A stretch of DNA of 63,558 nucleotides from Octopus bimaculoides (taxonomy: Eukaryota). Positions 1 through 63,558 of the stretch are shown here, one piece after another (the stretch's first letter is position 1; each line of letters starts with the position of its first letter). The notes under the pieces are model-generated. The model saw only the letters and a list, made by a program, of their open reading frames with translations, was not told where the DNA came from and did no database searches. Where the stretch lies: NCBI RefSeq assembly GCF_001194135.2, contig NC_068984.1, forward strand, positions 54,608,344-54,671,901, in the 5' to 3' direction. A program made the translations under genes and the position numbers.

Positions 1-494
1 ATGCTAGACCACTGGTTTTAATTGATTAATTTCAATTTCTACCCTCATTAATTAATTTTAAATAATTGATGTTCTCATACCGGTAAATTTAGCTGCGAGA
101 GTTTATTAACTGCAGAATTATTTCCGGACTTAGCGCGCCAGATTGAAGACATTTGAAAGGATACACTGAATGTAATTTGCAGAACTCTACACGTGTTCCT
201 CTATAGATGGACGTCTTGTGTCTAGTTCTGGAAGTTATATTCTCATATCGACAGACTTACGCTGACGATCCTGCAGATATTTACTTATGTAAATTTTAAC
301 AGGTGAAACCATGTTTTCGTAGGTTAATCGTTTTTTTAATTTAGTATTTTTTTCATTTGTCTTGCCCGTTTACAGTCTGTTGTATCGCTAAAGTTTTTAC
401 TGAGAACATATTTCTTTCGTGGTTAGATGATTCGGCATCTATTTCTGGCATATAGGGATCAACATTTGCTGGTCATTCCTCTTATTTTTGTATG

Positions 495-496
<2 letters not shown>

Positions 497-533
<37 letters not shown>
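497..533. repeat. (TA)n microsatellite abutting the Tc1 left end
   Basis: Direct reading. Confidence 0.95.
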
Positions 534-536
<3 letters not shown>

Positions 537-1815
537 GGGTTGGATACAATGATGGAAACACCTTAAAATTTCAAACAAATGTACTTTAATATGGGGTAGG
601 ACCATCTTTGGCAGTAATTACAGCTTGAATATTTGAATATTACCAGGTATGGACACGTATAAAGTTCGAAATGTTTTCCAAAGGAATTTTTGTCCATTCT
701 TTATCTAAATCTGTCCCCCGTTCTTGTAGCGACGATGGCGGAGGATATCGACTCCTTACTTGTTTTTCTAAAATGCACCATAAATGTTCAATAATATTGA
801 GATCTGGAGACTGTGGTAACCAGATAAAATGTCGAACTTCACTGGAATGTTCCTCGCACCATTCAGTAACAAATTTAGCTGAGTGAATTGGTGCATTATC
901 AACCTGAAAGATTGCGTTTCTCTCCGGAAACAGTTCCGCAACCATAGGACAAATTTGATCAGATAAAATGCTTAAATAGTCTTGACTATTAATTCTGCCA
1001 TGAAGGGACAACATTGAGCCGGCGGATTTCCAAGATATAGGCCTCCAAATCATCAGAGATCCTCCTCTACGTTTAACAGTTAGAAGGAGGCAGTCTGATT
1101 CAAATGATTCTTTTGGATGTCTCCACACGTATATTCGGCTGTCGGTCGGAAATAAGGTAATGGATGACTCCTCCGAGAAAATTATATTCTTCCAATGCTG
1201 TAGGGACCAATTCTGTAAGTTTTTACTCCACTCTAAACACTGTGCAACGTTTGTTTTTGAAAGTAGTGGTTTTCTCATTGCAACCCTCTCATGAAATCCG
1301 GCTTTGTGCATCTCTCATCGAACAGTTTTTGTGGAACTTGGGTTCTCGAGGTTGTCATTAAGCTCTACAGTAATTTTGAGAACTGTGCTTTTGTGATCCT
1401 TTCCAACAATTCGCGTAAGAGTCCGACGGTCCCTATATGAATGTTTTGGTTTTCTTGCGGAGTCTTGTTTCGACGAGGAGGTTTTTCCCTCTTACTCAAA
1501 AGCTGTCATTATTTTCGAGATAGTACTTCTTGATACATCAAATATTTCGGCTGTTTTCTTTACGCTAGCGCCTGCCATACGAGCACCAACAATTTGACCT
1601 CTCTGAAAGTACGAGAGATCTGTTATTTTAATGAATTTTAATTATCTTTTTCTGATGATTTCTGAAAAGAAACAACAATTTCAGCAAAACATATTAAGCA
1701 ACACTAATAATAAATCAAGAAGCATAAAAATAAACAAGCTTTTGATGGTTTTGTAGATATTTCACAATTAGGATGCTATGATATTAGGTGTTTTCATTAT
1801 GTTGTCCAACCCCTG
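534..1815 (-). mobile_element. Tc1/mariner-superfamily DNA transposon, full length (~1.28 kb), decayed
   Basis: Imperfect ~30-bp TIRs: 534-563 CACGGGTTGGATACAATGATGGAAACACCT and 1786-1815 (reverse complement CAGGGGTTGGACAACATAATGAAAACACCT). TA dinucleotide on both sides (532-533, 1816-1817). Transposase remnant inside. Confidence 0.93.
640..1626 (-). pseudogene. Tc1-type DDE transposase pseudogene (HTH + DDE_3-like)
   Basis: ORF 640-1311 has IIFSEES (first D changed to E), GGSLMIW, FQVDNAPIH and WLPQSPDLNIIEHLW. The same frame continues upstream through stops as DLSYFQRGQIVGARMAGASVKKTAEIFDVSRSTISKIM (paired-like HTH). The start codon appears to be mutated to ATA. Confidence 0.9.
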
Positions 1816-3580
1816 TATATGCGTGTATACTGGCAAGAAGGAAAAACGCCTCACAGTATTTTTTCTTGCTTCTATGCATACTGAGGATATATCGGTGTGC
1901 ATTCTGTGTATCGACAAAATGGAAAAAAATCAACATGCTTTTCTTTAACCCTAGTGTAGTTCTGATGATCAACAACATTCCAATCATGACTCTCCCGTCT
2001 TTTTATAAGTAACTACGACTATATTATCCACTATGTCCAAATTTATTTAATGTGAGATTTGGTTTTATTTGGCTTGTATTTTTAGCAAGTCAGATGACTA
2101 CAAAATCTCTCTAATATTCTGTAATTTACACTGGAGTAGGTTCAATGGATTAATTACTTCACTCCTGAACAACAGGTTGATAAAACTATTCTTCCTATCA
2201 AAAGAAACGAGTATAAAGACATATATTCAAAAGCAGTGAATATATCTAGAACTTAAATGTTCTTGTGTAAAAGAATAATTAACTTTTACTCATTATATTA
2301 AGAGTATAAAGATGAATATCATCTGAAATATCTAACAAAATACACAAGCATCAGTTACTCCATTTATTTAATGTCTTTAGTGATGCTACTACAATAATAA
2401 AATTTATATATTAAATGATCATACCACACGTAGAAGATGAGCTGAAAACGCAGCAACACAATACAGCTACATATTCTGGATATCTTTTTTCCAATACTAA
2501 AGCTTAATAATTTGCAGGAATGCTTTGTGTTTCTTTCGCTACTCCAAATTATGTTATGTTACTCAAGTTGTTTTTTTTGTTTGTTTGTTATAGAACGTCA
2601 TTTCATTCTCCAACTCCGTCTTTGTGACTAGTAAAATCAGCAACACGATCATTTTAAGTCAGTCGATTTTTACATCCATTCATGTTGCATGTTGTCATAC
2701 AACATGAAACCATTGAGAGTTTATTAACTAACTCACCACTCCCATGTTTCTCTAATATTAATAAAGACATTTTGTTTACTGCAACTAATGCCTCTTCATA
2801 TTTTAGCTGTAAACTGTTCCAACCGTAAAACGTTTATGTTCCTTTCCAATATCGTTATTATTTCTTTCGTCTTTTGCCAACTTTCTTTCCATAACTATCA
2901 TTTTTTTGCATCTTGAAATAATTTGATCAAATTTCATATTTTCGTTTTCATGGATATAACATTCTATAAATTTTCCCCTCAAAGTTTTACTCGATTCAAA
3001 TTTTTTTCCAGTTTGCCTTTTCCGTATTTTACTTCATGTAAGACAAAATTGTTTTTACCGACTTCAAATGAATAGTGCTAGGTGTGAAAACGTTAAGAGA
3101 AGTATATCTGTTGTGTTGGTATAAATGTATGAGTTTTGTAGTTTACTATACATACTAAAACACATATTTTGCTATTGATTACATTAAATATACCATATTG
3201 TATCAATTTTTTTAACGTGCATCCTTTTATGATTTTTTACCCTGTCTTCGAGCAAATATTCTATATATTTTCTGTAGTGGAAATCATTTGGTGCTGTATT
3301 CGCCAAATATATTTCAAAGATAGTTTTATGAAATTCAGATATATGTGTTTGGAAACATTTAGTTACTATTCCAAAAAAGAACTTCTCTAACTTTTTCTTT
3401 GTTCAATGTAGTATCCTGAATTTAGTTTAACATTGTTTCCAAGTTCTTTAAGGTAAGTAAACTTACATTTTAAAAACCGTATTTGTAAGGATTGATATTC
3501 CACAATCGAATGGTTAAAAGTTAGAACACTGATCAAATACTTTTTTGATAAAGAAACTTGACCAAGACTTCTCCATAATA

Positions 3581-3700
3581 ATGGTTTCAAATTTTGGTAC
3601 AAGACCAGTAGTTTTTGAGGGGATGGGGAAGTTGATTACATCGATCAAAGTACTTGACTGGTACTCATTTTATCGACCCGAAAAGAAGAACGCAAACATC
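3581..3700 (-). mobile_element. SINE family A, 3' fragment
   Basis: TGGTTTCAAATTTTGGTACAAG...CTGGTACTCATTTTATCGACCCGAAAAG matches the reverse complement of the 3' half of the family-A copies at 34772 and 40086. Confidence 0.75.
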
Positions 3701-4689
3701 CCTCGGTAGAAAGACTTCCCCATAACAATAGCAACGATATGAATTATAATCTATTGAAAAGACTCAACGGAGTTTCTCTATCTGTTAAAGTAATGTAGTC
3801 CTAGATACACTATTCTCAAAAACACGTGTGGTGATGTCTAGAAAGAACTTGAACATTGGTTGACTCAATAAAAGTTGAAGTGCAATTAAACAACATTATT
3901 TCTTTTTATGTTATTTAGTCACAGATCAGACCTGATCATGTAGGATGAAGAAGTACTCCAGCCGTGACTATCCCGTCTTGTTTTGAGGTATAGCGTATCT
4001 AGAACAACACTACTACCGACAACAAAACAACTACAATAAAATCAATAACTGCAAGATTGTACCGTTCATCACCACTGGAAAACAAAAGCAAGGCCATAAT
4101 GCATGTCTTGTTATAATGACTGTCAGTCGATGAGGTGAGTAACACACAAGAGAGAACCTTACTGTATAAACGCACCGATAACAGGGAGTGAAAACTTACA
4201 ATAACTAACTCTAAAATAGACATAGAAACACCTGCCTGGAAGATGTATGAACTGTACTGGGATGTGTTTCTATAAATGCAGTACGGGAGGACGATGATGA
4301 CAATGCTTAGTCAGTACAAGGAGGTTATGGGATTCAATATCCTTCCTTAATAAAGTAGAACATGATTACTTACAGAGTCCTATGCACCTGCAAATTTTAG
4401 TTTACCTCTCCGAAGAATGCGAGTGGTGGATGATAACTGAAAAAAAGCTCATAAGATATACCTGCTGCAAGATCGCTTTTTGTCGTTACCAACACCTCTG
4501 AATCCAATAACAAAAAACGTCACAGTAGCAACAGCCGTATGAGAAATAACACTCAGTATTCTGATAAGAAAAAGCAGCAGCATCAACAAAAAACAACTTC
4601 TAAAATCAAATCTTGCAAATAAAACAGAAGTGCCCTTTCCAAAAACCGAACAACATTCATATGCAACCTGATATGCAGGAACAAGCACA

Positions 4690-5060
4690 AACGCCATCCG
4701 CGAGACCAGAATTTCCGAAACACATCCACTGGTCATCCTTTTGACCTCTTTCGATCAGCCAGCTTTCAACAGCATGGTAGGATTGTTTCAGAAAAACTTG
4801 GGTCTAGAGATGAGCATGATACTTTTTGATTCGGAGTTGGTGGTCCTGGATGTAAAAAACAACGATTGGCATTGATGTTTTCAAGCTAGTGCTGTTTACG
4901 CCCGGGCACGTGATGAACGACCGAATTTCTTCAGATATCTTGAGACATTTCTTAGAAAACAGTACTCATTAGTGTCACTAGTTGACTAAAGTGGCATATT
5001 GGAAACATGTAGGCATTCAGTGAGAACGAGACAAAGGTTGCAAAATCTCGAAGACTAACC
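4690..5060 (+). pseudogene. Decayed APE endonuclease of an L1/Tx1-like LINE ORF2
   Basis: Broken translation AIRETRISETH ... DSELVVLDVKNN ... AVYARA..RPNFFRYLETFLRKQYSLVSLVD*SGIL resembles the APE motifs (xETx, GRLVVLD, VYAP, GDWNAIL). Many stops. Confidence 0.5.
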
Positions 5061-5908
5061 AGTTCCAACTGTCTGAGAAGTAGCATCTAAATTTCACGAA
5101 TATACACATGCAAACCCGGAAAAACCATTCAAGTGGCAACAAATTCGGTTACTTGGTGAAAAATATCCCGAAATTTATGATCTGCTTGGTCAGTAGAAAG
5201 AGATATGGTTAACAAAAGATCAACAGGCTTTTCGAGTACAGAAAGCTTTCAAGGATTAGATTAGCGAATAATTTAAGCGGGAATTGTCGGGTGCTACCAT
5301 AAGCAACAGATGTGGGGTCTAATAAAAAGAGAAATATTAGACCAACATATTAGTCCGGATAAGGAAACAGTGAACTAAGAAGAGTGAACTTTCTTACCAA
5401 CTTCGACGGTTAGGGTCAACTATTACCAGGAGAAGTAAAGTGTTGTAAAAGGTTAACGACATATGAGTTACGGGAGGTACTAAGTGAATGTGCGAGGGAC
5501 AAAACAGCGGTTTAGATTGTTCGCCAAACAAACATTATTGTCACATACGAAACTTGTTCGCTATTGTATTTGTATACGTCTGTTGCAGCTTCAAGCAAAC
5601 TAAAATCATTCTTAGTTGCATGAGTTGTTAATAATTTCAACTTAATGTCTTTGTTAAAATCAATGTTAAAGATTTTGGCCAAAGTACCTGTAAAAATGTT
5701 AGCACTTACCCTCTGTTGTGTAGTCGATTCCACACAGTCCTCATTGATTGCTAGTAAAGCCGTCCAGATCAGAGGCCTCTACCGAGAGACAGACAAAAGA
5801 GAGCTATGTTTTTAAATGCAGTCGCCATCTTAGTAAGGCTGTCAGACATTATGGAAATCAGGATGGTCGACAAATTGAATGAATATGAAGTAGTTACGGG
5901 AGTACGCA

Positions 5909-6138
5909 AGGAAGCGAGCTGGCAGAAATGTTAGCACGCCGGGCGAAATGCTTAAGGTATTTCGTCAGCTGCCACGTTCTGAGTTCAAATTCCGCCGAGG
6001 TCGACTTCGCCTTTCATCCTCTCGGGGGTCGATTAAATAAGTACCAGTTACGCAGTAGGGTCGATATAATCGACTTAATCCGATTGTCTGTCCTTGTTTG
6101 TCCCCTCTGTGTAGCCCCTTGTTGGCAGTAAAGAAATG
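5909..6138 (+). mobile_element. tRNA-derived SINE family A, full length, with an ORF1-element-type 3' tail
   Basis: A-box-like TGGCAGAAATGTTAG, B-box GAGTTCAAATTCC, central GAGGTCGACTTCGCCTTTCATCC...AAGTACCAG. Perfect 17-bp TSD AGTTACGGGAGTACGCA at 5892-5908 and 6139-6155. Confidence 0.92.
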
Positions 6139-6531
6139 AGTTACGGGAGTACGCATTAGTCAAGTGACAAGTCATTCGATTTATGGAGATACATATCCCC
6201 TGAACTTAAGGTCTGGTTGAAATGTTTGGGGCTTAGATGTGTTCACACCTTAGGTTGTGAGGAATTGAGACGCAGTTAAAGCCAGACTTCCTTGACTTAC
6301 TCAATAACACGTTGAGAGTCTGAGAAGTCGGGTAGAGCTAGCGAGCGTCTAAATCGCTTTCGCAATGAATTACCACCTCATATCCGCGTCTTACGTAGAC
6401 GGTATCTGACCAGAAGGAGTCACCAGTTAAGTATAGAAGGAGAGTTTCTCTCCGATAAATGTATTGAAAGATGGGTGAGAAAATCGAATTACTGTGGCTG
6501 ATGTACCAGTATGCAGATACACACAGACACA

Positions 6532-6533
<2 letters not shown>

Positions 6534-6575
<42 letters not shown>

Positions 6576-6692
6576 ACTACATATGCACACACAACTCACG
6601 CACAACTGCACACGCACAACTCACACACACACACATACACACAACTCACATATACAAACACATACGCACATCACGCGAGCACAAGCACAGAT

Positions 6693-6778
<86 letters not shown>

Positions 6779-6795
6779 ACACACACGCACGCACA
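6534..6795. repeat. Compound (TA)n/(CA)n microsatellite
   Basis: Direct reading; source of the spurious HT/YI-repeat ORFs. Confidence 0.95.
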
Positions 6796-6980
6796 GGCAA
6801 GCACAATGTCCTTCACATTCAGAAAAGTTATGTTTCGATATGCTGAAATTTATAAATGTTTGTTTTTATATGAAGAAGACGCATGTGACTCCACATTTCG
6901 TATAGAGTTCCTTATGAACTAATGTTCTATTAAACGTCTAATCTAACATACCGCCAATATGTTAAACACCTATATATTAC

Positions 6981-7013
<33 letters not shown>

Positions 7014-8205
7014 ATACATGTCTATTGATTTTCACGCCGCAAAGTTTTGTGATACATGTTTTGCTAGAATTTGGTAACAAAATCGAATCAGACCTTTAAA
7101 TGGCTTGCATTTGTGATATTCTAAATGAATATTTGTAAATATTTAAACACAACAGTTTTCCGTTTCACTTTCCGTGATACACCTTGCTTTGTTCAATTTA
7201 CTGTCATTTACAGCTAGCTGGCGGGAAGAAGTAGCAAGCAACAACTTCCTTGTTACATGCTGAAAGAAGTCAAATCAATTACTGATGATGCAGCTGTCAT
7301 AAAGTTCAGATAAAATCACTATAAGGTTATTGTGGGTGTAGGAAACAGTTGATAGCAAGAAAGCTTATTGTGAATCTTAGAAAATAATTCTTATGAAATG
7401 AATAAATATCAATTTATTAAAGAATAGCAATAGAGCAATTAAATGCTGAATTTATTACTGTACTTACTAGTTTTGCGGCCGTGATTTAACTTCAAAGAAA
7501 GGCAATGAATATAAAAATAACAAAACAGTAATAGAGACAACAGCGGCGATGACGGCGATGACGACGATGACAGCAACAACGATAGCATAAAACCCAAAGT
7601 AAAATAAAGCACCACGAAACTAAAGCAAGAATGAAATAATGTAGACATAAATGTTATAATTTGTCTTCGTTCGAATTTGTTTAGAATTGCTAATTATATG
7701 AATTATATTTCTTATTTGCAATGATTTACTTGGAGAAGAAAGTTACTGCAAATTGTTGTTTAGTTCGAGGTTAGCTATTACCATAGGCTTTCCAGCTGTG
7801 ACTATTTCGTCTTTCATGTAAAGACATTGCACGTGGGACCGCACTAGCTAATGTGCCTGAATTTCTTTTCTAAAACGGTAGAATGCGATTTTGTGCAAGT
7901 TTGGCTGCTGTTTCTAGTAAGTCAGTGTCCACCCATTGATTAGTATTGGTTGAAGTAGCATTATTTTATTACTTTAAAATACAGACGTAATGGTGAATAA
8001 AATGTTTGGAGCTGTGTTTAGAGAGATTAACTAAATGTGGGAAGAGGTCAATTAATGACGTGTGACATCTGGATGGCGAACAGGGTAAAGATGGTAATAT
8101 GCCGGATTAAACGATTTAACTGTATTTAGTTCGTGTTGTTTTGTCTTAATTCTGACTTAAAATTCTGTTGAATGATTCTAGTAGTAGTAATAGTAAAGAA
8201 CAAGA

Positions 8206-8207
<2 letters not shown>

Positions 8208-8245
<38 letters not shown>
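8208..8245. repeat. (CTA)n microsatellite
   Basis: Direct reading. Confidence 0.95.
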
Positions 8246-8660
8246 AACACAGCCTTATAATAAGAGAAAAAAACCTAACGTGGTTCTGTTGCAATTGTGA
8301 ATTGGGATAAAATCTCGTAAAAAAATGATTTCATTCAGTTTTAGAAGTTGATATAAAATCGAACAAACTCTTTCTAATGTCTGAGAAGTGGGGGATACAA
8401 CTCATTAATATAAATTAGTTTTACAAAATAATTCATATCAGTTTTATCTTATTCTAATTCATAATAACAATACGTGATAAATTTAGAAAATTTTATGGTG
8501 AATAGTAGGATCCGCAGTTAAAACATGTTATATACAATACTAGTGTAATTAAATTTCCCGAATAGAAATTGGATGAAAATATGTGAGTCAGCTACCTTAA
8601 GAATAATGAACCGTAAGAAGTAGTTTTTACATTGAATCCTTATTATAGAATATTGATAAT

Positions 8661-10112
8661 CTTCCCTCTTCGTAGTAACCCACATCTCATTTGCGTATAA
8701 GAGCTCAGGTAGGATGGTGCTATTGAAAAGTCTGGCTCGTATGGTATTGTCCAGTTCTGATTTGAGCACATCTTTTATTGAGGTAAACACCTTCTAACTA
8801 GCCCTTATTCTTTTCGAGATTTCAGCATCTATTTCTCGGCGTATGTCCATTTTGTGCTCTAAGTAGATGTACTCCTTTACCTCCTCCATTTCATCACTTC
8901 CAACCTCTATTCGGCTCTGTGCTACATCTTTGGACCGCGTGGTTTTTTTCTTTCCATGTGGTTCATTTTAAGGCCTACTGGGTGTCCAGCTCTGTCTGTA
9001 TGGTCTGCAGCTGATTTGTGACTTCCGCGTTGAGTACAATATAATTTGCGAATCGGAGATGAGTAGCTCGCAGTTAATGTTCACGCTTTCTGCCCAGACA
9101 ATGTCCATGATGACCATTTCTAGACATACGGTAAAGAGCTTTAGCGAGATGGGACTTCCTTGTTTGACGCCGTTCCAAACTGGAACTCTTACTGGTGGCG
9201 ATGGCAGAGCTATATCAATTGTACATACTGAGTTCGCATCTTTGAGCAGTTTGTGTATTGCGCCTCGACATATTGCATTTTCAGAGATTTCAGCAATGCA
9301 TTCATTTCGACGCTATCACCTAATAGCTTTGCAGAGAACAGAATACTTTAGGCTATCTTTCATGTTCCTCCTCATAGTTTTTTTCGTTTCTCTAATATTT
9401 TCTTTGTCTCTTCTGTCAGGGTCCGGCTAGCTTGCAATTCTCACCCTCTACACACAACTTTAATTTTCTGGACCAGTGAATTGTAGTGCTCGTCAAGCTT
9501 TTCAAGTTGACTCCAAACTTTCCTCTTGATAGCATTCTGCAACTGCGTCACATCGAAGGCCTTGAGTGTTGAGTCTTCATTGAGATGTGAAGAGCTTTTC
9601 TCTCTTTCTTTGTCGACCACGATTTAGTCAATCTCATTTTTATACTGAGCGGCTCCAGATTGCTTCCTGAATAGATTGTTCCCAATGTTTAGTATTCTTG
9701 CCGCTGCCATGGTAATCAAACCTACTCTTTCGTTTCCCGATCCATATTTTCCAACATATTTCTCGTCTTGCCACCCTATTTCAACCTTTTCTACGAGAGC
9801 ATATTCGAAATTAAACAATTCGAGAACGTAGTGGCGTGAACGATGGGATCGCAGAATACCGAAAGTACAAACTCTGCTTGGCCGGAGATGTCGTAAGGTT
9901 CACATACAACAGGTGGATCCCCACAGCTACCGAGTGATATCCAAGAGATCGAAAAAGGCCACTTGGAAGACATCTACAACAATGAGAAGATTTAATTAAA
10001 TGATTTGGAACAAGATGGAAAAGAATGACGCAATGAAGAAAGAACTGGAAACTTATCGTAACCAGCGATGTATAAAAACATCTGATAGCCTGGGCGATAC
10101 AGTGACACAGTG
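8661..10112. mobile_element. RTE-clade LINE, 5'-truncated, 5' part inverted (8661-~9788 on minus, ~9790-10112 on plus)
   Basis: Minus strand: APE end (GKYGSGNERVG..ILNIGNNLFRK), RT (VPVWNGVKQGSPISLKLFTVCLE; RARLFNSTILPELLYANEMWVTTK). Plus strand: RT C-terminus (LREHIRN*TIRERSGVND..LAGDVVRFTYNRW; YPRDRKRPLGR). Candidate TSD ATTATAGAATATTGATAAT 8642-8660 / ATTATAGAATAT-GAGAAT 10113-10130. Confidence 0.88.
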
Positions 10113-10817
10113 ATTATAGAATATGAGAATGATAGAAATACCACTTTGGGACAACATTCCTGTATTGTAATAGAAAAATATCCATAGTGTATTAGCTGAG
10201 CTACCTTTATAGGCGTAGGAGTAAAATAAAGTGCTCTGTTTAAAGATATATTATACTTTCTCGTAGAGAAAGTTGGATGTTTCACAACACATCTTCATAG
10301 ACAAAACTGACGTGCTTTCAGATCAACTCCATTCCTCTCTTGTATTTATAACGTTAACAGACTTCTTCACTTGTTAGCTACTCAAGGATAAATCTATGCT
10401 GTAATTTTAATTTTAAACGATGCATAGTTCATTGAAATGTATTATTTTGGATTCTTTCTAATGAATTGGAGGCATCGATCATTCTTAGAAGTTAATCATG
10501 TCTGACACTATAAACAACATAAATGCTTGTATAACTGTAATATAAGATGCAGTTAACAGCTAATTATTACAGTCAGAGTATTTGAATAGATAGAGAAAAT
10601 CTTCATTCATTCTTTCCTCCATCATTCTTCTGAAACTTCTTTCTCTTAAAACGACTATAATCGCCTTAATACTAATTAACAACTGTAGAATTTTCAGTTA
10701 TTACGTTACTGCTTATTTAACCTGATTATAACCCTGAGGTCGTCATGACTTTCCTATGATTGTAATATAATGAATGTTTCTTTTTCAGTTAGAATTTAAA
10801 GGAAGAATTTTGTACCA

Positions 10818-11025
10818 TTGGTTTCAAATTTTGGCATCAATTTCGGGGAGGGGTTAGTTGATCAAATCGACCCAATGCTCAATTAGTGCGTCTTTTATCA
10901 ACCACACCGAAAGGGAGAAAGGCAAAGTCGACTTCAGCGGAATTTGAACTCAGAACGTAAAGACGGACGAAGCGCCGCCTAGCATTTTGCCCGGCTTGCT
11001 AACGATTCGGCTAGTTCACTGCCGG
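10818..11025 (-). mobile_element. SINE family A
   Basis: Reverse complement matches the family-A head, B box (GGAATTTGAACTCAGAACG on plus) and the GTGCCAAAATTTGAAACCAA-type tail. Confidence 0.88.
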
Positions 11026-11196
11026 AATCAAATATACACGGTTTCTGAGTACGATGGGGCTCGAATGTTTCCCTTACTGTCATATTCATCCACAGAAATA
11101 GCGCTACTAAATTTATAATATCGACTTAATCTCCTTAATTTTTATATTTCGATTTCATTTTTGGCTTCTATCTATAACTATAAAAGAGAGTTTGTG

Positions 11197-11202
<6 letters not shown>

Positions 11203-11232
<30 letters not shown>

Positions 11233-11295
11233 TGTGCGTGCGTGTGTATGCGTGTGTGTGTGTGCGTGCGTGCGTGCGCGCGTGCGTGCGTGTGC
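11203..11295. repeat. (TG)n/(TGCG)n microsatellite
   Basis: Direct reading. Confidence 0.95.
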
Positions 11296-11605
11296 TCGTA
11301 TGTTCCTTATGCATTTCAAACCTGAGTTGCCGATTTTCATGTAAGGGGTATCAAAAGATTCAGTAAGGTTTTGGTTACCAACTAAACTATATTTTCATTC
11401 ACATATTTGCATTACAAAAATTTAACATTATCATTTTTCTTTTAGTCACCTATTGACATTTTATATCACCACCATAATGACGATGACGTCACATTTTCTA
11501 TATGCGTATGTTCGCACGCTCGTTACCTACGTTGGGCCGATGACTGACAAGTATGTGTGTGACGGTGTATGTATCTGTCAGTATACATACATTTTTGTGA
11601 CGACT

Positions 11606-11644
<39 letters not shown>

Positions 11645-13069
11645 CTAAAGACAGAGACAGATACAAACAGGGACAAAGATAGGCTTCACATGTGCATTAA
11701 TGCACGTGTGTGTGTCTCTTAGTTTATGTATGCAACTTCCCCTCTCCCCAACAGTGAAACACGTGGATATTGAAAGTTCACTTGCAGCTTGGACATCAAA
11801 CAAACAACAACGTTCACTTTCAAGAACTACCAACATGAACATTTGCTTCATTTAACACCACTCACAATACTCTCAAATATATCTGTTTCAAGATAATTTT
11901 TCTTTAACACTCCTTGTGTTCTTCATCACTGTGAGTGTCAACGTCGCACAACCTTTTTACTGCGTTACTCAGTATTTTTTTACAGGCTATAATGTTACAC
12001 AGTTCAAAAACAGCATCTTCCTTTTTATTCACTTTGTTCAGCGTTCGTTTCAAAATTATAAAATAAATTATTTTTGTATGTAAGATTGAATTTTCTTGGA
12101 CTTTCACTTACTTCACCGTGACATTCATTCAATCGTGAATTTTAAAACTTTTAGTACATGTTCCAAATAAATGTTGACTTTCTGTACTTTCTTACATTAG
12201 TGACGCATATTAACTTATGATAAATTGCTATTTTTTTTATAGCCTAACTATGCTACAAAAGTATGTTTTGCACCTATATTGACTACATTTCGTTTCGCTT
12301 GAACTGCGTGTGTGTACCTTTTGCTATTTTCAATATCGATTCTATGAGTGTGCGTTTCTGCGTTCGTTACGTCTATAGAACATTTTACGCTGTTTTAATG
12401 AGCCTACATCTAATGAAGTAGCAATCCTTTATGGTTGGTGATCTCCATGAAAATCATGATATTCTCATTCGTGTTCAAGATAACAACCTTAAACATGTTT
12501 CACAGATTCATCCCTCTTATGATGCTCTCTAGTATAATCTTATTCTGTAGAATGGACAAGATGGGTATTATTTTAATATTCCTCGGATTGAGCTTGCAAC
12601 AGGATAGCCAATTACAAACAAAAGGGCCTCTCTCTCTCTCTCCACACACACAAAATATGAAACACATTTCGGCGCCAAAAATTGCAATGGGAAAATCTAT
12701 TTGGGATTATATATATATTATATCCGGTGATTTTAAGAAGTAAGAAAAAGATATTTTGTTAATATTAAACTTTTACTCCGTTTCACACAAACAGGCAAAA
12801 ACTCTAATGTGTTTTTTTTTAGATGAATTTATCGTTTGTTATCTCTCCACACACTTCGTTACCACTAACTTCTATAACCTCTGCATTTTCACTTATTTAT
12901 TTCAAACTTCTTTGAATTTTCAATATAATGTAATCCACACTCTCTCGAAAACATATTTCTGTAAAATATTATCTAAAATTATGGGTAAAGAAAGAAATAG
13001 CAAAAAATATTTGAAAATGGGGGTGGTGGTGAAATTTCCGTGGGTTTCATCCCACCCCACCCCACCCCA

Positions 13070-13230
13070 NNNNNNNNNNNNNNNNNNNNNNNNNNNNNNN
13101 NNNNNNNNNNNNNNNNNNNNNNNNNNNNNNNNNNNNNNNNNNNNNNNNNNNNNNNNNNNNNNNNNNNNNNNNNNNNNNNNNNNNNNNNNNNNNNNNNNNN
13201 NNNNNNNNNNNNNNNNNNNNNNNNNNNNNN
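13070..13230. other. Assembly gap (N run). Others at ~16172-16279, 45788-46239, 47501-48029, 51208-51307, 53736-53784 and 55802-56454
   Basis: N characters; most gaps are flanked by microsatellites. X-containing ORFs in the track are artefacts. Confidence 0.98.
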
Positions 13231-13901
13231 AAATAAGGGGCTTGAGCATATTAGGAGGTCAGAGTACTTGATTCCATGCCAAAAATCTAATTTTTTTTCT
13301 TAGTGAAAAACGTGACGGTGAAAAGATCAATGGGGTGGGGTGGGGCGATATTTCCGAGGCCTCCACCTCACCCACCCCGTTTTCCGGACCCAAAAAGGGC
13401 TTTGTAGCATATTAGGAGGTCACTTGAATTCATTCACGATCTAACGATCGTGAGCCGAATACCACTGACTATTAAGTCGCGCGCCTTCATATGGTGATTA
13501 TATACAACCTGCAAAAACAAAATTTTGTGAGCACAGTGCCTTTGTTCCGGAGACGGAACACAGTGCTTTTGAGATAGAACACAGTGCCTGTGTTCCGTCT
13601 CTTCACATTTCATTCATGCTGTGTCGACTCATAGCAACTATAGATATATAACACCAATATTCTCTTTTGAAATTCTCTGCTGACGAGATATGTACCTCTA
13701 CGCATTTCAGGAAGTAAATTTATATATTTTGTGGTAAATATCCTATACTTTATGCTCTACATTTGAGCTCCATTGTTTTCGTTTATTTCACATGGACTTA
13801 AAGTCGTATCACAAGCTACTTGCTGAGTTGTTGTGTGCACTCAGTGAATAATTATTTCAACTGAATTAACATTGTACTAAGTTAATGTGCGTCTATTTAC
13901 T

Positions 13902-13903
<2 letters not shown>

Positions 13904-13983
<80 letters not shown>
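13904..13983. repeat. (CA)n microsatellite
   Basis: Direct reading. Confidence 0.97.
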
Positions 13984-13986
<3 letters not shown>

Positions 13987-14316
13987 GTCTGCAATATAAA
14001 CAGACGTCATTAAATTGGTATCTGGTTCATTTCTGTTCTCTTACCTGGTTCATTCCTTTTTTATTCCTTTGATAAAGGTTACAGCCCGAAACATATCCTT
14101 TTACTCTTTTCATTGTTGTCTTTATTTATATTGAACACATTTATTTTCATGGCATACGTTTCTTTGATTCTTATTGTTTTGTTTCATAGTCCTACGCTCT
14201 TTTTACCACGCGTTTTACTACTCTAATTTCCTATGCTATTCATTTGTCCCTTCTTTTCCTTATTATTCACTTCATTTTATTTGTATTCGATATATATTAT
14301 ATATATATATATATAT

Positions 14317-14354
<38 letters not shown>

Positions 14355-16140
14355 GAACTATGAAATGACACCCATCGGAAGGAACGTTTATCAGTGGTAA
14401 TTCAAAGTGTTAAACCAATTCAGATTTCATTCCACAACAAATTGCTATCGTGGTGGCGTACGTTTAAATATTTGGTTCTTCGAGGAAAAAAATCGTTCGA
14501 AGAAGAGCTCTCCAAGAACACTTTAAAATGCCTTTATTCACAATCTTTAGTAAACCTATGCATTATAAACAAGAAAACAAACGAACAAACAAACAGAAAT
14601 GACTAAAATTGGAGCTACTTAGGCAAAGGAAAATAACAATTAGCGTATTATAATCTATTTTTCTGCAGTCTGAATGAGTTTTATGCAAATATTCTTTTTC
14701 AAATAACAGTTCATAACATTTCATGCTTCTGTCCACCACTACAAAAACAAGACAAGGCAAAAATAAAATAAACAACAACAAAAGACGTAAGCAAGACTGA
14801 AGCAAATTAAAGACGCCGAATAGCAAAATAGTTAAATGTGAATTGTGTAAATTATTTTCCTTGTAACCTTACGTTTGTAATAAGTAAATGTGCTGGCCAA
14901 TTAGCAGCCTCACATGATGGTTGCAGGTGCAATCTTTGTTGTCAACGTCAGCTCATCAAAAAGACATGCCATTAAAATACTGCTAGGATTCCAAGCAAAT
15001 CCGTTTCGCTGGCATATTAGTAATTGGTCATGTGTCTTATAATGAAATCTAATTCTCTTATAAGATAACAATATCCTGTTGATTATATGATATACTAATG
15101 AAACAAAGTTAGCTTTTCCTAAATAATTCTATTGTAAGAATAAGGTGGTTCTACTTTATAAATTGTTACCAGTTGTAGTATAAAAAAAGATAAAATTTAA
15201 ATATTTGGTTTCTTTTGTATAGAAGGAAGAGAAATCGCAATCGCTGACTCTGGTATCATTTCCAAGTTAATTAGCAGTGTAAATGATGTAAAACTACTTC
15301 AATCAAGAGGAAAATATTGTCTTATAACTAGTCTATAAGAAATTTATTATTTGCTTGAAATTAGTGTACACATTGCAGTGATTATATTTATTAAAGAGTT
15401 AACTGTACATAGCACATCCATACACTAAATATAGCCATTTGTAAGTGATAAACTATGGATTTTCTGTAGAATCCATATCCAGTACTTTAAGTTACAGCGT
15501 TTCGTATAGGAATGTATCTATGTAAACAATGCGATCGAAAATTGAAAAATAGGTAATGCGCTATATGCATTTTTCAAGTGTTATTTTTTCGTTACCACAA
15601 CATCCAACCCATTAACTATCGACGAAGACACTGCTTAAATACCCACTAATTTTAGCGATGTAACACTATTGTTAACAATTAATATCTATGCAGTAGCTGC
15701 CAAGAATGTATTTAATATGTATATTAGTCTTTTAAATAGTGTTACACGACTTATCTTAATGGGTATTCAAACAATGTGTTCGTCGATAGTTCATGGGTTG
15801 GATGTGGTGCTGATGAAAGAGCAATAACTCTTGAAGTATGCATATACAAGCATTACCAATTTTTTCTATCTTCAATTGCATCATTTAAATAGACGTATGA
15901 GTAGACAAAGCGTCTTAAGTTGCAGTGCTGGTTCTCATATAAGATCTATAGCTTATCACTTAAAAATGAGAATATCGCACTGCTAACACAAAACGTATGA
16001 TACAATATCGACTTACAAACCTTTAATATAGTAGTATTAAAAAAATTTCGGATATTCAATATTTCAATATTTCACGTACGTGAAATATTATTGTAAGTTC
16101 TAAAGTAAGTTCGGCTGTTGTGTAAACACAAACAACTACA

Positions 16141-16171
<31 letters not shown>

Positions 16172-17306
16172 NNNNNNNNNNNNNNNNNNNNNNNNNNNNN
16201 NNNNNNNNNNNNNNNNNNNNNNNNNNNNNNNNNNNNNNNNNNNNNNNNNNNNNNNNNNNNNNNNNNNNNNNNNNNNNNNATATATATATATATATAAAGT
16301 TTGTTATATATAGTAAACTTTTGGGCTATTTCGACGGCCTAGGGAGTGACGATTTACATAATACGTAGAACATTGAACTGAATTACTTTCGGTACTTCTT
16401 CAGGTCCTGAAATCCTACTGAAGTTAATTTTGCCTTTCATCTATTCAAGAACAATAAAATAAAGTACCAGTCAAATACTGTGGTCTAGTATCATCGACTA
16501 ACCCTTTCGCCTCAAAATATCTGACCATGTAACTAAATTGGTAATCATCCTACTTATAAAGGTATCAAACAAGAGGTTTTAAGCCTTTGTCTGTCCATAG
16601 CAATTTCATAAATTTGTGTTAAATATCTATACTTGTTTCATACTTTTAGTTAGCCCTTGATTCATACGTTCTGAGTAAAATAAAGCTTTCGTTTCTTGAG
16701 TTCGACGTTCTTCTGCTGGTTGAAAAAACTGGGAATGTGTATATGATAAATGAATGCTAGGGAAATATGTGCTGTGTATCACAACAGGCAATGGACAGGA
16801 CAGGTAAAGAGTTAAACATAAAATTGAATACGTTCGTATTTACAGATAGTATTAAGAAATTCTCGTGTAAATAGATAAAAGATATTAAGTTATAGTTGAT
16901 GGTATCTAAAGATTTATGTTTAAAAAATATTCCAATTAATTATGATGGAATGATAACAATACAAAATTTGTATTTTTACTTCGATTTCAATTAATTAACT
17001 GTGAATCGTGCATACACAATATGAATTTATTTCAGGTTTGGTAAATTAATAAAGTTATTTCTATCGAAATAAAATAAATAGCCGTATGATTTCATATTTA
17101 TTGTTAACTGATTGAAAACTTGGAAGAACAGAGAGCAACAACTAATTTTTTTCTGGTCAAAAATATCATTACGGGTTTCGTAAAGTATATATGGTTTAGA
17201 GTTGGACGAGTAAAATCAATATAGCATAAATCACGAAAGAAAAATATAAAAATAAAAGATTGGTTGCTATTAAAATTTATCTTTGCAGTGTATTATATTG
17301 TATAAC

Positions 17307-17346
<40 letters not shown>

Positions 17347-17383
17347 CTCACACGCCTACACATATATCTTCTTTCATCTCTTA

Positions 17384-17670
17384 TTTGTTTCAGTCATTAG
17401 ACTGCGGCCATTCTGGGGCATCGCTTTGAACAATTGTTAGTCGAACGGATAGACCTCAGCCCTTATTATCTTTCTGTAAAACACACACACACACACAAAT
17501 ATATAAACATACGATGGTCTTCTTTCAGTTTCCGCCTACCAAATCCACTCACAAGGCTTTGTTCGGCCCGAGGCTATAGTAGAAGACACTTGACAAAGTT
17601 GCCACACAGTGGGATTGAATCCAGGACCATGTGGTTGGGAAGCAAGCTTCTTACCACACAGCCATGCCTA
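17384..17670 (-). mobile_element. tRNA-derived SINE family B (CORE-like middle)
   Basis: Reverse complement reads GGCATGGCTGTGTGGTAAGAAGCTTGCTTCCCAACCACATGGTCCTGGATTCAATCCCACTG (A/B boxes), then TTGTCAAGTGTCTTCTACTATAGC. Homologous to 53279-53575 and 55225-55690. Confidence 0.88.
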
Positions 17671-17739
17671 CGCGCGCGCGCACACACACACACACACGTT
17701 ACATACGTATAATATGTATAACAAAATGATGCCTAAATT

Positions 17740-17952
17740 GATTCCAAATTTTGGCACAAGGCTAGCATTTTGGGGGATGTGATAAGTTGTTAACATCGAC
17801 TCCTGTACTCAAACGGTACTTATTTCATCGACTCCGAAAAGATGAAAGGCAAAGTCGACCTAGGCGGAATTTGAACTCAGAACGTAAAGATGGACAAAAC
17901 ACTGCTGAACATTTTGCCCGGCGTGCTAGCGGTTTCGCCAGTTCACCACCTT
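17740..17952 (-). mobile_element. SINE family A, full length
   Basis: Family-A consensus; perfect 16-bp TSD AAATGATGCCTAAATT at 17724-17739 and 17953-17968. Confidence 0.92.
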
Positions 17953-18366
17953 AAATGATGCCTAAATTAGAATGAGGTAAAATAGGATTTGAAGCAATAC
18001 AAGGTTTACAAATGTTCCAACTATTAAAAACAACGTGGTTCTAGTTTTGCAGTATAATAACAGATAATTTTAGGTATACTGACTGTTTTGATAAAAATGA
18101 ACTGCAGAAAAATATTTTTGTGTTTGCTGAATCTATTATATGTGGGCAATATATTTTAAATTGAATGATATATAGAGCAGTGCTGGATCATGTAGAAGTC
18201 TATCTTGCGGGAAAATGTGGATGAAGGCTGGGTAAATATAGCAGGATAGGAGTGCTATGGACTTGGTAATTTATTCTCTTAAGGGTATTTATTGATTTGT
18301 TCACACGCGCGCGCACGCGCGTTCACACGCACGCATGCGCACGCACGTGCACATACATATATACTA

Positions 18367-18475
18367 GTTCCAAAGTTTTGTACAAGGCCAGCAATATCAT
18401 GTAAAGAATGTAAAGACAGACGAAATGCCTTAAGCATTTTGCCCGGCGTGCTAACGATTTTGTCAGTTCGCCGCA
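18367..18475 (-). mobile_element. SINE family A with central deletion
   Basis: Head (GCATTTTGCCCGGCGTGCTAACG on plus) joined almost directly to tail (TACAAGGCCAGCAA); B-box and central domain missing. Confidence 0.75.
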
Positions 18476-18504
18476 AAATACATACATATATTACATTACT
18501 TTAC

Positions 18505-18902
18505 ATACATAAAGAATACTGGTGGAACTTGAAAATCAAAGCAGCTATCAAGTTAAAATAAAACCGGCCAGATATCGTTGTGTGGGACCACATAGAAAGG
18601 GTATGTTCTGTTGTGGAAATCAGCTGTCCCCTGGATAAGAAAATGGTTAGAAAAATGTAGGAGAAAGAAGACATCTATGTGCTATTGATAAGGTGTTTGC
18701 AAATCTAGTACCCAAGATACACCTTCAGCTTCATACCCATATTATTGGAGCAACAAGATACACACCAACCCGTCTGAAGCAAAGTGTGGCTGAACTTGGA
18801 ATCTTGGGGAGAGAATGCAAGTCCTTAATTCATATGGTACACATAATCACAATATCTGGGACTATAAAAATCTGCAAGATCTTTCTAAAATTAAAAGGAT
18901 GA
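18505..18902 (+). pseudogene. 3' fragment of an R4/Dong-like non-LTR element, restriction-like endonuclease (REL) domain
   Basis: Translation WWNLKI..NRPDIVVWDHIERVCSVVEISCPLD..EKEDIY..FIPI.IGA..IITISGTIKICKIFL fits the PD-(D/E)xK REL motif. Stops and a frameshift. Confidence 0.8.
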
Positions 18903-19639
18903 CAGTTAAAACAAGATACTTTCCTTCATAATCTTGTTAGCAAGTAGGTAGCCGGTCAAAATTTACTCTAAATTAGAAAGCGAAAGAGAACATACATTCA
19001 TACCTACACACCTACAGACATATTAAGGACAACTTGAGCAGATGAATTTTAGAGAAGCATGTATCTTGATTTTGGATTTACTAATATACACAATCTCGGA
19101 CTTACTAATATATGAAAAATATAAATAACATAAATATTATCAGATAGTATTATACTTCATAAATAAGTAAACACACACACACAATACATAAAACGCAAAC
19201 ACATATATGCACGTATGAATGTTGTTTATATTAAAATTATTCAATATTTGATAAAGTTGTCTTGTGACTTCCGTGCATATAAACAAACAACTTAGATTTA
19301 TAAAGATATGACTATACAATATACATAACTTTAAACGTTATTATCTTTTGCAGAGTTGTGTCAGATCAATACTATGGTATGTTTGTAAATTACATTTTAG
19401 CAACGACAGGTTAATATATGCTAAAACACTTGTATTAGCTAATAAATATCTGTTTTTAGGAAATGTAATGCAGTCAAGTTAAACGTAAAGTTAAGAAAGG
19501 AAGAAGTAGATTAAAATAACGTTAACAGAAAAATATGCAAATTTGTATAGTTTGAAATAAGTGTTCATTTTTGTAAATGAAAGTCTGAAAAGGAAGTTGT
19601 AAGCTGTATGTTCAATAATTAATATTGTTTATCTTTTAT

Positions 19640-19880
19640 TTGTTTCAATCAATGGACTGCAGCCATGCTGGGGCCCCGCAATGAAAGGTCTTGGTAGAAA
19701 CAAGTAGCTATTCATCTTTAGGTCTTGTACTTATTCCATGACTCTCTTTTGCCGAGCCGATAGATTACGGGGACGTAAGCAAACCAGCACCAGTTGCTAG
19801 GCTGTGTAGGGGATCAGACTGGACTGACACAAATATACATACACATCTATATATGATGGATTCCCACACAGCGGACTCAT
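19640..19880 (-). mobile_element. SINE family B, degenerate 3' part
   Basis: TTTGTTTCAATCAATGGACTGCAGCCATGCTGGGG...GATTACGGGGACGTAAGCAAACC matches the family-B 3' half. Confidence 0.65.
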
Positions 19881-22800
19881 ATTTCTAGCATCAGAAGTTG
19901 GATTTCTCCCTTTAAGAGGCATTTCCGTAGCGAAGTACTTGAATGTACATCCACCTCCTCCTTTCTACAGATAATTTTGCAGATTGAAGTGATTATTTGC
20001 TCACTGAAGTATGACAGCACTAGGAAACAGGTATTAGGAAAGTTTATCCTTTTTTGTGTGTTTGGGAACATTAGTAATGATGGGCAGCCGTTAACCTGCA
20101 TCATTCTATTAAATGTGAATCGGCTTTTACTTCTTCAAGCAGCAAATTTATCACCTTCTACTAACAATGAAAACGCAGAAATCTGAACGAAAACACAAGA
20201 TTAAACCCATTAGACTCAATTTTACTAGCTGTGAAGAACTATACACAAAATTTCTTATTCTTTAAGCCTTTCTTGAAACCTTTCTTATAGCTGTCAATAG
20301 ACTTAATGGCGCCATGCAAGGACATGAGCAACTCAATCCCAAAACACTAAAACACTATAGATATGTTTTTAGCTATGACATAGTATCCCTCTACATCTCG
20401 ATCTCTGCTCCCCCGTTTTATTTGTGCTTACTTATACTTGCAGCGGCTATCAACCGGGCGGTGGTTGTGGTGGTGATGGTAGTGGACTTAGCCGGCTCTG
20501 ACCAACGAGTAGAGTTCATGATCGGAATTTCGGTGGGAATATAAGTTCACATATGGTCTCTGGTCACATGCATACACACTTTGAGGTAATGAGATCCGTA
20601 GCAGCTTATCTTGCCGTCGATTGTCGACCGTCGCAGAGGATTCGCTAAGTCGCCGCCGATTATCGGAGTAGGCATAGCCTGGATTTGAAGCGGGTTATTG
20701 AGATATGCTTTAACAAAAGCTCAGGAGTTCCTCACTCCCTGTAGTTTTCCAGCATGCCAGATACCAACCCAGAATTTCTGAGGCCCTGTACTATTGCTAG
20801 ATAGTCGTTAAACCTATACTAGAGGCTGGGTTCATCCATCCTTTTACAGGCCTTATTTTGAGTCTTGCCGGGATTCTTGCAACCCTCTTCATCAGACAAT
20901 CCTAGTTGGAGTGCCCGTTTACTTACCGACGACCGGACCATACAATAGGTTATATTGGATTCAATGCTACCAGAAGCACTCATGAAAGACCTCATAAGAC
21001 ACCTAATACAGGCCCTCCTATCTATCAAACTACTTGCTGTCTGTTTCTTTCTTGCAATCTCTATCGCCTTTACCTAATTCACTTACATATCCGTTAATTC
21101 CACTCCATCATCGTATACAACGCATACCTCAACATCTTCAGCCTCTCGTCCAAATAGGTCTGAGATCTACCCATATGATCCAGGCTGTGAGATTACTGGT
21201 TAGCACATAAACGGACCAGTGGAAAGCAGAACATTTAATACCTGCCACTCTTGTGCCTTCTCCAACAAATATGCATATGACATCCCTATCTGATCATATG
21301 CAAAACATTTGTTAATATTCATAACCATTGCGGTTTCAGTGCAGAACAATCCTGCGACACTGGGTCACACTCCATACTAGCTATCTAACTCAAAGTGTCA
21401 AGGTCGACTAATACGGCTCGTGATTGTCCAGAGTAATGACAAGTGCAACGAGATAGTGGATAGGGTTACCGATACCATGCAAATCCAAAAGGTCCTGGAA
21501 GTTAACAGCCAAATATTATAACTTAGTAGTTACTGGAAAGTTCCAATCCCAAAGAACTGAGTAACTTTTCAGATATCTATTTCTTGATCTCACAATTTTT
21601 CTTGAGGATAAGTAATGTAAGAAATATAGGATATGAAGTTGCCAGAAGTGGTTAGTGTTTAAAGTAAAATGGGATTTGCTGTCCATTATGATGTATCAGA
21701 TATACTGGACCTCGATACAGAGTACAGGAGATGAAACATTTTAGTTGATCTCTGGTGAGAGAAGTGGCAGTGTAGTGGCAGAGATGGGCTAAGTGATCAA
21801 TATATTCTACAAAAACTTTACGTGGTGAAAGCATATTTTAGTGTGGCTATTGTATATTTAGACAGAAATACTTTTACGAAAACTTACAAGACCGAACTCA
21901 TTTTGTTTTAGTAACGAGGATAAAAGATGAATATTTTTAGCGTAACGTGGATAAAAGGTAAAAGATAAAGATCCAGGGAGGTACAGAGATATTGCCCCAA
22001 CAAAAAGCCTTGGGAAGTTAAACAAAATTGGCAAGAAGATAGTACTAGCAGCCAATTCGTTTATGATATTAGAGAGAATTATATTCAACTGAAATGCCTT
22101 GTGATTTATTTGAGCAACCCAGCCGTGTTTTTAATAACAAGCTACAATAAATAAATAAATAAGTAAATAAATAAGTAAAAAGGCGTGCCACATCGTCAAC
22201 AATTGCCTACATACTTGTTCCAGAAACGACATACACAATGAAACCAAAATAAATGTTTCTTAATCAGGACCAATAATTAGAAGGTTACTCAATACCTCCC
22301 GCAGTGCTCAAGTGGTACTTTAATTCAACAATCTTGGAAAGATGAAAAGTCAAGTTAAACTCAGTGAGATGAGAGATCGGAAATTGTCGAAATAAACACC
22401 TCAAGAATGGCCTCTGTCATGCTAACAGTTCTGCCACATCACCACCTTGACAATATAATCAAAATAATGAAAATGAAAGATCATCTGAATTCGCAAGTTC
22501 CACAAAAAATTAATTTTTCTCAAGTAATCGAAACCAAAAGTGTGATCATATCTTGTCACAAGTTCTAAAATTATCCTCCTTTTTAGGAATATATTTCTGC
22601 ATAATTTTTTCTCAAGATTTTAGTATACTGACCATTTATTTAACTGAATATAAAATATTTCCTATACATAAAACCAAACCATATTGTTAGTTACAACAAC
22701 AAAAATAAGGAAAAATAAATTTTCTAAATTAAATTAAAGGAAATGATAAATAAATACTTTCATTGCTATATAATGCTTGGCTGATGGCACGGTATATCGA

Positions 22801-25153
22801 AACCCGAAATATATCTAATGGATGAGTTTACGTAACAGATATTTAATAAACTAAGTCTAATCCAGTGTGAAAATTAAGTCTATTATTTCTGCACCTCGCA
22901 GCGATATGATGTGATCAGAAATATTTGTTTCAAACTTCGCAGTTTTGCAGAAATATGTAGTTATCGTAATAGGAGAAACAACCTTTAGCTATCCTTTGAA
23001 GTTCAGAAAGCGTATACCGATTGTGACAATATCGTCTTTGATAAATCGACACTTTATTTCACATAAACGAACTCATAATAGTGAGAAAAAAAATTGCTAC
23101 GGGATTTCAGTGTTTAAAATAAAATATTTTAGCGATAGTAAAATCTACTTGCATAGAAATACTTAACTCTGCGCTCAAGAAACTTGAGGTAACTATAAGA
23201 ACGACCATAGGCAAGGAATCATTTAGAAATTCAAATCATGTAGAAAGTTTAAGCTGTTTTATTCCTTATTAAGCAAAAACTTTCGTAGACATTCTATTGG
23301 TGTTTACCAATGTTTGCGTACTGTTGTCTAAAGTTGGACAAGGTTAGTTCGTGATGGAATTTCAATTCTCTGCTAAGTTATATCAGTTCAATCATAACAG
23401 TTTCACTCTTGGTCATTAATTATAAAACAGATTACATACACATTTTTGTTACTGATTTTTTTTCTTTAGAAAGTAAATGTTTTATGCCACCACCTAAGTA
23501 AGTACCAATTGAAACATGATTACCTATTTGAACGCTAAAATATTTGTTTTAAAAATCTGTGCCGCCCACAAATTAGATTTATAATTTGTAATATCTAGAC
23601 GATATTTTCTATTTATTGAAATCCGTACAAGCAAGTGTTTCTTCGAAGCAAATGTAATATGTCACTTCTGGCGATGTTTTCTTTTTTGTCCATTTATTCT
23701 GTTGAAATAAGGTACATATTTAATTTCGTCCGAAATAGTTTCGTAATTTAATAGATCCTATATAATTGAAAATATATTGCAGTAAATCCTGAAAGATTTA
23801 ATATTGATAGTCATATATATCCGTTCTATAAGGGGACTGAGTTATGTAACGTTTTAAGCTATCTGTTTTTCACAATAGCTATTTCTAATAACTAAGAATA
23901 AAGTGCAATATTTGTTGGGCGATTGTTTCTGATAATAGTTTCTGTTGTTGCTAAATATATAAAAAAAACTCAAGGAAAATTTTTGGGAATAGAATAATGT
24001 TGCTTAAATGAACTCGTGTACATATGTATTTTTTCTATTTGCTCTGGAAAGATGAAAGGAAAAGTTGAATTCGTTAGTATTAGAACGTAGAAAGCTGCAA
24101 ATAATTTATTCCGTTGCTCTATTCTTTCAAGACCTCCACTAATTTTATCTCAGATAAACCTTTCTATATGGACATATAACGTCTAGAATTTTCTTTTGCT
24201 GACCGGATTAGAGAAAATTACACTTTCTTATTTGAAATTTACGCTTTAATTTCTTTATACTTAGGGATATGTTTTGGTATTATGCCAAAAAGAAAGACTG
24301 ACACAGACAAAGTTAAATTAAAAAGAAAAAAAGTGCCAAAAGACCAAACCTTTTTTATGCTTACAAATGATATAATGATCAACTTATAGAGACGATAGTT
24401 AGCTGGCTAGTCAGAAGTTCTTTTTAAATCATTTGCACTGAGAGGTTTCCTGGCAAAAATGCAAGCCCTTCATGACACACTGTCCTTGCCTGTAATTTTT
24501 TGTTTAACCCATATCGAGCTTTTTTTGAGACTAAGTGTATAATCGGATTTCATGGATTGATGAAAAAGAAATCTATGAAAAGTGAAATAACTTCATAATT
24601 AAAGGCTTTATTAGCTTGAAGTGCTGCACATAAATTACCATAAATTACCATAAATGTAATTCATGTCTCTGGTTTAATTTAGCGAAACTAACCTTTAGAA
24701 GTGCTCAAATTATTTCTTCCGTTGTTTTCAGGTGCGAAGACAAGAATCTCCACGTTGTTTACATTACCAAGTTTAGACGTGTCATGTATTTAAAGCACAT
24801 TACATGTGGACAGATTATTTCTTTATTAGGCATAAAGCCCTAAATACAGATGGGGACACCACAAGGACAGACAAAACCACAGTGGGGACAAAAAACATAA
24901 AACGAATGTAAATGAGATGAAAGTTATATAAAAATGAAAAAATGAAAATGGACGCATGGGCCCCACTTCCATGCAGTACCATTTGAACCATTATATGTAT
25001 TATCTACAATTGTTCTTTTTTCCCTTTAATTTCATACTTTTTTTTTGTCTTTAGTAGAACTTCATCAATGGTTCGATATGTCTTAAATTCACCACTGGTG
25101 GCAACTCTCCAAATTTCACCTCCACTCCTGGCGGGTCAATGCTATCTCCACAC

Positions 25154-26793
25154 ATAGGAGAGTGCTGATTAGATTAACGAAGAAGGTGTAAGTTTATTTT
25201 GTCTGTTGGTTTGCTTTGGTGAAGGATTGTTTTTTTTGTTGTATGCTGCTTTGCAGCGGTGTAGTTGTGCTTTCCCTCTTTGAGAGTTAGTATGGATAGT
25301 AAAAGTAAAAGGAATTCTTTTTACTCAGACCTTAGCGGGTCTGAGTTGTCATCATCCGAAGAAGAATTGCTAAGGACTGTTGAGGTTATGGATAAGGAGT
25401 TGAAAAGGAGGAGGTTCGGAGATGTCGCCCGAGATGACAAATGTGTTAATTGATATCTAGAAGTACAAGAATCTGAGTCGAGACGGTTACAACGTGCAAG
25501 TTTCTCGAAACGGCAAAAATGATGAAAGGTAGAACCATAATGTATAAGAAGTACTCAAGAAAGGAAAAATAGACCACATGATGACGGAGCAGGCGGAGAA
25601 GGGGATGAGGCCAATCTGGCAAGAAATAACATATCTTGCCAGAGGGCCGAAATTAGGTGAAATAGAAGTAAGATTCATAAACGAGAACACGGCGAAGAAG
25701 CACGCGGCAATGCCATTAAAGGACGAAGAGTTAGTATTTCTATCCACGTACCTGGGACAAAGAGCGTCTCGAGTAAGGGTAGAAGGAATTCCTCCAGAAA
25801 TAGACGTAGCCTGGATAGCGGCTGCTGTATTGGCCGAGACTGACGGCAAAATAGTGGTGCTCAAGACAACTAAAACAAAAAGTGTAAATTGGAAGGACCA
25901 AGTTTTGAACATGATAGTGCAAGGTTCAAGTGAGACTATAGAAGAGATGGTAGAAACAGTGACTGTGGATGAAATTATAATGAATGTAAGGGTGGAGGGC
26001 AAAATACCGCGCTGTTTTAAATGTGGTCAGAATGGCCACATAAGAGCGAAATGCCCTCCACCAGATAAAAGAGTGGAGGAAGTGCAAGAAGAAAGCAGTA
26101 AGGAGAAGACACAAGAGACGCCTCTGGAAGAACAGCAGGAGGAAGAATTGGTTCCAGAAAAAGAGGAAGAGTGGGAAAAGAGAAGGAAGAGGAAAAAGGC
26201 AAGTCCAATACACACAAAACTTCACGCAACAACTACCTAAGGCCCACCCATACCCTATCTGTCCCATCCTCGCCCTGCAGACACTAAGCCTTCCCATTCC
26301 CCACGATCACAAAAACAAAAGAAAAGAGTACATTCAGACAATGCTTCAAAAATTCCCCTCCCCCCAGTGGATGTTTTGCGTGTATAATTCATGACGATGA
26401 CCTGTTTGTAAAGGCTATTGAATGGGAGAACACATTGCATGTTGGTGTGGTGCTATTATTAACGACACAGCAAAAGATGTAAGTAGAGAGACACAATGTG
26501 AATTATGAAATATGGAAGGTTGATTTCGATAAGGAGAAAATACCACAGTTTATTGAGTCTGAAGAATTGAAAGAGAGATTTGGGTTGGACATAATGGGGT
26601 ATACAGAAAAGGAAGCAAGTGATGTTACTTGATGGGGCGGGTTACACCATTTTCATCATTACATTTTTTCCATCTTTCATGGTATCATACGTTTTTATTT
26701 ATTTTATATTTTATTTTAATTGTACATTTTTTATGTCCCCAATGTAATTGTATGTCCCACTTTGTCGGCCCCCTCGTGGGTAATAAAGAATTA
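25154..26793 (+). mobile_element. ORF1-only retroelement, 1640 bp, apparently full length (HAL1-like architecture)
   Basis: Perfect 17-bp TSD CAATGCTATCTCCACAC at 25137-25153 and 26794-26810. About 140 bp leader, disrupted ORF1, T-rich 3' UTR ending AATAAAGAATTA. No RT or endonuclease sequence. Confidence 0.9.
25292..26632 (+). pseudogene. LINE ORF1/gag-like protein with one CCHC zinc knuckle, frameshifted (largest open block 25578-26240)
   Basis: MDSKSKRNSFYSDLSGSE... start; RRM-like RVRVEGIPPEI; PRCFKCGQNGHIRAKCP knuckle; E/K-rich linker; C-terminal KEKIPQFIESEELKERF. Aligns by eye to ORF 27830-28522. Confidence 0.82.
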
Positions 26794-27072
26794 CAATGCT
26801 ATCTCCACACCTGTCTTTCAACTTTCTGTAGTTTTCCTCCTCAATCAATATTGCCTTCATATCCTCTGCATATATGTATGAAGGCACCTTCACTCTTACT
26901 ATTGAATGAAACTTATTTTTTTTCTGTTTCTACATTCTTTGGGTACGTCACATAATACCACACTCCATCTCCTCCTCGTATCTTCTTTCCTTTCTCTCGG
27001 ACTTTTTGTTGTCTCTTTTCTTCCTCCATAAATAGTCTCTCCATCTCACCTTCCTACAGTTGGATTTCCGAC

Positions 27073-27283
27073 GTTACCAATGCAAAAGTAGGGGACACAT
27101 GCAAGCAAAGTGTCCCCTAAGAGAGGCGAGCGAGGATGCAGCGGTGGAAGAAAATAAAAACGAAGAGACAACAGATAAAAAAAGAGCGAGGGTGGAGTCG
27201 CCACCCAAAAGTCAAAAAAAAAAAAGGAAGAAAAGACAACAGCAAGTGGAAGTACAGAGATTCGAACGCAGGAAGCGGAGCCA

Positions 27284-27318
<35 letters not shown>

Positions 27319-27850
27319 AAAAGGGCGAAAGTGGATGAGGAGAGTGGAAGAGAGGATAGCGTATGTAAGGAGGACAGAACGAACTAAGGGACGACACTTG
27401 GAAAAGTTAATTTTCTATTATATGGTCATTGAAATTGAGAAAAAATTAACGAAAATGAAAGGGATAGTAAGAATAAAGTTGGAGCAACATATGTTTGAAC
27501 AAGATGATAGAGCGTTATTGGTGGATGTAGAGAAGATAGAAAGACTAACGGAGTTGTTTGAAAACAAGATTCCTAAAAGTAAACTATATGTTCGGAACGA
27601 AAATCTACCCAAGGTAATAGGTGTAGAGGAACTTATGGAACGTATAACGCACGAATGTAATCGATCACTAACTGTATAAAGAAAACTGTAAAATGGAACT
27701 ACGAGCTTTAGGGGGCTCGTAAGCCATTTCATCCTTTCATTAAAATATTCCATCACATATTCCTCATTCGTTACATGTACCCCACGTTTTGTGTTGTCTG
27801 TCCTTGAAATGTCCATTCTATATTGGACTTTATGCCCAAATAAAGATAGT
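27073..27850 (+). mobile_element. ORF1-only retroelement, 5'-truncated copy
   Basis: 15-bp TSD AGTTGG(A/G)TTTCCGAC at 27058-27072 and 27851-27865. Starts at a decayed knuckle (RYQCKSRGHMQAKC), has the C-terminal domain (ORF 27335-27679) and a 3' UTR ending AAATAAAGA. Confidence 0.87.
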
Positions 27851-30569
27851 AGTTGGGTTTCCGACTCTTTCTCCAATGGAACAACTGGTATCTTTACTGG
27901 TAACTCCACTTTCTTTTTCCTTCCTACTACCCACCTTCACAGTTTCTTTTCTCACCCCTTCTCTCTTCTTTTTCTGTTTCTCTGGTGGAAAACTCATTTC
28001 TCCGCTCCTTTTCTTTTTAACCATAGTGAATCCCTTCGTTTCTTTTTCTGTTGCCTTGTCCTGTACTACCTGGTCCACACTCTCCTGCCTCTTCTCCTGT
28101 TCTGTTTGTGGCTTTCTTTGGGTGCACCATGCCGCCCTGTGGCCCCTTTCTCCACATGTGAAACACACTGGCGGCCTCCCCTCCATTGTAACTCTCAGTC
28201 TCGCATCTTCTGGCAGCACAATCTCATTCACCAGACTGTTCAAGTCCTCTGTTGTTGCCTGAATTGTTAATTCGATACCATATCCCCAGTGATCTACCTT
28301 CTGAGTCCTTGTAGCCTTCAGAATCTTCCCGTCTTTCATATTATATATTATGGCTGTCATCAGACATTCTTCTTTCAATTCGGGTGGCACCTTACCCACT
28401 CGCACATTGGCCACACGTTTGCTGCAGTACGAAGGCAAGAGCACCCATTCCTCTGTCCTTATTGCCTCTGTGGAGTGTTTTATTGTAATAAGATTACTGT
28501 TACTTGGTTCCCTCCTATTCACTTACAGTAGCTACTCAGTATATTTGTAGAGAACGACTAAATCAATAAAATATCACAATAAAAATCAGCATGCTAAAAT
28601 ATAAATTTGATGAATCATTACATGTACTTAATGCATTCTGCGAGAATTCATTATATTGGAATTAAATCTTTAAAATCTAATATGAGCGTCATGGAAAATG
28701 TACTATATTAGATGCATAGTAACTTAGACTATATAGTTTACAGACTAAAGTATGTAGTCCATCTTATTACGAGAAACTCCTCAAAGATATAAATTTAAAA
28801 TCTTGTCCTACTCTGATGAAGGTATGATGTGTTGACGGAGAAAATTGACTAAAAGGTTTAAAGATATATGTATGAGAGTCATAATAAGTGAAAGAATGGC
28901 AATCCTTAATACAAGATCTAGTTTCTGTATCATTAAGCAGATGTTAGACACTTTTGCAACTGAATACAGTATTAGAACCATACCGACTTACACCTTCAAT
29001 GTCGGTGCATTTTGACAAAAGTTTAAGAAGTTCGATTCACAACTACGAGATGTCCGGTTCGATCTCACTATGTAGCATTTTGGGTAAATACAATTTTCTG
29101 CACCTTCAGGTTGACTCATACCTTGAAATTAGATTGACGGAAACTGCATAGGGACCTACAATTCAAAAGGTACAACCTTGTTAAATACTGTGTCAGGCTG
29201 ATTCTACCAATGAATTACATTGAGGATTCCCGTATCTGTATAATGTTTAATCATTTACGTGTTAATTTAGGAGCATGTAATTCAGTTGATTGAACAATTT
29301 AATCTTTGTCGAACGACAGAGATCCTTCACCTCCACAGCTTCAACGGAAAGGACCACTGAAAGGTAAATGTCTTGGCAATGGAGAAAAAGCAGGAAATGA
29401 ACTGCTGACCTTTAAACTGGCTGTCTCTCTCAAGTAAATTAAATGTTAAATGCTGGGCTATAAACAAGAAAAAAAAATTAAATTCTCTGCAAGTGTAAAG
29501 GCATTTTGTTGTTATAAATTATTGCAAATGTTATTATATTAAAATTACTGTATATTCTGTTACTCTGTTCCTACTTGTATATAAATCCATTTTTTTCTGT
29601 TAACAAATTATACAAGTCAATTCTTCATAGATTAAGCAATTGGAATATTGTTTGGGTTTGCTCACGATAAAATAAAAATAGTTTTGGTAATAATAATTTT
29701 TATACTTTTTTTGTAATAATTTACAAAATTTATTAATTTACTTTAGTAGCTGTATATTTTTACATGTGATATATTTGTCACGTTTTGAAAAGATAACAAT
29801 ACATAATAATAAATGTAGCACTTATAAAATCTAATGTCAATTTTACATTGTTTGATATTTGCCGTAAAGATGAAACTGGTTTCACAAGAGATTCTTAAAT
29901 GTTTCCAATTATCTTTTTATTGCATATTGTTTATTATTAATAATTTCAAAATTATCCTGGAGACTGAAGCAAAGGCAACAATATCTGTTATGTATTTCAC
30001 CTGTTATACAAAATTTAATAAACTGGATTCATTTGTAAATAGAAAACTGATGTTGGTATAATTATCACAAAAACAGATTGGCCAAAAGCAGCTGGGTGAG
30101 TACAAATATAAAATTAATATTTCATTTAATAACTGCTATAACCATTGAATGAGCTTTAGGTAGGATGGCAGCGGTTAACCAAATGCAATTAATCTTCACA
30201 TATGATTAAATTTATGCTTCTTTCATGACACTCTGCTAGATGGAAATATTCACCCCTAACAAAAGTTCAAATATTGGATTAGTATTGAAATACTAAAATA
30301 TTTCATGCATGAAGATGGTATCTTACGTAATTGTTCAACCAGGAAGAAATAGAGGTAAAATTTCAACTCCAACCCTCCCTATCTGTCTTAGAAAAAAAAC
30401 ACGTTTGAGAATGACCAGATGGAATAACTTTTAACATAAATATGCTCGATTAGAGCTGACCCAAAGTTAAGCAACAACAATAACAATGTATGTGCAAGAA
30501 TAAGAATATTAGTTTATATTTTGTGTTCAACAAGTATGTAAATAATGGTTTCTTAGGCTGACAGGAGAC

Positions 30570-31290
30570 CTGGGAAGGGTTTAGACGATTACATCGCTCC
30601 GGCACTTGACTTTTACTTTGTTATCGACTTCAGAAGTAAGGTGTGTAAGACTGCCACATGATGGTCTCTAATATAGGCACAAAGCCTGAGATTGAAAGTG
30701 AGGAATTATTCGATACCATTGACTCCAGTTATTGATTTTAATTTATGTGATCGAGTCCAGGAGAATGGATGTCAAAATTGACCTCAGCTTGTTTGACATG
30801 AAAAAAGTAGATATTGCAAGCTAGTTTATCTGACACTTATTTTCCCAATCCACCGTGTATCTCTCCTTCTAATATTAGTTTCTAACACAGTCAAAGGACC
30901 ATGTATTTTTAGAAGGATGTAGTAGTGGATAAAAATCTAGATCAGTATTTGACTGCTATTGTATTGTATCGATCCCTGAAGTGACGAAAGACAAAGTTGA
31001 CCCTAGCTGAAATTAGATTTGGAAGTAAAGGCCGTAACTAAATACCATAAGGCATCTCCGATGTACTAATGATGCTACCAACCCACCACTCCTTTCCAGT
31101 ATTAAAACTGATTTCAAATTTTGGCACAAGGCCAGCAGTTTCGTGGGGTGGGGGTGGGGGGTAGTAAGTCGATTATATCGACTTCCATTAATCAACTGAT
31201 ACTCATTTTATCAATCCCGAAGGATGAAAGGCAAACCTCGACCTCAAAATATAAAGACAGACGAAATGCCGCAAGTATTTTGCCTTTCCA
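30570..31290 (-). mobile_element. Cluster of ~4 decayed family-A-type SINEs, same orientation
   Basis: Repeated GATTACATCGAC/TTTTATCGAC/GAAAGGCAAA-like blocks at ~30580, ~30720, ~30930 and 31107-31290 (the last is clearest). Confidence 0.65.
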
Positions 31291-32329
31291 GTAGTTAACA
31301 ACTGGAGTCAAGTATCTGTTCTTTCTATAACCGAAATATTACATCTAATTCTCCTAAATAATAAAACTAAATAACCTTCAAAAGGGTATATATTATTTCT
31401 ACTGGGGCAATGGAAGTGATGCCATCTAAGTATAGCAGCAGAACCTCTCGAAATCAAACTCTATTGTGTTTTTAACAACTACTAGAAAGCGATTTAAAAA
31501 ACTTGAGTCTCAAATTATACCCGAAAAAGAACAGATTGGGATGCTTTTGATCATTAGTTTGTTCGATGAAAAGCGACAAAATATCAACAGCTTCAATAAC
31601 ATTGTTACTTCTATGAAGAAACCACGCACAGATCCTATACTAAACGATTTAAGACTCGATAAAAAGCACTTCAAACCAACCGTCCGAAGGAGTAATATGT
31701 GTTGATATTTTTCACAATGAACTGTATTTTTCCAAATCTTTGTACCTTAGAATTGACTATTAATGATTGGTGTTCTATGAATTTCGAACCATAATTTATT
31801 TCACTTAATATTTCAACTACATCTGTAACTTGCTGTGAGGCAGAAACTACAGTTGCTAGCTGCATCATTCCTCTACATGAAATATTCTTAGGTTTTCATA
31901 ATTTTCATTAACTGCATCTCCTAATACGAAGACTTCAGAATTTTATGGATTTTGAGGAAGTAATTAGCATTTAATTTTACACTAAAATATTTTAAGTTTA
32001 AACAATGAATTATTCATCAAACTTCAAAAGTCATATTCTGCTCGAACATGTTACTAAACGCTTGCAATGGATTTGGTATCGAAGCCGAAGTAACGATAGT
32101 GCGATATTTTATTCACTCGAATCATAGTAAACCAGATCGCAGTAGTGATTTCAAGTTTTCATCAACTTTCATTAATTACATCAACTAAATGTTAATGGTT
32201 TATAATTTTTAATAGAAATAGAATTACAGTAAAAAAATTTCTAAGTGGTTCATAAAGAAGTAGATAAGGATCGTTTCAATGGAAACCTCTAAAAAAGTTC
32301 CACATCCTCGAAGAGATAATTTAGGCTAT

Positions 32330-32720
32330 ATCTTAGCTCTTGTTTTCTTGCATTATGCTGATGGTATACATAGCAAATTCACATATTTATTGCACCAGTT
32401 CTTTTAATAACTAACATTCTTAAAATAACTTCTTGCTTTCCCTGGCTGTTGAATCAATAGTGGCATTAAAAAAATTCTCAGTAAAACGATTGAAAAAGTC
32501 TTTGATGTGAAAACCTCGGTCAGTAATCTAATAATGATCCGAGTGTATTTATTTCACTGCAAACAGTTAACGGGGTTCTCTTAATTTAAGCTGCTTTTGT
32601 TGATCTTTGAGAATTAAACAAACTAAGTAGTTCCAATACCAGAGAATAAGTTTTCGGTGCATCAAATGGATATTGATGAAAAGATAATTCATTATTGTAC
32701 AAATATCATCATCGTAAGTA
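32330..32720 (-). pseudogene. Possible Harbinger-type transposase remnant
   Basis: Minus strand gives ITDRGFHIKDFF (cf. ADRGFxIxDLL) and, allowing one indel, DCTE upstream. Very decayed. Confidence 0.3.
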
Positions 32721-33204
32721 TCTTTACTAACATGAAAATAAACAGTGTCCGTTGATAAAAAATTCCACGGTTAAGGGTTTCGAAAATAACATTTATCAGT
32801 CAATTAATTATAGTAACTAGAAAGAACAGAGATGCTCACCAAAAGTATTGCGGACTCGTGAACTGAGTATTACAGAAAACATGGACTATAGACATGAAAT
32901 TAAGTTGAACGAATGTCTGAATAGCTTCATAGAAACATCGTGTCAATATTCTGTCGGTTTCTACGATGAGTACATCTGATGTTCAATTGAACTAATTTTA
33001 TCATATCAGCATGATGCTATAAACAGGTTCTTTCAAAAACAGATAGGGTACATCCAGGTGAATTCTGCGCAGTTTTCGTCTTTCCGATTTCATTCATCTA
33101 TATTGGATCAACCCGATAAAAGGTATTTGCCAAGATGTCACGTAGTGGGATTGAACCAGAGATCACGTTATTGTGGCGCTAACTTCTTGCCAGCTTGACT
33201 ATTC

Positions 33205-33221
33205 TTGCTACACTGTAACTA

Positions 33222-33262
<41 letters not shown>

Positions 33263-33290
33263 GTCTATCAATCTATCTTTCTGTCTATCA
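33205..33290. repeat. (CTAT)n microsatellite
   Basis: Direct reading. Confidence 0.9.
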
Positions 33291-33964
33291 ATCTATATGC
33301 ATATGTGTGTTTGTTACAAATTCCAACAGTGTGTTAAATATAAATGTAAGCATTCTTTCTACATCACTGATGTGCAAGAAAAGGGGAGGGAGTCTTTTGA
33401 CGGGCTGTTTCATGTTATTTTGTTGACTGCTGCTCAGAGAATACGCATCTAGCTTCTGTCCTCAATCAGCAGATCGGCTGCTTGTAAAGCAGTTAGGAAT
33501 TAGGCGTGTATCATGGTTGATAGCCTAATAGTGAAACCGTCTATTAACACATTCCCTACCTCTTTTCTGCGCATAAGTAGTATAAAAAGAATATGTTTGC
33601 ATTCTAATTTAACCCTCTGTGAGGTTTTGTTATATTTGAATTTAGGTTCTGATTTACGCTATACAGATATTCTTCAATTAATGACGAACTGTCAAATGCT
33701 CCATTATGCAAACTATGGAGTCCACCAAGATGCTAACCTAATTCATAATTCATGGCTGCTCTATAAGGAGCTGATCTATGGTATTAATTTGGGAAAGAAA
33801 CCAGGTATATTCTCGAAGGAACTGTAAACAAACAATGAAATAATCTGTCAGGAGACCCCCCCCCTCTCTGTTTTCTTCCGCACATTACTTGTGTAGAAAG
33901 ACTGCGTTTACATTCTTTTTTATCACACAGTGTGGCTTCATGATATTTAGATTTACCCTGTTAT

Positions 33965-33965
<1 letters not shown>

Positions 33966-34028
<63 letters not shown>

Positions 34029-34032
34029 GAAC

Positions 34033-34131
<99 letters not shown>

Positions 34132-34162
34132 CATATGTATATATATGAGAGAGAGAGAGAGA
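33966..34162. repeat. Compound (CA)n/(TA)n/(GA)n microsatellite
   Basis: Direct reading. Confidence 0.95.
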
Positions 34163-34771
34163 GGTCGAATTAACGAAAAGGTACATCTTTTCTTTGACTT
34201 TCGTTATAACACTGCATAAATAACTGAAATGATATACAGTGAGAATAAATTAGTCTCAATCGCACATAATATCCTCAAGTGTCAAATTATTACATTTCAA
34301 TCTCTACTTCGTTTAAGAAGACGAGAAATTTTGTCCGGATAATCTTAGGAAGAGAATTCTTAACAGCTATCCGCTTATAGTTCTTAATCTTTCTTTTGCC
34401 ACTTGATCTAGATAGTACAAAATTGGTTACTTCACAAATTTGATCTTTAGGATATTCTGTGACACATTAACTTAATTATCACAAGGTCAATTACTGGTAT
34501 TATTATAATTGATTTAAATATATTAATAGTTTCAATTTGATAGATTGCACGCCACATTTTGTATTGGAAAGAGTTTAGTTGAATCTTGGTTTATTACTAT
34601 GTCGTTTCATTAGAAGCACGATGAAAGGAAGATGAACTCAAAGCTAGAGGGATTACATTCAATGCTGCAAGGAAATTGTACTAGCAAGTGTACAATTTCG
34701 CTATAGCACCAAATTCTAAAATGCAAACAGACTGATTTAACTCTGTGTTAAGGTTTTAATTTTAGTCTGAT

Positions 34772-34961
34772 TCTTAGGTGCTGTGCTGCAGAATCGTTAG
34801 CACGCCGGGCAAAATGCTGACAGGCATTTCTTCCGTCTTTACATACTAAGTTCAAATTCCGCCGAGGTCGATAAAAGAAGTACCAGTTAAAAACCGGAGT
34901 AGATTTAATCGACTTAAGCCTCTCCCCCGAACTTGTTGGTGTTGTACCAAAATTTGAAACC
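34772..34961 (+). mobile_element. SINE family A (short central deletion)
   Basis: Family-A head and B box; 14-bp TSD AATTTTAGTCTGAT at 34758-34771 and 34962-34975. Confidence 0.9.
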
Positions 34962-35014
34962 AATTTTAGTCTGATGTTTCAGTCGTAAACTTTTCTAAGC
35001 CACTTCATTTCTGC

Positions 35015-35790
35015 GTCATTTGATGAGCTGGCAAAAACGTTTGAGTATCGGAAATATATCTCGAGGTATTTCTTCCAACTCTTTATACTTTAAGTTCAAA
35101 TCCCATCGAAGTCAATTATACTATTCATCCTTCCAAGATTAAGTACCAGCCAAGTACTGGGGACTGAAATTTTCCATCCAAATTCTAGGCTTTGCATCTT
35201 TATTTGAAACTATTTAAAAGCGGCGAGCGAGCAGCATCGTTAGCAACTCCAGCGACATGCTTAGTGGAATTTCTTCTGACTCTTTACGTTCAAAGTTTAA
35301 TTTCCGCCAAGATCATCTTTGCATTTAATCATTTCGAGGCCGATAAAATGAAGTAATACTAGGGTCGATTAAAAAGTTCATAGGCTGACTAAGATACTCA
35401 CATGGACTGTGAGCAAATGTGGTTTATTTTTTAACATAGCCTCCCCATCCTGCAATCCACACTCGTCTTCCATCGGTGTTGCACGGCTTGGATTCTATAG
35501 TATTTCACAACTATGTTAATAGCATTTCATAACTCTTGCATCATTTCTTCATAGTCAACCTATGAAAGTTTCAGCCCACCATTGTAGTTGAGTACTGAGT
35601 GGATGTAATCGATGTGTACCCTCCCTTAAAATTTCTGGCATAGTGTTAAAATTTGAAACCATTCGAGGTTGACTTTGCCTTTCATTCTTTTGGGTCAATG
35701 AAATAAGTACCAGCTACGAGCTGGGATTGATGTAATCAACTAGCTCCTCCTTCAGATTTTAGGTCTTGAGCCTTTTTTATCACCATCATT
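35015..35790 (+). mobile_element. Cluster of ~3 decayed family-A SINEs
   Basis: Heads at ~35020 and ~35218; central domain GAGGTTGACTTTGCCTTTCATTC at ~35665. Confidence 0.7.
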
Positions 35791-35799
35791 TCATTTACG

Positions 35800-38700
35800 T
35801 ACAACAGATTAGACTATTCTAAAAACCACGACAACATTCTTTTCCAGGTAAATATAACCTTGCTACACCTGCTCTAAGATGGTGCTCAATTCACATTGGA
35901 TTCCTTCCTAATTCTGTCTTGATTTGCTAATCCAGGTTTTGACCAATCTACAAAAGCTACTGCATATCTAAGAAACGATACTGCCCAAGTATTTACAGCC
36001 TTCACTAGATTTGAACCATTTAGCTTTGACTTCATTAACTTCCTCACCTATCTGATGTATTCCTCAATTTTCTTTCGTTTCTCTAGTTTCTTCTCTGTAA
36101 GATTCTAGTACTCTTAGATATTTATAACTTTCTCCTTCTTTCAGTGATTCTAATGTCTGGCCATCTGGTAAGTGAATGCCTTCACTGACTACCTGTCCCT
36201 TTTTTATGAGTAACACTGTGCACTATCTTTCCCAAATTCTATGAATATTATTATTATTATTATTAAGGGAGAAAGCTGGCAGAATTGTTAGCATGCCGGA
36301 CAAAATGCTTAGGGGCATTTCGTCCATCTTTGCATTTCATTTTCACCAAGGTCGAGAGTTAGCCTTTCACCCTTTCAAGATCAATAAAATAAACACTAAG
36401 TTGAGTACTAGATTCAATGTAATCGATTAAACCCGCCCTCCGAAATTGCTGGCCTCGTACTAAAATTTGAAACCATTGTTAATATTATTTTCTTCTTGAT
36501 GTTATTTCTGATAAACAGGCATCTCTAGTCGGCTCCGAGGATATTGGGATTTCCTGCATTTAATTTGATTGAAAGTTTCGTCCTATTTTGCAAGAGAAAT
36601 TTAGAACGTCTGAGTGTCCACCTCTTTGTCCTAGGGTAGGACATAAATTTTATCGTTAGGCATATTTCATATTTTTCATTTTTGCAAATATTGTTTACCA
36701 TTTAAATTTGCTTTAAATTTCTTCCCTTTCTTTGAGAAGTACATAACTGTTCGTTGAAACTGATACTTCTATTAGGAGTGATTTTACTTCCTGATAATAT
36801 CTGCTCATTTATTCTTACTTTGTCTGTTTGTGTAGACTAGTATATTTTTGAATATTATCACTTATCATTTTTTAACACATTTCTGATGAATGTTTATACT
36901 GCCTCTTTCATAATAGCGGCATAATTTCTGTCTTGCCTGTAAGTATATTCTTTCTTGGTTAAACCTGGGTCATTAGACGCAATGTAATTAATTGTTTTTT
37001 CTCGACCTCCACAAATTCTTCAGTTTCTAAACGCATTCCACTTCATTAGAAGTGTTTTATGGTCTCTGGGAGACTCCATTCCTGTGTTACAAACAAAAGG
37101 GCGATTTCGTTCCTGTGCCACAATCAAGAATCCTTCAGTCTCAGGAAGTGATATGCTTTTTCCATGTCTAATTCCACTCTATTTAGTTTATTCAGGTATT
37201 TTGTCATGCGCGTAGTTTTCTCTTTTGCAAATCTAACTACGATAGCTAGCACACCCATGAGATTCCCTTATTTTGTAGCACTTAACTCTTGTTTAAATAT
37301 TTATGTAAATACGCCTTTAATATTGTTTCCTTATTTTTCTTTCATTTATATGACTGTCTTATCTAATTCTCTTTCATTGTTTATTTATGTAATATAATAT
37401 TTTCTCAATTTATTTTTCTCTTTTCAAGTTGGTTGGGCATATTCCTCTTATCCAAATCTCATAACTTCTTATAGTAAATCTATGTAATGTCTGTATGAGT
37501 GTTTCTAGTTGTTTATCATATACAGCGTGAACCTCGAGGTTAACCAAATACAAAAGATGGCTCATTGCCATATCACATTTGTACCTAAGTTGAATCTGAC
37601 TTAACATGTTGGTCGAAGAGATTAGCGCCAGACAGGAAAGGAACTGATACTGGGAGATCCATGGAATATTCGTCTTCTGTTGTCTGCATCTGCAGGATTA
37701 TTTTTCGTTTACTCATGATGCATATAATGCACTTGATTTATAAGTGGTGCAACTTTACTCATGACAAATATTTTCAGAATGCCAGTACAGGGAAACCGTT
37801 AAATGCCTTCTGTCAGTCCACATCTAGCTCTGACCCTTTTCCGCCTCCTGCATGTTCCAATTATAGCCCTACGATTAGTAAGTGATCTTCACAGTTATAT
37901 GATCCTTTCAGCATCCTTTCACTCTTCTGAAAATAAATTTATTTTCCCTGATGCTTCTATGTTATTAAAGTAAAGGCTTTGTAAGCTAAAGGAAGGCTTG
38001 TTATGAGGCTGTACATAAGTTTTCTGCTTTTAGTTCTGAAGATTAAGATGATTTTTCACCTCTCACTGAACCAGTTAGGTGTTTTCGTCTTTGTCAGTAT
38101 CATATTAGACACCTCTGCTAGTGCTGTATGTCAACCTAGAAGTTTTGAATCGTGCTATTTATTAGTACCTGCTGATTCTGTAGCTCTTTGAATGCTTCTA
38201 AAGAACATAGGTTTCCGTAAGCTGGTTTAAATTCTGCATTCGTTGTTTTGAGCAGCCCCATCCGTTGAGATACTTTCGCTATTCATACTTATCCCCACCA
38301 CCTAAAATTTTTCTACTTGCTTTGCTGTAAGTTCCACATTTATTTCCATTTTGTTTTATACCTAGTTTTTTTTTAATCAAAATATTTTGGTTTGGAGTTG
38401 AAATGCTTGTTATGTTCGAAGAACCGTTGTCACCTTTCATACCGAGAAATATTTTGCAATTTAGCAAGAACCTATCCTTTATGGACATATTCTCCATTGT
38501 AACTATTGTATTTGTTGTACCTATTATTTTGGTGATAATAATGTTCGCACATTATGAGTTACTTTCGTTGTAAGATTTTCTAATGATTCTAAATATATAA
38601 TTAGTTCCAATTGATTGTCATCTTTAAGATTTCACTCACTAGAATTTTCTTTTACTTTTCTTGTATTTTCCTCATATTTTTAAAGATAGTTTTTACGTTG

Positions 38701-39000
38701 TTTTCTTCTTTGTTTGGTCAGTGTTCTGTATATACCAAGGGGTTTGAATTTTGATTTTTGTCACACCCTTGTCCTTCCTCTTTTAAGCTCTACTCTTTTA
38801 AATCTTGGGCTCAATCAAACAATTTTTGCATTATTTATCATTTCTTGTGTAGGAATGATTGCATCGACATAACGCTTCGTTCATTTGTATACAAGTAGAC
38901 TGAATTGATTTACCTTTTCGTAAGTTTGTTTTCAAGTGGTATCCGAAAGGCATCCATTAGGAACATTTGTAGCACATTAATTGTCAGAGGTAACAAAATT
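35800..39000 (-). mobile_element. R4/Dong-like non-LTR retrotransposon remnant (RT region), heavily decayed
   Basis: Minus-strand fragments FGKDSAQC..EGIHLPDGQTLESLKEGESYKYLRVLES (cf. FGLDKC..YKYLGILE) and LSCLALISSTNMLSQ (cf. LFCLALxPLS). Interrupted by a SINE at 36265. Confidence 0.72.
36265..36478 (+). mobile_element. SINE family A inserted in an (ATT)n tract
   Basis: Head follows ATTATTATTATTAA; tail AAAATTTGAAACCATT. Confidence 0.82.
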
Positions 39001-39039
39001 AAGTCTTAAGATTAGTCTGTGTATTCCATTATTTTCCTT

Positions 39040-39210
39040 GCACAGGCAAAATATTTAGCGGCATTTCGTCCGTCTTTATGCTCTGAGTTCAAATTCCACC
39101 GAGGTCGACTTTGCCTTTCATCCTTCAGGGTTTATTACTGGGGTCAATGTAATAGACTCACCCACTCCCTCGAATTTTCTTATCTTGTACCAAAATTTGA
39201 AACCAATATT
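39040..39210 (+). mobile_element. SINE family A
   Basis: CATTTCGTCCGTCTTTATGCTCTGAGTTCAAATTCCACCGAGGTCGACTTTGCCTTTCATCC...AAAATTTGAAACCAAT. Confidence 0.85.
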
Positions 39211-39460
39211 AAGCGTCTCCGGTGTTCTAATTCTTATCAGGCTTCTCTTTGCTTTTAATTCTTGTGAGATTGGTAAAATAAAGCATCATTTATGTACTGG
39301 GGTTCATTTAATCGACTAACTTCCCTCAAAGTTGACCTTGTGTTTATATCAATTATTATTTTGCTTTAATATGATATTTATATTGAAACCGGTTAAATTT
39401 TAATTCCTCCCATACTACAATCTATGGTTTAGAATATGAAACATTCTTGTCTCTCACCGA

Positions 39461-39790
39461 TTAAAGTTCTTTCAAGCTGTTCATATATGTACTTGTTTCG
39501 TATTGGAGACTTTCTGGAAAATTATTGCTAGATCTCCTGTACAACATTTCAAGATCAAAATCTATAAATTTCCAAGATTTATCTTTATATTCTTCGCCAT
39601 ATTTGTCAAAACCCCGAAAATAATTGGGAAGATAAAGATCCTTAACTTCTTTATCCCAGTCTTTGAGAAGGTCTTTCTTCAAATCAGTTCCTATTTTCTT
39701 TTCCATTACTCCGGTATCAGCTGGGCAAACCACGTCAGTTAAAAGATACGCTTTCTCAAACCGTAGTATCCGATTTATTGTGCTCTATAC
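39461..39790 (-). pseudogene. Second REL-domain fragment of an R4/Dong-like element
   Basis: IEHNKSDTTV*... (frameshift) ...YLLTDVVCPAD..MEKKI (cf. HNKPDI...IDVxCPxD). Confidence 0.62.
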
Positions 39791-40085
39791 CTCCTTCGAT
39801 TTGTATAGGATTGTGCCTTAACAACTTTAGCTCATCGTTTGCAAGGAGTTTAATTTATGCTTCCACAAAATGATCGTAGCCTTTTATCTGCATACAAAGC
39901 TGAACAACCTCTTGCAAAAACTTCCAGCAGTTTTATAGAATAGTTTTATGTTTATACTCTTGTATTCATTTAGAGCTAAATCTTATCCTTCCGAAACACA
40001 ATCAGCTACAGTTATATCTGTTGTCGATATTCTACATTGGTTACAGCGTCCTCTTTATTTATCGATCTAACTTATTATCATTATT

Positions 40086-40968
40086 AAGACGGCGAGCGGG
40101 ACAGTTGTTACCGTGCCGAACAAAATGTTTAGCGGCCTTTCTTCCGGCTTTACGTTCTGAGTTCAAATGCCACCGAGGTCGACTTTGATTTTGGTTCTTT
40201 TGGGGGTCGATAAAATAAGTACCATTTGAGCACTGAGATCGATGTAATCAACTTATCCCTCCCTTAAAATTACTAACCTTGTGCCAAAATTTAAAACCAT
40301 TATTAAGGCGGCGCACTGGCTGAATCCTTAGCTTACCGAGTAAAATGCTTAGGGACAGTTCGTCCGTCTTTACGTTCTGAGTTGAAATTCTGCTCAGCTT
40401 AAATGTGTCTTTCGTCTTTTTGATATTGATAAAATAAAATACGTACAAGCTGAGCACTGGCTTCAATATAATCAACTAGTCCTCACTCCCGAAACTGCTG
40501 GCCTTTTGCCAAAATTTGAAACCACTATTAAAGCGGTTGGCTGGCGGAAACGTTAGCACGCTGGACAAAATGCTTAGTCACATTTCGTCCGTCTTTTTGT
40601 TCTGAGTTTAAATTTCGCCGTGGTGGTCTTTGCTTTTCATCCTTTCAGGGTAGATAAAATAAGTCCCTGATCATTACTGGGTTCGACGTAAACGGCTGGG
40701 TACCTCCCCCAAAATTTCCTGCCTTGTGTCTGTAGTAGAAAGGACTATTAAGGCAGTGAACTGACAGAAACGTTAGCACGCCGGACAAAATGTTTAGCCA
40801 CATTTCGTCCGTCTTTACGTTCTGAGTTGCAATTCCGCCGAGGTCGATTTTACCTTCATTCATTCGGTGCCGATAAATTAAGTACCAGTCATGCATTGGT
40901 ATTGATATAATCTACTAAACTGCTCTACCAAAATTTAGGCCTTGTGCCTATAATAGAAACGATTATTA
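40086..40968 (+). mobile_element. Head-to-tail array of four full-length family-A SINEs (~220 bp each)
   Basis: Units start near 40086, 40305, 40530 and 40750, each after (A/C)TATTAA. Units 1-2 end GCCAAAATTT(G/A)AAACCA; units 3-4 end TGT(G)(T/C)CT(G/A)TA(G/A)TAGAAA. Confidence 0.92.
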
Positions 40969-43690
40969 TTTGCAACAGCAATAACTGCAGAAGCAGTCAC
41001 GGGAGTAGTTTTGTGTAATGGATTAGCGAAATAAGGAATGCTTTGGATCATAAACCTTAAGTTATTTATCTACGGCCCTTTACATTAGTCTAAATAGATA
41101 TCTCATCATAGTCGACACCAGGCATTTCACCCCACCAGGATCAATAAAATACGTACTAATCAAGTACTAGTAAATTAACACTATTTCTCCCTCTAAAATT
41201 GCGTTCTTTCATCGATGTTAGAAACCATTATAATGTGGTGGGTAGCAAGAGTAGCAATAGAAACGAAATACATCAATCGAACAAGTTTTAATTGATTAAC
41301 TCTGTTTTGAGTAGGTTTCGAACTCAGAACTGTTATCTGACGCTAACAAACTACCGCTTCCTTGACAAACGATTTACAATAATGTTTGTGTCTTTTAGTA
41401 GTGTTTTAGGTATTGCGTTAGTGGGCCGAAAACATACCTAATCCTTAAAAACTATTCGAGAGATTTGTAGAAAGCCACAATAAAAGAAATAATTATAACG
41501 TTACTGCATTAAAGCTTTTAGTTGACGGGCTGGAGACAGAGGGAAGAATCAACGAATGGAATGAAAAACAACCCTTTTTAACACAATATTAAACAAATCA
41601 GTAAGATATAGATGGAAAGACAGACACAAAGAGAGAGAGAGGGAGAAATGTAAAGAGAGAGCGAGAGAGGCGGGGAGAGCAAAAGAAAGTGAATGAGTAT
41701 CGAGCGACATAAAGGCGATGTAAGTGGTAGATTTACTCAGATATGAAAACTAAACATTTTGTTTAGCAATATTCTCGATGCAAGGGAAACATTTTTCTTG
41801 CTAGATCAAACAATATATTCAATAGGAAATGACAAATAAAAACTACAAATAAAATGTAATAAAATAAAAGGAATGAAAATTTCATGAAAGATATATTTTC
41901 TGCGATCACTTTTAATGCTATTTACGTCAGATAATGCTACATCTGATCTGAAGGTGGACTCAGAAAATTGAAATAAGCAGAAATTACAAAGTAGAACTTC
42001 TATAAGCGAGCAAAACATGTACACCAAACAGAAGAAAAAGTGTGGACAAGAGAAACCCAGTATTTGTTTGATGGATTGATTTGTCAATTGACCTTTTTAG
42101 TATGTAGAGAGTTCATGTGCAGTAGTGATTTGAACGCCCACCCACCTCAGCTTGCACCACATTTGACGTTGCTTAATTTTACTGTGCTGACATGGAATGC
42201 TGCTGTTGTGGTGGTCGTGGTGGTGACAGTTCCTATGATAGGAAAAGTAACGAAATTGTAACGTTCATGTAAAATATTATAGTTGCTTAACAATGGTAGT
42301 CGCTAGGGACTTTTGATATGAATACCTTTGGGTGGTGTATTTTCCTTTAAAACGGAAGTGATTCTATAGAAACTTATATTGAATAACATTATTGATTTCT
42401 TACCTTAAGCAGAAGGCTACAAATTTCGACGTAACAGTAATGAAAGTGTGGGATAATCATTCCAAGGGATTTTAACGGCATAAATGAAATGAAAGACTCC
42501 AATCGGGAATCGAAAACCGAATATTCATTAGCAACTTCTCAATAAACAATATCCAGCCAACAAGGGAGTCTCTACATGGTCGCTCGAATTGATAGAAAAA
42601 GCCACAAAATCGCCCACAAACCAAACTCTAGGTTGTAGTTTGGTAGAACTAATAGAGTGTCGGACAAAATTCATAATTTAGTTTCAACTCTGCGGCGTGA
42701 ATTCGAATTCTGTTGATGTCATTTTAGGTGCCATTCTTCTGAGATAAATGAAACATAGTACCAATAAAACGCTATGGTTAATTTAAAATTTATTTCGTAC
42801 CTAGAATGGAATTATAATAATTACAATGGAATTGTAATTAAAGAAAATTAAACCTCCGTTTAAAAGAAAATTTAAAAGAAAATTAAACCTCCGTTTAAAA
42901 AAAAACATGATACGGTGTAGTCATTGATTTGCAAAAAGAAGAGACGGTCACGGCTACACATCATATTGATTTTCTTTTGATTTGGATGGAAATGAAAAGC
43001 AGTATAATTTAAACCATCATACCTTTTCCAATGCTATTAGTAACATAAGCGAAATGCAATGACTACACGAAGAGATGCAGGCTCACCAAGAGCTTATCCG
43101 TGCGCCAACATCCGCCGGCATCAGTACAAGATATCGAATAGTTTGAACTGAAAGCTGTGGTTGCTTAGCTTCCGTCTGATTCAGAATATGGGTCAGTGTT
43201 TAAAACAGCCGGTGTTTTTTAGCATGTGACTTCTATGTTTGTACAAAACATTTCATTCAAGCAGAGAATAAAAAAGATAATGTCAAAATAAATTCATTAT
43301 GAAAGTATCTGATAGACACCTAACAGATCTATTGAAGCGATAAAATAGAAATGTGTTTTTGATAAATTTCGGCTGCAGTACATTTTTGCTCAATAAAAAC
43401 ATTTATCCTAGTTTCGTCTATTTTTAAAATAACAATCTCGGATTAGTATATTCATGACATGTTCACAGAGAATGCATGAATGGTAAAGTGTGCGCACATA
43501 TATATGGATTCTTGCATTCGCTTAGATAATCAGTGTGTGTATTTGCTAAGTAACAACTTAAATTGGGCCCACTGATCTATTCTATGAAACAAACTTATTG
43601 ATTAAAAATATTTCTAGTGATTATAAATATCTAGTGTTTATCTTCAGAAATGGTGAGTCCTTGTCTATGTTATTTAATATACCTATCTTA

Positions 43691-43903
43691 AGGCGGCGAG
43701 CTGGCAGAAACGTTAGCACGCCGGGCGAAATGATTAGCGGTGTTTCGTCCGCCGTTACGTTCTGAGTTCAAATTCCACCGAGGTCAACTTTGCCTTTCAT
43801 CCTTTCAGGGTCGATAAATTAAGTACCAGTTGCGTACTGAGGTCGATCTAATCGGCTGCTCCACTCACCCGAAATTTCGGGCCTTGTGCTTAGAGTAGAA
43901 AAG
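43691..43903 (+). mobile_element. SINE family A, well preserved
   Basis: AAGGCGGCGAGCTGGCAGAAACGTTAGCACGCCGGGCG...GAGTTCAAATTCC...; imperfect TSD AATAT(AC/GT)CTATCTT. Confidence 0.92.
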
Positions 43904-44310
43904 AATATGTCTATCTTTAAAATGATATGTTGTGCTCTAGGAGAGATTTAATTGAATTTTCGAGAGAAGACCTAGAGGCTCTCTGTTTGCTTAGTATTCA
44001 CTGAGGAAATATGTGAAAGTTAGAAATCATAGTAAACTTGACTAAATGCCGTACAGTTGTTGAATTCTTCGTCTTATATTCTGAATTTAAGCCAAAAATC
44101 GTTATGTTGAGTACTGTTTCAAGCATGGTTGTATGCTTAAGAATGTTTGCATCATAACACTATGGTTCTGAGTTCAAGCCTAATGACTTTAAAGTTAGGT
44201 AAGTATCTTTATAACTCCAGGTTGACTATTACCTTGCGAATGAATTTTGACAAACGTCCTTAAGTTTGTCATTATAGTATACAGAATATAAAGAATGCCA
44301 TTCCTATATA

Positions 44311-45390
44311 CAGGGTGTACAGGCTAAATTTGACGATTATTTATGACTCCTTTTTTTGTTTTTCAGGAACAGCTTGATGTATTGGAGAACAGTTAACGAC
44401 GTTGGAGTACAAAAAGATTAAAGTTGTAGATGAGAAAAAGTTATCTGACGTGGAGAATAAATGAAAAACATCTGAATATTGGAAAAGAATTACTTTTACC
44501 ATGATGATTCGCTTCAGGTATCAAAATGCCGACATCATGACTACAGCTCAATGCTCTGTTAATACCGTAAAAACTGTAAGACGTGACATGGACAGCTGCA
44601 ATGGAGACTAGGGCGCCGTGGACTTCAGGAAGGGATACAACCGGTATTCTGACTGAGTCCATGCACTGGAATTCATCCAGCAACTGCAGGAGAAGGTGAT
44701 TGAAGACCTGAGTAAAGGAATCTGGGTTTTGGCGAAAGAGACGGGTGGTGGAGTTGCCACCATGAAGTTAGCCCTGAGTGAGGACCTTTGCTACAACTCG
44801 TACAAGAGGCGTAAGGGACAAATTCTGATACAGCTAAGGACAAGGAGAACCGCATGACGAAGGAAAAGAAGCTCCTGAACAAACTGAGGCGTCTTGTTGA
44901 GGCGGGGATGTTCTGGTTCTTCTCAGATGAAAAGCGCTTCTGCCGGACTAGTTGCACAACACCCAGAAAAACAGTACCAAATATTATGAAAACCAAGTTC
45001 CCACAAACTGAGATGGTTTTGTGTGTGTTTCCAGTGAGGTTAGCGTCATACCGCCCCACATCTTTGAAAAAGGCTTTTAGGCACAATTCCTATGTTGATA
45101 CATATGTGTGATAACAATATCGGTTTCTTTCCATAGCTCCGGAAAGAGCCAGAAGTGGTTGTTGGAGAATTTCTACAACTTCACCTGCCCCAATTTCTGG
45201 CCTCCCCAAGGAGGGACACAGCGAGGAACGCATGTGCTAGGCTCCGGAGCCGTCTCGAGGCCGTGGTGGAAGCTGGAAGGTGAGGGTGGCTACGTTAACA
45301 GTAAATAAGTAGTTTGGAACCTAAAAAGTTACGAACAAATAGTTGCCGGAAATCTAAGCATTCTCACATGATCATGTCCATATCTAAAGT
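44311..45390 (+). mobile_element. mariner/maT-like DNA transposon remnant, internally deleted, right TIR not seen
   Basis: TA|CAGGGTGTACAGGCTAAATTTGAC left end. Peptides KKLLNKLR..GMFWFFSDEK, MKTKFPQTEMV, HSSGKSQKWLLENFYNFTCPNFWPP. Confidence 0.82.
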
Positions 45391-45418
45391 GGTTGCCAGA
45401 AAAGTTGTCGGAAAATCA

Positions 45419-45449
<31 letters not shown>

Positions 45450-45450
45450 T

Positions 45451-45787
45451 GTTGTTGGCACTCCGTCGCTTACAACGTCGAGGGTTACAGTTGATCCGAT
45501 CAACGGAACAGCCTGCTCGTGAAATTAACGTGCAAGTGGCTGAGCACTCCACAGACACGTGTACCCTTAACGTAGTTCTCGGGGATATTCAGCGTGATAC
45601 AGTGTGACAAGGCTGACCCTTTGAATTACAGGCACAACAGAAACAGGAAGAAAGAGTGAGAGAAAGTTGTGGTGAAAGAGTACAGCAGGGTTCGCCATCA
45701 TCCCCTGCCGGAGCCTCGTGGAGCTTTAGGTGTTTTCGCTCAATAAACACTCACAACGCCCGGTCTGGGAATCGAAACCGCGATCCT
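45451..45787 (-). mobile_element. SINE family C (head lost in gap)
   Basis: Reverse complement of 48578-48960; ends GGAGTGCCAACAAC followed by a (GATA)n tail. Confidence 0.88.
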
Positions 45788-46310
45788 NNNNNNNNNNNNN
45801 NNNNNNNNNNNNNNNNNNNNNNNNNNNNNNNNNNNNNNNNNNNNNNNNNNNNNNNNNNNNNNNNNNNNNNNNNNNNNNNNNNNNNNNNNNNNNNNNNNNN
45901 NNNNNNNNNNNNNNNNNNNNNNNNNNNNNNNNNNNNNNNNNNNNNNNNNNNNNNNNNNNNNNNNNNNNNNNNNNNNNNNNNNNNNNNNNNNNNNNNNNNN
46001 NNNNNNNNNNNNNNNNNNNNNNNNNNNNNNNNNNNNNNNNNNNNNNNNNNNNNNNNNNNNNNNNNNNNNNNNNNNNNNNNNNNNNNNNNNNNNNNNNNNN
46101 NNNNNNNNNNNNNNNNNNNNNNNNNNNNNNNNNNNNNNNNNNNNNNNNNNNNNNNNNNNNNNNNNNNNNNNNNNNNNNNNNNNNNNNNNNNNNNNNNNNN
46201 NNNNNNNNNNNNNNNNNNNNNNNNNNNNNNNNNNNNNNNATATATATACCAACACGCAACAGCTCCGCTATTAGTGTAAACTCTCACGCTCACTCCTCCG
46301 TTTCTTTCCT

Positions 46311-46355
<45 letters not shown>

Positions 46356-46694
46356 TTCTTTCACCGAATACAACAATAGTAGAATTTTGACCGAATAGCA
46401 GTGTCTATTTCCTCAATGTTCATTTGAACTAATAGTTAGTTACAACATAATTACTATCCTTATTCATTCTGATAATGTATCGATGCTGATTTAAGCTGAG
46501 CTTATGTCTTAGCTCTTAGGTTCGGAAAATTAATTCACTGTTATACCCCATATTTGTTACTGAATAAGGCTGATTTCAAACGAAACGGGTTAAATTACTT
46601 TCCATTTGTGAGTTTTGAAAATACCCTAAGAGTCTTCTTATAACAAATATAGACATACACTAATTACATTCCTACGCGCGCGCGAACACACACA

Positions 46695-46950
46695 GAGGAC
46701 GCATTGCCTAGTGGTTAGAGCGTTGCACTAACGATCGTGAGATCGTGGTTTCAGTTCTTAGGCCGAGAGGTGCGTTGTGTTGTTGGGCAAAACACTTGAT
46801 CTCCCGTCGCTCTGCGATCACTTCCGCATCTGATGCATGGTTCACCGTTGCACCTGTTCAGGTAAGGTCGATTTGATGAAGAGAGTGAGCCAATGCACGA
46901 CACATACACTATAAACAAATCATTTGTGCAGGTCGTTTCAGAAAATGCTG
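46695..46950 (+). mobile_element. tRNA-derived SINE, family D (head related to C)
   Basis: GGACGCATTGCCTAGTGGTTAGAGCGTTGCAC...GTGGTTTCAGTTCT A/B boxes, then TTGGGCAAAACACTT. Confidence 0.72.
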
Positions 46951-47232
46951 TATATATATATATTGTACGATATAAAGATGATATTTTTTTCGAATGTAGG
47001 ATTGCCGTACGCACAGCAGAAATAATACGTAAAATTACCCTTACAAAGCCGAAGTCGTGAGGGATGTGGGTTCGAGCCCCATACCTGTTTGTTGAATAGT
47101 TTTCCTACTATGTAAGAGTAATTTCCTCAGCGTCTCTGCTGCTCTAACGGCAATTCTGCGTTCGAAAAATATCGTCTTATTTGTATCGTACAATGCACAT
47201 TTTGACGCTTAAAAAAACAAATGTTTGTTTAT

Positions 47233-47269
<37 letters not shown>

Positions 47270-47464
47270 GTAGTAATAAATACATAGAGTATGGAGACTA
47301 TATACTCCAGACGATATTACTGTCCAGCGAAGCGAACTTGGAATTACCCAACGGAAAGTTTCACAGAGTGACTGACAACTAATAGTCACAGACGATCGCT
47401 GTGGTTACCCGTAAACTGGAACTTAACTGATGGCCACCACGAAATCCGCCTGAATATATAATAG

Positions 47465-47500
<36 letters not shown>

Positions 47501-48029
47501 NNNNNNNNNNNNNNNNNNNNNNNNNNNNNNNNNNNNNNNNNNNNNNNNNNNNNNNNNNNNNNNNNNNNNNNNNNNNNNNNNNNNNNNNNNNNNNNNNNNN
47601 NNNNNNNNNNNNNNNNNNNNNNNNNNNNNNNNNNNNNNNNNNNNNNNNNNNNNNNNNNNNNNNNNNNNNNNNNNNNNNNNNNNNNNNNNNNNNNNNNNNN
47701 NNNNNNNNNNNNNNNNNNNNNNNNNNNNNNNNNNNNNNNNNNNNNNNNNNNNNNNNNNNNNNNNNNNNNNNNNNNNNNNNNNNNNNNNNNNNNNNNNNNN
47801 NNNNNNNNNNNNNNNNNNNNNNNNNNNNNNNNNNNNNNNNNNNNNNNNNNNNNNNNNNNNNNNNNNNNNNNNNNNNNNNNNNNNNNNNNNNNNNNNNNNN
47901 NNNNNNNNNNNNNNNNNNNNNNNNNNNNNNNNNNNNNNNNNNNNNNNNNNNNNNNNNNNNNNNNNNNNNNNNNNNNNNNNNNNNNNNNNNNNNNNNNNNN
48001 NNNNNNNNNNNNNNNNNNNNNNNNNNNNN

Positions 48030-48069
<40 letters not shown>

Positions 48070-48434
48070 GGGAGAGAAACACATACATGCATTATTAGCA
48101 TACTAAATTTGATGATTGTTTTAAAATTCATTGACACTCTCCTAAACTGCTCCACTAAGGAATTAAAAACTACATCAAAATTACTGCGTGAATAATGTAC
48201 ACTATGTAACGAAAATAACAAGAAAACACATCTGAATTAATACATAATAAATAACCGTAGCTCAGCTTAAGTTTCGTACTTGAGCTTGCGTGACCATCAG
48301 AGGAGGTGGGGAATCAATTTAAAGTTATTTTTTCTGATACACATCCTATAGTAACTATAAAATAAAGAAGATTACTCATACGCAAAACGATAAATAGTAG
48401 GAACTTAAAATATACTTTACTGAACTGACATACA

Positions 48435-48465
<31 letters not shown>

Positions 48466-48577
48466 GTGTGCATCGATTTATGTATGTATGCATCTTTGTA
48501 TTTACGTAAGCACGTGTGTATGCATTTGTTTTTATCGTCTATGTATGTATGTATGTTTCTATCTATCTATATTTCAT

Positions 48578-48960
48578 GGAGGCGCAATGGCTCTGTGGTT
48601 AGGGCAGTGGACTCGCGGTCATGGGATCGCGGTTTCGATTCCCAGACGGAGCGTTGTGAATATTTATTGAGCGAAACACATAAAGCTCCACGAGGATCAA
48701 GCAGTGAGTGGTGGTGAACACTGCTGTACTCTTTCACCACAACTTTCTCTCACTCCTTCTTCCTGTATCTGTTGTACTTGTATTTCAAAGGGCCAACTTT
48801 GTCACACACTGTATCACGCTGAATCTACCCGAGAACTACGTTAAGGGTACACGTGCCTGTAGAGTGCTCAACCACTTGCACATTAATTTCACGAGTAGGC
48901 TGGTTTCCGTTGATCGGATCAACTGGGATCCACGTCTTCGTAACCGACAGAGTGCCACGA
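48578..48960 (+). mobile_element. tRNA-derived SINE family C, full length (~380 bp)
   Basis: GGAGGCGCAATGGCTCTGTGGTTAGGGCAG (A box), GGTTTCGATTCCC (B box); high identity to 45451-45787; (CTAT)n tail. Confidence 0.9.
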
Positions 48961-48991
<31 letters not shown>

Positions 48992-49463
48992 CATATTTCT
49001 ACATACATGCATATTTAAGAGAATGTGAGTTTATGGGAGAGAGAGAGAGATCTATATAATATAAACACAAGCACATACATATATGTGCGTGTGTACATCA
49101 ATGTCAATATATATTTCTACATACATATTGAGCCGAGTGAGTTAATGAGGGAGAGAGAAAGAGAGAGAGAGAGAAAGAAAGATGGAGAGAGAGAGAGATG
49201 TATATAATATAAATATAATCGTATGTATGTATCTATTTTTGTAGCTTGTATAATGATCTGAAACGTACGTATTAAATGCGATAAAACTATCAAAATTTAA
49301 AGTGAAGTATATTTGCCACTTAAATGTGGCTGACTCCTAAGGGTGGATGTTACTGTTGCTTTTAGCCCCAGGAGAACATCTCCTCCAGCTGGCTATCGAC
49401 ACACATCTGTGTCCTGTCTATATGTGCAAAGGGAAGTTATCTTTCCCATCTTGATCTGCGATA

Positions 49464-49508
49464 CGTACGGACTCGAGTTTCAGGGTAGTTTCCCTTCTTC
49501 AGCGTACG
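49464..49508 (-). ncRNA. Minimal type-I hammerhead ribozyme
   Basis: Minus strand: CGTACG-CTGAAGA-AGGG(AAACTA)CCCT-GAAA-CTCGAG-TC^CGTACG. Full core, 6-bp stem I, 4-bp stem II, palindromic mini stem III. Confidence 0.9.
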
Positions 49509-49682
49509 ACAATCGCCGATTGGCAAATATACTTCACTTTATCGTGCAGTTACTGTTAATACCTCGTTCAGAGATTTAATATTGCTTGTTTTCACTTTTT
49601 CGATATCAGTGAATAACTTCACTGGAAAAAGTCTTATATATTTTGCAAGGAAATATCTTTCGCATCGAAGATTGGTGATTGT

Positions 49683-49727
49683 CGTACGCTGAAGAAGGGA
49701 AACTACCCTGAAACTCGAGTCTGTACG
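49683..49727 (+). ncRNA. Minimal type-I hammerhead ribozyme
   Basis: CGTACG-CTGAAGA-AGGG(AAACTA)CCCT-GAAA-CTCGAG-TC^TGTACG. Same fold, with a G-U pair next to the predicted cleavage site after 49721. Confidence 0.88.
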
Positions 49728-50081
49728 TATCGCAGATCAAGATGGGAAAGATAACTTCCCTTTGCAAATATAGACAGGACGCAGATGTGTGTCGATAGCC
49801 AGCTGGAGGAGATGTTCTCCTGGGGCTAAAAGCAACAATAACATCCACCCTTAGGGGTCAGCTACATTTAAGTGGCAAATATACTTCACTTTATCGTGCA
49901 GTTACTGTTAATACCTCGTTCAGAGATTTAACGTTGCTTATCAATATTTAGTTTGACTTTATACAACTCTGAGACTTTACAAGCTAGCCACTTACTCCGT
50001 TTAAACGGATACTCTGGTTTCTTCTACTGGAACTAAGTCGGAAACCTGCATCACTTTTAACTATAACACGATAGATGCATA

Positions 50082-50157
<76 letters not shown>

Positions 50158-50399
50158 AGTATATATGCACACATATGTATATATATCTACATCTATATTA
50201 CCATATATAGTTATTGTATTTGTGAAATTAAAACTTTGTTACTACTTAAGAGATTCTCGAGTGTGGCCTACATAAATAAGTTCAGACGATTAAGACCTGA
50301 TATTTATAGAAAAATGTCATCTACTGAACTCATTAGGGAGAGTCTTGTGTGACTGACAATTTGAAGTTATACTACTGGGTCCAAGCTGTTGCAGGTATG

Positions 50400-50930
50400 T
50401 CTGTGCCGGTATAAGAGGTCGCAATGAAAACAGAGCAAAGCGCCCAGGCTAGATGTTGGGCATGGAGTCAACAATAACGTATTTATGCTATGCGACCTTC
50501 GATGGCAATAAAAATCCCACCAACCAACGAGATAAAAGGGTCATTCAAGCAGTGTTTACGAAAGCGTGTAGGGAATTATGATGAATTCAGTCTCTCAATG
50601 TCAAATCTTGTTCTAATATATAGCTCAAGATGCTGGCCAAATGATAAAAAGTGGCATGAATATATAAAAACTTTCCACGAGGGATATCTGAAAAAAAAAT
50701 CTACCGTATCATCTGGTTCAATAAAGATTCTGCTCTTTGAAATACAGTGCCGGTAGTTCAAATGGCAAGGCCACATATTCAGAAAGTACCAGACTAAAAT
50801 ATTAATGGAAGCGCATTAAAATTGACCCGGAAAAGCGAACATGTGGATAGCCAAAGAACTCATCGCATAAAACAGTCTGTCAAGAGAAATGCGTCTTACA
50901 TGGGGCAAAGTACAGAGTTGTTCTAGACCA
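50400..50930 (+). pseudogene. RTE-type LINE RT C-terminal remnant
   Basis: LIYSSRCWP..KTFHEGYLKK (cf. LLYGxETW..FHxRCLR), FKWQGHIFRK (cf. LRWxGHV), PGKRTCG*PK (cf. GKRxRGRPK). Confidence 0.55.
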
Positions 50931-51839
50931 ATCCAAATTGTATCGAATCGTCAAGCTCTTATTTAATAACTGGGAGGAGTGGAATTATTGCCAGTATGCT
51001 TATCCTTTCTGATTACATTGTGGTTGAAATAATGTCCGTGAAATGATCGTCAGATGCTTTTTAGTTTTTTAATTTTTAGACTTTCATAATATTTATACTC
51101 AATTACGCACACATTTTTATATGCATTTATATACACATGTATTTATATGTACATTTGTATTTTTTTATATATATTTATATTTTGTACATCTTAAATTTTA
51201 ATTTAATNNNNNNNNNNNNNNNNNNNNNNNNNNNNNNNNNNNNNNNNNNNNNNNNNNNNNNNNNNNNNNNNNNNNNNNNNNNNNNNNNNNNNNNNNNNNN
51301 NNNNNNNATATATAAACAAAATTCGAAAGGAGAAACAAACTCTAAGATGTAGAGCAGTATATATTAAAAATGGGGAAGGCTAGCTTATGAAATTACCTTA
51401 GGAGCCCACAAGATGGTGGCACAGCCGGAAGTCGATAGTCAATAGCAAAGGGAGATAATCCCTAATTCTTACCTTTGAATAACGAGGCATTTCCCTTTCC
51501 ATTTTTTCAAGAAGGCATGGGCCAACAAGCTTTTGGGATTTGGTGATACGCCATAAAGCTAAACCCTCTATGGCTGGAAACCCTAAGATAATCCCATGAA
51601 CCGGCCGTCCCCATTTTTAGTTATAAATATATATATGTGTGTATGTATATATGCATATTTATTTGTATATACATATATATATATGTGTATATATATGTGT
51701 GTGTGTATATATATATGTGTGTGTGTATATATATATATATGTGTGTGTGTATATATATGTGTGTTCTGACAATGGAAACCCTGATCTCGCGATCGTAAGT
51801 GCATCGATATGTTCACGCGCCTTTGCACACACGCGCGCG

Positions 51840-51896
<57 letters not shown>

Positions 51897-53190
51897 TCAT
51901 CCACTCGCACAGGCACCTACTCACGCATATGAAGGACATGAACGCTTGTATTGATGCGATACGTATTTTATAGTTTTGTCTTTAATATTGCTATGAGTAA
52001 AGAAAACAATAAATCAAAGGAAAGTATAGACTCCGAGTGAGACTATCTTCAATACTTCAGCAGATTGTAGGTTGTAATATTGTAAAACATATCAGACTAC
52101 TAGAATTTGAGATTGCTAGAACGGCGTCTTTAATAAAAACGAAAAGCAAATGTAACAAACAAACACAAAAAACACAGAAACGTAAACGTAAAATTACCTT
52201 TAAAACCAAAGATAAAACAGGTGTACTACTTGTGCATACCCTACATAGTACCCTCAGATGCAAACAGAAAAATATGTACATATATAATCAAGATACTCCA
52301 ACTGTAACAATATATCCATTCTACGACTGGAGAACTAAACACACGTTCTTCATATAACGGAAATGGTATTCAAATAAAGCAGCAAGCATTTCTTTAACCA
52401 AATGCTTAACAAACTGATCTAACACTTATGATGGCGCAACTGACACTGGCAATATTCCATCGAACATACTTCAAGAAGTAGTTCGTCGACCTATTTATCA
52501 TTGAATTAGTTTCATCAATATATTATGATTATTGTTGTTGTTATTTGACTTCTATCCATTTCTTTACTCTTCAACTACACATTATTAAATCGACATAAAA
52601 TTACCAGTTAATATATTCCAAAACAAATTAGAAGGTTCTAAATTCCGAAGTTGAATCTGTCGAATGGAACCTGTTCTACAAAATGTCATTTTGTTTTGGA
52701 TTTCTTTTTTTTTTTTTTGTAGTTCCTATATATAATATAGAAACATTTTATTGCATACACAGCCGTACCAAAGTTAAACGCTGTTCAGCTCACCATTACG
52801 ATGGAGAAATTCTCTCCGTCAAATAAGGACATTATTAACAATATTAACGGAATAACAATTTTTCTTGCCATTTTTGTTTGTCGTTGTGGTATATATATTC
52901 TTCCATAATTGATATATTGTTCGCCTTTCCCGCAAATGAAGTAAGTACATGAGAGTTCAAAGATTTATTTTTCTCACTCCTTTATCAGTAAGAGATTTAT
53001 TATATATTGATATAAAGTAAGATATTTCAATGTAATGTCACATCATAATATTGGATATGATTTCATTCATGCTACTACATGAAAAGTAAACTATGCTTCT
53101 CTCTTTGTGTCCACACACACGTTTGTATGACTGTGTTTATATGTTTGTGTGTGTGTATATATATATATATACATATACACACATATATAC

Positions 53191-53268
<78 letters not shown>

Positions 53269-53278
53269 GTATATATAT

Positions 53279-53575
53279 TTAGTTTCAGTCATTTGACTAC
53301 AACCTTTAGTTGAACAAATCGACTCCAGGAATTATTCTTTGTAAGCCTAGTACTTATTCTATCGGCTATTATGCCGGACCGCTTGGTTACGGGGACATAA
53401 ACACACCAACATCGGTTGGCAAGCGATGGTGGGGGCAAACACACACATACATATATATATACGACGGGCTTCTTTCAGTTTCCGTCTATTTAATCCACTC
53501 AAAAGGCTTTGGTAGGCACAAGGCTCTAGTAGAAAACACTTTCCCAAGGTGCCACGTATTGAACTCGGCACTGTG
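53279..53575 (-). mobile_element. SINE family B (5' head truncated)
   Basis: TTTCAGTCATTTGACT...CTTTCAGTTTCCGTCTA...AGTAGAAAACACTTTCCCAAGGTGCCACG homologous to 17384-17670 and 55225-55690. Confidence 0.85.
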
Positions 53576-53596
53576 TGAAAGTGGCACCTTGGACAG

Positions 53597-53719
53597 CACT
53601 AATAATAAATCAAAAAACATAAAATTATACATAAAAATAAGCATTTGACGGTTTTATGGATATTTCAAGAATTATAATGCTATGATGCTAGGTGTTTCCA
53701 TTATTTTGTCCAACCCCTG
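53597..53719 (-). mobile_element. Terminal ~120-bp fragment of the same Tc1 family as 534-1815
   Basis: Aligns to ~1703-1815, including TIR AGGTGTTTCCATTATTTTGTCCAACCCCTG followed by TA. Confidence 0.88.
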
Positions 53720-55224
53720 TATATATATACATATANNNNNNNNNNNNNNNNNNNNNNNNNNNNNNNNNNNNNNNNNNNNNNNNNNTATATATATGTTAGA
53801 GTTGCAAACCGAGGAAAATATCTTTTGCTGACGAAGTCTCAGTAGGACGAAGTGTGTCATTTGGATTTTTCTTTCCCAACTTAAAAAGTAGGTTTACTCC
53901 AATCTCCATTATTTGTACTTTGCAAAAAATTTTGCTATACTGGTAGTGATGGAGTTATTCCTTTTGCTCGTTACTTTGAGATTTTAAATGCTCGTTACTT
54001 TGAGATTTTAGATGTTTTCCTTATAAATTGCTTTGTGTGGATTTTCCCCATTAACAAGAATATTAGCCATAGCTTTTAGTCGCAGACGAATCCCCCCCAC
54101 TTTCTTCAAGCCCAAATAAATAATATAATCTCATTTATTACTTTGAGTCTCTTTGTCTTGTAAGGAATATAAAAGTAACATAAAGGTATCTGGTAAAGAA
54201 GGGGAACGAATTGGATATAGGCTACCTATGAATATAGACATGTTTTCTTCAACCTGTTTTCATTCGTTACGCACCAACGAGTCTTACCTTCAGGAACTAT
54301 TCCAAAAAATATTAAAAAAAAATATTAGCAAAGTATTACGGACCCCATTCCTTCTCTTTGCAGACGGTATCGACAGAGTTCATTTAATTTCACACATGAA
54401 ACGCGATGCATCAAGGTTACGATCATGTGATCTACATATTTCTGTATACTAATGAATAGTTCAATACGAGTTGTAATCCATAATCAAGCAGTTACGTAAT
54501 TTATATCACCTATCAGCTTTCACACTCCACTAAGTTTCTTCTAATAAGTGTTACATCCGCATAATTGCAGCTCTGCACGTTTTCTACGAATAGAAATCTC
54601 AACAATTTCATCCAAGTAGATCATGACAATTAGTTTCTTTCAACCTCATCAAAACACAATCAGTAAACATTAAGCTGTCTTGCACTAAATATCGTTTTTC
54701 ACTTGAACAACACTCAACCAAAAACAATTTAAAGGCGCTACAAATATTTTACCTTCACAATAAGGATTTTGAGTGGTGACCATTGCCCAAACTACATCCC
54801 AAAAGCTAAAGTTCTTTTTCTGAGTAGAAACTATTTCAACTCTTATTAGAATATTGACTCTCTACGGAGCTCAATGACATATGTATATACTGGTCACATG
54901 TATAACCACATCCAACTTCAAATATTTTAAGACTGTCCAACAAATCATGACTGACAGACTACAATCAATATCGCCTCAATCCTTGAATTGACACGCCTTC
55001 CCATGTCTCTCATTGTCACTAGTGACGCATGCTACACATTTGATTCAGTTGGGGGTTATAGTGTCAATATTAGCAAAGTATCAATTACATCAGCCATGCT
55101 CGGTATACAGTGATACCAACACACTCCATCTCTGATCAGTTCCTACAGAATATACGAAGATGAAAAGGTGAAAATGTAAAAATTCATGCATGCATGTATG
55201 TTTGTTATGTATGCATGTCTGTAT

Positions 55225-55690
<466 letters not shown>

Positions 55691-56454
55691 ATATATATCT
55701 GTATACATGTATGTAATATAAATATATGTTGCATGTCTGTCTGCATATGTGTATATGTACGTACTATGGAAGGATGGATATATATATATATATATATATA
55801 TNNNNNNNNNNNNNNNNNNNNNNNNNNNNNNNNNNNNNNNNNNNNNNNNNNNNNNNNNNNNNNNNNNNNNNNNNNNNNNNNNNNNNNNNNNNNNNNNNNN
55901 NNNNNNNNNNNNNNNNNNNNNNNNNNNNNNNNNNNNNNNNNNNNNNNNNNNNNNNNNNNNNNNNNNNNNNNNNNNNNNNNNNNNNNNNNNNNNNNNNNNN
56001 NNNNNNNNNNNNNNNNNNNNNNNNNNNNNNNNNNNNNNNNNNNNNNNNNNNNNNNNNNNNNNNNNNNNNNNNNNNNNNNNNNNNNNNNNNNNNNNNNNNN
56101 NNNNNNNNNNNNNNNNNNNNNNNNNNNNNNNNNNNNNNNNNNNNNNNNNNNNNNNNNNNNNNNNNNNNNNNNNNNNNNNNNNNNNNNNNNNNNNNNNNNN
56201 NNNNNNNNNNNNNNNNNNNNNNNNNNNNNNNNNNNNNNNNNNNNNNNNNNNNNNNNNNNNNNNNNNNNNNNNNNNNNNNNNNNNNNNNNNNNNNNNNNNN
56301 NNNNNNNNNNNNNNNNNNNNNNNNNNNNNNNNNNNNNNNNNNNNNNNNNNNNNNNNNNNNNNNNNNNNNNNNNNNNNNNNNNNNNNNNNNNNNNNNNNNN
56401 NNNNNNNNNNNNNNNNNNNNNNNNNNNNNNNNNNNNNNNNNNNNNNNNNNNNNN

Positions 56455-56655
56455 TATATATATATAATATGGATATATATATATATATATATAATATGGA
56501 TATATATATATATATATAATATGGATATATATATATATATATATATATGGATATATATATACATGTATATATATATGCATGGATATATATATACATACAT
56601 GTATATATATATATGTATATATATATATATACACATCCATATACATACATATATC
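56455..56655. repeat. AT-rich minisatellite ((AT)nAATATGG units)
   Basis: Three or more ATAATATGGATATATATATAT units beside a gap. Confidence 0.85.
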
Positions 56656-59099
56656 GATAGATAGTTAAACATACGTATATAAGAACATGCGAACAGCTTT
56701 TCCTTAAAAATGGTATCATATCTAAGTCACAGCTGTGTTCTGATTTGATGTTTTTATTATTATTTTTATACTTATTACCTTAGGTTTTGTGTTTAGTTAA
56801 AAAAAATAGTGTTCCTATTAAGTATAATACCTTTCTTCGCACGAAAGCATACATGCATTTTGTCTGAAGTACATTCAGACAACCAATGTAATATGAAATT
56901 TTCAATCTAAGCATGAAAGCTATGAGCTTCGTGGATAAACGTATTATCAGTAATTTTCTTATCAATTGACTGTACAATTACAATAAGGAACAATTACAAA
57001 TCATTTCAATAAAGAATATGGAGCAAGACTAGATATAAAAATATTTGTTGATAACACTACCATCCTATAAAGAATTGTACATACAAAAAAAAAAAAAAGG
57101 AAATAGATTATCGATGGAATGTTTTATATATAACAAATTATAAACCAGAAGTACACGTACAGATACATCATACGTTAGATGACATGTGAAAGTAACTGGA
57201 GCTGGCTGTAAAACTATTTTAACTCTTACGCACTCTTGTTCTTATCACAAAATGTAGCAACAATTGCAACACTATCGTCAATTCATTAAGAACTTGAGGC
57301 TGAGAATTTGTTTTAACTCTCAGTCGGATGTGCGCGCGCACACACACACATACATACATAATACATACATACATGCATACATATATATACGTTCACATAC
57401 ACACAATTTGTGTGTGTATGTTTATAAGTGTGTATATATTGTTCATATCATAAGAAAGGAATGCACATCTATGAAAAGGTAAACGTCAGAGAATGTGAGA
57501 AATATTCAAGAACCCCTTCATAAGGCCCATCGCCAAACAATTTATTTGCTGTCATGCGACTTGTGGTTTCTGTTCCGTCATTATAAGGCGCCCACACGAA
57601 TATTCCTGAACTTTGACAAAGAACGAAGTGGTAGACTTTCCGTACTTTTCATACCTGCCTGATATACATACATGCATACATACATACATTTTTGTAAATT
57701 TTCAACTCGTAGATGTTAATGACCATCACTCATAAATGGTCTTATTCCAGCTGTGAAAGACAATCAGTAATACGCATACTGAAATTTAAAGTCAATAACA
57801 GCTTTAACAACACTAACCTACAAAGCCGAGTAGTCCAGAGACAAGCAAGAGCAAGATCCTTGACGTCGCTGTAAAATGGATATTATTTCGGAATTTCTAT
57901 CTCATAGAGAGATTAGTAGGTCTCTCACTTTCAGCTGTTGGATGGCCATTACATTTACTCCCCCTTTGGCATACATACATACATACATACATACATACAT
58001 ACATACATACATACCTGCACACATACATGCACGCATACATGCATACATACATATATTAAAAACAACCTTATGATCGAGTTTGTCATTTTTTATTAAAAAT
58101 TTCTTCATTTTTACCTTAATCTTTTGTATTTAGTTTATAGGAATTGTGTTCCCAAATCAATTGTTTCATTAATGTTTCAAGATCTTCTCGGTATCATTAA
58201 ATAAGAGAAATGGTAATAATAGTATGACAGTATGTAGTTCGTGTACTTTGTAGTATATCGCAAAGGATTTTACTAATACCGTTATAACTGATACGATCAA
58301 CAAAATGGGATTTAACATGTGTGTGTGTATACACACACACACACACACAAACGCACGCACGCAACTGTTGAACTAGGTTCCAATGATCAAGCTTATGAAT
58401 CTTTAAGTTGCACACAGCCGAATCAAACTGATATTGAATAATAATATATATGCATACTAATATACATAGACAGAAACTTTTACACAGGCGCACACATAGC
58501 ACGCGTTATCCTCATCACTTTTGAGTGTTACTAGCCTCTGATTTGCATCAGTTCCCTTTGACTCATGAAGTCTAAAATGACCGCTCATTCCCACCAATGA
58601 TTAGCATTGTTTATTGAATATCATACAATACTGCTCAATTGTCTTTAAATGGGCAATGTTAAATATTTTGTGAATTCTTGCTCTAAGTTCCAAACATCGA
58701 TACATTTTTTTTTTCACAAATATTTGAAACTGGATTCTTTCGGTTGTAGTCTTTCTTTATTTTCTGCGAAATGTTTCAAATCATACAAAGAATTTTGGCT
58801 CTTTCCTAGCTAGAATTTTAAGCAATCACTATATCTGAGCTTCTGTTTTGAATTATTGCATTTAAACTGTAATTTTCAGTAGAACATTTGTTTCGGAAAT
58901 AGTTATTTCTATTTAAAGGTTCTATATTTGGCAACCCTATTCTCCGAAAAAAAAAACAAAACCCTTCGATATTTGGAGTGTATAATGAAAGGATGTATCC
59001 CCCCAAATTCTGATGAAAATATTTTAGTAATTTGTTTGTGTTTATTGATAACTTGTGTTCCAGTGGTATATAGATGAGCTGCCAAAATACATACTATAT

Positions 59100-59653
59100 A
59101 TTCTGAAACTTTTGCCACAGTTATGCTGCATTTGAGCTTTTCAAAGGATTGTGAAGAACCTTGATGCCTCCTCATTATAGAGAGGTATTTCATTGTTGCT
59201 ATCCTTTTTTTGTTGCCAAGAACCCAGCAGACTGGATCATCTGCTACGGTTTCTTATTGACTAGGATGACCGATTAAGCATTATATTGATTAGGAGCAGT
59301 TTCGTGAATGACTGCGGTCATTTTAGCGCTAATATTGAGCCCGAAAGCCTTGCAAACATCAGAGAAATGACCCATTAATAATTACTTTTTCATCTCATTG
59401 TATGTTGCTTTGTTGCAGTCATCTAAATGTAAGGTGTTTCTGATCAGAACAATTAATACTTTCGTTTCAAATAAGTCTCAATAAGTTAAATACTTTGCCT
59501 GAAGCTTGTTATTAGATATAGATAAGCTAGGCTATCATTGGAATATGTGAAAGATACAACAGTAAAGAACTTTGTGAATAAAGATGCAACGGTGTCTTCT
59601 TGTTTAACCCTATTTTCTACTTGGAATAATTCAGAGAATAAATTCTACTTGGA

Positions 59654-59691
<38 letters not shown>

Positions 59692-60863
59692 TGTGTGTGT
59701 CATAAGAATAAATTCTTAAACTCATGCCATCATCCAGAGAGTGTATGAGAATAATACACTCTACAAAGTGGTGTATATTGTTCTGAAACCCGATCCTAAT
59801 ATAATTAAAGAAATCGTCCACCACTACATTTTAACCGCTAATTGTGTCAAATGAATTAGTGAGATCGATAAAACTATGATATAGGGGAAGTTTTACTCTA
59901 CAATTCACTTGAATTTTGCGGCCTCAAAGATCATATCTACTCTTTTCCATTTTGTACTGAAGCCATACTGATATTCCGGTAGTATATGTTGTATGAGATC
60001 ATAAGTCAGCCAATTCAAAATAATTCAGATGTACGTTTTCCTGATAAAAGACAATAGAACTGCACATAATCCAATTTCTGGTAAAAGGCAGAGATTCTGA
60101 AGACATAAGTGAGATGACCGATCATATTAATCTCTCAAGTTTTTTTTTTTATACCTCCTAGTCCTTTAAAGCTAAAGGGACCTACCGAAGATCTGAAATC
60201 TTAATTCGTATTTCTCAAACTAGTTAGCTCCACAGCAGCCAAGGAACTCTATTCACTCCACGCCAACAAAATGTTTTGATAAGACTCAGGGATGCAGATC
60301 AGGAACTATCTTATAATAATGCGTGGGGGTCATAGAAATATTTGAGATGGTAAACGAATACGTTGTAGTATCACTACATTAGTGGTATTACATCGGACTC
60401 CTTTACAATCTGTAGTATTTCTATATTCCTGCGCACTATTACAAGATTGTTATTGATCTTATGTTGGTTTCTTCCACAGTTTAAACATGTTCTGTTAGTT
60501 TCTGGATACATTCATCACAAGCCTAGCGTGGTGGTAGTACCACTTTAGTTGCCGACTTCCCGACCATGTACCAGGATGAACTAGAATATATGTTACCAGT
60601 GGCATACAGAGTGAAGTGTGTCCGAGTGAAAAATTTAATATTGGAGAATCTTCCAACAATAAGGTATAAGCAGACATTCTTAAAGAGAGAAAGCTTCTCA
60701 AAAACAGCATTCTTAAACTACTATTAAAATTCAAACATGAAGAAGGAATTTATTGCCACAATACTTCTTATTGACAATACGTTGTACATAAAAATATAAT
60801 TAATTAATGATGAGCCGTCCAGAGAACAAATAAGCAAACTTAGCTGGACACCACGGTGATATC

Positions 60864-60940
<77 letters not shown>

Positions 60941-61363
60941 ACCCCACCACACATAAAGGTAAATGTGCTTGGTTTAACGTTTACGATCTCGAGATCCCGA
61001 TCATGCGGCAGGAGTTTCTATTCTAAGACTGAGAAGCACGTTGTACCTCTGAGCATGGTATTTCATTTCATGTTGCTCTAGTCTACTCAATTAGAAATGA
61101 ATACTAGCCGAGTGCTAGTGCAGTTCTCTCTTCCACCAGCTGTCATATCCTCGATGCCCCACTGGGTGAAAGGCAGCAGAGTTGTGACAGCGTTTTTGTC
61201 TGCCCGTGATCACTAGGCATTTAAAGCAACAAGCGAAAGCATGGTACAAGTAATCAGATCATACGTACATGCGTATAGTGGCCATGCTTTTAAGCATTAT
61301 TTGACACAGGACATTAAAGCTTCTTGCATTTTCGCCTGCCAGCTCATGTAAAACAATGGAGAG

Positions 61364-61431
<68 letters not shown>

Positions 61432-62030
61432 CTGTATGTATATGTGTATGTATATACAAATATACATTGGCACTAAGAGAGACTATAGTGAAGCAATTCA
61501 TCACCGATATTTTTGCACTTATGTGAAATTGTAAACCAAAAGAATGCTGGCTCAAACCCACTGCAGGTATTATAGAATACTTTTGCCAGTCGTGCAATGG
61601 ATTATTGTTCCAACATCTAGGACGATGCTGTATATACACGCAAATTTCTTGGTTCGCATCAAGAGAAGTGTCACTTGATTGATTAGCATTCAGTCACTAA
61701 CGAACATGCGAATGTGCTCTATCCTCTTGGCCTTTTGTAACACTACTATAATGGCCTCCGTTCCTCGAAGCTGGATGATCCCGTGCCGTCATCACTCAGG
61801 ATTCTCGAATCCGCTCACATTGCTATGTCCACTCCAGCCTTGTACTGACCTCTGTGCTCAGTCCTGTCTACCCAGGACACCGGCCTTCTAGAATATTCTA
61901 CCTGCTCATGTAATTCCTGCTGGTGTTGATCGACAGCAGTTTTAAATGGTACATTAACGATTTCAAGATCAACGATCTCTGGGAGCCTGTAAAGTTCATG
62001 GGCACTGCCTCCTCCGCAGCAAGTAAAAAA
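59100..62030 (-). mobile_element. RTE (BovB-like) LINE remnant, APE to RT, interrupted by microsatellites and a SINE
   Basis: Collinear minus-strand motifs: QYKAGVDIAM (~61800, APE), ILPEYQYGFS...VDMIF (~59970), LYHSFIDLTNSFDTI (~59870), FSDVCKAFGLNISAKMTAV (~59340). Confidence 0.78.
60960..61240 (+). mobile_element. Decayed tRNA-headed SINE (D-like)
   Basis: GTGCTTGGTTTAACG...GATCATGCGGCAGGAGTTTCTATTC head resembles 46695. Confidence 0.5.
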
Positions 62031-63050
62031 ATTCAATGAAAATATATGTTGTCTTTGAAAGATATCTGATTAATTTTTCACATTTTTCTCGTTCAACTCA
62101 CCTGTCTTTAGTTATGTTGGACTAGGCACATTTCCTGTAATTTTAATAAATTGACTAATGTATATAATTTGTTAATATACAAGGTAAACCTGCTAGAAAT
62201 AGCAGTTAAATCTTTTTTTAATAACGCACCCTACTCTCTGAAAAATTAATAGTAGATAGGATAGTGTGGTCTTAGACATGAAAGAAAGAAAAAAAAATAT
62301 GAAAAAAATTCCCCCATACATTGGTTGATCATAGCTAGATTGCCTTCAATTCATGGATTGATGAACGTGGCTTGGTCAGGAGTTAAATGTGAATTGATTT
62401 CTAATATTTCTAGTGTTCTAATATTCGGGACGATTTAAACAGGAAAAGCTTCAATCAGGTCACGTAATACCTCTCAGTCAGTGATTCATATGGAGCATTG
62501 AAACGAGTCGGACACTCATAATTAATAAATTCTGATTTAAACTTAGGAAAAACCATGGTGAAAGAACAAGAATTATATCGACGTAAACTCTGTTTACGTT
62601 TGTGTAATTAAGAGAAATGTGGTGAGCTAGGAGAACCATTAATGCATCAGAAAATGGTTTGTTCTTTTCTTCTTGTTCTTTTCCTGCGTTCAAATACCGT
62701 CATGACAAATTTTGCCGTTCATTGTTTCGGGGTCAATAGAATGATGTACCAGTCAGTTACTAGGATGGTAGTGTCGACTAACTCCATCCTCTTAAAAATT
62801 GTTGGCTTTGTAACTTAATGAAAAATCATTAATAACGTGAAGTTTAAAAATTTCCATAATATACATTTATCTGTATCTGTCTTCGTGTTCACACCTCTTG
62901 CAAACTTACCGTACATTTTCTTTTCTTTTCATGCTTTTTGTTTTTTCATTTCTTGTTTAAATTTTTCTTTAGTTACTCCATTATCAGTTTTGATGACGCC
63001 GACCTTCGTGTAATTCAACAGTGGCTCAACGGCATTTTTTATATACTACT

Positions 63051-63280
63051 CTAAGCTGTTTCGATACAGTCTAGGCAACTGATCAAACCTCTCCTACCGT
63101 TTCTTCTGGACAAGTACAGCCTATCAATGTCACTCTTGTGGTGGAAGGGTCCGTGTACTGTCAACATTTTTCTGGTCTTGGTAGCCATTTTCTTCATTTT
63201 TCTCTTTTGTCCTTTTATAATTCCCGCTCCTACCGAAGTGATGCTATCACCCACGTATAAGCTGCTTGAATTTTATTCCA
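63051..63280 (-). pseudogene. R4/Dong-like RT C-terminal fragment
   Basis: ORF KTRKMLTVHGPFHHKSDIDRLYLSRRNGRRGLISC matches the KTRKxxTxH..HPKSDVDRLYLPRxxGGRGL motif. Adjacent to an (ATT)n tract. Confidence 0.82.
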
Positions 63281-63289
63281 CCCAGTCAA

Positions 63290-63328
<39 letters not shown>

Positions 63329-63512
63329 CATTATTACTTCCATTAATCTCTGTTCCGTTATTCACAATGCTATACTTATTAGTATTTTCCCCGTTCTCGT
63401 GGTTACCAGTATTAGCTACGCTGTATCAAGATCCTGCGGACGTGTGATTTCAACAACTAGTATTACGCCATGAATCTACGCTATTTCAGACAATATTGTT
63501 AGTTTACACTTC

Positions 63513-63526
<14 letters not shown>

Positions 63527-63558
<32 letters not shown>
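63527..63558. repeat. (TA)n microsatellite at the window end
   Basis: Direct reading. Confidence 0.95.

What the first reader, a model, noticed from the sequence alone, without database searches (positions are those of the whole stretch)
24815..28545. Nested trio of RT-less gag-like retroelements: two copies inserted antisense into a third
Seen: both plus-strand inserts have their own TSD (17 bp perfect at 25137/26794; 15 bp with one mismatch at 27058/27851). Excising them restores one minus-strand element. The first junction reads in frame (DRCGDSI|DPPG), and the second joins KESETQL to *EGEMERLF with one stop. The three are clearly homologous but diverged at protein level, so this is not tandem duplication. 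No other ORF1-bearing copy is evident elsewhere in 63 kb. Established: Tx1-clade LINEs often target specific repeats, including other transposons. Inference: this family preferentially targets its own relatives in a fixed antisense orientation, a possibly undescribed self-targeting non-autonomous system.
Basis: partly seen in the sequence, partly recalled or inferred. Interest (0 to 1): 0.85.

Follow-up and report, generated by a model that had tools for sequence, protein, structure and literature searches.

The report
Nested ORF1-only LINE copies in octopus
Three decayed copies of an octopus jumping-gene family that keeps only the RNA-binding first gene of a LINE element are stacked inside one another, a real but essentially ordinary nested insertion, with no sign so far that the family is built to target itself.

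Summary
Copy A (25154-26793, +) and copy B (27073-27850, +, 5'-truncated inside its zinc knuckle) are separate insertions into an older minus-strand copy C. Each has its own target-site duplication (17/17 and 14/15 nt). Uninterrupted octopus relatives read straight across both insertion points, and the duplicated residues map twice.

The "gag" is the ORF1 of an octopod LINE: a ferredoxin/RRM-like domain, one CCHC knuckle, a K/E-rich linker and a C-terminal domain. In Octopus vulgaris, O. sinensis and Argonauta the same ORF1 is followed by an ORF2 with endonuclease, reverse transcriptase and zf-RVT domains. A, B and C are ORF1-only derivatives, analogous to mammalian HAL1. They share a specific poly(A)-less 3' tail with the autonomous LINEs and with a SINE in this window, so they are probably mobilised in trans. 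Their ORF evolves under constraint (dN/dS 0.17-0.40).

Self-targeting in a fixed antisense orientation is not supported. In eight other loci, copies sit in a SINE, satellite or unrelated DNA, the four TSDs share no motif, and the other two clusters are head-to-tail. Three of nine loci do hold several copies, more than chance predicts, and that remains unexplained.

The parts
27866..28540 (-). Host element C, 5' piece: possible head remnant, RRM-like domain, CCHC knuckle (CFTCGERGHRAAWC) and the first part of the K/E-rich linker. The open frame is 27830-28522. The 5' end is uncertain (28518-28545), and C lacks the N-terminal ~100 aa seen in relatives.
   Evidence: Family core HMM hit at 28106-28486, E=2.5e-49. 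Pfam zf-CCHC E=9e-5. 74-80% aa identity to P0026 and P0153. Head comparison.
27851..27865 (.). TSD2, right copy (AGTTGGGTTTCCGAC). It is host C sequence encoding SETQL on the minus strand.
   Evidence: residues map twice on P0154, P0153 and P0003.
27073..27850 (+). Insert B: a 778-bp, 5'-truncated ORF1-only copy. It starts inside the CCHC knuckle (YQCKSRGHMQAKC), then has a K/E-rich linker with a (GA)n run at ~27290-27316, an intact 114-aa C-terminal-domain ORF (27335-27679), and a 3'UTR with the tail GTCTGTCCTTG...GCCCAAATAAAGATAGT.
   Evidence: CTD HMM E=1.9e-34. Tail z=16 vs C and z=11 vs L004 el.1.
27058..27072 (.). TSD2, left copy (AGTTGGATTTCCGAC).
26811..27057 (-). Host element C, middle piece: linker and the first half of the C-terminal domain (...EGEMERLFMEEEKRQQKV...VRVKVPSYIYAEDMKAILIEEENYRKLKD). 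It has one stop and one frameshift.
   Evidence: CTD HMM hits at 26795-27017. 64-78% identity to P0153 and P0003.
26794..26810 (.). TSD1, right copy (CAATGCTATCTCCACAC). It is host C sequence encoding RCGDSI on the minus strand.
   Evidence: family D8.
25154..26793 (+). Insert A: a 1640-bp ORF1-only copy with 5'UTR, a decayed N-terminal region (ATG at 25293, stops and frameshifts), an open 220-aa stretch 25578-26240 (RRM-like domain plus CCHC at ~26010-26057), a decayed proline-rich linker and C-terminal region, and a 3' tail ...TGTATGTCCCACTTTGTCGGCCCCCTCGTGGGTAATAAAGAATTA. There is no ORF2.
   Evidence: Core HMM E=9e-58. Pfam zf-CCHC. Three-frame read. Tail z=11.2 vs the autonomous L008 LINE tail. 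Groups with L008 and L006 in the ORF1 tree.
25137..25153 (.). TSD1, left copy (CAATGCTATCTCCACAC).
24816..25136 (-). Host element C, 3' piece: end of the C-terminal domain (DPPGVEVKFGELPPVVNLRHIEPLMKFY*), then a 3'UTR with the tail GTCTGTCCTTGTGGTGTCCCCATCTGT...GCCTAATAAAGAAATA. The 3' end is placed to within about 8 nt.
   Evidence: CTD HMM hit at 25054-25155. 79% identity to P0153 and P0003. Tail z=32 vs L004 el.1.
5909..6139 (+). A tRNA-like SINE copy elsewhere in the window that carries the same LINE-type tail (TTGTCTGTCCTTGTTTGTCCCCTCTGTGTAGCCCCTTGTTGGCAGTAAAGAAATGA). It is flanked by a 16-17-nt TSD, (A)GTTACGGGAGTACGCA, at 5893-5908 and 6140-6155. It shows that the same machinery inserts into non-family DNA.
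   Evidence: Tail z=13.9 vs the L008 LINE and z=17.1 vs the L004 LINE.

Best explanation
The locus is a pile-up of three non-autonomous, ORF1-only ('half-LINE') retrotransposons of an octopod APE-type LINE family. The window is almost certainly octopus DNA.

The autonomous relatives encode two proteins. ORF1p has an N-terminal region, a ferredoxin/RRM-like domain, one CCHC knuckle, a K/E-rich linker and a C-terminal domain. ORF2p has an AP-endonuclease, a reverse transcriptase and a zf-RVT domain. The ORF1-only derivatives keep the 5'UTR, ORF1 and a sequence-specific, poly(A)-less 3' tail (..GTCTGTCCTTG..GTCCCC.TCTGTGT..AATAAAGAA).

Inferred mechanism: their RNA is bound by its own ORF1p, and ORF2p supplied in trans by an autonomous relative copies it at a nicked target, recognising the shared tail. 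This is target-primed reverse transcription. It produces 15-19-nt TSDs and frequent 5' truncation.

Order of events, shown by the sequence: C inserted first on the minus strand. A (full length) later landed in C's C-terminal-domain coding region, and B (5'-truncated) landed in C's linker region. Both happen to be antisense. All three then decayed.

Inferred: the nesting itself needs no dedicated mechanism. It reflects chance or a regional insertion bias, not programmed self-targeting.
For: Nested insertion: TSDs, and pieces of C that abut exactly on uninterrupted relatives, with the TSD residues mapping twice.

Size of the family: 660 proteins at E<=1e-3 and 160 at E<=1e-10. Named members come from O. 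bimaculoides, O. sinensis, O. vulgaris and Argonauta hians.

ORF1 belongs to a LINE. In L008, ORF1 is followed by an intact 1132-aa ORF2 with Exo_endo_phos 2e-15, RVT_1 8e-31 and zf-RVT 5e-9. That ORF2 aligns colinearly with human L1 ORF2p at E=2e-71. L007, L009 and L010 also carry ORF1 plus RT. L004 el.4 has the ORF1 N-terminus followed by APE and zf-RVT.

ORF1-only architecture recurs with conserved ends: A, B and C, L003, L004 el.1-3, L005, and L006 (1598 bp with a 19-nt TSD).

Shared tail: A~L008 LINE z=11.2; SINE~L008 z=13.9; SINE~L004 LINE z=17.1; C~L004 el.1 z=32; B~C z=16. The exact 11-mer GTCTGTCCTTG occurs five times in 121 kb, each time 40-55 nt before an element's 3' end.

ORF constraint: dN/dS 0.17-0.40 among ORF1-only copies. 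At least two ORF1-only lineages exist, one grouping with the autonomous L008 LINE.

No targeting rule: the four TSDs differ in sequence and strand composition, solitary copies lie in SINE, satellite or unrelated DNA, and the other clusters are sense-oriented.

Precedent: HAL1 encodes only ORF1p and arose several times (PMC5753468).
Against: Trans-mobilisation by ORF2p, and ORF1p binding its own RNA, are inferred and not shown.

The tail has no predicted conserved secondary structure, so what is recognised is unknown.

The tails of B and C resemble the two ORF2-bearing LINE tails only moderately (z 2-7). Their exact autonomous partner is not identified, and the RT of L004 el.4 lies in an N gap.

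Two family insertions into one 1.2-kb host are improbable under uniform insertion at the density measured in the same data: P about 4e-4 to 8e-4. In addition, 3 of 9 loci hold several copies. Some non-random clustering is therefore likely and is not explained by 'chance'.

The locus sample is small and biased towards annotated ORFs.
Confidence: 0.78

Rival explanations
1. Family-level affinity without a fixed orientation. New copies of this LINE family, autonomous or ORF1-only, integrate preferentially into or immediately next to resident relatives. Possible causes are local re-insertion near the source copy, an endonuclease or priming preference for sequences enriched in the elements, or RT template jumping between family RNAs. 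The outcome is either nested stacks (this window) or exact head-to-tail arrays (L004, L008).
For: Three of nine independent loci hold several copies, whereas ~88 kb of other sequence around the first copies holds none. P(>=2 hits in a 1.2-kb host) is <=8e-4 at the 95% upper bound of the density. In L004, units of different subfamilies (el.2 to el.3, ~40% aa) are joined exactly tail-to-head (...AATGAAAAC|GTTGAATAGCAG), which simple duplication does not explain. Both targets in C lie on an unusually pyrimidine-rich strand, in the lowest 1-3% of the window.
Against: The sample is small and ascertained. The window was flagged because of the nesting, and the loci were chosen through annotated ORFs. 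The L008 units are 99.0-99.6% identical and the last one is 3'-truncated, which fits ordinary tandem duplication. L004 is a gapped draft region. The TSD-defined targets of the SINE and the L006 copy are purine-rich, non-family DNA. No shared target motif was found.
Confidence: 0.2
2. One reading: a self-targeting non-autonomous system that inserts into its own relatives in a fixed antisense orientation.
For: A and B are both antisense in C. The sense strands of all copies are 59-72% purine, so a pyrimidine-strand preference would give antisense nesting.
Against: With n=2, both antisense has p=0.25. The two sites are non-homologous and share no motif. Of eight further loci, none shows antisense nesting. 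All six neighbour pairs in the L004 and L008 clusters have the same orientation. L006 is sense-oriented in a SINE. ORF1-only elements have no endonuclease of their own, so target choice would be that of the shared ORF2p, which also places a SINE in unrelated purine-rich DNA.
Confidence: 0.06
3. Processed pseudogenes. A, B and C would be retrocopies of mRNAs of a cellular CCHC-protein gene family, inserted by some LINE, and not transposable elements in their own right.
For: Each unit looks like an mRNA (5'UTR, one ORF, 3'UTR with AATAAA) and is annotated in databases as an 'uncharacterized protein'.
Against: The same ORF directly precedes an APE-RT ORF2 in four loci from three species. There is no poly(A) tail. 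The conserved tail is shared with LINEs and a SINE. There are hundreds of diverged clusters. Conserved 5' heads join tail-to-head.
Confidence: 0.03
4. Assembly artefact or local rearrangement (inversion or duplication) rather than insertions.
For: The window is a gapped draft with N runs elsewhere. No independent assembly of the locus could be retrieved.
Against: There are no Ns in 24800-28560. Perfect or near-perfect TSDs sit exactly where uninterrupted relatives show continuity. The three copies share no nucleotide similarity that could mislead an assembler.
Confidence: 0.02

Closest known systems
HAL1 ('half-L1') of mammals
   Same: It is a non-autonomous LINE derivative that encodes only ORF1p, keeps the LINE's ends, depends on ORF2p supplied in trans, and arose more than once (PMC5753468). 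Here there are at least two ORF1-only lineages with the ORF under constraint.
   Different: The host phylum differs (cephalopod mollusc). ORF1p is Type I-like (RRM-like domain plus a CCHC knuckle and an extra C-terminal domain), not the coiled-coil/RRM/CTD Transposase_22 type, and Pfam finds only zf-CCHC. The 3' end is a specific tail without poly(A), so partner recognition is probably 'stringent' rather than poly(A)-based.
L1/Tx1-group LINEs with Type I ORF1p (plant L1, Tx1-like elements of fish, amphibians and other non-mammalian animals)
   Same: Two ORFs. ORF1p has an RRM-type domain plus a CCHC knuckle (PMC5203782). ORF2p has APE, RT and a C-terminal zinc-binding domain and is colinear with human L1 ORF2p (E=2e-71).
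   Different: Clade placement by RT phylogeny was not done, because no reference set was available. Many Tx1-group elements are site-specific, and the four TSDs here show no common target. Most copies here have a specific non-poly(A) tail.
SINE/LINE pairs with a common 3' tail (the Okada model; Ohshima & Okada 2005, listed among the references of PMC9115989)
   Same: A tRNA-like SINE in the window (5909-6139) carries the same tail as the autonomous LINEs and the ORF1-only units. This implies one RT recognising one tail.
   Different: Here a third class, protein-coding ORF1-only elements, uses the same tail. No conserved stem-loop is detectable in the tail.
HeT-A of Drosophila telomeres (a Gag-only non-LTR element)
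   Same: It encodes only the ORF1/Gag-like protein, relies on another element's RT, and occurs in head-to-tail arrays (this comparison rests on my own knowledge).
   Different: The arrays here are chromosome-internal, at ~51 Mb of a 94.6-Mb chromosome and ~31.9 Mb of a 40.2-Mb one. Copies have TSDs and are dispersed. There is no evidence of a telomeric role.

Membership tests
Non-LTR (LINE-type) retrotransposition by target-primed reverse transcription | Variable-sequence target-site duplications flanking each insertion | tested here: met
   17/17 nt for A and 14/15 nt for B; 16-17 nt for the SINE; 18/19 nt for the L006 copy.
Non-LTR (LINE-type) retrotransposition by target-primed reverse transcription | Complete 3' ends with frequent 5' truncation; no LTRs or TIRs | tested here: met
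   B starts inside the CCHC knuckle and the L005 copy starts inside the RRM-like domain, and both have complete tails. No terminal repeats were found.
Non-LTR (LINE-type) retrotransposition by target-primed reverse transcription | Autonomous relatives encode APE endonuclease plus reverse transcriptase | tested here: met
   L008 ORF2: Exo_endo_phos 2e-15, RVT_1 8e-31, zf-RVT 5e-9. L010, L007 and L009 also have RVT_1.
ORF1-only non-autonomous LINE derivative (HAL1-like kind) | Encodes a protein homologous to the ORF1p of an autonomous LINE | tested here: met
   The core HMM hits A (9e-58) and C (2.5e-49), and hits the ORF1 of the ORF2-bearing L007, L008, L009 and L010 at 1e-45 to 1e-58.
ORF1-only non-autonomous LINE derivative (HAL1-like kind) | No ORF2/RT between the element's ends | tested here: met
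   A is 1640 bp between perfect TSDs and L006 is 1598 bp between TSDs. L004 el.1-3 are 1.6-1.9-kb units joined tail-to-head.
ORF1-only non-autonomous LINE derivative (HAL1-like kind) | Shares the 3' end with an autonomous partner | tested here: met
   A's tail vs the L008 LINE tail gives z=11.2 with 0/500 shuffles as high. For B and C the link is weaker: z=3-7 to the L004 LINE, plus the shared 11-mer.
ORF1-only non-autonomous LINE derivative (HAL1-like kind) | Actually mobilised in trans by the partner's ORF2p | not testable with these tools
   This needs a retrotransposition assay. It is inferred from the TSDs, the 5' truncation and the shared tail.
HAL1 proper (mammalian L1-derived) | Derived from mammalian L1, with a Transposase_22-type ORF1p | tested here: not met
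   The host is an octopus. Pfam finds no Transposase_22, only zf-CCHC. It is therefore an analogue, not a member.
Tx1 clade, site-specific LINEs | RT phylogeny places the element in Tx1 | not testable with these tools
   No reference RT set was on hand. The only evidence is that the closest solved structure is human L1 ORF2p and that ORF1 has the Type I layout (PMC5203782).
Tx1 clade, site-specific LINEs | Insertion into one specific target sequence | tested here: not met
   The four TSDs are CAATGCTATCTCCACAC, AGTTGGATTTCCGAC, GTTACGGGAGTACGCA and CAGAAACGTTAGCACGCCG. They share no motif and the flanks differ.
Retroviral / LTR-retrotransposon Gag | Capsid domain plus nucleocapsid knuckle(s), in an element with LTRs | tested here: not met
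   Only the knuckle matches NC proteins (E~2e-4). There is no capsid family in Pfam, no fold match and no LTRs.
Type I LINE ORF1p (RRM + CCHC) | An RRM fold followed by a CCHC zinc knuckle | tested here: inconclusive
   The CCHC knuckle is met (Pfam). The AlphaFold2 core (residues ~40-140, pLDDT ~90) is a beta-alpha-beta-beta-alpha-beta fold. Foldseek gives only weak ferredoxin-like hits (ACT, NikR, EF-1beta, ARS2 RRM; best E=7e-3).

The most novel reading that the evidence does not exclude
Members of this octopod LINE family, including its ORF1-only parasites, have a real affinity for integrating into or exactly next to resident relatives. Possible causes are local re-insertion, priming on family sequence, or RT template jumping between family RNAs. 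This would build both nested stacks and mixed-subfamily head-to-tail arrays at internal chromosomal sites, a homing behaviour not described for L1-like elements with non-specific endonucleases.
Probability: 0.2. Interest if true: 0.7.

Novelty: new member of a known kind. Interest (0 to 1): 0.35.

Why it matters
Cephalopod genomes are dominated by retroelement expansions, yet published octopus work names only RTE and Dong LINEs as candidates for activity (PMC9115989). This finding defines another LINE lineage, L1-like in its ORF2 and Type I-like in its ORF1, that is present across Octopodiformes. It links three passenger classes that share one 3' tail: the LINE itself, a SINE subfamily, and protein-coding ORF1-only elements. 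Such a set-up allows a test of what ORF1p contributes when it is separated from ORF2p, outside mammals. In practical terms, hundreds of 'uncharacterized CCHC-type proteins' in octopus annotations are ORF1 remnants of this family. The self-targeting idea that made the finding look exciting is not supported by the data at hand. Only the milder question remains: why are copies clustered?

Tried and rejected
- Rfam scan of the whole window: no family, including no ribozyme.
- RNAalifold on eight tails: no consensus structure.
- Foldseek of the AlphaFold2 model against the PDB: nothing below E=1e-3, so 'RRM' stays 'RRM-like'.
- PDB sequence search with the family profile: only the knuckle matches.
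- First homology search with A's ORF: the best relative was missed by one residue of the length window. The profile search with A4 was swamped by low-complexity words and gave nothing new.
- Look-ups of P0003 and of A's own ORF: not on record, so neither P0003's mosaic structure nor an independent assembly of the locus could be examined.
- Pyrimidine-rich-strand target preference as the cause of antisense nesting: both sites in C fit, but the SINE target is 60% purine and the L006 copy sits in unrelated SINE sequence. I did not adopt it.
- A 'GTT' motif at 3' junctions: present at several junctions (B, the SINE, the L004 junctions) but absent at A and L006. Too few sites to adopt.
- C's own TSD: a 10/10 match, CATTACATGT (24798-24807 and 28616-28625), is near chance level, and its position implies odd ends. 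Left open.
- The shared 'ATAGGAG' at the start of A and at 28518 in C is too short to define C's 5' end. The head-like CTGAGTAGCTAC at ~28528-28539 is an alternative.
- Tandem duplication, LTR/TIR element and twin-priming inversion: rejected, because the copies share no DNA identity and each has its own TSD.

Full report
OBSERVATION

The window is AT-rich eukaryotic DNA (about 35% G+C). It has N gaps, microsatellites, SINEs and a Tc1/mariner remnant.

- The 17-mer CAATGCTATCTCCACAC is present at 25137-25153 and 26794-26810.
- AGTTGG[A/G]TTTCCGAC is present at 27058-27072 and 27851-27865.
- These repeats delimit insert A (25154-26793, +) and insert B (27073-27850, +).
- On the minus strand, the three remaining pieces (about 28540..27866, 27057..26811 and 25136..24816) form one element, C.
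- Joining only short flanks gives an in-frame DRCGDSI|DPPG at site 1 and KESETQL*EGEMERLF at site 2.

The strongest confirmation comes from outside the window. Octopus proteins P0153, P0003, P0026 and P0154 are uninterrupted relatives of C, 65-80% identical to it. In tblastn the pieces of C abut exactly on them. The residues encoded by the two repeats, (M/R)CGDSI and SE(T/I)QL, each align twice, once on each side of an insert. That is the signature of a target-site duplication in a continuous host sequence. The stop lies one codon beyond TSD2 and corresponds to Y or Q in the relatives, so it is a point mutation.

The three copies are homologous but old. A and C are 32% identical over 121-136 aa (E 1e-13 to 1e-17). 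The C-terminal domains of B and C score 68 against 26 +/- 4.9 for shuffles. The tails of B and C give z=16. There is otherwise no nucleotide similarity. B is 5'-truncated inside its zinc knuckle. No further copy exists in the window. There are no LTRs or TIRs.

WHAT THE ELEMENTS ARE

A profile of the conserved core finds 660 proteins at E<=1e-3. The named ones are 'uncharacterized' or 'CCHC-type' proteins of Octopus bimaculoides, O. sinensis, O. vulgaris and Argonauta hians. The window is therefore octopus DNA. Its N-gap style matches the O. bimaculoides loci.

Pfam recognises only the CCHC knuckle. The PDB sequence search likewise matches only retroviral nucleocapsid or ZCCHC knuckles. AlphaFold2 gives one confident domain (residues about 40-140, pLDDT about 90) with beta-alpha-beta-beta-alpha-beta topology. 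Foldseek finds only weak ferredoxin-like matches. 'RRM-like' is therefore plausible but unproven, and 'gag-like' is justified only by the knuckle.

Eight genomic loci around family members were fetched and scanned with family HMMs. In four of them the same ORF1 is followed by a LINE ORF2.

- L008 (O. vulgaris) has an intact 1132-aa ORF2 with Exo_endo_phos (2e-15), RVT_1 (8e-31) and zf-RVT (5e-9). It aligns colinearly with human L1 ORF2p at E=2e-71.
- L010 (Argonauta), L007 (O. sinensis) and L009 (O. vulgaris) also show RVT_1.
- L004 el.4 has an ORF1 N-terminus running into APE, then an N gap, then zf-RVT.

So the 'gag' is the ORF1 of an APE-type LINE. An RRM-type domain plus a CCHC knuckle is the Type I ORF1p layout reported for plant L1 and Tx1-group elements (PMC5203782). 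Clade membership was not testable here.

By contrast, A, B, C, L003, L004 el.1-3, L005 and L006 are units of about 1.2-1.9 kb. Each has a 5'UTR, this one ORF and a roughly 200-nt 3'UTR, with no room for an ORF2. L006 is a clean second example: 1598 bp, with a 19-nt TSD, CAGAAA[C/T]GTTAGCACGCCG.

In a tree of the ORF1 core, A and L006 group with the autonomous L008 LINE (87/83). C, L003, L004 el.1/el.3 and L005 form a separate clade (99/97) that has no ORF2-bearing member in this sample. dN/dS among the ORF1-only copies is 0.17-0.40, so the ORF has been maintained during their divergence.

All of these elements end in a related, poly(A)-less tail (..GTCTGTCCTTG..GTCCCC.TCTGTGT..AATAAAGAA).

- A's tail matches the L008 LINE tail (z=11.2).
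- C matches L004 el.1 (z=32).
- One SINE in this window (5909-6139, 16-17-nt TSD) carries the same tail: z=13.9 to the L008 LINE and z=17.1 to the L004 LINE.
- The exact 11-mer GTCTGTCCTTG occurs five times in 121 kb, each time 40-55 nt before an element's end.
- No conserved secondary structure is predicted in the tail.

MECHANISM

Shown by the data: insertion with 15-19-nt TSDs, 5' truncation, complete tails, and absence of an RT in these units.

Inferred: the units are transcribed, their RNA is bound by its own ORF1p, and ORF2p from an autonomous relative recognises the shared tail and copies the RNA at a nicked target. This is target-primed reverse transcription, on the LINE/SINE common-tail model.

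C integrated first. A then entered C's C-terminal-domain coding region and B entered C's linker. All three then decayed. The closest known kind is HAL1, the ORF1-only derivative of mammalian L1 that arose repeatedly (PMC5753468). This family is an analogue in a mollusc with a different ORF1 type and a specific tail. It is not a member of HAL1.

SELF-TARGETING

- Two antisense hits out of two have p=0.25.
- The two sites in C are non-homologous.
- The four TSD-defined targets share no motif.
- The SINE target is purine-rich unrelated DNA.
- L006 lies sense-oriented in a SINE.
- The L003, L005, L007, L009 and L010 copies lie in non-family DNA.
- The only other multi-copy loci are head-to-tail. 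L004 has mixed subfamilies joined exactly tail-to-head. L008 has three units 99.0-99.6% identical.
- ORF1-only elements carry no endonuclease, so target choice belongs to the shared ORF2p.

Evidence that something non-random remains:

- About 88 kb around the first-fetched copies holds no additional copy. At the 95% upper bound of that density, two hits in a 1.2-kb host have P<=8e-4. Conditional on three copies in the window, P is about 4e-4.
- Three of nine loci are multi-copy.

The sample is small and ascertained. The window was flagged because of the nesting, and the loci were chosen through annotated ORFs. I therefore rate a mild family-level clustering tendency at about 0.2 and the fixed-antisense system at about 0.06.

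VERDICT

Its headline inference is not supported. This is a new member of a known kind, a HAL1-like half-LINE in octopods, with a modest open question about clustering.

No step had to be referred.

Noticed in passing
L004:9329-18160 (O. bimaculoides CM046610.1:51452671-51473339): A head-to-tail array of family units with exact tail|head junctions (...AATAAAGAAAAC|GTTGAGCAGCAG..., ...AATAATGAAAAC|GTTGAATAGCAG...). It mixes subfamilies: el.1 and el.2 are similar, while el.3 is about 40% aa identical to them. It ends with an ORF2-bearing unit followed by another ~90-nt head. A TATAAATA lies ~33 nt upstream of the first head. The array is bracketed by inverted-repeat arms (8440-8690 and 8910-9163 vs 18163-18420). 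Several N gaps make the structure uncertain.
   Followed up: partly
L008:4447-19184 (O. vulgaris OX597840.1): Three head-to-tail full-length LINE units (ORF1 plus an intact 1132-aa ORF2 in unit 1), 99.0-99.6% identical. Junctions are exact (...AAAACACTGATAA|GGACGTTACTTTGAC...) and the last unit is 3'-truncated. This is a possibly recently active autonomous LINE that is neither of the two octopus LINEs, an RTE and a Dong element, named in PMC9115989.
   Followed up: partly
P0003 (UniRef A0A0L8G4Z0_OCTBM, 386 aa): A mosaic protein. Residues 1-186 are A-type (about 80% identical to copy A apart from an 18-aa deletion). Residues ~193-386 are C-type (74-79% identical to copy C), and the 'EW..V..KKRKR'-like motif occurs twice. 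It could be a recombinant (template-switched) element or a gene model that fuses two adjacent or nested copies. Its locus is not on record.
   Followed up: partly
window:5909-6139: A tRNA-like SINE copy with the LINE-family tail and a 16-17-nt TSD. Roughly ten other SINE copies or fragments in the window (e.g. ~10856-11020, 17815-17944, 36274-36435, 40755-40919, 43696-43857) share its body, and those whose 3' ends were read end in a different tail (..GGCCTTGTGCCAAAATTTGAAACCATTATTA). One SINE body is thus paired with at least two LINE-type tails.
   Followed up: partly
window:640-1311 (-): A 223-aa ORF of a Tc1/mariner-type transposase remnant (DDE_3 E=2.4e-11, HTH_Tnp_Tc3_2 E=7e-5).
   Followed up: yes
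window:27290-27316: A (GA)n microsatellite has grown inside the K/E/R-rich linker coding region of copy B. Similar (GA)n tracts elsewhere in the window (16143-16171, 46310-46360, 48030-48078, 49147-49198, 59652-59689) carry no family insertion.
   Followed up: no
L005:11302-11335 and L004:18072-18160: In two loci the element's 3' tail is followed by a short fragment resembling a family 5' head, and then by unrelated DNA. This could reflect read-through from tandem source copies (3' transduction) or template jumping.
   Followed up: no
window:12.9-13.2 kb, 45.7-46.3 kb, 47.5-48.0 kb, 55.8-56.4 kb: Runs of N flanked by microsatellites ((TA)n, (GA)n, (TATC)n). These are assembly gaps of a short-read draft. 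None lies within the finding.
   Followed up: no
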